From: a virus
Lineage: Duplodnaviria > Heunggongvirae > Uroviricota > Caudoviricetes
IMG/VR virus record: IMGVR_UViG_2698536506_000007
Reading direction: 5' to 3' (one strand)
DNA length: 18,447 nt
The position numbers were made by a program, and so were the translations under genes. Each line of letters opens with the position of its first letter. Positions within the stretch are counted from its first letter, which is position 1. Positions 1 through 18,447 of the stretch are shown in pieces. The notes below the pieces were generated by a model. That model was not told where the DNA came from. It worked only from the letters and a program-made list of their open reading frames with translations, and ran no database searches.

Positions 1-1020
1 TTACTTACTGACCACAAGAGGTAGATCCAGTGTTGGCGTGATTTTTGTTTTGCGATCATAAATCAACACCTGATTTTCTGTTTTGTGCCCACTGAAAATT
101 TGTTTGTCGCGGCTGCTGCCTTCGTAATCTGAAATCCCTTTGGCTTTTATGTCATGGAAGTTGCACCCAAACGGAACGTCGGCTTTTTGCTCGGCTGCAC
201 GTTTAGCCTGATTCCACCAGTTGTTCAGCGTTTTAGCTATGACCTTCCCGCCTTTGGTTGTGTTGATCACATACTCGCATGTGCCGGAAGATACATTTCG
301 GGCTAATTGGATCACTGTGCGTAATCGCGGAGACCATTCCTTGATTTGTTTAGTGCCGGTCTTGTTTTGCTCAATGTAAATCCCTTTATCCATAATATCC
401 TGCCATTTCAGCTCGAGTACATCACCGAGCCTTGCCGCACAAAGATAGGATATCTCCATTGCAATACGTAACTGTGGAATTGCTTCCGCATATATCGCAG
501 CATACTGTTCATCGGTGATGTAAACAGTACGGGCTTTAAGCGTGAATTTTCTGACTCCTTTGCATGGATTATTTTTCACATACCCACGCTCATACCCCCA
601 TCCATATACGCGACTCAGACTTGCCAGTTCATGATTTGCCTGGGTCTTGCTCTCAAGCCCCCGTTTATCCATGAAAATTCTTACCTGCTCAATTTTTACA
701 TTATCAGCAAGCACTTTTCCGAATACCGCCAGCAACGCCCTTTGATGTTGTCGATAATCTTTTTGAGTTCGGGGTGCCAATTCTGTAAATGCAGGGGAGT
801 CCATAAACATGTGCCATAATTTAGCGACGGTCATTATGTCGTGGAGTTTTGCCTTTTCCAGTTCATAATTTTGCCAGACTTTAGCCACGCTGGTTTCCCG
901 CACCCTTCCGAGCCTTATCGTTCTCGTGCTTCCTTTGGGTTTCCATACGTAACTGTAACCATTCGATCTAACCCGTGGTGGCAGTACATTATCTTTTTTG
1001 TTTATTCTTGGTCTTCCCAT
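1..1020 (-). CDS. int: Phage tyrosine integrase, lambda Int family (339 aa)
   Basis: N-terminus MGRPRINKKDNVLPPRVRSNGYSYVWKPKG resembles the lambda Int arm-binding N-terminus; length and position next to xis; stop codon at 1-3; start overlapped by the xis ORF. Confidence 0.9.
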   Translation of the reverse strand: MGRPRINKKDNVLPPRVRSNGYSYVWKPKGSTRTIRLGRVRETSVAKVWQNYELEKAKLHDIMTVAKLWHMFMDSPAFTELAPRTQKDYRQHQRALLAVFGKVLADNVKIEQVRIFMDKRGLESKTQANHELASLSRVYGWGYERGYVKNNPCKGVRKFTLKARTVYITDEQYAAIYAEAIPQLRIAMEISYLCAARLGDVLELKWQDIMDKGIYIEQNKTGTKQIKEWSPRLRTVIQLARNVSSGTCEYVINTTKGGKVIAKTLNNWWNQAKRAAEQKADVPFGCNFHDIKAKGISDYEGSSRDKQIFSGHKTENQVLIYDRKTKITPTLDLPLVVSK

Positions 1021-1240
1021 TATTTAGTGCCTCAAAATCAGGTTCGGCAGAAACCAGTTCAGATGCATCCGGTATCGATGTCAGCCCTAGCGGAACGTCC
1101 TTGCGAAGAACTATTGGTTCATTTTTAGGTCCGGTTACAAATGGAATTCCGTGCAGCCTTAACTGGTGTTGCTGTCTTGTGTATCGCTCGTATCTCGTGA
1201 TCTCTTGAATCTCTGCTGGCGATAGAGTTAATTCGTACAT
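989..1240 (-). CDS. xis: Excisionase-like protein (83 aa)
   Basis: Small ORF directly upstream of and overlapping int by 32 nt (classic xis-int overlap); starts MYELTL, similar to the lambda Xis start MYLTL. Confidence 0.7.
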   Translation of the reverse strand: MYELTLSPAEIQEITRYERYTRQQHQLRLHGIPFVTGPKNEPIVLRKDVPLGLTSIPDASELVSAEPDFEALNNGKTKNKQKR

Positions 1241-1306
1241 GTGGTCACGTGCCTTACAGCATGACCGCCGCCAATATAATTCGGAGACGGCGATCAGGGT
1301 TGAACA

Positions 1307-3772
1307 TTAAAAATCAACCTGACTCGGGATCAGTTTTTGCCAGATAGCTGAAACTTGTTTTGCCTGGTGGCGGGCATCATCCAGTGCATTATGGCGTACG
1401 CCTTCGAACGGAATAGCTGTTCTGGCATCGAAGTCTATGGCTTTTCCCAGATCAACGATTGTGCGCACATCGCGATCGTTGCAGTAACGCCACGGGCAGG
1501 GGATACCCTGCCGTTCATATGAACGGCGTAAAATCACGTTGTCGAAGCTGGCTCCATTTCCCCAGACCCGAACAAAAAATTCACCGGAGTTTTCGTCGAT
1601 AAATTCCCGCAATTGCAATAGTGCATCATCTAACGGAATTTGATTTACCAATATTGCAGATCTGGCCTCGCTGGACTGCGCCAGCCACCATTCGATTACG
1701 TCACCATCGGGAGTAGCACCTTTGTCCATTGCGTCAACCAGACTGATGACAACATAAAATATCGGTCCGATTTCCCCGGTCTGCGGATCGAAAAACACTG
1801 CAGCAATAACTACGATGGGCGCATTGCTGTTAATTCCCATCGTTTCAAGGTCGATCATCAGATGGTGCCATACCCTGCTGGTGGATGTGATAATGTGATG
1901 ACTGTTCACCGTAATTAAGGGATCTGCCGCCTCGCCAGTTTTACTATCGCTGGTGTGATGCTGATCGTTACCAGCATTCTCATTGTTCGGATGTTCAGCG
2001 CCTTCCATTTCCTCCGGATCATTTTCCTGAGTTTCAGCCTGATTCTCTTCATCGAATGTTTCCTGGTATGTTGCGTCGCCCATCACCGCGCCACAGTCAG
2101 GACAGTTGCCGCCGCCGGTCTGACCGCAGGTGGTGCAGACTTTTTCCGGTTCTTGTTGCTCTTCTGGTTCAGGCTGTTTCGTTTCTGGCTCGTTTTGTAA
2201 CGCATTTGGGCTGTTCTGTTCCGCTTTCTGGTCGTTTTGTTCCGATTCGGGCAGGTTCTGGTTCACAGAATCGCGGGTTTCAATCCCCTTAACCCATTTC
2301 GGATCATTCGGGTCGCTAATTCCGTCAACGAACTCACCGCGATGGACTGCCAGTATTTTGTCGGCATCAGGCTGGTTGATATTGGCTGCCTGCATAATTT
2401 TGTTTACTTCGTCAGCGGTAACTTTTACCTGTTTAACTGGATCTACCTGTTCCTGAGTATCCAGCGATTGCGTGTCCTGGTGATGTTCAGTTGTATCCGG
2501 CTCCATTGCTTCGGCCGTTGCCTGTTCATCTGCCATTGCGTCAGACGGTTGTGATTTTTCCTCATTATTTTTTTCTTCTTCTGTTTCGCGTTCAGCAGCC
2601 AGTTCGCGGTTAACTTCTTCCAGGATATCTTTTTCCGGTGTATGTCGTGCAGCAGTGAGAGTTTCCTTGCTGGGGTTCTCGTGATCAGTCTCCGTTAAGT
2701 GGGCGTTGATATACCCCTGAAGGCGTCCCGGGTAGTGATAAAACTCAGGGTGAGCGCTCCGGATAAGTGCAAAAATAGCGGCGCGGGAATAATCCAGAAT
2801 ACCCGGGGTTGCGCGAAGTGCTGCGGACCATTCTTTGAACGGACTTTCTCTTTTCAGGACGATTTCTTTTGCGCGACGATAAACGCTGCCCGGAATTTCA
2901 TAAATATTAAAATCCATCGGAAGTGTGGCTGCTGCAATCTCCACATCCAGCGTATCGAAGGTGTGTACTAAATTCGGATTGCGATCGGTTTTGTTCCCGC
3001 CACCGGCATTAGCACCGGAAGCCGTGCGGGTGATACGCGAAACACGATTTCCTTTCATCCACTCTTTTGTCAGCAGACCGCGATCGGTGTAGTCGGCGTC
3101 CAGGTATGCTTCGATAAAAGAGGTTATCAGTCCCAGGTCCGAATTTACGGGGGCGGGGAAAACTTTGTCAGTGTCTCGCACCAGTTTGTGGAGATCGCGA
3201 ATCTCCAGCGGTTCGAGTTGCGCTGCTTTATTTGAGATAGCCAGCGCGGTAACGGCGGGAAGTTTTTCATCCTGTGCGTTATGTAATGCGCGCAGTTCGT
3301 CCCGCGAAACGTGTGTGATCGGTTTTTCGCTGCCGTGCTGTGCCAGCCATCGAACAGGCAGAATCTGACCTGAAACCGGCAGGAGCATGTTCTCCTCAAT
3401 CTCAGTCATGTCTTCGCCGTTGACGTTGGTATTGTCAGTGTTGGCTGGTTTGTCCTGCGCAGAGGGTGAGGGCGCGATAAATACCATTGTGATGCCATCT
3501 TCCCCGCCTTTTTCGTAACGGTTACAGAATTCAGTATCAAACACGCCTTCAGGTGGAAGGTCATTCACAACGGGTAAATGGACGCGGACGGGTTTTTTAA
3601 AGTCGTCTTCATCATAATCGTTGTCATCCATTGCGGTAATGCAGCGGGAGATGGCAACAGATAATTTTTTTGCTGTAGTCCAGTAAAAACCACCTTTAAT
3701 TCCAAGGCGTTTTCTGACTTTGTCATTTTTTGCTTCACAATATAATGCAAATTCTTCTTTATCAGTGCTCAT
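1307..3772 (-). CDS. Large early-left nuclease (821 aa) of the kind annotated as exodeoxyribonuclease VIII; C-terminal DEDDh/DnaQ-like 3'-5' exonuclease domain, central acidic low-complexity region with a CxxC..CxxC zinc ribbon
   Basis: Long ORF with SD (GAGG 8 nt upstream of the ATG at 3770-3772). C-terminal motifs MIDLETMG (Exo I, D-x-E), GNGASFDNVIL (Exo II) and HNALDDARH (Exo III, H-x4-D). CTTCGQTGGGNCPDCG zinc ribbon. Position equals recE/exo in lambdoid prophages. Confidence 0.8.
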   Translation of the reverse strand: MSTDKEEFALYCEAKNDKVRKRLGIKGGFYWTTAKKLSVAISRCITAMDDNDYDEDDFKKPVRVHLPVVNDLPPEGVFDTEFCNRYEKGGEDGITMVFIAPSPSAQDKPANTDNTNVNGEDMTEIEENMLLPVSGQILPVRWLAQHGSEKPITHVSRDELRALHNAQDEKLPAVTALAISNKAAQLEPLEIRDLHKLVRDTDKVFPAPVNSDLGLITSFIEAYLDADYTDRGLLTKEWMKGNRVSRITRTASGANAGGGNKTDRNPNLVHTFDTLDVEIAAATLPMDFNIYEIPGSVYRRAKEIVLKRESPFKEWSAALRATPGILDYSRAAIFALIRSAHPEFYHYPGRLQGYINAHLTETDHENPSKETLTAARHTPEKDILEEVNRELAAERETEEEKNNEEKSQPSDAMADEQATAEAMEPDTTEHHQDTQSLDTQEQVDPVKQVKVTADEVNKIMQAANINQPDADKILAVHRGEFVDGISDPNDPKWVKGIETRDSVNQNLPESEQNDQKAEQNSPNALQNEPETKQPEPEEQQEPEKVCTTCGQTGGGNCPDCGAVMGDATYQETFDEENQAETQENDPEEMEGAEHPNNENAGNDQHHTSDSKTGEAADPLITVNSHHIITSTSRVWHHLMIDLETMGINSNAPIVVIAAVFFDPQTGEIGPIFYVVISLVDAMDKGATPDGDVIEWWLAQSSEARSAILVNQIPLDDALLQLREFIDENSGEFFVRVWGNGASFDNVILRRSYERQGIPCPWRYCNDRDVRTIVDLGKAIDFDARTAIPFEGVRHNALDDARHQAKQVSAIWQKLIPSQVDF

Positions 3773-3849
3773 TGATAAACCTCATTACAGATTTAAGGGT
3801 GAACAAATCCCTGTCATTGCTGACATATAAAAATGAAACCGAATATCAA

Positions 3850-4053
3850 TTACGGCGCTGTTTTAAGTCCTGCCGGGATTTCGTTATTATCCTGGTGAAT
3901 AACTTTATCGACCGGATAACAGTTACCGGGAATTTTCTGTTCATCTGCGGCAGCCATGCATTCTTTCATTGAGCTGTATACGCCAATAACCATGTCAACT
4001 GGTTCACCGGAAACAAGAAAAACCGTCAGAACAAGTGCAAATGTGGTATTCAT
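3850..4053 (-). CDS. Small probably exported protein (about 67 aa; N-terminal hydrophobic signal-like segment MNTTFALVLTVFLVSG)
   Basis: ORF-track ORF 3850-4107 trimmed to the internal ATG at 4051-4053, which overlaps the stop of the upstream gene (ATGA) and is 9 nt from an AAAAAGG run; the alternative start at 4060-4062 has no spacer. Confidence 0.5.
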   Translation of the reverse strand: MNTTFALVLTVFLVSGEPVDMVIGVYSSMKECMAAADEQKIPGNCYPVDKVIHQDNNEIPAGLKTAP

Positions 4054-4238
4054 TGCCAGCATCCTTTTTGCGTCGGGCGTAAACGGGCCAGCATTGAAGC
4101 AATGCATATCTCATTTGATGAATCTGGCTCATGCTTTATCTGATTAATGGCATCCTCAATAAAGTTTTTATCGCCAGTGATAACGCCAATTTCAAAACGA
4201 GTCTCAGGCGTAGTGGAATTGAGTAATAACGTTTCCAT
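4050..4238 (-). CDS. Small hypothetical protein (62 aa), translationally coupled to the next gene
   Basis: Internal ATG at 4236-4238 preceded by GAGGA at 7-nt spacing; stop TGA overlaps the next ATG (ATGA). The longer 107-aa version in the ORF track lacks an SD. Confidence 0.5.
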   Translation of the reverse strand: METLLLNSTTPETRFEIGVITGDKNFIEDAINQIKHEPDSSNEICIASMLARLRPTQKGCWQ

Positions 4239-4430
4239 TATCGCGTCCTCAACAATGAATTTTGTGATGCGGTGCCTGGTGCCTCCAGGTGACGTTAACC
4301 AGTTAACAATTAACGCCGGAATACAGGGACCCGCCTGCAAGTACCTACCCATAAGTATTGATACGGAGAACAAATGGTCTTTTAACTGTTCCGCGTGCGC
4401 TTAGCCGCATTCACCACATCACAAAATTCA

Positions 4431-4475
4431 CTTTAAAAAGGGCGGACATCAGCCAGCAATTAAACTGATGCCGCC
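4431..4475 (-). terminator. Candidate rho-independent terminator for leftward transcription
   Basis: On the minus strand: stem GGCGGCATCAG / CTGATGTCCGCC (one bulge), 12-nt loop, followed by CTTTTTAAA. Confidence 0.4.
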
Positions 4476-4726
4476 AAAGGTCAATACTCAACATGGAGTG
4501 TTGTAGCGGGGTTGTCACTTAAGCGTATGGTCAACCTGCCAACCCGGTGCCACAATGGGGTAAGGATAACCCCGCCATACTTACCGCCGCGCCATTTCGC
4601 GGAGTGCCACAACCGGAAGCGCACGGTCGAAGAAATCTAACGACAAGACTTCTAAGGAAAAGAAACCTTCGCCGTGCGATTTCGTGTTGTGTGCCTGCTT
4701 TTAACCACATCAGGCGAGGTGGTTCC

Positions 4727-4759
4727 TGTTGTTCCCCAACAACAAGAAATTTGTATAAT
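4727..4759 (+). promoter_or_regulatory. Candidate promoter with extended -10 (TGtTATAAT, 4752-4759) preceded by a 7-bp inverted repeat (TGTTGTT-cccc-AACAACA, 4727-4744)
   Basis: Perfect TATAAT with TG at -15/-14, about 32 nt upstream of the ATG at 4791; no convincing -35; the palindrome just upstream could be an operator. Confidence 0.35.
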
Positions 4760-4790
4760 CCGGATACCCCAACAACACAGAGAGTTAAGA

Positions 4791-5309
4791 ATGCTATCTG
4801 GAATAACTTCATCAATAACGGCAATTAAAGTCTCGATTGATTTATTACAGGTAATACTTGATGCAAAAAGCCAATCTGAACGTGAAAAGGCTGTCTACGA
4901 AATGCGTCGCCAACTGGCAGACTTACAAATACAGAACGCAGAGCTAGCGAAAACGCTCGCGCTTCAGTACGAGGAAATACTCTTGCTTAAGCAAAAATGT
5001 CATGAAATTGACGAGCGTAATCGAAAACTTGAATGCTATACGATACACAAAACTGGTTTTGGGCATTTTGTCTATGCTTTCAGGAACAGCCTCGACGAAG
5101 AAGACACATGTTTTCACTATGCCTGTCCCAATTGCTATCAGCATGGTGTAATAGCAATACTTCAACCTGTTGAAATTGGTGAGCATGATAAGTTCCATAT
5201 TTCTAAATGCCTGAAATGTGATTCGCGCTTTAAATTTGAACGCAATGATGACTATATACCGCCCCCATCTGAAGAAGAGATAGGTAGAGCATTGAGCAGC
5301 AATCCGTAG
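4791..5309 (+). CDS. Hypothetical protein (172 aa): N-terminal amphipathic/coiled-coil region plus C-terminal CxxC..CxxC zinc ribbon; opposite orientation to the surrounding early-left operon
   Basis: ORF-track ORF 4674-5309 trimmed to the ATG at 4791 (MLSGITSS...); motifs CPNC and CLKC; own promoter-like element upstream and hairpin plus T-run downstream. Confidence 0.6.
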   Translation: MLSGITSSITAIKVSIDLLQVILDAKSQSEREKAVYEMRRQLADLQIQNAELAKTLALQYEEILLLKQKCHEIDERNRKLECYTIHKTGFGHFVYAFRNSLDEEDTCFHYACPNCYQHGVIAILQPVEIGEHDKFHISKCLKCDSRFKFERNDDYIPPPSEEEIGRALSSNP

Positions 5310-5376
5310 GTTATTGCTGTTGTGGATATCCAGATTGTTAAAGAGCATGCCGGAAGGTTATCCGTGTCCGGCGCAC

Positions 5377-5410
5377 GACCACACGTAGCAGCGTGTTGGT
5401 CTCCATTTTT
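5377..5410 (+). terminator. Candidate rho-independent terminator of the rightward single-gene unit
   Basis: Stem GACCACACG / CGTGT(T)GGTC with loop TAGCAG, followed by CTCCATTTTT. Confidence 0.45.
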
Positions 5411-5471
5411 AATTCACCCCTTAATGGAGGATAAAATAATCGTGGTGCTGGTCGGCTCGGTCCCGCAGGTG

Positions 5472-6107
5472 TTACCCTTTAAACCAGTCAATCCAGAGTG
5501 GATAGTGTTCAGCATAAATATAGCTATACACATCCAGGTTGTATTTGCGGTCTGTCCTTAGCAGGTCGCAAATACAGGCCGCAGCTTCCAGGGCAGCAGC
5601 TTTGTTGCTGAATAACCATGTAGCAACATTCCGGCGATTATCTGTATCCCACTCTTTTGTGAGGGCTGACACCACGAAGGAGCCGTTGGTGTTGCCATCA
5701 AATACTTCCGTTTCCAGATTTTTAAGTAATGCCTGGTGAATTTTTGCCAGGTATTCAGTCGGAATTTCGCCACGAATTCGGATAAGTTTGTCATAAACAA
5801 ACATGTTCCCCGCATATGGCGATTTTTCTTTCTTTTGTTCACTGGCAGGCTGGTCAATTTCGTCTTCGGTTGGTTTCGTATTGATGTTTTGCACTGTCGT
5901 TTCTGCAATTTTCTTTGCCACACTCTCTGGGTCGTGTTTATTTACAGACGCACAGAAATACAATCCGGTAAACGCATCGTGCACATTACGAGCCATGTTA
6001 TCAATGGTTTCTTTCGTTGCAGATTCAGCCATAGCTTCGTTCAGACGTTGACGTAGTGTGTGTGCTGCAATCTCCTGGATTGATAGCGGTAAATCTTTAA
6101 ATTCCAT
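5472..6107 (-). CDS. Hypothetical early-left protein (about 211 aa)
   Basis: Long ORF; preferred start is the ATG at 6105-6107 (MEFKDL...) with GAGG 6 nt upstream; the ORF-track start at 6119 would overlap the upstream stop (ATGA). Confidence 0.7.
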   Translation of the reverse strand: MEFKDLPLSIQEIAAHTLRQRLNEAMAESATKETIDNMARNVHDAFTGLYFCASVNKHDPESVAKKIAETTVQNINTKPTEDEIDQPASEQKKEKSPYAGNMFVYDKLIRIRGEIPTEYLAKIHQALLKNLETEVFDGNTNGSFVVSALTKEWDTDNRRNVATWLFSNKAAALEAAACICDLLRTDRKYNLDVYSYIYAEHYPLWIDWFKG

Positions 6108-6118
6108 CGTTAACCTCA

Positions 6119-6349
6119 TCAGTCAGTATTTCTGGCTAACCAGCGACGCGCGCCAGCTTCGGTTTTAAACGTTTTGCTTTTGGTATACGTCATCGCGGTG
6201 AACGTACCGTCCTGGTTTGGAAACACGCCGTATACCAGAGATTCGTTGTTGCCAAGATCGATAGTATCCATGCTGACCTCATTTCCCCTTAACGCCGGGG
6301 CAGCGGAACAAAAACCTGCTGCATAGTTAAAGTTGAACCCTGCCGTCAT
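6119..6349 (-). CDS. Small hypothetical early-left protein (76 aa, or 50 aa from the internal ATG at 6269-6271)
   Basis: First ORF downstream of the presumptive leftward promoter region; the internal ATG has a strong SD (GAGG, 6-nt spacing); no arginine-rich N-like motif seen. Confidence 0.5.
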   Translation of the reverse strand: MTAGFNFNYAAGFCSAAPALRGNEVSMDTIDLGNNESLVYGVFPNQDGTFTAMTYTKSKTFKTEAGARRWLARNTD

Positions 6350-6451
6350 GTTCTTACGCCTCGGGCTGGCTACTTACCCCCTGACCACTGCCTGGTAACT
6401 CGAAGTATTGCCCTGCGTTCTGTGGGGCGGGGTGGGTTGGTTGATACAATC

Positions 6452-6501
6452 TACAAATTAAAATTTAATTGGTCAATGATTTTTATCATTAAATTTGTAA
6501 T
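6452..6501. promoter_or_regulatory. Candidate OL-like operator/leftward promoter region
   Basis: Inverted half-sites TACAAATT (6452-6459) and AATTTGTAAT (6492-6501); the 13-mer TTAAATTTGTAAT (6489-6501) recurs exactly at 7731-7743; on the minus strand TTGACC-17-TAGATT is promoter-like (-35 = rc of 6471-6476, -10 = rc of 6448-6453). Confidence 0.35.
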
Positions 6502-6510
6502 TTCGGGCTA

Positions 6511-6539
6511 TTGCATTAGTCCCAAAATGGGACTAACAT
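6511..6539 (+). promoter_or_regulatory. Candidate higBA promoter (TTGCAT-17-TAACAT) with a perfect 9-3-9 palindrome TTAGTCCCA-aaa-TGGGACTAA (6516-6536) in the spacer; predicted leaderless transcript
   Basis: The -10 ends 6 nt before the higB ATG (6546) and there is no SD; the palindrome is positioned like an autoregulatory antitoxin operator. Confidence 0.4.
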
Positions 6540-6545
6540 ACAGTT

Positions 6546-6848
6546 ATGAAGATCATCTCAGTTAAAACGCTCAGGGATTTTTGGGCGGAGAATCCCGATG
6601 CAGAACAACCGCTAAGGGCATGGGTGGATGAGGCAGCAAAAGCTGACTGGAAAAGCCCGGCAGACATTAAGGCGCAATACCGAACGGCCAGTATATTGAA
6701 AAACCGGCGCGTGGTATTCAACATAAAAGGCAACCATTACCGTTTAATTGTTGCAATTGCGTATCAGCGAGGATGGGTATTTGTTAAATTCATCGGAAAC
6801 CATAAGGAATACGATGCCATTGATGCTGATACCATCGAACTGGAGTAA
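6546..6848 (+). CDS. higB: HigB-family (RelE/ParE superfamily) toxin, mRNA interferase (100 aa)
   Basis: C-terminal FNIKGNHYRLIVAIAYQRGWVFVKFIGNHKEYD matches the E. coli K-12 HigB pattern FNVGGNELRVVAMVFF...THKEYD (from memory); toxin-first order, followed 2 nt later by an HTH antitoxin. Confidence 0.85.
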   Translation: MKIISVKTLRDFWAENPDAEQPLRAWVDEAAKADWKSPADIKAQYRTASILKNRRVVFNIKGNHYRLIVAIAYQRGWVFVKFIGNHKEYDAIDADTIELE

Positions 6849-6850
6849 GC

Positions 6851-7210
6851 ATGAACATCAAACCTATTCGTACAGAGCAAGATTATAAAGCCGCGTTGCG
6901 TGCTGTTGAGCCCATGTTCGACAATGAGCCGGAAATTAACACGCCTGAGGGGGATTTCTTTGAGGTAATGTGTTTGCTAATAGAGGAATATGAAAAAAAA
7001 CATTATCCCATTGAGCCACCATCCCCAATTGAAGCTATAAGATTTCGCATGGAACAGCAGGGGCTGACTGTGAAAGATTTGGAACCCGCAATTGGAAAAA
7101 AAAATCGGGTTTACGAGGTGTTGAATGGCACCAGAAGCCTTACGTTACCAATGATTCGCCGCCTTCATAATCAATTTGGTATTCCCCTAGAAAGCCTGGT
7201 GGGGTTATAA
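6851..7210 (+). CDS. higA: HigA-family HTH (XRE-type) antitoxin (119 aa)
   Basis: C-terminal IRFRMEQQGLTVKDLEPAIGKKNRVYEVLNGTRSLTLPMIRRLHNQFGIPLESL parallels the E. coli HigA HTH region; SD GGAG 6 nt upstream; immediately downstream of higB. Confidence 0.85.
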   Translation: MNIKPIRTEQDYKAALRAVEPMFDNEPEINTPEGDFFEVMCLLIEEYEKKHYPIEPPSPIEAIRFRMEQQGLTVKDLEPAIGKKNRVYEVLNGTRSLTLPMIRRLHNQFGIPLESLVGL

Positions 7211-7226
7211 AATCTGTTAGTCATTT

Positions 7227-7277
7227 GCCTGATGCTTGTTCCAGAAAAGGAACGCATCAGGCAGTTTTGTTTTTCTG
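7227..7277 (+). terminator. Rho-independent terminator of higBA, overlapping the 3' end of the convergent repressor gene
   Basis: Long hairpin GCCTGATGCTTGTTCC-agaaaa-GGAACGCATCAGGC followed by AGTTTTGTTTTTCTG. Confidence 0.55.
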
Positions 7278-7649
7278 CCGCAGTAACTCTTCAAGTTTCC
7301 GTTTATAGAAATCGCGTTTTTGCTCCATATCTCGAATGATCTGCTCTGTGTCGCTTTGAGGTAACTCATCTAAAAGCGATATGATTTTTCGTTGTTGTTC
7401 TGTTAGTTGCAGTTGGTTGTTATTACTGGATACAGCCATCTTATCGCCGAGAGTTTCTTCTTCCATAAAGAACCAATGGACGGGATGTTGTGAGAGCTCT
7501 GCTAATTTTTCCAGTTTATCCATTCTTGGCATCACGCCTTTCAACCAACCTTGCACGGATTGGGGTTTCACACCAAGACGTCTTCCCAGCTCTGACTGGT
7601 TTATATTCAATTCCTGCAACACCTGCTGAAGGCGTTTTACAAAGATCAT
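7257..7649 (-). CDS. Phage repressor, short HTH type without an S24 peptidase domain (about 130 aa)
   Basis: HTH motif NQSELGRRLGVKPQSVQGWLKG; divergent from the cro-like gene; SD GAGGGG upstream of the ATG at 7647-7649; C-terminal half looks coiled-coil-like, with no Ala-Gly/Ser-Lys autocleavage module. Confidence 0.8.
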   Translation of the reverse strand: MIFVKRLQQVLQELNINQSELGRRLGVKPQSVQGWLKGVMPRMDKLEKLAELSQHPVHWFFMEEETLGDKMAVSSNNNQLQLTEQQRKIISLLDELPQSDTEQIIRDMEQKRDFYKRKLEELLRQKNKTA

Positions 7650-7703
7650 CACCACCCCTCATAAGCTAATCTCGTAATCCTACAGAAAAAATTGATAGGC
7701 GGC

Positions 7704-7743
7704 ATTACAAATAGAAGTTGAATTTTAAGATTAAATTTGTAAT
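7704..7743. promoter_or_regulatory. Candidate OR-like operator region between the repressor and cro-like genes
   Basis: Inverted 9-mers ATTACAAAT (7704-7712) and ATTTGTAAT (7735-7743), the same half-site as at 6452-6501; rightward promoter-like TTGAAT-17-AATCAT (7718-7746). Confidence 0.4.
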
Positions 7744-7775
7744 CATCGATATCATCGTAAAGTCTGGAGGGGAAC

Positions 7776-8048
7776 ATGCAAAGAAGTACTCAAGTGAAAA
7801 TCCTGTCGATAATGAGCCAATCAGAATTAGGGCGTCGTCTTGGTAAAACACCACAAACCATAAGCGGGTGGTTTAAAAAACGAGTTCCTGCAGAGGAGGT
7901 TATTCCAGCATGTGAGGCGCTTGGATGGGGAGTAACTCCGCATGAATTGCGCCCTGATAAATACCCTAACTCAACGGACGGTTTACCTGTTGGATATAAG
8001 GCTAACACACCAAATGCACCGGAGTTGATTCATGAAAATCAAGCATGA
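7776..8048 (+). CDS. Cro/YdaS-like HTH protein (90 aa)
   Basis: HTH SQSELGRRLGKTPQTISGWFKK; divergent from the repressor; strong SD (GGAGGGG); C-terminal ...TPHELRPDKYP resembles the YdaS family as recalled. Confidence 0.8.
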   Translation: MQRSTQVKILSIMSQSELGRRLGKTPQTISGWFKKRVPAEEVIPACEALGWGVTPHELRPDKYPNSTDGLPVGYKANTPNAPELIHENQA

Positions 8049-8457
8049 ACACATCCGCATGGCGATGAATGCCTGGGCACATCTGAACGGTGAAAAAGTT
8101 CCGGCTGCGAAAATTACCAAAGCGTATTTCGAACTCGGTATGACGTTCCCGGAATTGTACGACGACAGCCATCCGGAAGCCCTGGGCCGTAACACCCAGA
8201 AAATTTTCCGCTGGGTGGAGAAAGACACTCCTGATGCGGTTAAAAAAATTCAGGCGTTGTTACCAGCGATCGAAAAAGCGATGCCGCCTCCGCTGGTGGC
8301 CCGAATGCGCAGCCACAGTTCCGCTTATTTTCGGGAGTTGGTAGAGACGAAGGAACGGCTGGTGAAAGATATTGATGATTTCGTTGCATCAGCGATCGTT
8401 CTGTTCGATCAGATGAATCGTGGTGGCCCGGCAGGAAACACTCTGGCTGTGCATTAA
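8032..8457 (+). CDS. YdaT-like protein (141 aa)
   Basis: Starts MKIKHEHI as I recall for Rac YdaT; overlaps the cro/YdaS-like gene by 17 nt; the Cro-like then YdaT-like order matches Rac. Confidence 0.65.
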   Translation: MKIKHEHIRMAMNAWAHLNGEKVPAAKITKAYFELGMTFPELYDDSHPEALGRNTQKIFRWVEKDTPDAVKKIQALLPAIEKAMPPPLVARMRSHSSAYFRELVETKERLVKDIDDFVASAIVLFDQMNRGGPAGNTLAVH

Positions 8458-8470
8458 TTGGGTAATAAAT

Positions 8471-8980
8471 ATGAGTAATGACAAAAAATTGACACTGAGC
8501 GTTTACGAAAACAGTCCGCACATCTGGCGTGGCGGTTTATCTGATGTGGAGCTGGCAGAGTGGTTGATACATAAAGCTAATGCGCTGCTCTGGCGTTTGT
8601 CAGCCAGAGAACAGCGCAAGGAAACCAGAATAAAGCTGGCTGATGCAGAAGCGTGTGCCGGGCTTATTGAGGATTATACAAATCTTGGTATTTCTTCAGC
8701 AGAGAGTGATCCCATTCAGCCTCTGAGCAGGGAGTCAATCCAGCACGCTGGTTGTATGGCACATCTTGTAACTGCTCGTCAACATGAGGTGGGTATTGGA
8801 TCACTTTCGGTGGGATATTCGCTGATTCCAGAGCTGGTTGAAGCAAGAAAATCAGTTCAGAAAAAGAGAGATGACGCACTTCAATTATTGAGAGATCACT
8901 ATGGCGCGATACCAGAATGCGAACAGCGTCGATACCCTGAAGGTTATGAATGGATGCAGTCTCTTTTTGAAGTTCGCTAA
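8471..8980 (+). CDS. Hypothetical protein (about 169 aa)
   Basis: ORF-track ORF 8420-8980 trimmed to the ATG at 8471 (MSNDKKLTL...); sits between the YdaT-like and replication genes. Confidence 0.6.
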   Translation: MSNDKKLTLSVYENSPHIWRGGLSDVELAEWLIHKANALLWRLSAREQRKETRIKLADAEACAGLIEDYTNLGISSAESDPIQPLSRESIQHAGCMAHLVTARQHEVGIGSLSVGYSLIPELVEARKSVQKKRDDALQLLRDHYGAIPECEQRRYPEGYEWMQSLFEVR

Positions 8981-9197
8981 TCAATATGTCGAGACGAAGG
9001 TATGTTTCGGCGCGCAGCCAGGCTCTGTAATCCGGGAGCATTTCGGGGCTGTTACACCAGCGGTTTGTTGCTGCAACATTTAATACATGAGCCTGATAAA
9101 GGCTTTTCAAAAAATACATGTCGAACCTCCTCTGGTTCTGTTGATTGGGAACCACAGATTATATCCGGAGGAAGGTTCGGCACCAGATGAGGTAGCC

Positions 9198-10307
9198 ATG
9201 CGTGATTACGCAAAAGTTTCTCCGCGATTCTGGCTGGGAGAAACGGGGAGAGAACTTAGAAAGGCGGGTGCAGAAGCGCAAGTTGTTGCTTTTTACCTGA
9301 TGACATCCCCTCACGCAAATATGCTGGGTTTGTATTACCTGCCAGTTTTATACCTTGCTCATGAAACCGGGCTTGGTCTGGAAGGGGCTTCAAAGGGGCT
9401 TAAAAGGGCTGTTGAAGCTGGTTTTTGTAGCTATGACCATGATGCCGAGATGGTCTGGGTCCATGAAATGGCAGCCTGGCAGGTTGGGGAAACGTTGAAG
9501 CCAGGCGATAACCGTTGTGCAGGTGTCAGGAATGAGTATGCATCATTACCTGAAAACGCTTTTCTGTCAGCGTTTTACGACAGATATAAAACGGATTTCC
9601 ATCTTGATGTGAGGCGGAATAATAGCCGAAATTCGGTAAGGGGCTTCGAAGGGGCTTTTAAGGGGCTTCGAAGCCAAGAACAGGAGCAGGAGAAAGAACA
9701 GGAACAGGACAAAAACACTATGGTTCATGGCGAAAAAAACACCATGAACCAGGCAGGGGATGTTCAGACCGTAAATTCTGGTCAGCCAGCAGGCACGACA
9801 CCGGAAGCCGATTCGGCGTATGCGCTGAAAGCCGATTCGGGCGCTGTGCAGCAGGCGATGACCGCAGGGTCGGAGCAATCACACCAACTGCAGCAGCCTG
9901 AAGCCGATTCCGCCATTCAGCGGGAAGCCGATCGGGTAGTCCCGGAAAACACCGGGCGGCCTGTGGGACGAGTGGATTATCCGGATGTGTTCGAACAGGT
10001 CTGGCGGGAATACCCGTTGCGTGCCGGGGCAAACCCGAAGAAATCCGCATTCAGTGCCTGGAAGGCCAGATTGCGCGAGGGGGTGCCACCAGAGACCATG
10101 CTGGATGGTGTGAGGCGTTACGCGAGATACCTGGCGGCGACCGGGAAAGCGGGAACGGAATTTGTTCAGCGAGCGACGACGTTTTTTGGACCGGACCGGA
10201 ATTTTGAAAACCCCTGGTTGCTCCCGGTAAGCGGCACGAACAACCAGCGTTGTGTGAATCACATTTCTGAACCGGACACCGAAATTCCACCAGGGTTCAG
10301 GGGATAA
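9198..10307 (+). CDS. Putative replication initiator/replisome organiser (about 369 aa; alternative upstream start at 9087)
   Basis: Position after cro/ydaT; contains two iteron clusters in its coding sequence (ori-within-gene arrangement as in lambda O); C-terminal ...FEQVWREYPLRAGANPKKSAFSAWKARL... resembles phage replication proteins; preferred ATG at 9198 has GAGG 5 nt upstream. Confidence 0.65.
   Translation: MRDYAKVSPRFWLGETGRELRKAGAEAQVVAFYLMTSPHANMLGLYYLPVLYLAHETGLGLEGASKGLKRAVEAGFCSYDHDAEMVWVHEMAAWQVGETLKPGDNRCAGVRNEYASLPENAFLSAFYDRYKTDFHLDVRRNNSRNSVRGFEGAFKGLRSQEQEQEKEQEQDKNTMVHGEKNTMNQAGDVQTVNSGQPAGTTPEADSAYALKADSGAVQQAMTAGSEQSHQLQQPEADSAIQREADRVVPENTGRPVGRVDYPDVFEQVWREYPLRAGANPKKSAFSAWKARLREGVPPETMLDGVRRYARYLAATGKAGTEFVQRATTFFGPDRNFENPWLLPVSGTNNQRCVNHISEPDTEIPPGFRG
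9384..9411. repeat. Iteron cluster 1: three GGGGCTT-type direct repeats at 11-bp spacing
   Basis: GGGGCTTcaaaGGGGCTTaaaaGGGCTG (9384-9411). Confidence 0.5.
9649..9677. repeat. Iteron cluster 2: three GGGGCTT direct repeats at 11-bp spacing, followed by a purine-rich tract and a 10-bp inverted repeat
   Basis: GGGGCTTcgaaGGGGCTTttaaGGGGCTT (9649-9677); downstream CAGGAGCAGGAGAAAGAACAGGAACAGGACAAAAACAC and TGGTTCATGG..CCATGAACCA (about 9718-9750). Confidence 0.5.
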
Positions 10308-10352
10308 GTTTTGTTTGAGATTGGTAAATAATTTTTAACGGGAGAAATTTTA

Positions 10353-11138
10353 ATGGAAACGTTGATTGATACGTTAAAAGCGATGCAAAAGGTGACGTGC
10401 ACTGAGCTTGCTACCAGTTTGGGCATTGCACCGGCTGAGGCGATTAAAATGTTGCGGGAGTACGAAGAGCAGGGAGAAGTTGTATCGGTTAATGGTTACT
10501 GGTCTGTTTCAGAACGACAAAGTGGCGTGAAAGAAAAAACAGTGCCGGTGTGTAAAGCGGAAAGAAAATCCCGCATGGTGGTCAGCAGAAAAGACCGTGA
10601 GCCACTGAATCGCTGCGACATCCTGTCCACACTTGCTCATGGTGGGGCAATGACCACCGCTGAGATTGCAATTGCTGTGGGGCGTGCTGATTGCGTCAGG
10701 TCGCTGGTTTCTGCGATGGAAAAGCTTTGCCGCGATGGCATGGCGATTAAGCTGGGACAGGGGAAGGGGTGTAAGTGGATGCTGGTAAAAGAAACCGGGG
10801 AAAATTTACCAGCAGAGCCGAAATTTGTATCGGTAGCGAAAACTGATGGTAAAGCCTTTCCTCAGCCAGCGGGGGTTGCGTTACCAGTACAGGAGGTTGC
10901 AACACAGGAAGATATTAAAACAGAAACTGTGGCGGACATTGTGCAGTCGCTGCCATCGTTTACCGAAACGCGTGCGAATGACCTGATTTTACCATCGCTG
11001 CACATGGCAAACCGCGAACTACGTCGGGCGAAAAATCATGTCCGGAAGTGGGAGCGAGTCTGCGCGGCGCTGCGGGAGCTTAACAAGCACCGGGATATTG
11101 TACGGCAGATGAATTGTTCCAGAGAGGATGTGAAGTGA
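10353..11138 (+). CDS. Hypothetical protein (261 aa), possibly with two winged-helix-like segments
   Basis: Long ORF after the replication gene; the winged-helix suggestion is from composition and pattern only. Confidence 0.65.
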   Translation: METLIDTLKAMQKVTCTELATSLGIAPAEAIKMLREYEEQGEVVSVNGYWSVSERQSGVKEKTVPVCKAERKSRMVVSRKDREPLNRCDILSTLAHGGAMTTAEIAIAVGRADCVRSLVSAMEKLCRDGMAIKLGQGKGCKWMLVKETGENLPAEPKFVSVAKTDGKAFPQPAGVALPVQEVATQEDIKTETVADIVQSLPSFTETRANDLILPSLHMANRELRRAKNHVRKWERVCAALRELNKHRDIVRQMNCSREDVK

Positions 11139-11449
11139 GATGGCGTGGCTGGGTGCGGGCTGAAATCCTTATTCTGCGGCAGTGCGCGGGAACAATGAAG
11201 GTAAAAAGCATCGGCAGTCTGATTGGTCGTAGTGAGGCGGCTGTCAGGACGAAAGCCCGGGAGATGGGAATAAGTCTGATTCTGCGTGGTGATTTTCACC
11301 AGTCAGCAAAATATCTTCAGAGCGATATTGAGCTGGCGCGACAACTGCATCAGCGTGGCGTGTCCAGGAGAGAAATCGCCATAAAATTTGGAATGTCGTT
11401 GCGCACAGTGAATAACTACGTTTATTTCGACAGGAGAGTTCAGGAGTGA
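11135..11449 (+). CDS. Small DNA-binding protein with C-terminal HTH (about 104 aa; GTG start overlapping the upstream stop)
   Basis: GTGA overlap with the preceding gene, AGAGAGGA SD; C-terminal GVSRREIAIKFGMSLRTVNNYV is HTH-like. Confidence 0.55.
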   Translation: MRWRGWVRAEILILRQCAGTMKVKSIGSLIGRSEAAVRTKAREMGISLILRGDFHQSAKYLQSDIELARQLHQRGVSRREIAIKFGMSLRTVNNYVYFDRRVQE

Positions 11450-11742
11450 GGGTGAGAGTTTATATTGCCGGCCCAATGACGGGATATAAAAATTTCAACC
11501 GTGAGGCGTTTCACAAGGCGGAAGAGGAACTGAAACGTGAAGGGCATACCGTCTTAAACCCGGCAGTACTTCCGGACGGACTGACTCAGTTGCAGTACAT
11601 GGATATCTGCATGGCGATGATACGTTGCGTGGATGCGATTTATATGCTGAATGGCTGGCAGCGGTCGGCAGGTGCTAAGGCAGAACTGGCACTTGCGGAG
11701 AAGCTGGGGCATGCGGTTATTTTACAGAAGGCGATGCAGTGA
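11446..11742 (+). CDS. DUF4406-like / nucleoside 2-deoxyribosyltransferase-like small protein (98 aa)
   Basis: N-terminal VYIAGPMTG motif typical of that fold; overlapping start/stop with neighbours. Confidence 0.6.
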   Translation: MRVRVYIAGPMTGYKNFNREAFHKAEEELKREGHTVLNPAVLPDGLTQLQYMDICMAMIRCVDAIYMLNGWQRSAGAKAELALAEKLGHAVILQKAMQ

Positions 11743-11921
11743 ATATGTTCTGGATAATCAAAATTGAGCTGTTTGTTATTGTTTTCCTGATCAGTGCATT
11801 TCTGGCAGCGGCTTTTATTATCTGGGAAAATCCTTTTCGACATATCAGTCCACTGTTTGCAATCAGGGTGTTAATAGCATCGGTTGTAGTGGTGTGGTTA
11901 ATTTGTTTTGCATTATTTTAA
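11739..11921 (+). CDS. Small membrane protein (about 60 aa, two hydrophobic helices)
   Basis: GTG start overlapping the upstream stop (or ATG at 11745); strongly hydrophobic sequence. Confidence 0.45.
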   Translation: MNMFWIIKIELFVIVFLISAFLAAAFIIWENPFRHISPLFAIRVLIASVVVVWLICFALF

Positions 11922-11934
11922 TGGAGTTAATGTT

Positions 11935-12249
11935 ATGAACGAAATCAAAGAAATGCCGGTAGAACGTGATGCATATGGATGCTGGACACATCCTGAATAT
12001 GAAAAATTTTGTGATGGCCGGGAATATATTTCGACGGAAGAATTTAATGCATGGATGAAGGTGAATAATCTTCAGTGGACCATTCGCGCAATGGATGAAG
12101 ATGATTTTAATCCGGATGCGGATGGTCCTGATATTGCCGCATGGGAGCCGGAACGACCAGAGGGTGAGGGGTGGTTTATTGGCTCCATTCATGACACGGA
12201 AGACGGTCCGGTTTGTATCTGGTTGCGGAATTGTGAGGTGACACAGTGA
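11935..12249 (+). CDS. Hypothetical protein (104 aa)
   Basis: ATG at 11935 preceded by GGAG; acidic protein; ORF-track ORF 11908-12249 trimmed. Confidence 0.6.
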   Translation: MNEIKEMPVERDAYGCWTHPEYEKFCDGREYISTEEFNAWMKVNNLQWTIRAMDEDDFNPDADGPDIAAWEPERPEGEGWFIGSIHDTEDGPVCIWLRNCEVTQ

Positions 12250-12575
12250 ATCAGATTAACTGTCAGGCACTGCGTGAGGCGGCAGAAGCAATAAAAACAG
12301 CAGCCACACCACAAAAATTGCTGGCATTTCGTATGAAAGCCACACCGCAGGTTGTGCTGGCTTTGCTGGATGAGCTGGAAGCCAGAGACAAACGCATTGC
12401 AGAGATGGAAGTAAGGGATGTGCAGTTACCGACTTGCTATGAGCCTCGATATGGTCATCCGATAAATACTGATGAGCGATGCGTCATGATACCCAGTGAG
12501 CATGGACGCTGGCTTTATCTGGCTGACTTAGAGCATGCACTACGAGTGGCAGGTATTCGCATCAAAGGAGAGTGA
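12246..12575 (+). CDS. Hypothetical protein (109 aa)
   Basis: GTGA overlap with the upstream gene; part of the overlapping nin-like gene chain. Confidence 0.6.
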   Translation: MNQINCQALREAAEAIKTAATPQKLLAFRMKATPQVVLALLDELEARDKRIAEMEVRDVQLPTCYEPRYGHPINTDERCVMIPSEHGRWLYLADLEHALRVAGIRIKGE

Positions 12576-12576
12576 C

Positions 12577-12933
12577 GTGGAAATAACCCCAGAAGATGAG
12601 TCCGGGAATATTGTTTTATTTCCGGTAAAAGAGGATGACCCACGTAATCAGGTGAATTTTCTTTATGAGCCATCGGAAAGACCATATTGTCATCACGCCT
12701 CTGTTCGGGTTGACGAAAAAGAGCGTCAGGTCCGCTGTAAAATCTGCGGTGCAGTTGTGGAGCCGTTTGACTGGATGCTCTCTGTGGCGAAAAGAGAAAC
12801 CAGACTGGCAGATGATGTAAGGCTATTGCGCCAGGAGGAACAGGAAAGACGTAAAAATATAGAAAAGCTAATTCAGATTGAGCGTAATGTGAAAGCGCGG
12901 ATACGCAGGGCGACAAAACTTAGCCCAGAATAA
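12577..12933 (+). CDS. Hypothetical protein with putative zinc ribbon (about 118 aa)
   Basis: GTG at 12577 preceded by AGGAG at 6 nt; cysteine motif C..HH..CKIC. Confidence 0.55.
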   Translation: MEITPEDESGNIVLFPVKEDDPRNQVNFLYEPSERPYCHHASVRVDEKERQVRCKICGAVVEPFDWMLSVAKRETRLADDVRLLRQEEQERRKNIEKLIQIERNVKARIRRATKLSPE

Positions 12934-13023
12934 TCAACATTATTATTGAAAATATAATCCTTAACCGGAGGGATTTCTGCACCCTCAAAACATCAGGAGG
13001 CCGCCCGAAAGGGCGGTAAGACA

Positions 13024-13197
13024 ATGCGAAAATTCAAAATAGTTATCGAAACGAGGATTGTTGGTGGCGTGCGTGAAGATGTATTTGAAGTGGATGATGA
13101 CGCGACTCCTGAGGAAATAGAAAACGAGGCAATTGATGTTTTCTTTAATCACTGCAATTACTCAATTTACGAAATAAAAGACGAAGTGGAAGAGTAA
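13024..13197 (+). CDS. Small acidic protein (57 aa)
   Basis: ORF below the track cutoff; AGGAGG (12995-13000) separated from the ATG by a GAAA-tetraloop hairpin (13001-13016); stop lies 1 nt before the next gene's ATG. Confidence 0.4.
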
Positions 13198-13198
13198 A

Positions 13199-13561
13199 AT
13201 GGCGACTTTGACCAAAGAAGAACGGTTTACCAAAGAGCAGTTAATAGCCCACGCAGAGGAGACTATTGAATCACAGAGACTGTGCATACCCGGCACAATC
13301 GACCATGACCTCATTCGCGCATATAAGATGGATATTGCTGTTCTGGAAATTGCACTGCAATTGCTGGCAGCAGCGCCAGTTGGTAAATTTTATGAATACA
13401 AACCAGTGGGGTATCAGCGTCTGGTCGACGAGTTAACCATGCAGGTAAAGCGGTTAGCCTGGCAACTGAGGAAAGCGAAGCCGGACTGCAAACTGCCGGA
13501 TAAGGCGATGGACTACCTGGAGCGAAACGGACTGAAAAGCGAGGAGGATGTTTTACGATGA
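13199..13561 (+). CDS. Hypothetical protein (120 aa)
   Basis: ORF in the nin-like chain. Confidence 0.6.
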
Positions 13562-13641
13562 CCTGGCCTGAAGCATTCACAACGGCAGGAATTGCGATGG
13601 CGGTGGCGCTGGTGGTGTATTCGATTTGCCGCTGGGGATAA
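13558..13641 (+). CDS. Possible small hydrophobic peptide (27 aa, [27 protein letters not shown])
   Basis: ATGA overlap with the upstream stop; single predicted TM segment; directly followed by a strong terminator. Confidence 0.3.
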
Positions 13642-13651
13642 TAAATAAAAA

Positions 13652-13677
13652 CCCCGGACTATCAATCCGGGGTTTTT
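13652..13677 (+). terminator. Rho-independent terminator ending the rightward nin-like gene chain
   Basis: CCCCGGA-ctatcaa-TCCGGGG followed by TTTTT. Confidence 0.7.
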
Positions 13678-13832
13678 GAAGGAAGCAAAAAGAAACGACT
13701 ACCATCGCTACCAGTTGCTACCACGACAAGTTAACGTATCACAGGCGAGCGCATTGCGCCGTTCTGACGCGCATAAGGTAGATCAGATTTCAGGAGCTGG
13801 CAATAAAAAGTTGGTGGAAAGTCTGATGCAGA

Positions 13833-13860
13833 TGTGAAAAGACAGCCCCGAAAACGGGGC
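13833..13860 (-). terminator. Candidate terminator for the leftward coiled-coil gene
   Basis: Hairpin GCCCCG-aaaa-CGGGGC (13845-13860) immediately 3' of the gene; minus-strand downstream sequence TGTCTTTTCAC. Confidence 0.5.
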
Positions 13861-13868
13861 CGGATTTA

Positions 13869-14201
13869 CTAAGCACCAATAATTCTGAAGATGTAATCCT
13901 TGAAGATGAGAGCCAGAGCGGCAGCAACAATAAACCACTGGAGTCGATCAAACTTGGTTTCCAGTTTGTCCAGACGCTTATCAACAGATATTAGCTGGTT
14001 TTGTAAAGAATTAAAGCGACTATCGACCTCACGACGCAAGTTATCAACGTTGTCCTGCGAAGAATTGAATCGACTATCAATTTCACGACGGAGGTTATCA
14101 ACGTTTTCTTGTGTTGCCAGGTGTTGCATGTTCTGCTGGCGATGCAACAAAGCATTCAGCACATCGCTGGTGCTGAACTCAATTTTTTTGTCGTCACTCA
14201 T
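13869..14201 (-). CDS. Coiled-coil protein with C-terminal transmembrane anchor and an internal 18-aa tandem repeat (110 aa)
   Basis: Repeat NVDNLRREIDSRFNSSQD / NVDNLRREVDSRFNSLQN; C-terminal WFIVAAALALIF hydrophobic helix; opposite strand to its neighbours; flanked by terminators. Confidence 0.7.
   Translation of the reverse strand: MSDDKKIEFSTSDVLNALLHRQQNMQHLATQENVDNLRREIDSRFNSSQDNVDNLRREVDSRFNSLQNQLISVDKRLDKLETKFDRLQWFIVAAALALIFKDYIFRIIGA
14007..14114. repeat. Two tandem 54-bp repeats (in-frame duplication inside the coiled-coil gene)
   Basis: Unit starts CGACTATCGACCTCACGACG (14007) and CGACTATCAATTTCACGACG (14061). Confidence 0.7.
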
Positions 14202-14382
14202 GCTGGCCTCCTGTATAGGGAATCGTGGTACAGGAAAAACCTGTTAAGTAAATAGTAAAGTTAATCGCTTCACTCATCAAGAGAGGAAGCACAGAAGCGG
14301 TTGACGACAACAGAAATCAGAGACAATATTGCCGCTCGCCAGCCTGAACAACTGGCACCTGCTGCGCCAGCAGAGAAAACCA

Positions 14383-14655
14383 ATGGCGCACAACACCAAA
14401 CATCACAATTCTGATACCGCCCCTGCCAGCAGATACGGGCGGCGTTCACGCACATTTAAAACCGACTGGTTCCAGCATGATCCATGCACTGAAGAACAGG
14501 CCGAATGGCTGATACAGAACTACCGCAGACGTGGATACGAGTTTCAGAAAGCCCTCAGCCTTGACTTCCGACACTGGATAATTTCAGTCAGGCTCCCTTA
14601 TTCCGAACGTCCACCACACCCGTCCCGCACATTCCAGCAACGGATCTGGAGGTAA
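14383..14655 (+). CDS. Hypothetical basic protein (about 90 aa)
   Basis: ORF-track ORF 14329-14655 trimmed to the ATG at 14383; stop 1 nt before the DUF968 GTG; the ORF carries the DUF968 SD. Confidence 0.4.
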   Translation: MAHNTKHHNSDTAPASRYGRRSRTFKTDWFQHDPCTEEQAEWLIQNYRRRGYEFQKALSLDFRHWIISVRLPYSERPPHPSRTFQQRIWR

Positions 14656-14656
14656 C

Positions 14657-18447: not shown

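Follow-up and report, generated by a model that had tools for sequence, protein, structure and literature searches.

Within the leftward Qin/Rac-like early operon of an Escherichia coli prophage, one gene is read in the opposite direction, and it is annotated as "hypothetical" in every database record examined. We asked what this gene encodes and how it is controlled. The analysis covered an 18,447-nt stretch of viral DNA (hereafter, the window), and the features discussed are located in Table 1. A first-pass annotation, made from the letters of the window, had placed the gene opposite to all its neighbours. The nearest neighbours do all lie on the minus strand; however, the gene is not the sole rightward insert in the region, which also holds higB/higA.

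RefSeq annotates the same gene as a 211-aa version starting at a GTG codon (position 4674). Family alignments support the start of the 172-aa version over that of the RefSeq version. The limits of the insert were read from E. coli 52F4, in which a Qin-like site stands empty (L024); its flanks match the window up to position 4702 and from position 5348, with approximately 30 nt between them. The same comparison bears on the hairpin and T-run that the first-pass annotation had taken for the gene's own terminator. Both hairpins are present in the minimum-free-energy fold (−31.5 kcal/mol, with a z of only −1.9), and the element is conserved in the alleles of A19 and TK3046; its stem contains a bulge, and it was not among the scanner's calls. 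As the element is also found at the empty site of 52F4, it was rejected as part of the insert and assigned to the backbone.

Table 1. Location of the gene, its control elements and its neighbours in the window (strand + is rightward)
Feature	Position	Strand	Remark
DicB	4050-4373	-	Neighbour
DicF-like sRNA	4440-4486	-	Sub-threshold DicF, Rfam at relaxed thresholds
sas-like cis-antisense RNA element	4690..4793 (ends approximate)	-	Putative; complementary to rip1 5' UTR, Shine-Dalgarno and start codon; then HP2 and HP1
HP1 with flanking GCCTG/CAGGC	4691..4724	-	HP1 AACCAC...GTGGTT at 4703-4724; most conserved part of the leader
Insert extent	about 4703..5347		Relative to the unoccupied Qin-like site of E. 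coli 52F4
HP2 (palindrome of the first-pass annotation)	4723..4748	-	TTCTTGTTGTT-GGGG-AACAACAGGAA; inverted repeat with 11-nt arms; overlaps plus-strand -35 region
-35-like TGTTCC	4730-4735	+	Poor match; 18-nt spacer to -10
-10 hexamer TATAAT of rip1 promoter	4754..4759	+	Perfect hexamer; 31 nt before start codon
C-rich motif, second copy	4767-4776	+	CCCCAACAAC; precedes Shine-Dalgarno
Shine-Dalgarno GAGAG	4780..4784	+	6 nt before ATG; read from sequence
rip1-like CDS	4791..5309	+	ATG at 4791, TAG ending at 5309; 172 aa plus stop
Codons of four invariant cysteines	5124..5219	+	C112 5124-5126; C115 5133-5135; C140 5208-5210; C143 5217-5219
Terminator-like element	5349..5409	+	Hairpins 5349-5372 and 5377-5402, then T-run TCCATTTTT
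214-aa ORF	5472-6119	-	Neighbour
DUF1391 gene	6119-6349	-	Neighbour
higB/higA	6546-7210	+	Second rightward insert in the leftward region

Assignment of the protein to the Rip1 family

Rip1 was reportedly described by Patel et al. (Nature 651:1060, 2026), from a Pseudomonas aeruginosa prophage and from the E. coli phage HK446. Sequence and model comparisons indicate that the 172-residue protein belongs to this family ("ring interacting pore 1") as a divergent member. PHROG 1244 matched the protein over its full length (E 7.5e-32). A profile of 67 homologues, compared with PDB sequences, retrieved 9oox at E 1.5e-35, with the next match at 7e-4, and the protein alone matched 9oox_L at E 6.1e-9; this entry is the Rip1 of phage HK446 bound to the T6 small terminase. 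BLASTP against HK446 gp37 gave 24% identity over 150 aa (E 6e-12), and identity to the characterised Rip1 proteins was 21–28% (25–28% for those from Pseudomonas). A word-based protein search returned near-identical proteins only; an alignment query reached the wider family, which comprises 3,157 clusters at 50% identity (E up to 1e-10).

An AlphaFold2 model of the protein (pLDDT 83.6) showed an amphipathic N-terminal helix rich in small residues (residues 2–24), a long helix (28–80) and a beta-rich domain (83–150) carrying C112xxC115 and C140xxC143, followed by a short C-terminal helix (161–169). When this model was compared with the PDB using Foldseek, only 9oox chains were returned (9oox_M, E 3e-7; 9oox_L, E 1e-6; probability 1.00), with TM scores of 0.67 and 0.57, respectively, normalised by target over 120–125 columns; the matched part of 9oox lacks the first ~35 residues. 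No transmembrane segment was found in the 172-aa protein (Kyte–Doolittle maximum ~1.2 in 18-residue windows).

Among the 67 homologues, C112, C115, C140, C143, Y83 and L66 are invariant, as is the CxxC-N24-CxxC arrangement, and G91, Y95, H109, L124 and Q125 are nearly so. In all, about ten residues besides the four cysteines show little or no variation. The four cysteines are also invariant in an 8-sequence alignment, and we regard the CxxC pairs, which lie in the C-terminal, ring-contacting domain, as putative zinc-ribbon knuckles. Of the coiled coil and zinc ribbon proposed in the first-pass annotation, the predicted N-terminal helices and the invariant CxxC pairs were recovered, and the coiled coil itself appeared only as a sub-threshold Pfam match. 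That match was the only one in the Pfam search of the protein, in which no SieB domain (PF14163) was seen. The NCBIfam search gave nothing usable (ECs_2282_CxxC scored only 15.1 bits, under its cutoff of 37), and no family of PADLOC-DB v2.0.0 (2023), a library older than the Rip1 description, matched the protein at E up to 1.

The window protein resembles the Rip1 proteins of HK446 (gp37) and of P. aeruginosa Casadabanvirus prophages in length (about 165–172 aa), in the succession of N-terminal helix, long helix and C-terminal beta domain with CxxC...CxxC, and in being encoded by a single gene set against the lytic-cycle operon of a temperate phage. It differs in an extra C-terminal tail of ~20 residues (153–172), common only to alleles of the same site. 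The genomic position also differs: the window gene belongs to a dicB operon of the Qin/Rac-like kind, where dicF and the gene at the ydfC position flank it, and is not beside N or between terminase genes. In HK446, rip1 is on the plus strand between the minus-strand N and ral/cIII genes, and in Mu-like phages the family gene lies between two terminase genes. HkaP of HK620 and HK630 is a further family member (28% identity over 90% of the query, E 2e-11), with the same counter-orientation; it represents a different allele, on N-type lambdoid or P22-like backbones. The annotation of HK620 hkaP as a "putative superinfection exclusion protein" is based on position alone, and no experimental characterisation of hkaP was found in the literature consulted.

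All homologue contexts examined (13/13) were counter-oriented single genes in prophage operons. Because each is a single gene set against an operon for lytic growth, the earlier guess of a defence or superinfection-exclusion gene gains support from context, as it does from the sieB-type promoter and leader described below and from homology, which was found to Rip1 and not to a known non-defence phage protein.

In published accounts of the family, among them a review and a meeting report, the prophage produces Rip1, which does no harm on its own (PMC13434031). Its trigger is given there as ring-shaped oligomers of a superinfecting phage at the time of late gene expression, the templates being the portal for Pseudomonas phages and, for E. 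coli phages, the small terminase, an 11-mer (PMC13434031, PMC12908700, PMC13601566). According to the same accounts, 12 Rip1 subunits surround the ring by their C-terminal halves and their N-terminal amphipathic helices line a pore (PMC13434031, PMC12908700), which breaches the inner membrane and leads to cell death before infectious progeny are complete (PMC13434031). Based on the 24% identity, the matching predicted fold, the conserved residues and the equivalent genomic setting, we infer the same mode of action for the window allele. The gene thus probably encodes, with a probability of roughly 0.7, a divergent Rip1-family protein that would by itself both sense the phage and bring about abortive infection. 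Identity to the characterised proteins is only 21–28%, so the specificity of its trigger, and even the ability to form a pore, may not match theirs.

The predicted architecture also bears on a reading in which the Rip1 fold binds a phage assembly ring and defends by sequestering or blocking it, without a pore, as Tab does for tail assembly and TerI for terminase. In its favour, all four cysteines are among the several strictly conserved residues located in the C-terminal ring-contacting domain, and the N-terminal helix is only weakly amphipathic. With a mean hydrophobicity of ~0.4 and a hydrophobic moment of 0.27–0.33, this helix is moderately hydrophobic and amphipathic, which is compatible with pore lining and not diagnostic of it; it is also the least confident part of the helical region (pLDDT 65–75). 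However, the small/hydrophobic N-terminal segment of ~25 residues and the long helix keep their length and character across the family, and the fold predicted for the window protein can be superposed on that of the pore-forming protein from HK446 over ~125 residues. We therefore consider ring blocking without a pore unlikely.

Non-lytic assembly blockers are known at comparable prophage moron sites, and Tab of P. aeruginosa phage JBD26 is an example (PMC10884400). Like the window gene, tab is a counter-oriented prophage moron; it is set against the late operon and has its own promoter. As described for Rip1, Tab acts late, and the cell dies without releasing progeny. According to its authors, Tab, an 83-residue protein, resembles no functionally characterised protein in sequence (PMC10884400). 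By its published description, Tab blocks tail assembly and forms no pore, unlike Rip1; it also needs the partner anti-Tab for self-immunity, whereas the window gene has no obvious partner next to it.

In another reading, the protein would serve the lytic cycle of the prophage that encodes it and not host defence, for instance by acting on that phage's terminase or portal as a packaging checkpoint or a lysis-timing accessory. The known ligands of the family, which are packaging proteins, and the position between terminase genes in Mu-like phages speak for such a role. Against this, the gene is transcribed from its own promoter against the lytic operon in each of the 13 contexts, and its lambdoid location is the early-left accessory region where sieB lies. 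The gene is also dispensable, since empty and alternatively filled sites exist. In addition, the characterised Rip1 was identified as an anti-phage protein through deletion and expression analyses (PMC13434031). We consider a role in the prophage's lytic cycle very unlikely.

Distribution and allele exchange

The exact 172-aa protein is listed for 258 assembly-collection blocks; the 8 places shown for it are prophages that differ in integrase and represent at least 6 immunity regions. Given this recurrence across prophages, the gene looks intact. At one site, alleles that share only ~35% identity replace one another within almost unchanged flanks, a pattern indicative of rapid allele turnover at a fixed position. 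A hypervariable sensor domain was sought by comparing alleles and was not found; divergence was uniform along the protein.

These data also bear on whether the gene could be silent or decaying cargo of a defective Qin/Rac-like prophage, an intact-looking ORF that is unexpressed or inactive. The allele was present in only 3 of 5,426 complete E. coli genomes, truncated 106-aa versions occur in some strains (P0005, P0006), and the promoter is weak by consensus. However, the same 172-aa sequence recurs in the varied prophages described above, all family-invariant residues are kept, and the leader and promoter are nearly identical across alleles whose proteins share ~35% identity. We consider silent cargo very unlikely.

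A sieB-type promoter and a sas-like leader

The SieB/Esc/sas superinfection-exclusion module of P22 and lambda was reportedly described by Ranade and Poteete in 1993. During lytic growth of P22, sas is transcribed and diverts translation to the truncated inhibitor Esc; a switch of this type is known only for sieB. P22 sieB is expressed from the prophage in lysogens.

The promoter of the window gene reads TTTGTATAAT. An extended -10 promoter (TGtTATAAT) had been claimed for it; the TG directly abuts the TATAAT hexamer with no intervening base, so the canonical TGnTATAAT is not present and the claim was dropped. The consensus promoter scanner did not call the promoter. As one lone TATAAT is expected by chance about once in the stretch, the promoter call is founded on conservation across divergent alleles and on homology with the P22 sieB promoter. 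The hexamer is identical in the divergent alleles of A19 and TK3046, and leader and promoter differ at hardly any base between alleles whose proteins share ~35% identity. A -10-like hexamer ending 31–33 nt before the start was also seen in HK620, HK446, 689R2, Serratia, Hafnia and Pantoea, and none was scored for PhiR29. TGTTCC-N18-TATAAT aligns with the annotated P22 sieB promoter, TGTACC-N19-TAAACT, and the duplicated C-rich motif downstream co-varies between lineages. We infer that the gene uses a promoter and leader of the P22 sieB type and is oriented for expression in the lysogen.

A conserved leader element of ~105 nt, with homology to P22 sas, includes HP2. Comparison of the P22 sas sequence (taken from PMC13397905) with window positions 4750..4690 showed 82% identity over 62 nt (E 4e-11), with a local score of 92 against 19 ± 3.6 for shuffles. 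The position of the element, antisense to the 5' UTR, Shine-Dalgarno sequence and start codon, was confirmed in alignments. In HP2, 7 of 9 pairs showed compensatory double changes, and 93.5% of cells were paired, in sequences that are related to one another; none of 500 shuffles attained the score of HP2. Read in the minus orientation, HP2 had 40 G-U pairs and 28 mismatches, against 9 and 59 in the plus orientation, and it is present in the minus-strand minimum-free-energy fold. Together, the covariation and this asymmetry favour HP2 as a hairpin of a minus-strand RNA. The palindrome noted just upstream of the gene is thus real, and its probable role is that of a sas-like hairpin; a repressor operator was rejected, as the arms co-vary rather than staying constant and the G-U pairs favour a minus-strand RNA.

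HP1 was uninformative for covariation because the loci had been selected by the HP1 pattern. The flanking GCCTG/CAGGC stem becomes CCGGG/CCCGG in Serratia and Pantoea, and this complementarity might allow either a pseudoknot or a different stem to form. Leader folding energies were not significant on either strand (z −1.13 for the window element), so the structural case for the element comes from covariation. At gathering thresholds, Rfam gave nothing in the window, and the leader has no Rfam family. The consensus scanner called no minus-strand promoter in 4300-5700, which fits a sas-like RNA cut from the leftward operon transcript.

The window gene shares with sieB the same slot and orientation, rightward in a leftward early operon, as well as a homologous promoter and a homologous ~105-nt leader, which in P22 encodes the cis-antisense sas RNA. 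SieB also has a prophage-expressed abortive-infection function, which would apply to the window gene by its homology to Rip1. The promoter, leader and sas are a common regulatory cassette, and their sharing does not imply protein homology. Indeed, the window protein is unrelated to SieB, has neither PF14163 nor transmembrane segments, and would differ in trigger and mechanism. A conserved Esc-like internal in-frame start was not found across alleles. Those with a Shine-Dalgarno sequence are scattered (ATG at codon 23 in HK446, TTG at codon 65 in the window, and several at codons 62–66).

In at least 120 viral contigs, the same leader was seen ahead of counter-oriented cargo: SieB, Rip1 (HK446 rip1 and hkaP included) or small ORFs of no known kind, with lengths of 61, 64, 71, 81 and 92–97 aa among them. 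These loci were retrieved by a 27-nt DNA pattern from the conserved leader, the protein alignment having no stretch conserved enough, and the SieB cargo was recognised by its domain at E 1e-25 to 1e-29.

Proposed control and significance

If the window allele works as the characterised Rip1 does, the following course can be envisaged. In the lysogen, rightward transcription from the weak sieB-type promoter would supply the protein, and a ring of a superinfecting phage would trigger the pore and the death of the infected cell. When the resident prophage enters lytic growth, the leftward early transcript would pass antisense through the gene and could yield a sas-like RNA covering the rip1 5' UTR, Shine-Dalgarno sequence and start codon. 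This RNA would stop new Rip1 synthesis, as sas does for SieB in P22.

Our tentative proposal is that, in lambdoid prophages, Rip1 sits in the sieB expression cassette and a sas-type RNA cut from the leftward transcript may silence it during lytic growth; we regard this as possible rather than probable. Such a shut-off of translation would not fully explain self-immunity, because Rip1 protein already present at induction would be left. In a bolder extension, drawn by analogy with Esc and SieB, internal starts might give N-terminally truncated Rip1 that poisons pore assembly.

The Rip1 family was already known; what appears to be added here is a divergent allele with a sieB-type promoter and a sas-like leader. 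The assignment offers a mechanism-level hypothesis for a gene so far annotated as hypothetical, and would mean that the Qin/Rac-type dicB operon, widespread in E. coli, carries a divergent allele of a pore-forming defence that has only just been described. As a lead, the possible self-immunity switch of the sas type is the most useful; it suggests how such prophages might escape self-killing. If it is true, the leader would be a cargo-independent, RNA-based self-immunity device common to SieB, Rip1 and at least 8 unknown small ORFs, and those ORFs would be candidate new defence genes. The shared leader also offers a simple handle on further prophage-expressed exclusion genes.

The rip1-like protein and its family

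The rip1-like gene encodes a 172-aa protein initiated with an ATG codon. The RefSeq version has 211 aa and begins at a GTG codon (window 4674-5309; 9075-9710 in L001, the strain C5 locus), and a GenBank record extends it to 267 aa (P0003). Both longer versions cross the promoter and leader of the gene, the start codon of the 211-aa version would fall 5' of the promoter, and all homologues start at the alignment column of M1 of the 172-aa version. Truncated 106-aa versions (P0005 and P0006) suggest that the gene is disrupted in some strains.

Pfam, NCBIfam and PADLOC returned nothing usable for the 172-aa protein. An end-to-end match was obtained with PHROG 1244 (function unknown; E 7.5e-32), and tblastn revealed homologues in phage genomes at 25-32% identity, including HK620 hkaP, annotated as a 'putative superinfection exclusion protein', HkaP of HK629/HK630, PhiR29/PhiR49, Klebsiella prophage-like phages, and about 30 P. 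aeruginosa Mu-like phages (e.g., D3112 orf25, MP38 ORF25, DMS3, and JBD30 gp30). A profile of 67 members, compared with all PDB chain sequences, matched 9oox, the cryo-EM structure of Escherichia phage HK446 Rip1 (ring interacting pore 1) with T6 small terminase, at E 1.5e-35; the next match was at 7e-4. The single protein reached 9oox at E 6.1e-9, and BLASTP aligned it with full-length HK446 gp37 (Rip1) at 24% identity over 150 residues (E 6e-12).

The AlphaFold2 model from the family alignment (mean pLDDT 83.6) predicted two helices (residues 2-24 and 28-80), then a beta-rich domain (83-150) and a short helix (161-169). Foldseek against the PDB gave two significant matches only, 9oox_M (E 3e-7) and 9oox_L (E 1e-6), with probability 1.00 and a target-normalised TM of 0.67 and 0.57, respectively. 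L66, Y83, C112, C115, C140, and C143 are invariant in the 67 sequences, and K13, L38, Q46, G91, Y95, H109, L124, and Q125 nearly so. In silico tests of Rip1 membership were positive for sequence similarity, fold, and prophage setting, and the predicted N-terminal helix is compatible with, but not diagnostic of, a pore-lining amphipathic helix. By sequence and predicted fold the 172-aa protein is a divergent member of the Rip1 family. Clustering at 50% identity shows how large and diverse this family is, with 4,282 clusters at E <=1e-3 and 3,157 at E <=1e-10.

The primary description of Rip1 (Patel, McCarthy, Taylor et al., Nature 651:1060, 2026) is summarised in PMC13434031, PMC12908700, and PMC13601566. 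According to these summaries, Rip1 is an anti-phage protein of a P. aeruginosa prophage, encoded between the terminase genes and not toxic alone, and cells carrying it round up upon superinfection. Cryo-EM placed 12 Rip1 subunits around an 11-mer small-terminase ring, the C-terminal half making the ring contact and the N-terminal amphipathic helices forming the pore; Rip1-ring complexes released dye from liposomes. Homologues are described there as widespread in proteobacteria, mostly in prophages. In JBD26, the proven defence gene tab occupies the same inter-terminase site (PMC10884400). Because Rip1 was already a known family in early 2026, with a broad prophage distribution on record, the rip1-like gene is new as a divergent, uncharacterised member.

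Genomic setting of the insert

The window corresponds to the early region of a lambdoid, Qin/Rac-like E. coli prophage (see table). Strain C5, whose prophage adjoins yccA, is 100% identical over 901 bases around the rip1-like gene. Relative to C5, the window is a mosaic: identity is 99% over 2175-6440 and 8021-15211, another immunity region takes the place of that of C5 (6440-8021), and identity falls to 91% in the first 2.2 kb. Its gene arrangement is that of the metagenome contig L012.

Features of the window around the rip1-like gene
Feature	Position	Strand	Remarks
Integrase, DUF4224 gene, RecE-type exonuclease, DUF1482, DicB (left to right)		minus	left of the rip1-like gene
DicF-like sRNA	4440-4486	minus	full-length Rfam model match, 37.9 bits (gathering 48), E 2e-6, sub-threshold
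sas-like leader element	4690-4793	minus	~105 nt
Hairpin HP1	4703-4724		in leader
Hairpin HP2	4723-4748		in leader
TATAAT hexamer	4754-4759	plus	-10
rip1-like gene	4791-5309	plus	172 aa, ATG to TAG
Insert	~4703-5347		
Two hairpins and T-run	5349-5409		fold as predicted
214-aa ORF	5472-6119	minus	no Pfam match; ydfC position of Qin
DUF1391 gene		minus	follows the 214-aa ORF
higB/higA	6546-7210	plus	HigB toxin (PF09907, E 5e-33) and HTH antitoxin-like gene
HTH repressor		minus	farther right
YdaS/YdaT-like genes		plus	farther right

The DicF-like sRNA lies directly upstream of dicB in the leftward sense, carries a terminator of its own, a hairpin with a T-run (stem 4472-4445), and looks like a divergent DicF in the Qin-like order ydfABC-dicF-dicB. 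Between it and the insert, the non-coding stretch 4570-4702 is found at 80-90% identity in 2,721 of 5,426 complete E. coli genomes, including BL21(DE3), and alone yields most matches of the 901-base query; it may be a dicF precursor processing region. To the right, the 214-aa ORF is a constant companion of the window allele and adjoins the A19 allele too. higB/higA, located between the DUF1391 gene and the repressor, forms a second rightward insert within the leftward region; sister prophages have ParE/PaaA2, RelE/RelB, or nothing at this position.

The first-pass annotation proposed a check of whether the gene occurs independently of its flanking genes. The identical 172-aa protein occurs in 258 blocks of public assemblies, and the window allele in 3 of 5,426 complete E. 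coli genomes. In each of the eight places listed, the neighbors are dicB on one side and the 211-aa/DUF1391 genes on the other, but the prophages themselves vary: they have no fewer than six immunity regions and three integrases or attachment sites. Other members lie between N and cIII/ral in HK620, HK630, HK446, and Serratia, Hafnia, and Pantoea prophages. In all contexts (13/13), a single gene faces an operon transcribed only in lytic growth, which, together with the Rip1 match in sequence and predicted fold, supports in substance the earlier suggestion of a defence gene.

The site is polymorphic. Strains A19 and TK3046 have alleles that encode only 34-36% identical proteins, between flanks that are 85-100% identical; these flanks take in the leader, about the last twelve codons, and the hairpins downstream of the gene. 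Differences between alleles are spread evenly over the length of the protein. The leader is shared by BL21(DE3), in which a 66-aa ORF follows it. The site is essentially empty in strain 52F4, which delimits the ends of the insert. As the two hairpins and T-run downstream are found at this empty site too, they belong to the backbone: the terminator structure annotated at first pass is present, but is not the gene's own.

Promoter and antisense leader shared with sieB

The hexamer upstream of the gene is a perfect TATAAT within TTTGTATAAT. The TG abuts the hexamer, so the extended -10 motif called in the first-pass annotation is withdrawn; the -35 is poor, and a consensus promoter scanner made no call at this position. 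The P22 sieB promoter (OQ031658.1, 'sieB RNA start site'), TGTACC-N19-TAAACT, aligns with TGTTCC-N18-TATAAT of the window, and the promoter call stands because of this homology to an annotated promoter of a prophage-expressed gene.

Comparison of the 140 nt upstream of twelve homologues revealed that the ~105-nt element is common to all enterobacterial alleles, whatever their protein divergence. Its order is GCCTGyCTTTT, HP1 (AACCAC...GTGGTT), HP2 with a C-rich loop, the -10-like hexamer, and a second C-rich copy before the Shine-Dalgarno sequence. The hexamer ends 31-33 nt before the start in all enterobacterial alleles compared, except PhiR29. The C-rich motif, present in the HP2 loop/3' arm and 5' of the Shine-Dalgarno sequence, reads CCCCAACAAC in both copies of the window, CCCCTACAG in both of HK446, and CCACAGTCAA in both copies elsewhere; the two copies and the HP2 5' arm change jointly between lineages.

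P22 sieB is reported to be controlled by the cis-antisense RNA sas (Ranade & Poteete 1993, via PMC12197685). The P22 sas sequence, taken from RNA-seq (PMC13397905), aligned both with the window minus strand at 4750-4690 (82% over 62 nt; E 4e-11; local score 92 versus 19 +/- 3.6 for shuffles) and with the stretch that immediately precedes rip1 in HK446 (87% over 85 nt). Among 51 distinct leaders, which are related sequences from loci picked through the HP1 pattern, HP2 showed compensatory changes in 7 of 9 pairs, 93.5% of cells paired, and a covariation score reached by none of 500 shuffles. In the minus orientation there were 40 G-U pairs and 28 mismatches, versus 9 and 59 in the plus orientation. 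The palindrome seen at first pass is therefore real, but the covariation and minus-strand G-U excess are those expected for an RNA hairpin of the antisense transcript; compensatory changes and G-U asymmetry are unlike an operator, and this reading was rejected. Leader folding energy alone was not significant.

GCCTG in the HP1 loop (minus strand) complements CAGGC just past HP1 (window 4691-4724), and in Serratia and Pantoea both sides are jointly changed to CCGGG/CCCGG, suggesting that the 3' end of the sas-like element forms a pseudoknot or an alternative stem. In six leaders, one HP1 position is a mismatched A-C on the minus strand, where the plus strand would pair G-U.

A 27-nt HP1-derived pattern located the leader in at least 120 viral contigs (L025-L144). 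Behind it lie a Rip1-family gene (32 contigs), SieB (PF14163, E 1e-25 to 1e-29; ~51 contigs), or small ORFs of no clear family (61, 64, 71, 81 [zinc-ribbon-like], 92-95 [weakly GhoS-like], and 97 aa). The window protein is not SieB, yet lies behind the SieB regulatory cassette. A single conserved promoter and antisense leader is followed by exchangeable cargo, which can be Rip1, SieB, or one of several unknown small ORFs. No description of this arrangement was found in the literature searched, and the point may be new.

A proposed mechanism

The analysis shows that the protein belongs to the family, with its predicted fold, conserved residues, and genomic arrangement, and that the leader is homologous to the sieB/sas cassette; the course of events proposed here is a model. 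In the lysogen, rightward transcription of the rip1-like gene would start at the sieB-type promoter, and its product would stay inert until a superinfecting phage builds terminase or portal rings. Twelve copies would then assemble on the ring via the cysteine-bearing C-terminal domain, and the N-terminal helices would open the inner membrane, so that cell death would precede complete virions.

In-frame internal starts with good Shine-Dalgarno sequences, which might yield a truncated protein like Esc, the truncated SieB inhibitor, occur at codon 23 in HK446, codon 65 in the window, and codons 62-66 in several cases; present in some alleles, they are not conserved among the alleles compared. No minus-strand promoter was detected within 4300-5700, and the various cargo genes have no sequence in common except the leader; this favors processing from the operon transcript as the source of the antisense RNA. 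Upon induction of the resident prophage, the leftward early transcript would run antisense through the rip1-like gene and would yield a sas-like RNA masking the rip1 ribosome-binding site.

Follow-up and report, generated by a model that had tools for sequence, protein, structure and literature searches.

The window analysed here, that is, the whole 18,447-nt stretch of the virus record IMGVR_UViG_2698536506_000007 (Caudoviricetes), is best explained as coming from a Rac/Qin-like lambdoid prophage of E. coli. In its immunity region, two genes of the HigB and HigA type lie between a PL/OL-like region and the 3′ end of a DicA-like repressor gene, with 46 nt separating the stop codon of higA from that of the convergent repressor (Table 1). 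The PL-like promoter points into a DUF1391/ydfA-like gene (6119-6349), whereas on the other side of the repressor we find a YdaS-like cro gene (7776-8048) and a YdaT-like cII gene (8032-8457). The repressor itself matches HTH_3 (6.5e-9) and, under the cutoff, the NCBIfam DicA model (5.8e-14); it probably begins with the ATG at 7649, which is preceded by a Shine-Dalgarno (SD) sequence, and in E. coli it is annotated by PGAP as a protein of 130 aa. A preliminary description of the locus had already placed the pair in this slot and convergent to the repressor, a position now borne out by the consensus scan for PL and by the OL repeats in common with OR. Being on the strand opposite to the repressor and having their own promoter and terminator, higB and higA are not co-transcribed with it, unlike rexAB, paaA2-parE2 or HigBAC.

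Table 1. Features of the higBA locus and its surroundings in the window
Feature	Position	Strand	Remarks
PL-like leftward early promoter	6448-6476	-	TTGACC-17-TAGATT; 9/12 in consensus scan; back-to-back with the higB promoter
OL-like operator repeats of the prophage repressor	6452-6501	.	direct and inverted repeats common to 7706-7743, the repressor/cro intergenic region (OR)
higB promoter, -35 TTGCAT	6511-6516	+	17-nt spacer to the -10
Palindrome TTAGTCCCA-AAA-TGGGACTAA	6516-6536	.	perfect 9-3-9; predicted HigA or HigB-HigA operator
higB promoter, -10 TAACAT	6534-6539	+	overlaps the right arm of the operator
Predicted higB transcription start	6546	+	A of the ATG; leaderless mRNA predicted from the -10/ATG spacing
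higB	6546-6848	+	100-aa toxin of RelE fold, PF09907 family
SD GGAG of higA	6842-6845	+	within the final higB codons, 5 nt before the higA ATG
higA	6851-7210	+	119-aa predicted antitoxin/repressor, C-terminal HTH
higBA intrinsic terminator	7225-7274	+	hairpin 7225-7264, followed by TTTTGTTTTT at 7265-7274
Prophage repressor, DicA/RacR-like	7257-7655	-	convergent; HTH only, no peptidase domain

The assignment of the pair rests on family, fold and gene order. HigB matches the PF09907 HigB_toxin profile over positions 1-74 of 74 (E 4.8e-33, 113.7 bits for a cutoff of 27) and the HigB of E. coli K-12 in the PDB (E 3e-7), an alignment that begins at residue 1 of the K-12 protein. The AF2 model of HigB (pLDDT 87.1) finds its best Foldseek matches in 5ifg_A, 6kml and 5ycl_B (TM 0.80-0.85, rmsd 1.3-1.8 Å, 93 residues), the superposition on K-12 HigB in 5ifg_A giving a TM of 0.85 with an rmsd of 1.3 Å. 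The family-invariant residues are retained in the window protein, and its N-terminus MKIISVKTL is kept throughout the family. On the other hand, the higA product shows an HTH_3 domain at residues 63-115, and its residues 6-112 align with the K-12 and Shigella HigA proteins (5ifg, 5ycl; E 2e-9). The two reading frames are 2 nt apart. Neither protein matched an NCBIfam model, and no Rfam family was matched anywhere in the window. Altogether, these data support a HigBA (PF09907) type II toxin-antitoxin, and the HigB/HigA-like pair originally suggested from the letters alone stands on the Pfam match, the K-12 alignments and the fold of the HigB model. Considered only as genes, the pair is a HigBA module of the sort annotated routinely, and it is already documented that lambdoid prophages may carry toxin-antitoxin or defence genes in their rexAB slot. 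The notable part would be the regulatory architecture of the subfamily, with an apparently leaderless toxin mRNA, a promoter covered by the operator of the antitoxin, and an antitoxin with a normal ribosome-binding site.

In this regard, the promoter TTGCAT-17-TAACAT, claimed to end 6 nt before the higB start codon without any SD, is found exactly as described: the -10 hexamer and the ATG are separated by ACAGTT, and the interval holds no SD-like 4-mer. A start of higB further upstream, or an N-terminal extension, was excluded by an in-frame TAA (6534-6536) and by the conserved N-terminus. In the fold predicted for the higB RNA, the 5′-most ~10 nt remain unpaired. The two hexamers have only 7 of 12 sigma-70 consensus matches and the consensus scanner made no call, and judged from the window alone this promoter does not exceed chance; it gains its weight from the conservation of its geometry across the family. 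This was followed in a set of 81 loci, composed of the window and a single genome for each species from Enterobacterales, Betaproteobacteria and Pseudomonas (HigB 60-87% identical). The operator core, which reads GTCCC-N5-GGGAC in the window (6519-6533), occurs as nTCCC-N5-GGGAn in 80/81 loci, and is directly followed by TAnnnT in 73 of these 80; in 70 of the 73, a gap of 6 or 7 nt separates this hexamer from the start codon. A TTG is found 16-18 nt before the -10 in ~70 of the 81 loci, the T, A and T of the -10 are 93-97% conserved, and the E. coli variants read TACCAT or TACTAT. The start codon is ATG in 74 loci and GTG in five. In the family alignment, the information content peaks at the -35 and is about zero both upstream of it and in the interval from the -10 to the ATG, which means that the flanks have been randomised while the spacing was kept. 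The whole arrangement of -35, operator, -10 and ATG recurs in ~85% of the diverged members, whose flanks are unrelated.

A larger collection of 139 non-redundant upstream regions gave similar figures, with the operator core present in 136, a gap of 5-8 nt in 115, and a leader of 23-40 nt in 17 members, 15 of which carry an SD in that leader. Among 77 loci, an SD-like 4-mer precedes higA in 67 versus higB in 12, and all twelve of the latter are -10 hexamers of the TAGGAT type. The conserved geometry and the SD of the leader-bearing exceptions uphold the leaderless promoter first proposed for the window, and by sequence comparison it is strongly supported that the higB mRNA is predicted to start at the ATG itself. 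Such conservation proves a constraint on these positions but not its nature, because all the cassettes are homologous. A different origin of the transcript, with a promoter farther upstream (in or beyond OL), the palindrome inside a leader, and either no canonical SD or the -10-like hexamer acting as a weak one, would account for the poor consensus score of the window hexamers, and some family members clearly have leaders. Moreover, in the Pseudomonas-type members the hexamer TAGGAT, at 6 nt from the start codon, looks like a correctly spaced SD and could serve as one if the transcript came from further upstream. However, the loci have unrelated sequences before the -35, free of information, so that they share no upstream promoter; TTG-(16-18)-TAnnnT is conserved, and its distance to the start is fixed; SDs are confined to members in which a leader has been inserted downstream of the same hexamer; and the divergent PL/OL takes up the space upstream in the window. 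We consider this origin unlikely. The five GTG-start members do count against a leaderless reading, since GTG starts perform poorly on leaderless mRNAs in E. coli. Within its incomplete coverage, a literature search retrieved only mycobacterial, MazF or unrelated papers, with no description of a leaderless HigB or higBA or of the operator motif.

The palindrome in the promoter spacer had been taken as a likely HigA operator, and the perfect 9-3-9 repeat is present. Perfect 9-nt inverted repeats with a spacer of up to 10 nt occur at five places in the window for 0.58 expected, so that this one is non-random but not unique as an inverted repeat. More telling is the comparison of loci, where, besides the core kept in 80/81, the half-sites vary symmetrically (G..C in 65, C..G in 5, T..A in 5 and A..T in 2); the close E. 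coli relatives keep only the core AGTCCC(A/G)AAATGGGACTA, with variable outer positions. Published work shows binding of HigA and HigBA to promoter palindromes (PMC11980606). All this strongly supports the palindrome as the probable operator of HigA. That it might instead serve the phage repressor was considered and rejected, as it is unlike the OL/OR repeats and travels with higBA outside phages. A second HigA site would have suggested control of phage genes by HigA; none was found in the window, where the sole other match has one mismatch and falls within chance expectation.

Past the end of higA, the putative terminator hairpin has 15 pairs plus one G-U pair and a 2-nt bulge, and the 81-nt segment containing it folds with -26 kcal/mol (z = -4.1 versus shuffles). 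Its bulged stem was not called by the consensus scanner, and it was judged by folding. As anticipated, hairpin and T-run overlap the last codons of the repressor, five in number; they also include its stop codon (7257-7259, minus strand), which sits in the 3′ arm. On the minus strand the hairpin is followed by AAAUGAC, with no U-tract. The terminator is conserved in the E. coli copies and absent from cassettes in other contexts, whose downstream sequences are unrelated, and its membership in the mobile cassette was rejected on this ground.

The distribution of the pair gives a further view of its autonomy. In complete E. coli genomes, higBA occurs in 148 of 5,426, always linked to this repressor and belonging to one lineage of ~95% identity, while the left-hand genes and the right-hand replication genes are mosaic around the block formed by higBA, repressor and OR. 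E. coli O26:H11 11368 (NC_013361) and O103:H2 12009 (NC_013353) are examples of lysogens with the module. Repressor relatives devoid of higBA, which would have provided an empty-site control, were not found among the 5,426 E. coli genomes even in distant search mode, and the repressor matches in the phage collection were at most 46% identical. The cassette was also found in a Klebsiella chromosome, in plasmids, among the tail genes of a Salmonella prophage and in many other phage slots; in other phages no recurrent placement beside repressors was seen, the neighbours being mostly tail or late genes. Plasmid-borne relatives adjoin par/partition genes and hok. The 78 HigA partners found in 80 loci of the genome collection are all of 96-178 aa, mostly 118-134. 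The higBA cassette is therefore an autonomous mobile unit, and the subfamily is found in Beta- and Gammaproteobacteria as well as in plasmids and phages of both.

Several known systems resemble the window pair. Lambda rexAB is an accessory, non-essential module at the same place on the map, although rexAB is unrelated in sequence to higBA and is transcribed with cI. The HigBA of K-12 and Shigella (YgjN-YgjM; 5ifg, 6kml, 5ycl) is likewise a toxin-first PF09907 module with the HTH in the C-terminal half of HigA, and the palindrome of the K-12 higB promoter has the same 9-3-9 geometry. However, the identity is only 28%, the K-12 HigA has 138 aa instead of 119, the operator half-site is TTGCCA instead of GTCCCA, and the K-12 operon is chromosomal and outside any prophage. 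K-12 higB also has a second palindrome and ~30 nt from a -10-like TATCAT to the ATG, so it is not leaderless. Closer are the HigBAC modules of the H-19B/BP-4795 type (E. coli NT1F31), with a HigB 42% and a HigA core 43% identical to the window proteins, the same slot between the repressor and PL/N, and the same operator core TCCC-N5-GGGA. In contrast to the two genes of the window, which lie on the opposite strand and have their own terminator, HigBAC has three genes on the same strand as cI and downstream of it, and a TATAAT placed before a second palindrome, so that a leader is expected. Its HigA (218 aa in BP-4795) bears a C-terminal extension, and the BP-4795 protein and the window HigA align only up to residues 120 and 117, respectively. 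In BP-4795, the third gene matches PD-T4-9_C; downstream of the window higBA there is no ORF for a SecB-like chaperone, nor anything comparable to PD-T4-9_C in a PADLOC search. Membership in HigBAC was rejected for lack of the chaperone-addiction extension and of the chaperone gene.

Similarly, HigB scores 1.1e-40 against PADLOC PD-Lambda-2_A (PDLC03979; profile positions 1-96 of 97) and HigA 1.4e-42 against PD-Lambda-2_B, the latter match covering only positions 1-119 of 402; the HigB-like A component and the N-terminal 119 positions of B are thus the shared parts. In PD-lambda-2, the B protein has a C-terminal ImmA/IrrE-type peptidase domain, a third gene related to a P4 antitoxin is needed for defence, and the toxic component is the HigA-like B and not the HigB-like A (Vassallo et al. 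2022, PMC9519451). The window has neither the peptidase domain nor a third gene, for which only 46 nt would be left before the repressor stop, and PD-lambda-2 membership was also rejected. The HigA-like toxic component of this relative is a reminder that toxin and antitoxin roles in the clade are not to be assumed. A further parallel is paaR2-paaA2-parE2 of CP-933P, again a type II toxin-antitoxin in a Rac-like immunity region with a CI-like repressor opposite ydaS/ydaT, but with a toxin of the ParE family, as opposed to HigB, and with a repressor-regulated toxin-antitoxin co-transcribed with the repressor from PRM (PMC8630535). There, it is the repressor gene that is leaderless, whereas the window repressor is preceded by an SD and the leaderless gene would be that of the toxin.

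From these comparisons, we infer HigA binding, transcription start, stoichiometry, toxicity and biological role as follows. RNA polymerase would use TTGCAT-17-TAACAT, and a HigA dimer or the HigB-HigA complex would bind the GTCCCA-N3-TGGGAC palindrome, filling the promoter spacer and overlapping the -10, so as to repress its own operon. Transcription would start at the A of the higB ATG or at most 1 nt from it, and the toxin would be translated from a leaderless mRNA, an inefficient route in enterobacteria, whereas higA would be translated from its strong internal GGAG. Inefficient translation of higB together with efficient translation of higA may then yield an excess of antitoxin despite the toxin-first order. 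The hairpin and U-tract would terminate the transcript shortly after it enters the convergent repressor gene from its 3′ side, and ribosome-bound mRNA would be cleaved by free HigB, as it is by K-12 HigB. An autonomous, autoregulated HigBA cassette of this kind, carried as an accessory moron in a Rac/Qin-like immunity region and with its leaderless toxin gene gated by HigA, is quite probably what the locus represents. Leaderless genes are rare in enterobacteria, the mRNA of lambda cI from PRM being a classic example in E. coli. It also seems rather likely that a leaderless toxin gene is a general way, across this proteobacterial subfamily, to keep antitoxin in excess in toxin-first operons. 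More than 100 conserved examples would then provide a simple and testable answer to the problem of antitoxin excess in such operons, and the subfamily would offer a natural model of leaderless translation beyond lambda cI.

Whether the pair is wired to prophage immunity was weighed in two forms. Read-through of higBA past its terminator, antisense to the repressor mRNA and leading to mutual regulation of toxin-antitoxin and immunity, had been put forward in the preliminary description, given that the genes converge, that the terminator lies within the last repressor codons and, as now seen, that the arrangement is kept in all E. coli copies. No evidence was obtained for it, and we regard it as very unlikely: the plus-strand terminator is canonical, with a long GC-rich stem and a U-tract, from which low read-through is expected; the higB promoter is expected to be autorepressed; all the E. 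coli copies form one lineage of ~95% identity, which makes the arrangement a single event; and elsewhere the cassette sits in many unrelated slots with context-specific downstream sequence, and in other phages not beside a repressor. Any antisense transcription would, judging by the sequence, more likely proceed the other way, out of the repressor gene into higAB, because the hairpin has no U-tract on the repressor strand. A second form would connect higBA expression to the lysogenic switch through repressor occupancy and transcription of the repressor gene, which would together set the level of the leaderless toxin mRNA. PL and the higB promoter do stand back-to-back in one control region, with the distal OL half-site of the repressor, ATTTGTAAT (6493-6501), ending 9 bp upstream of the higB -35, and the repressor transcript, which lacks a U-tract terminator on its strand, could continue in antisense across higA and higB. 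If true, the toxin:antitoxin balance would be altered when repressor is lost at induction, or by a change upon superinfection, and the module would be an immunity-coupled abortive or anti-induction device; such a connection appears distinctly improbable.

Concerning the biological role of the autoregulated cassette, the most likely functions are stabilisation of the prophage or of its immunity module, abortive-infection defence, or both. By analogy with related modules, a role in phage defence is plausible. As the main role, abortive infection of the kind attributed to other rexAB-slot modules, in which an infecting phage lowers HigA or frees HigB and translation is shut down, is a tentative proposal that concerns function and is compatible with the leaderless, autoregulated mechanism. 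It draws on the PADLOC PD-Lambda-2 scores of HigB (1e-40, A profile) and HigA (1e-42, B profile), on the Stx phages of the H-19B/BP-4795 type, which carry a 42-43% identical HigB/HigA and a SecB-like chaperone directly downstream of cI, and on the report that a lambdoid-prophage HigBAC in the same slot defends against lambda-vir and Bas25 (bioRxiv 10.1101/2024.02.24.581848). Nonetheless, the parts needed for phage sensing or defence in those systems are absent here: in the case of PD-lambda-2 the peptidase domain and the third gene, and in that of HigBAC the SecB-like chaperone together with the extension for chaperone addiction. The plasmid copies next to partition genes and hok suggest addiction. 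Addiction as the main role, whereby cells losing the prophage or the immunity module would retain stable HigB, is possible though somewhat doubtful; it would fit both these plasmid neighbours and the presence of higBA together with repressor and OR in 148/148 E. coli carriers with mosaic flanks, but this linkage could merely reflect the 46 bp distance and a single acquisition, E. coli having yielded no empty-site relative. Finally, since many Rac/Qin-like prophages are cryptic, the pair might be a decaying, non-functional remnant, which is hardly credible: both ORFs are intact with the family-invariant residues kept, and the promoter core is maintained in the diverged E. coli alleles inspected. 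Both genes show signs of purifying selection in their polymorphic codons, which are synonymous-only at 17 positions versus 9 amino-acid-changing in higB (17/26) and at 42 versus 8 in higA (42/50); between the window and the E. coli copies, higB differs at 7-10 nucleotides with zero amino-acid changes.

The most interesting result from this immunity region is a leaderless, operator-gated toxin promoter, predicted from the sequences and quite probably conserved in the HigBA subfamily to which the module belongs, and of which an incomplete search of the literature returned no description. Its elements in the window (see table) had already been pointed out in the preliminary description, and their positions proved exact. 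Only the six bases ACAGTT separate the -10 hexamer from the ATG of higB, and the perfect palindrome takes up the whole spacer and runs three bases into the -10. An in-frame TAA (6534-6536) precludes any start codon upstream of this ATG; moreover, the N-terminus MKIISVKTL is kept in relatives, and the alignment with the solved HigB begins at residue 1. By themselves the hexamers are weak (7/12 consensus match), and a consensus scanner called neither the higB promoter nor the higBA terminator. The predicted fold of such a leaderless RNA leaves its initial ~10 nt unpaired. Across the window, five places show a perfect 9-nt inverted repeat with a short spacer, where 0.58 would be expected; the four further ones (at least 9 nt, spacer of at most 10 nt; 1510-1527, 13649-13675, 17355-17378 and 17515-17537) could be terminators or operators.

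Features of the higBA region, in window positions
Feature	Position	Strand	Remark
PL-like promoter	6476..6448	-	TTGACC-17-TAGATT
OL-like repeats	6452-6501		half-sites ATTACAAAT / ATTTGTAAT
-35 of higB	6511-6516	+	TTGCAT, 17-nt spacer to -10
Palindrome	6516-6536		TTAGTCCCA-AAA-TGGGACTAA
-10 of higB	6534-6539	+	TAACAT
higB	6546-6848	+	100 aa
GGAG	6842-6845	+	5 nt 5' of higA ATG
higA	6851-7210	+	119 aa, starts 2 nt after higB
Terminator hairpin	7225-7264	+	then TTTTGTTTTT, 7265-7274
Repressor	7257-7655	-	DicA/RacR-like
OR-like repeats	7706-7743		half-sites ATTACAAAT / ATTTGTAAT

The predicted leaderless promoter and the putative palindromic operator are supported by comparison across the family, for which 19 HigB relatives were aligned and 80 loci encoding a HigB 60-87% identical were gathered from a one-genome-per-species collection (Enterobacterales, many Betaproteobacteria, Pseudomonas and others), making 81 loci with the window. 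The motif nTCCC-N5-GGGAn lies close upstream of the higB start in 80/81 loci and is directly followed by TAnnnT in 73/80, the gap from this hexamer to the start codon being 6 nt in 39 loci and 7 nt in 31. A TTG is found 16-18 nt 5' of the hexamer in about 70 loci, and the start codon is ATG in 74. Information content per column peaks at the TTG, at (A)GTCCCA…TGGGAC and at the T, A and T of the hexamer (93-97% conserved), and is ~0 both 5' of the -35 and in the gap between -10 and ATG, so that the flanks have been randomised, in contrast to the elements and to their distances from the start codon, which were retained. Pairs in the operator arms are mostly symmetric (G..C 65, C..G 5, T..A 5, A..T 2; asymmetric 17), a pattern of change consistent with a dimeric binder, and binding of HigA and HigBA to promoter palindromes has been published (PMC11980606).

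The set was then widened to 139 non-redundant upstream regions by including IMG/VR phage contigs and other contexts; 115 of them have a gap of 5-8 nt (with TAnnnT in 105 of those 115). In another 17/139 the same hexamer is followed by a leader of 23-40 nt, which carries a Shine-Dalgarno (SD) sequence in 15/17 cases (e.g., …GGGACTACTATactttcagtgagAAGGAatctgtgATG), as expected if transcription begins just 3' of the hexamer. Comparison loci with such a leader, bearing a clear SD, between the same operator/-10 and the ATG (L092, L127-L133, L141-L145 and L148-L153) are natural leadered alleles usable as experimental controls. An SD-like 4-mer, by contrast, precedes higA in 67/77 loci and higB in 12/77, and all 12 of the latter are -10 hexamers of the TAGGAT type.

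The identification of the products as a HigB/HigA-like pair stands, with Pfam, PDB and structure-model matches in agreement. HigB matches HigB_toxin (PF09907; 4.8e-33) and the K-12/Shigella HigB in the PDB (3e-7), and 93 residues of its AlphaFold model (pLDDT 87) can be overlaid on 5ifg_A at a TM of 0.85 and an rmsd of 1.3 A. HigA aligns over residues 6-112 with the solved K-12/Shigella HigA and has HTH_3 in its C-terminal part. PADLOC assigned HigB to PD-Lambda-2_A (1.1e-40) and HigA to PD-Lambda-2_B (1.4e-42), the latter covering positions 1-119 of 402 only. PD-lambda-2 requires an Xre-peptidase fusion and a third gene (PMC9519451), and the window has neither, which rules out this identity; the longest HigB partner in the 80 loci reaches at most 178 aa. 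In Stx phages of the H-19B/BP-4795 type, a HigB 42% identical is encoded with a 218-aa HigA (core 43% identical) and a SecB-like chaperone, directly 3' of cI and on its strand. A HigBAC of a lambdoid prophage, located in that 'variable defence locus downstream of cI', confers protection from lambda-vir via the tail protein gpV (bioRxiv 10.1101/2024.02.24.581848), and the immunity region of CP-933P, which is Rac-like and has ydaS/ydaT, includes paaR2-paaA2-parE2 (PMC8630535). There is thus precedent for a toxin-antitoxin module in this slot, and the window higBA is a new addition to a known family at a site of a known kind, differing in its two genes, opposite orientation, own terminator and predicted leaderless toxin gene. 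Its biological role may be addiction, defence or both. K-12 higB likewise carries a 9-3-9 palindrome (CGTTGCCA-ATC-TGGCAACG), though its 5' region is longer. BP-4795 (L091) shares the operator core in a different geometry: at 2940-3000, 5' of its HigBAC toxin gene, lie two TTCCC-N5-GGGAA palindromes, the second preceded by TATAAT, and the gene is probably leadered.

The gene map bears out the proposed setting. To the left lie a DUF1391/ydfA-like gene, a dicB-like gene, an exonuclease, xis and int, and to the right a DicA-like HTH repressor, a YdaS-like cro and a YdaT-like cII. OL- and OR-like half-sites of the repressor, in repeats shared by 6452-6501 and 7706-7743, lie on both sides of the -35 in PL as well as in the cro promoter, and these PL/OL and OR flanks place higBA in the slot of lambda rexAB, convergent to the repressor. 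The latter, an HTH with a helical tail, lacks an S24 peptidase domain, which suggests induction via an antirepressor and not by RecA-stimulated cleavage. Its ATG at 7649 is preceded by an SD (GAGGGG), a difference from lambda cI and PaaR2. Pfam labels the cro- and cII-like genes (7776-8457) 'YdaS_toxin' and 'YdaT_toxin', although their position and published work (PMC8630535, PMC5917428) indicate switch regulators, not toxins. Between the dicB-like and DUF1391 genes, ORFs 4674-5309 (+) and 5472-6119 (-), of 211 and 215 aa, matched nothing in Pfam, NCBIfam or PADLOC; they are hypothetical in E. coli annotation, in a stretch mosaic among prophages.

Relative to E. coli copies, the window higB shows 7-10 nucleotide differences and 0 amino-acid changes, and the identical HigB is common across E. 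coli chromosomes. Across 30 copies, synonymous-only versus amino-acid-changing polymorphic codons number 17 and 9 in higB, 42 and 8 in higA, and 19 and 17 in the repressor. Among 5,426 complete E. coli genomes, higBA and the repressor/OR segment each occur in 148, the same ones (a query spanning both was covered to at least 80% at 148 places, also in distant search mode). Mosaicism affects the genes farther to the left as well as the replication genes on the right. The subfamily also occurs in a Klebsiella chromosome, on plasmids next to par, H-NS and hok genes, and in many other phage slots, such as that between tape-measure and minor-tail genes of a Salmonella prophage (L096-L099, genes around 4001-4668 and 7851-8303), where a second toxin-antitoxin pair (PF05015 or PF06296 toxin plus HTH) lies across the tape-measure gene. 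Sequence 3' of higA is unrelated from context to context, which excludes the terminator from the mobile unit and makes its overlap with the repressor specific to this prophage lineage.

This overlap is present as first described: the repressor stop codon (7257-7259) falls within the 3' arm of the hairpin, an 81-nt segment including the hairpin folds at -26 kcal/mol (z = -4.1), and the T-run is the complement of the last repressor codons (…QKNKTA*). The proposal that higBA read-through regulates the repressor found no support, since the plus-strand terminator is canonical, the arrangement reflects a single evolutionary event and other phages place the cassette elsewhere. Two other features could link module and switch. 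PL and the higB promoter stand back-to-back, the distal OL half-site (6493-6501) ending 9 bp 5' of the higB -35. Besides, on the minus strand the hairpin lacks a U-tract, and the scan called no further terminator for that strand within 6100-7257, so repressor transcripts may run antisense through higAB. Inside higA, a promoter-like minus-strand TCAACA-16-TATAAT (6882-6909), directed at higB and PL, is the top consensus match in 6100-8100 (10/12); it overlaps codons of the conserved DYKAALRAVE motif and may therefore be a coding by-product.

Follow-up and report, generated by a model that had tools for sequence, protein, structure and literature searches.

In phage SPP1, the initiator G38P binds repeats within gene 38, its own gene, which also contains oriL. 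In phage lambda, ori too is placed midway within the initiator gene, where the linker between the DNA-binding N-terminal domain and the C-terminal recruitment domain of O is encoded, and there tandem initiator-binding repeats are followed by a strand-asymmetric purine/A-rich tract and then by an inverted repeat (PMC7466680). Within the early rightward operon, the O gene follows cro and cII, and in lambdoid hybrids the N-terminal specificity module moves with its own iterons. Here we describe a region with a like order of elements in an 18,447-bp stretch of lambdoid prophage DNA, the whole of which we refer to as the window. We consider, with a probability of about 75%, that this region is a vegetative (theta-type) iteron origin bound by the initiator in whose gene it lies. 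From sequence comparison, the origin would work like lambda ori and O, yet by sequence it falls outside the O family.

The replication initiator gene (9198..10307, + strand) encodes 369 amino acids, predicted to form a winged-helix N-terminal domain, a disordered linker and a C-terminal helical domain. A sequence-only reading of this DNA had called the frame initiator-like, and several results bear this out: firstly, the product matches the PHROG profile phrog_1701 with E = 3e-145 (residues 1–369 on profile positions 1–323 of 323), the profile's label, "DnaD-like helicase loader", being an annotation of predicted function; secondly, the gene sits where a lambdoid prophage has O, with a cII-like gene on one side and the nin/RusA/Q region on the other; thirdly, the N-terminal domain (approximately residues 1–140) is modelled with confidence as a DNA-binding fold of the winged helix-turn-helix type. 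The match to a second PHROG, phrog_6251 ("replisome organizer"), is weak (E = 3.6e-4). GenBank labels relatives of the gene "replication protein O" or "primosomal protein I", and RefSeq labels for the replication module go no further than "DNA-binding protein" or "hypothetical protein".

The initiator family, which comprises 1,901 clusters (50% identity, E ≤ 1e-30) across Proteobacteria, has no Pfam model. Unlike lambda O, the window protein gives no match to Pfam Phage_rep_O even at E up to 10; unlike the SPP1 G38P type (Pfam Phage_rep_org_N, PF09681), here represented by Escherichia phage Tritos, its N-terminal domain has no Pfam match; and hhalign probabilities were 0.1% against lambda O and 0.3% against the Tritos N-terminal domain, comparisons of limited sensitivity in that both templates were single sequences. 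It likewise has no sequence family match among iteron plasmid initiators (RepA, pi, TrfA; RepA_N), and it differs from them in having one winged-helix domain instead of a WH1–WH2 pair and in having its sites within the gene instead of upstream.

Two clusters of 11-bp head-to-tail units lie within this gene on the + strand. Iteron cluster 1 (9381..9402) consists of two units, GAAGGGGCTTC then AAAGGGGCTTA, and iteron cluster 2 (9637..9669) of three, TAAGGGGCTTC, GAAGGGGCTTT and TAAGGGGCTTC; the family unit consensus is T-N-GAAGGGGCTTC-N-AA. The + strand of the window carries all five exact copies of AAGGGGCTT, which begin at 9382, 9393, 9638, 9649 and 9660, as compared to a mean of 0.20 in shuffled sequence, with five copies reached in 0 of 200 shuffles, and the tandem GGGGCTT-N4-GGGGCTT was found three times against 0.11 expected. 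A chance origin of the repeat is rejected. Tandem Repeats Finder places 11-bp arrays at 9382–9408 and 9638–9673 which, together with the copy positions, uphold the spacing that had been proposed; the distance between the clusters, put at about 265 bp, measures 256 bp from start to start.

The proposal of three GGGGCTT copies in each cluster holds for cluster 2, where all three are exact, and fails for cluster 1, which has two exact copies and a degenerate, unconserved third. This putative third unit, AAAGGGCTGTT, contains the degenerate copy AAAGGGCTG at 9404–9412, which relatives lack, and is followed by a conserved GAAGC element, the stretch as a whole being 9403..9421 (+); in 96% of homologues, codon E73 here reads GAA. 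Cluster 2 runs into a 12-bp perfect palindrome, GGCTTCGAAGCC (9664..9675), made up of the last iteron together with GAAGCC, a truncated inverted unit; in nearly all homologues the cluster ends with the element GAAGCCAAGA, whose codons AGC (100%) and CAA (88%) are fixed.

Lack of conservation in homologous genes had been named as grounds for abandoning the origin reading, and the result is decisively the opposite: both clusters are kept at the same gene positions in ~140 loci of Gamma-, Beta- and Alphaproteobacteria, with a signature at the level of DNA. Of 138 distinct homologous genes, 110 carry cluster 1 as two forward copies, with 110 of 112 counted spacings equal to 11 bp, and for cluster 2 this spacing is kept in 143 of 158 neighbouring copy pairs of the same gene set. 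The sequence-only reading had also noted that the repeats encode GLEGASKGL and GFEGAFKGL, so that DNA and protein repeats coincide. Both peptides are present in the translation; the protein repeat is, however, a by-product of the DNA repeat and no independent observation.

The converse, that the DNA repeats are a mere by-product of a constrained peptide, G-L-E-G-A-S-K-G-L, would fit the near-invariance of ETGLGxEGASKGL, which is predicted to lie in one of the folded domain's helices. As 11 is not a multiple of three, however, successive copies fall in different reading frames, three in all, and synonymous codons are fixed far above background. Among some 80 species-level homologues (81 diverse genes, 51–79% identical), the codons of cluster 1 are GAA in 73/73, GGG in 75/77, GCT in 65/79, AAG in 70/70, GGG in 68/77 and CTT in 73/80, against background use of 0.21 for GGG, 0.18 for GCT and 0.13 for CTT; the sole spacer base, the third base of the Ser codon, is free to vary. 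An unbiased synonymous scan of 105 conserved codon columns found the strongest constraint at codons 62–68, 73 and 151–160, which are the two clusters.

Cluster 2 provides a further argument, since it encodes RGFEGAFKGL in the predicted disordered linker and flips between orientations: in the 138 distinct genes it is forward in 62, reverse in 49 and mixed in 9 (with 2–3 copies; ++ 46, −− 30, −−− 19, +++ 16, mixed 9), while 14 further genes have a recognisable cluster 2 end with at most one copy and 4 are without that end sequence. A change from GGGGCTT to AAGCCCC converts the peptide from EGASKGL to EAPSKPL and leaves the duplex motif as it was, and codons 151–160 are strongly fixed. The flips, the codon fixation and the unbiased scan effectively refute the peptide by-product, which we regard as scarcely credible. 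The repeats are thus shown to be conserved as duplex DNA, independently of the encoded protein. Three signs suffice to recognise protein-binding DNA within a gene from its sequence: a repeat period indivisible by three, synonymous codons that are fixed, and an orientation flip that switches the peptide (EGASKGL/EAPSKPL). Parallel variant units in the two clusters hint weakly at co-variation (Fisher p = 0.03, uncorrected for phylogeny), and we treat such concerted variants as anecdotal.

Directly after cluster 2 comes a purine-rich (CAR-GAR)n tract (9670..9717, + strand), which encodes the Gln/Glu sequence QEQEQEKEQEQDK within the disordered linker. The purine-rich tract expected at this place is indeed conspicuous, positions 9670–9714 being the most strand-biased 45-mer in the window (84% purine). 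That it would be easily unwound is at most weakly supported, its duplex instability ranking in the 16th–30th percentile for the window at an A+T content of 56–61%; in high-GC hosts the tract is about 55% G+C. Nearly all loci have it, as do about 82% of the 144 top-ranking family representatives, and its length differs by hexamers between near-identical prophages (variants in L014 and L015), with tandem arrays detected. We presume that the tract is an unwinding or single-strand binding region.

Just past the tract lies an inverted repeat, TGGTTCATGG(CG)-A7-(CA)CCATGAACCA (9721..9751), a candidate hairpin or cruciform. The 10-bp inverted repeat of the sequence-only reading is perfect, with arms at 9721–9730 and 9742–9751, or can be taken as 12 bp with one mismatch; folded as a single strand, the DNA gives −9.8 kcal/mol (z = −5.2). 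An inverted repeat of at least 7 matched bp lies no more than 45 nt from the tract, the end of which was set from protein sequence (Gln/Asp-type relatives included), in 35% of 103 distinct homologues as compared to 4.8% of control windows (Fisher p = 1e-18), and it recurs here in versions whose arms have 29 different sequences. Read on the minus strand, the hairpin precedes a T-rich run and has a terminator-like score; a promoter scan found promoter-like and terminator-like sites to be no commoner than in shuffles.

The inverted repeat is also the first element of a C-terminal module common to phages with other N-terminal domains. In Tritos, the C-terminal half of the gene from about 9712 onward is 94% identical to that in the window and the N-terminal domain is different, with its own repeats: two clusters of GTCAC(G), 260 bp apart, with an A-rich repeat after them and also the inverted repeat of the window. 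The two-cluster plan and the repeat spacing of about 10–11 bp are thus alike in the G38P type and in the window, whereas the repeats themselves, GTCAC(G) and GAAGGGGCTTC, differ.

A module junction at about 9712, right after the tract, is what would be expected if GAAGCC-(CAR-GAR)n were a crossover joint with the hairpin as an antisense terminator, and the terminator-like hairpin with the T-rich run behind it would suit the same account. At the level of RNA, the two clusters could pair in the mRNA, cluster 1 (forward) and cluster 2 (reverse) being mutually complementary in most distant relatives. A crossover joint leaves the phased 11-bp units and the codon fixation of cluster 1 unexplained, however; the terminator-like tails are not kept in relatives; and Rfam contains no family matching the region. 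Conserved mRNA pairing is rejected, as both clusters are forward in the window and in 61 other genes, where pairing is lost and the duplex motif kept. We therefore hold an RNA-level or recombination function to be highly improbable.

Binding of the units by the initiator could also be mainly regulatory (in autoregulation, as a roadblock to transcription, or in controlling copy number through cluster pairing, for which the incA and incC iterons of P1 offer a comparison), with the origin elsewhere. The clusters are separated, one of them lying in the coding sequence of the folded domain and far from any unwinding tract, and variable orientation is to be expected of sites that loop or pair. Set against this, the conserved purine tract always follows cluster 2 directly, often with the hairpin, and does so in the linker, as in lambda ori. 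Moreover, the window contains no further repeat cluster, only an isolated GGGGCTT at 655, and the flanks of 79 five-kb loci seldom contain the motif (0.40 per kb), the density of the motif in the two cluster windows being 55 times that in the rest. We consider it unlikely that the origin lies elsewhere. Cluster 1 may have an auxiliary or regulatory role and stand outside the minimal origin. The layout that the sequence-only reading had likened to lambda stands: iterons, purine tract and inverted repeat lie in the interdomain linker, parallel to the annotated lambda ori.

As for the protein that binds the units, the modelled N-terminal fold is of the kind found at iteron origins, a sequence-specific double-stranded-DNA-binding domain in the cognate initiator. 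Cluster 1 encodes E62–L68 (EGASKGL), which is the start of its predicted recognition helix, H60–73. The linker (approximately residues 146–255) is disordered, with pLDDT below 50 at residues 146–149, 151–163 and 168–170. Because the N-terminal domain's own coding sequence contains the motif, joint inheritance of the two is automatic and no proof of the binder, and a host factor, the DUF1627/HTH product or the cII-like protein might bind the units instead. We regard this as quite improbable: the gene's own product is predicted to be a winged-helix protein, the Tritos-type N-terminal domain carries its own, different repeats, and the neighbouring genes change between relatives (DnaC-like ATPase or DUF1627 downstream, differing repressor modules) while the motif stays constant. 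We know of no host factor with this unit consensus across Alpha-, Beta- and Gammaproteobacteria.

The extreme C-terminus of the initiator, QRCVNHISEPDTEIPPGFRG (10245..10304, + strand), closely matches that of E. coli DnaT; a query with the C-terminal fragment returned PDB 6aep, 2ru8 and 9zbt with E = 0.002–0.006. Full-length similarity to DnaT (NCBIfam PRK02854) is ruled out, as the match is confined to the last 22–25 residues (17.8 bits, where the cut-off is 201), and the label "primosomal protein I" on relatives derives from this DnaT-like tail alone. As judged from sequence similarity, the tail is possibly a motif on which proteins of the host primosome or of helicase loading dock; a paper on the DnaT preprimosome is silent on what the C-terminal tail does. 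The AlphaFold2 model of the C-terminal domain is poor (pLDDT 48), and the homologues found for it are mostly fragments and frameshifted pieces.

In many relatives a DnaC-like ATPase gene lies immediately downstream of the initiator gene; in the window this place is taken by a DUF1627 gene, and profile matches of the window genes revealed no helicase loader gene adjoining the initiator gene. This prophage may therefore be replication-defective.

Taken together, the elements suggest how an iteron origin of this kind might fire. Following transcription from the early rightward promoter, the winged-helix domain of the initiator would bind the units, with the 11-bp phasing setting adjacent monomers along roughly the same helical face. 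Protein on the three sites of cluster 2, possibly bridged by looping or wrapping to the two sites of cluster 1, 256 bp upstream, would distort the adjoining strand-asymmetric (CAR-GAR)n tract, and the inverted repeat may then be extruded, or may fold when it has become single-stranded. The helicase would be recruited by the C-terminal domain and the DnaT-like tail that it bears, in many relatives via the downstream DnaC-like ATPase; with no DnaC-like gene in the window, host DnaB–DnaC would be used.

The likeness to lambda ori is one of plan, and the differences are several. Lambda has four 18–19-bp dyad-symmetric sites about 20–24 bp apart in a single cluster, and related Stx-phage origins have six iterons, whereas the window has 11-bp head-to-tail GGGG-core units in two arrays, in groups of 2 and 3, one array coding for the predicted recognition helix. 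Unlike in lambda, cluster 2 is variable in orientation across the family; the tract is a Gln/Glu-coding repeat and not especially A/T-rich; and there is no P-type partner, relatives carrying the DnaC-like ATPase and the window neither.

These differences can be cast as a distinct origin design used by this very large initiator family, with a self-encoding iteron pair, a freely inverting cluster 2 and the (CAR-GAR)n tract, in place of an A/T-rich one, as unwinding element, a proposal that we put forward as tentative and rather doubtful. Were it true, the iteron pair of cluster 1 would itself encode the recognition helix by which it is read; specificity and site would then be the same DNA and forced to co-evolve, which would explain the near-invariance of EGASKGL. 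The trinucleotide-periodic purine tract would be a single-strand binding track, an idea comparable to DnaA-trios, and the C-terminus of the initiator would mimic the DnaT tail to capture the host DnaB–DnaC machinery.

Searches of the literature by motif sequence returned unrelated primer matches, and those on iterons, replisome organisers and prophages turned up no account of this origin. Among PLSDB matches, none is a plasmid that uses the gene as a genuine replicon; the matches are very large replicons or mis-assigned pieces of chromosome or prophage (e.g., NZ_CP069825.1). The module is the "Eru4" module of Stx1-converting phages, which has been typed as such with its proteins termed "of unknown function" and with no mention of an origin or iterons (PMC8951638). 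In work on Stx phages, the replication module type is viewed as something that may affect how stable lysogens are and how virulent the host is (PMC8951638; PMC8044961), and a defined origin would open replication and copy-number experiments on these phages. For a poorly annotated replication module, the proposed origin and iteron consensus are now concrete and testable.

The module is found in 469 of 5,426 complete E. coli genomes, many O157:H7 strains among them. The Eru4 gene of Shigella phage 75/02 Stx is a full-length homologue of the window gene, with 76% DNA identity and 78% protein identity in the N-terminal domain. It is followed by a DnaC-like ATPase gene instead of the DUF1627 gene of the window; cluster 1 is conserved in it, and cluster 2 is present and inverted.

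The window represents the early region of a lambdoid (Rac-like) prophage: an integrase (1–1020), a RecE-like exonuclease (1307–3772) and a repressor (7257–7655) lie on the minus strand, followed on the plus strand by a Cro-like gene (7776–8048), a cII/YdaT-like gene (8032–8457), the initiator gene (9198–10307; 369-amino-acid product), a gene encoding an HTH and DUF1627 (10353–11138; Pfam E = 7e-66), RusA (15716–16081) and a Q-like antiterminator (16072–16767). By this gene order, the initiator gene occupies the place of lambda O. Its product matches phrog_1701 from end to end (E = 3e-145) and is modular, with separate PHROGs covering its N- and C-terminal halves; no Pfam domain was detected in it. 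GenBank labels its relatives "replication protein O" or "primosomal protein I", while RefSeq, which marks no origin here, uses "DNA-binding protein" or "hypothetical protein".

Five exact copies of AAGGGGCTT occur in the 18.4-kb window, at 9382, 9393, 9638, 9649 and 9660, all on the same strand and within the initiator gene (shuffle mean 0.20; five reached in 0/200 shuffles), and the phased pair GGGGCTT-N4-GGGGCTT was observed three times against 0.11 expected. From these positions, cluster 1 holds two exact units, after which comes a degenerate third (AAAGGGCTG, 9404–9412); cluster 2 holds three exact units and terminates in a 12-bp palindrome (GGCTTCGAAGCC, 9664–9675). The consensus unit is T-N-GAAGGGGCTTC-N-AA. 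The sequence-only reading had described two clusters of three repeats at 11-bp spacing, about 265 bp apart: the spacing was borne out by the phased pairs and by the arrays called by Tandem Repeats Finder (9382–9408 and 9638–9673), and the count holds for cluster 2 but not for cluster 1, while the distance measures 256 bp from start to start. Further downstream, at 9804–9932, GAAGCCGAT occurs four times (one copy being AAAGCCGAT), spaced by 24, 72 and 24 bp; every copy is in frame and codes for (P)EADS in the linker, and GAAGCC is common to these copies and the truncated inverted unit at the end of cluster 2. When one mismatch is allowed, GAAGCCGAT is no more frequent in the whole window than chance predicts, and the copies may be a protein repeat or weak half-sites.

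We compared the gene with homologs from 80 viral contigs and 80 species-level genome loci, the latter from Gamma-, Beta- and one Alphaproteobacterium, with N-terminal domains 51–79% identical to that of the window. Both clusters are kept and 11-bp phased across 138 distinct genes, while the sequence flanking them diverges freely: cluster 1 has two forward copies in 110/138 genes, spaced by 11 bp in 110 of the 112 counted, and cluster 2 has two or three copies, with 11-bp spacing in 143 of 158 neighboring pairs. Because 11 is not a multiple of three, successive units fall in different reading frames. The codons under cluster 1 are almost fixed among 81 diverse genes: Glu is GAA in 73/73 cases (background 0.52), the first Gly GGG in 75/77 (0.21), Ala GCT in 65/79 (0.18), Lys AAG in 70/70 (0.65), the second Gly GGG in 68/77 (0.21) and Leu CTT in 73/80 (0.13), whereas the unit's spacer position, the third base of the Ser codon, varies freely. 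An unbiased scan of all 105 conserved codon columns within the first 190 codons placed the strongest synonymous constraint at codons 62–68, 73 and 151–160, corresponding to both clusters and the AGC-CAA element closing cluster 2; the sole further strong peak was codon 2.

The orientation of cluster 2 points the same way. Sixty-two genes carry it forward (GGGGCTT), 49 in reverse (AAGCCCC) and 9 mixed; the remainder have one copy, none, or no recognizable end-of-cluster sequence. On inversion the encoded EGASKGL becomes EAPSKPL and the duplex motif is unchanged, and the reverse form is the commonest among the 144 best family representatives. Across 5-kb loci, GGGGCT/AGCCCC reaches 21.8 per kb in the cluster windows versus 0.40 per kb elsewhere (55-fold). 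These comparisons show that conservation of the repeats acts on the DNA and not on the protein; a by-product of a protein repeat is excluded by the frame shift, the fixed synonymous codons, the orientation flips and the enrichment. Conserved RNA pairing between the clusters is likewise excluded, since pairing is lost wherever both are forward, as in the window.

Cluster 2 is followed by a purine-rich (CAR-GAR)n tract (9670–9717), as the sequence-only reading had noted: 9670–9714 is the window's most purine-biased 45-mer, at 84%. Its description as easily unwound did not hold up, as the tract lies at just the 16th–30th percentile of the window for duplex instability. A Gln/Glu-coding purine tract 3' of cluster 2 is found in nearly all loci and in ~82% of the top 144 representatives, and its length differs by hexamers between near-identical E. 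coli prophages. In two of these prophages (L014 and L015), whole GAACAG/GAGAAA blocks are inserted relative to window 9676–9717 (+6 and +24 nt), which looks like slippage and indicates that tract length is tolerant. In Citrobacter/Klebsiella/Raoultella-type relatives (loci L038–L086), the tract is Gln/Asp-coding (gene nt ~461–520; for example ~2961–3020 of L084) and carries ~2.9 GATC (Dam) sites per 60 nt versus 0.13 elsewhere in the gene, recalling oriC and P1 oriR, whose unwinding regions are rich in GATC; no GATC occurs in the tract of the window itself.

The 10-bp inverted repeat previously noted after the tract has perfect arms at 9721–9730 and 9742–9751 and, as single-stranded DNA, folds at -9.8 kcal/mol (z = -5.2). 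Among 103 distinct sequences, 35% show an inverted repeat with 7 or more matched bp within 45 nt past the tract; control windows taken from these genes do so in 4.8% of cases (Fisher p = 1e-18). There are 29 different arm sequences: what recurs here is structure rather than sequence, and it is not universal. On the minus strand (9751–9721), a T-rich run comes after the inverted repeat, which scores there as intrinsic-terminator-like (12 pairs); it could stop leftward (antisense) transcription ahead of the iterons, and the T-rich tail is not kept in distant relatives.

An AlphaFold2 model built on an alignment of 81 sequences was confident for the N-terminal domain (mean pLDDT 86.5; 93–98 at residues 11–140) and predicted a winged-helix topology (helices 25–36, 50–57 and 60–73; strands 45–47, 77–80 and 85–88). 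Cluster 1 encodes E62–L68, the start of the third helix, which we infer from the model to be the recognition helix. The stretch coded by cluster 2 and the tract is predicted to be mostly a disordered linker (pLDDT below 50 at residues 146–149, 151–163 and 168–170), and the C-terminal domain gave no reliable model (pLDDT 48). The last 20 residues (QRCVNHISEPDTEIPPGFRG, window 10245–10304) are closely similar to the very end of E. coli DnaT at its C-terminus, the sole basis of the "primosomal protein I" label. A database protein fragment (P0163) has the same tail on an otherwise different sequence, so that it looks like a portable docking peptide.

Escherichia phage Tritos and like phages are 94% identical to the initiator gene from window position 9712 onward, inverted repeat included, and have a different N-terminal half, annotated as a replisome organizer. 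In Tritos, another repeat, GTCAC(G), recurs every ~10–11 bp in two clusters within this half; 260 bp separate the clusters, and three ACAGATAAAGAT units come after them. The N-terminal domain and the repeats are thus swapped together and the architecture of two clusters, tract and hairpin retained. Joint exchange of this sort would be predicted were the repeats read by the N-terminal domain; binding of the candidate sites by some other protein seems very improbable. Similarity to Tritos, Evi, vB_EcoM-606R7 and others begins abruptly after the tract (~9712), and the conserved tract may also be a crossover point for exchange of N- and C-terminal modules.

The layout resembles lambda ori, in which iterons inside O precede an A-rich, purine-biased tract and a palindrome. 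Lambdoid phages have their origin, comprising iterons and an AT-rich tract, in mid-O, and the minimal unwinding-competent fragment contains two iterons and this tract (PMC7466680). The units differ: here they are 11 bp, head-to-tail and in two clusters, whereas lambda has four 18–19-bp dyad-symmetric sites in one array. Neither a Pfam hit nor hhalign similarity links the initiator to the lambda O family, and by sequence it is not a member of the G38P or DnaT families. The earlier proposal of a lambda-like prophage origin is supported by the phased 11-bp units kept as duplex DNA at two gene sites, the predicted winged-helix domain and the lambda-like order of elements within the disordered linker. 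We consider the region a putative initiator-bound origin, with a probability of roughly three in four; a chiefly regulatory role for the candidate sites is unlikely, if slightly less so than binding by another protein. The origin apparently works like lambda ori/O, yet its initiator and iteron family are unrelated to O and seemingly uncharacterized.

In the proposed mechanism, the winged helix would bind the units, placing neighboring monomers roughly on one DNA face; the cluster 2 complex, possibly bridged to cluster 1, would destabilize or capture the adjacent purine/pyrimidine-asymmetric tract; the hairpin may form after strand separation; and the C-terminal domain and DnaT-like tail would recruit helicase. 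Strain R1, PhiR5_2 and 75/02 Stx have a DnaC-like ATPase gene immediately 3' of the same initiator, where the window has the DUF1627 gene, so host DnaB-DnaC would serve in this prophage. A scan of the ~25 larger window ORFs turned up neither a helicase nor a loader, so the prophage may depend on the host's DnaC or be defective in replication.

The family is very large (1,901 clusters at 50% identity with E ≤ 1e-30; 4,063 with E ≤ 1e-10) and medically relevant through Stx phages. Its members include isolated phages of Escherichia, Shigella, Klebsiella, Acinetobacter and Ralstonia, and 469 of 5,426 complete E. coli genomes, including many of O157:H7, carry the N-terminal half of the coding sequence at ≥90% identity. 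In Shigella phage 75/02 Stx, the homologous module has been typed as "Eru4", its proteins described as "of unknown function" and no origin given (PMC8951638). We found no published description of these iterons, in a search that covered subscription journals thinly, so an earlier one is possible. This kind of origin is familiar and the comparative evidence unusually clean; what is unusual is that iterons fall within the codons of the predicted recognition helix and that a trinucleotide purine tract replaces an A/T-rich element.

Between the cII-like and initiator genes, an ECs1072-family phage-associated gene (8664–9155, minus strand; NCBIfam E = 7e-30) overlaps a plus-strand ORF (8420–8980) matching phrog_8304 (E = 1.6e-118). 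Likely only one is real; the RefSeq annotation of strain R1 has the minus-strand ORF. A tandem repeat at 2174–2260 (period 42, 2.1 copies, 21-nt sub-period) lies within the RecE-like exonuclease gene, on the opposite strand.

Follow-up and report, generated by a model that had tools for sequence, protein, structure and literature searches.

A counter-oriented accessory gene in a lambdoid prophage encodes a coiled-coil protein with a stalk of variable length and an apparent distant relationship to the DUF1640/CCDC90 family

The window analyzed here is a stretch of 18,447 nucleotides. In it, a leftward gene of a Qin/Rac-like lambdoid prophage of E. coli lies between the rightward nin/ead-like genes and a block made up of a small ORF, DUF968, RusA, and Q (Table 1). 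The first-pass annotation had described a terminator-flanked, counter-oriented gene at this place, with a strong terminator after the rightward chain, a downstream hairpin of its own, and the DUF968-RusA-Q block on its right. We found each of these elements. From N- to C-terminus, the encoded protein is laid out as head, neck, stalk, and anchor.

Table 1. Positions in the window of the leftward gene, the segments of its protein, and the signals around it.
Feature	Position	Strand	Detail
Hairpin terminator closing the rightward nin/ead-like chain	13646-13678	.	dG -18.7 kcal/mol; z -3.99
Intrinsic terminator hairpin of the leftward gene	13843-13862	minus	dG -16.2; z -3.75
Leftward ORF	13869-14201	minus	ATG start; 110 aa; stop codon 13869-13871
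C-terminal anchor, residues 89-110, WFIVAAALALIFKDYIFRIIGA	13872-13937	minus	conserved KFDRLQ before anchor
Repeat unit 2, QDNVDNLRREVDSRFNSL	14004-14057	minus	against unit 1: 43/54 nt, 15/18 aa
Repeat unit 1, QENVDNLRREIDSRFNSS	14058-14111	minus	first 18 stalk residues
Neck, H27-L-A-T-Q-E32	14106-14123	minus	aligns with the DUF1640 ATKxD beta-layer motif
N-terminal head, residues 1-26, MSDDKKIEFSTSDVLNALLHRQQNMQ	14124-14201	minus	conserved from E. coli to Vibrio (family alignment)
Shine-Dalgarno GGAGG	14207-14211	minus	5 nt before ATG
Inverted repeat ACAGGTTTTTCCTGT	14230-14244	minus	5' untranslated region; invariant in 8 loci
Candidate sigma-70 promoter	14252-14280	minus	TTGATG 14275-14280; 17-nt spacer; TACTAT 14252-14257

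The leftward ORF is a genuine protein-coding gene. Compared with the diverged allele of strain C8, its 110-aa frame has a dN/dS of 0.056, whereas the antisense frames in the same comparison contain stops or give ratios of 0.12-12, without comparable constraint. Homologues were found in Enterobacterales and Vibrio (n = 77). A chance ORF in a repetitive intergenic region, encoding no protein, would fit with the lack of an above-threshold match to curated families and with the 115-aa ORF that is also present on the opposite strand. However, such an ORF would not be expected to show this in-frame constraint, to keep its head and anchor across genera, or to be served by a Shine-Dalgarno site, a promoter block, and a terminator. 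The conservation pattern effectively refutes this reading, to which we attach practically no probability. Moreover, the homologues are all small, complete proteins, which speaks against a fragment of a larger structural gene, and no known housekeeping phage function is assigned to the protein; a fragment or a housekeeping assignment would have told against the first-pass annotation.

DNA and protein searches of a phage collection matched the flanks alone, and the gene was absent from the deposited phage genomes searched. Single-sequence scans of the window protein against Pfam, PHROG, NCBIfam, and PADLOC returned only sub-threshold matches among those listed. Matches to YwqH-like, DUF16, TelA, LmuB, JetC, and phasin families were sub-threshold and mostly to coiled-coil families, and were treated as matches of composition. 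An NCBIfam match to RcGTA rcc01685, 'GTA head formation' (E 8e-6 to 5e-3), spans the stalk and anchor; its 17-26 bits stay below the cutoff of 50, and it was not relied on.

We found that the gene forms a separate cassette with a candidate sigma-70-like promoter, a Shine-Dalgarno site, and a strong terminator. The block from promoter to ATG is unchanged across 8 loci, even where the sequence farther upstream is unrelated, and the boundary of the cassette lies at the -35 box. Both promoter hexamers are invariant in these loci, including the ones with unrelated upstream sequence; the promoter matches the consensus at 8 of 12 positions and was therefore not listed by the promoter scan, whose rule is 9/12. 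GGAGG is identical in 6 of the 8 loci and is replaced by GGAGC in the two 129-aa loci. Within the 5' untranslated region, the CCTGT arm of the inverted repeat has an alternative pairing with an ACAGG that overlaps the Shine-Dalgarno site. The predicted fold of this region pairs the Shine-Dalgarno region, with a z of only -1.8. The gene is probably expressed in the lysogen from its own predicted promoter; in lytic growth, the early rightward transcripts would be antisense to it.

The terminator hairpin of the leftward gene has an 8-bp stem with 7 G-C pairs, the loop UUUU, and the tail UCUUUUC (TCTTTTC in DNA). Just past the stop codon, two other hairpins take its place in other alleles, and three contexts have three different terminator hairpins 3' of the stop. 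The hairpin that closes the rightward chain has 14 pairs (terminator scan, minus strand), with an A-run on one side and a T-run on the other, and thus a T-run on both strands. Leftward transcripts could therefore also stop there. The segment that includes this hairpin (13600-13809) is matched by many E. coli genomes at ~82-97% identity in a search with positions 13600-14400.

Where else does the gene occur? It is present in 6 of 5426 complete E. coli genomes, and in all E. coli prophages examined it occupies the same slot and is always counter-oriented. Like other morons, it has its own terminator, is inserted between conserved phage genes, and is polymorphic for presence and absence. Relatives occur in plasmid leading regions, and the Vibrio homologues adjoin the antirestriction genes ArdC and ArdA in the leading regions of conjugative elements. 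Salmonella prophages have a homologue and a PF07798 gene side by side in a tail-to-tail arrangement. Photorhabdus carries the family at a stable chromosomal locus, and thus the family is not strictly cargo of mobile elements. Across the contexts examined, no conserved partner gene recurs beside the family. The explanation that we prefer as a whole, and consider likely, is that the gene is an accessory cassette (moron) of a lambdoid prophage.

The slot itself raises the question of whether the product is a small membrane toxin of the Hok/type I kind, or another membrane-depolarizing peptide. In related prophages (strains C8 and PapM-36-2), hokD sits in the same intergenic slot, and the C-terminus of our protein is hydrophobic with charged residues. 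However, hokD in both strains is a separate neighbor that coexists with the gene rather than being replaced by it. Moreover, type I toxins are under about 60 aa, whereas this protein, at 110 aa, includes a head and a long coiled coil that is conserved and soluble, and its homology lies with scaffold-type DUF1640 proteins, as described below. Rfam detected no RNA family in the window, including any antisense RNA. We therefore regard a toxin as extremely unlikely, and return to an accessory membrane protein.

In the neck, H27, A29, T30, Q31, and E32 are invariant in 38 sequences. The sequence L-A-T-Q-E-N agrees with the beta-layer consensus at 4 of 6 positions, with Q in place of K and N/S in place of D/E. 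The AF2 monomer helix is unbroken there, although a monomer model does not bear on the neck or the oligomeric state. The C-terminus consists of the hydrophobic stretch WFIVAAALALIF followed by KDYIFRIIGA, and the F and K of the FK[DE] motif of the anchor are invariant in the family. Over 19 residues (FIVAAALALIFKDYIFRII) the Kyte-Doolittle mean is 1.93, in keeping with the C-terminal transmembrane helix proposed from the first reading, and it reaches 2.73 in the 12-residue core. This strongly hydrophobic core is only 12 residues long and is followed by a K-D pair inside the segment; the unweighted Hessa sum over the 19 residues is +4.5 kcal/mol. The same anchor is found in bona fide PF07798 proteins, and the same head type occurs in metagenomic relatives with the pattern ...LLHxxQHxAT[RQ]E.

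The stalk has the coiled-coil character that had been ascribed to it. AF2 models the monomer as one long unbroken helix (residues 11-109), and hydrophobic residues recur with a period of ~3.6 residues. A Foldseek search of the PDB with the AF2 monomer gave no match. Within the stalk, a perfect or near-identical 54-bp tandem duplication of recent origin had been reported. The units are indeed in tandem and in frame, but they are not perfect (80% nucleotide identity), and their codon differences comprise 5 synonymous and 3 non-synonymous changes. Tandem Repeats Finder did not report the 18-aa repeat. Equivalent units of different alleles are 4-9 nt apart, whereas units 1 and 2 of this gene are 11 nt apart; the duplication is therefore not recent, and by this comparison is older than the divergence of the alleles.

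The number of repeats varies among related prophages, as the first-pass annotation had supposed. In E. coli 04-00955 exactly 54 nt are missing, leaving 1 copy, and P0001 has 3 copies; among E. coli alleles the copy number is thus 1, 2, or 3. The 18-aa repeat is a stalk module of 7+11 residues, and its copy number sets stalk length in E. coli. Across the 77 relatives, the stalk ranges from 31 to 115 residues, whereas the head and anchor stay conserved. The neck-to-anchor part takes 22 distinct lengths, all of which can be written as 31+7a+11b, and the other step pairs tested fail to fit all of them. Repeat periods of 7, 11, 14, and 18 are found in the family. Judged from these lengths, the stalk changes family-wide by heptad and hendecad steps only, which keep the coiled-coil register. 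This pattern suggests that the orientation or distance of the head relative to the anchor matters. Stalk length differs even among orthologues at one locus, which indicates fast evolution. With a helix rise of ~0.15 nm per residue, we infer that each 18-residue unit adds ~2.7 nm to a stalk of ~8 nm.

To which proteins is this one related? The DUF1640/CCDC90-like family (PF07798) includes MCUR1, CCDC90B, yeast Put6/Put7, and many prokaryotic proteins. PF07798 was not among the best 25 of 40 Pfam matches for the window protein (E<=10), nor did it rank among the 25 Pfam families that recurred most often when 38 members of our family were scanned. An exhaustive profile search, however, found proteins that combine a DUF1640-type head with the same KFDRLQWF...FK[DE] anchor. 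The top Pfam match of these linking proteins is PF07798, and their relatives are annotated with it; P0086, P0124, and P0206 score 21-26 bits against PF07798, below the cutoff of 33.5. Comparison by hhalign of our family alignment (A3) with a set of PF07798-annotated proteins (A4) gave a probability of 99.1% (E 4.8e-19); the match takes in 81 columns and extends from ATQE/ATKxD to the C-terminus. Similarity scores of coiled-coil profiles are inflated; nevertheless, the anchor match is specific. Profile comparison thus shows neck, stalk, and anchor to be homologous to those of bona fide PF07798 proteins.

The head is another matter. When the heads alone were aligned with hhalign, the probability of a match to the CCDC90-type head was 1%, and the idea that the head is a truncated CCDC90-type head is thus not supported. 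By the same kind of comparison, the head is shown to be of a different and shorter type. On this evidence, the protein is distantly related to the DUF1640/CCDC90 (MCUR1) family, a relationship missing from its annotation. When solved structures were searched with the family profile, 6h9l ranked first (E 4.9e-4), with HlATqE aligned to REATKED. Matches to influenza HA2 in the same PDB profile search were set aside as coiled-coil noise.

The resemblance to XhlA-type proteins that had been noticed at the outset was one of architecture, with no homology claimed, and that is how it stands. An XhlA-like or holin-associated accessory protein that acts on the membrane at lysis would have the same coiled coil and C-terminal hydrophobic segment, and the only signals in this direction are weak PHROG matches to two 'hemolysin' families (E 0.036 and 0.062). 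However, XhlA is absent from the Pfam matches listed and from the 25 families commonest among 38 members. The gene lies upstream of Q, outside the lysis cassette and counter to both the early and late operons, and its relatives reside in plasmid leading regions and at the Photorhabdus locus without lysis genes nearby. A role in lysis is therefore very unlikely.

How might the parts of the preferred accessory protein work together? The cassette would be an autonomous moron that brings along its promoter, 5' untranslated region, ORF, and terminator. Its product would be a tail-anchored inner-membrane protein with a 26-residue head, an H-x-A-T-Q-E neck, an alpha-helical coiled-coil stalk, and the anchor KFDRLQW-FIVAAALALIF-KD..., with the N-terminus predicted to face the cytoplasm and the C-terminus to sit in the inner membrane. 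DUF1640 stalks begin with the beta-layer consensus [aliphatic]-A-T-K-[polar]-[DE], and the known beta-layer proteins are, with a single exception, homotrimers (PMC4786415). The beta-layer-like neck of our protein thus points to a homotrimer. MCUR1 has been described as a scaffold factor (PMC7279490), and by analogy the trimer could act as a tether or scaffold whose small head, held a constant distance off the membrane, would bind a partner from the host or from a mobile element. In this reading, which we propose, the protein is a tail-anchored and probably trimeric scaffold that keeps its head a given distance away from the inner membrane.

Could this scaffold be a conflict factor? One proposal, which keeps the same structure and is a functional refinement of the preferred explanation, is that the lysogen expresses the protein for superinfection exclusion, abortive infection, or anti-defense. 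Stalk length would then be under diversifying selection because the head must reach its target at a set distance from the membrane. The moron slot shared with hokD, the rarity and presence/absence polymorphism of the gene, and the position of the Vibrio homologues beside ArdC/ArdA are all consistent with this proposal, as is the rapid evolution of stalk length, even at one locus. Additionally, DUF1640 relatives are multi-copy in the endosymbionts Arsenophonus, Sodalis, and Hamiltonella, including plasmid copies and one copy labeled 'Phage protein' in its source. However, there was no significant match to any PADLOC defense model, a conserved partner gene is lacking, and the predicted cytoplasm-facing topology is unlike that of classical exclusion proteins, which act on the periplasmic face. 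Moreover, tandem repeats change length fast without selection too. We therefore consider a conflict factor possible but unlikely.

A more specific proposal is that the stalk is a tunable molecular ruler. Selection would act on the gain and loss of 7, 11, or 18 residues, since the head would have to meet its target in the cytoplasm a particular distance away from the inner membrane, and mobile elements would carry the gene, in the prophage moron slot and the plasmid leading region, as a new kind of exclusion, anti-defense, or establishment factor. This reading is speculative and we hold it to be somewhat less probable still. If it were true, it would provide a first function for the prokaryotic DUF1640/MCUR1-like superfamily.

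Why does a small prophage gene of this kind matter? In the literature searched, no function is assigned to prokaryotic relatives of MCUR1/CCDC90B, and the bacterial papers found mention DUF1640 as annotation only. The gene offers a compact and genetically tractable E. coli prophage example, with natural alleles that differ only in stalk length (1, 2, or 3 units). Should the protein prove to be a conflict or establishment factor, structure-function experiments could draw directly on this allele series; otherwise, the protein simply adds to the small accessory membrane proteins of prophages. The rule of a minimum plus heptads and hendecads is a clean natural case in which only register-preserving indels survive in a membrane-anchored coiled coil. 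Finally, the analysis illustrates how intermediates with the same anchor can link a 'hypothetical' protein that has no Pfam domain to a known superfamily.

The gene and its product resemble several known systems, each in different respects. Other morons of the lambdoid nin-to-Q interval, such as hokD and relBE in Qin, are likewise independent units between conserved early genes, and they share counter-orientation, an own terminator, and presence/absence polymorphism with this gene. Their cargo is toxin-antitoxin, whereas the cargo here is a structural coiled-coil membrane protein. XhlA of the PBSX prophage (PF10779) is similarly small and combines a coiled coil at the N-terminus with a hydrophobic helix at the C-terminus; however, no sequence relationship to the window protein was detected beyond the PHROG matches (E 0.04-0.06), and the window gene is neither beside a holin or endolysin nor in the late operon. 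ElaB, YqjD, and YgaM (DUF883) are tail-anchored, ribosome-associated inner-membrane proteins of E. coli. In size (~100 aa) and layout they resemble the window protein, with a helical part in the cytoplasm and one transmembrane anchor at the C-terminus. They lack the neck motif and the repeat-length polymorphism and are encoded by stationary-phase genes of the chromosome, and DUF883 did not appear among the listed Pfam matches of the window protein or its family.

The closest likeness is to the DUF1640/CCDC90 proteins. Adlakha et al. 2019 reportedly described a trimeric head-neck-stalk-anchor architecture with several head types in this family. The structure 6h9l, deposited as 'Uncharacterized protein' with 139 aa and 3 chains, is reportedly the archaeal representative solved in that study. 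Its REATKEDIEALRK repeats align with the HlATqE neck and the stalk of our family, in a weak match (E 4.9e-4 overall and 0.037 over the aligned part) that covers only the stalk, a score-inflating coiled coil. DUF1640/CCDC90 proteins differ from the window protein in their head, which has ~40 residues in the CCDC90 type and no detectable similarity to the head of ~26 residues found here. They also differ in the neck, which is [aliphatic]-A-T-K-[polar]-[DE] rather than L-A-T-Q-E-N/S, and in context, MCUR1 being a mitochondrial scaffold and the window protein the product of a prophage accessory gene. Both, however, have a C-terminal membrane anchor and a coiled-coil stalk that starts with an A-T-x-x neck. 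Moreover, the KFDRLQWF...FK[DE] anchor is identical in PF07798 proteins of Arsenophonus, Sodalis, and Symbiopectobacterium, and in those relatives the number of stalk repeats varies as well.

The window gene is a real gene. Compared with the E. coli C8 allele, which is 87% identical, its frame has a dN/dS of 0.056, and the antisense frames contain stop codons and give ratios of 0.12 to 12. Its anatomy had been read correctly in the first-pass annotation: the gene is counter-oriented, lies between terminator hairpins, and has DUF968, RusA, and Q beyond it. To its left, the rightward chain consists of an Ead/Ea22-like ORF, DUF7167, a 120-aa ORF, and a 27-aa hydrophobic ORF; to its right, a small ORF precedes DUF968. 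The 27-aa ORF (13558-13641, +), whose ATG overlaps the stop of the 120-aa ORF (ATGA), ends just before the terminator of the chain. Its product could be a small membrane protein made by translational coupling; RefSeq has no annotation at the equivalent position in E. coli C5.

Features of the window gene and its flanks
Feature	Position	Strand	Evidence
Membrane coiled-coil protein ORF, 110 aa, ATG start	13869-14201	-	ORF read from sequence
Shine-Dalgarno GGAGG	14207-14211	-	GGAGG in 6/8 loci, GGAGC in 2/8
Hairpin ending rightward gene chain	13646-13678	rightward chain's end	dG -18.7 kcal/mol, z -4.0
Terminator hairpin of leftward gene, then UCUUUUC	13843-13862	-	dG -16.2, z -3.75
Candidate -35 box TTGATG	14275-14280	-	invariant in 8-locus alignment
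Candidate -10 box TACTAT, 17-nt spacer from TTGATG	14252-14257	-	invariant in 8-locus alignment
Inverted repeat ACAGGTTTTTCCTGT	14230-14244	-	invariant in 8-locus alignment
Repeat unit 1 QENVDNLRREIDSRFNSS	14058-14111	-	18-aa tandem unit
Repeat unit 2 QDNVDNLRREVDSRFNSL	14004-14057	-	18-aa tandem unit

How is this gene carried? The prophages of E. coli C5 and RM11911, which are almost identical to the window, are Qin/Rac-like lambdoid elements with dicB, YdaS/YdaT-type regulators, DUF1627, DUF4406, Ead/Ea22, DUF968, RusA, and Q. The gene is present in only 6 of 5426 complete E. coli genomes and in none of the deposited phage genomes in the collection searched. Its slot, between nin/ead-like genes and (Rem)-small ORF-DUF968-RusA-Q, and its counter-orientation are constant in every E. 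coli prophage examined; in C8 and PapM-36-2, hokD is present in this slot as well. Across eight aligned loci, the block from the -35 box through the ATG is invariant except at the Shine-Dalgarno site (GGAGG/GGAGC), and it is kept even where the sequence further upstream is unrelated, while three different hairpins lie 3' of the stop codon in three contexts. An invariant block combined with context-specific hairpins typifies an accessory cassette with its own transcription, or moron, whose candidate promoter matches only 8 of 12 consensus positions. Expression in the lysogen is probable, given that the gene faces against early rightward transcription and brings signals of its own.

The 5' untranslated region (14202-14246, -) contains ACAGG-UUUUU-CCUGU and a second ACAGG overlapping the Shine-Dalgarno site, all three elements being invariant in the eight loci. 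Since either ACAGG can pair with CCUGU, one pairing occludes the Shine-Dalgarno site. This region might serve as a switch for translation or as an operator for a protein; its RNA fold was not significant (z -1.8).

Other parts of the window also drew attention. Late-operon cargo is often found downstream of Q, and here 16882-18447 (+) codes for an AraC-family HTH protein and a PemK/MazF-like toxin, the toxin ORF being listed at 159 aa. An IS21-family element truncates the adjacent holin gene in E. coli C5. Clustered 11-bp direct repeats (AAGGGGCTTAA / AAGGGGCTTCG) and an 18-bp repeat (9382-9408 and 9638-9717) lie within a 406-aa ORF (9087-10307); in E. coli C5, the corresponding gene product carries the annotation DNA-binding protein. 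These repeats may be replication origin iterons. A 21/42-bp tandem repeat of 2-3 copies with 69-80% matches (2174-2260) lies within the leftward 821-aa ORF 1307-3772.

The first-pass annotation described a perfect or near-identical 54-bp tandem duplication and took it as a sign of recent repeat-number change. A tandem 18-aa repeat is indeed present, but its units share only 43 of 54 nt and 15 of 18 aa, with five synonymous and three non-synonymous codon differences, and Tandem Repeats Finder did not report the pair; neither 'perfect' nor 'near-identical' holds. Copy number does vary, as the first-pass annotation supposed, since the E. coli 04-00955 allele is exactly 54 nt shorter with one unit, and the homologue P0001 (129 aa, on 43 contigs) has three. 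The units themselves, however, are old. Between alleles, last units differ at 4-8 DNA positions and first units at 6-9, whereas units 1 and 2 of the window gene differ at 11. Same-position units are therefore closer than units within the gene, and so the duplication is older than the divergence of the alleles. The sole unit of 04-00955 is intermediate, with 7-9 differences to all other units, which suggests a chimera from unequal recombination. Separately, the C8 and PapM-36-2 alleles (L003 3725-4057 and L004 2996-3328) carry a 1-nt insertion near codon 12 and their annotated start is a GTG two bases further on, so that 11 other residues (MTTKKLSSAPA) stand in place of the initial 12, MSDDKKIEFSTS; the remainder is in frame. 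Perhaps the extreme N-terminus is not needed, or perhaps these alleles are impaired.

Searching 5.8 billion proteins yielded 77 relatives, 70 to 173 aa long, from E. coli, Salmonella, Photorhabdus (many), Erwinia, Serratia symbiotica, and Vibrio. All complete members of this family share the head KKIEFSTSDVLNALLHRGQNMQ, a neck with invariant H, A, T, Q, and E, and the C-terminal anchor KFDRLQW-FIVAAALALIF-K[DE]YIF. The region from neck to anchor consists of repeats, with units of 18 residues in the subgroup of the window protein, 11 residues (RRETKEGIDTI, EQETERRFNKL, NQRFEAMDKAF), or 7 residues (RFESIDK, up to ~8 copies). The 18-residue unit equals 7+11, its hydrophobic V, L, I, and F being spaced 3, 4, 4 and 7. 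The neck-to-anchor distance takes 22 distinct values from 31 to 115 residues; all 22 equal 31+7a+11b, and no other step pair tested fits them all. Thus, stalk length changes solely by heptads and hendecads, steps that leave the coiled-coil register intact. Only 29 of the increments from 1 to 59 are expressible as 7a+11b, and all 18 observed in that range are among them (naive hypergeometric P 5e-8, for values that are phylogenetically non-independent and partly a result of the repeat periods themselves). This register-preserving polymorphism in stalk length is the most interesting aspect of the window gene.

In three Photorhabdus lineages (L005-L007, L027, L028), family members sit at one fixed site on the chromosome, immediately downstream of icd. 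The orthologues there have 7-residue or 11-residue repeats in differing numbers. The three whose lengths were checked measure 131, 133, and 135 aa, and Photorhabdus members overall span 103-155 aa.

What is this family related to? Single-sequence scans of the window protein gave sub-threshold matches only, mostly to coiled-coil families. With the family profile, 6h9l was the top match in the PDB (E 4.9e-4), and the HlATqE neck aligned with its repeats REATKEDIEALRK. When 1.84 billion representative proteins were searched exhaustively with a profile, the hits included proteins with the same KFDRLQWF...LLFK[DE] anchor and a different head (MGQVAFDTL..AGL..EQAKAI..SHEVADVATKxD). Their top Pfam match, below threshold, is PF07798 (CCDC90-like, formerly DUF1640), and their close relatives are PF07798-annotated proteins that are multicopy in the genomes of Arsenophonus, Sodalis, Symbiopectobacterium, Hamiltonella, and Regiella. 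Within an alignment of endosymbiont PF07798 proteins, a constant head is combined with a varying count of 11-residue stalk repeats (AEIADVRKDLS) and three alternative C-terminal anchors, one of which is of the window protein's type. This pattern indicates modular anchor shuffling in the proteins of Arsenophonus, Sodalis, Symbiopectobacterium, and Hamiltonella. Profile-profile comparison of the family with the PF07798 set gave a probability of 99.1% (E 4.8e-19) across an 81-column stretch running from ATQE/ATKxD to the C-terminus; the heads alone had no similarity (probability 1%). Profile scores are inflated by coiled-coil sequence, though the identity of the anchors is specific. At the level of profile comparison, we have shown the neck, stalk, and anchor of the window protein to be homologous to DUF1640 proteins.

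Prokaryotic and mitochondrial DUF1640 membrane proteins carry, at the beginning of the stalk, the beta-layer consensus [aliphatic]-A-T-K-[polar]-[DE] (Hartmann et al. 2016, PMC4786415), and the window protein neck, L-A-T-Q-E-N, matches four of its six positions. Because beta-layers prefer hydrophobic residues at the first two positions (PMC4786415) and unit 2 has N-S-S at the equivalent place, we infer that unit 2 continues the helix rather than forming a second beta-layer.

In Salmonella prophages (L024 6001-6671, L025 6001-6659), the 124-aa homologue P0058 lies tail-to-tail, with a 4-nt overlap, with a small gene that encodes a DUF1640-type head (MAQVYFDTLKFVETLEAAGV...VATKRDL) and a different anchor. 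The product of that gene matches PF07798 with E 7e-8 and 32.9 bits, just below the 33.5 cutoff. As read from these matches, one Salmonella slot holds a pair of paralogous membrane coiled-coil proteins. The stalk and anchor of the window protein and of the homologues P0048 and P0030 also have sub-threshold similarity (E 8e-6 to 5e-3, 17-26 bits against a cutoff of 50) to NCBIfam NF048001 ('GTA head formation protein, RCAP_rcc01685 family'), which may reflect distant relatedness or sequence composition.

The contexts of the family include the prophage moron slot shared with hokD and a P22-like early-left region in Salmonella. The Vibrio homologues P0074 and P0068 lie in conjugative elements (L008-L011, L021-L023) with the antirestriction genes for ArdC and ArdA immediately downstream on the same strand and topoisomerase III and a type IV coupling protein nearby, in what looks like a plasmid or ICE leading region. 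No neighbour gene recurs across the prophage, Vibrio, Salmonella, and Photorhabdus contexts examined, and known defence models gave no significant match to the window protein. The prophage, Salmonella, and Vibrio contexts point to mobile-element biology without discriminating between roles.

How might the protein work? Our analysis shows a head, a neck motif, a register-quantised helical stalk, and a hydrophobic C-terminus. The strongly hydrophobic core of the anchor is only 12 residues long, followed by K-D, and the unweighted Hessa sum over 19 anchor residues is unfavourable. AF2 models the monomer as a featureless helix (pLDDT 76), for which Foldseek returned no match. The protein lacks a signal peptide, has basic residues ahead of its anchor, and ends only a few residues beyond it, so it would be tail-anchored, with head and stalk in the cytoplasm. 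Taking the textbook helical rise of ~0.15 nm per residue, the 56-residue stalk would set the head ~8 nm from the membrane. Each 18-residue unit would add ~2.7 nm, giving ~5.6, 8.3, and 11 nm for the E. coli alleles. The protein is likely a homotrimer; among the structurally solved beta-layer proteins that Hartmann et al. found, only one is not homotrimeric (PMC4786415). MCUR1 is described as a scaffold factor (PMC7279490), and by analogy the window protein would use its head to tether a partner to the membrane or organise it there.

The observation in the first-pass annotation is thus confirmed in part, and its interpretation is supported in part. On sequence grounds, the window gene belongs, as a divergent and unannotated member, to a class already known: the DUF1640/CCDC90-like head-neck-stalk-anchor membrane coiled coils. 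Adlakha et al. reportedly described a trimeric class of this architecture with several head types. The head of the window protein is short and distinct, and a prophage carries its gene as a moron.
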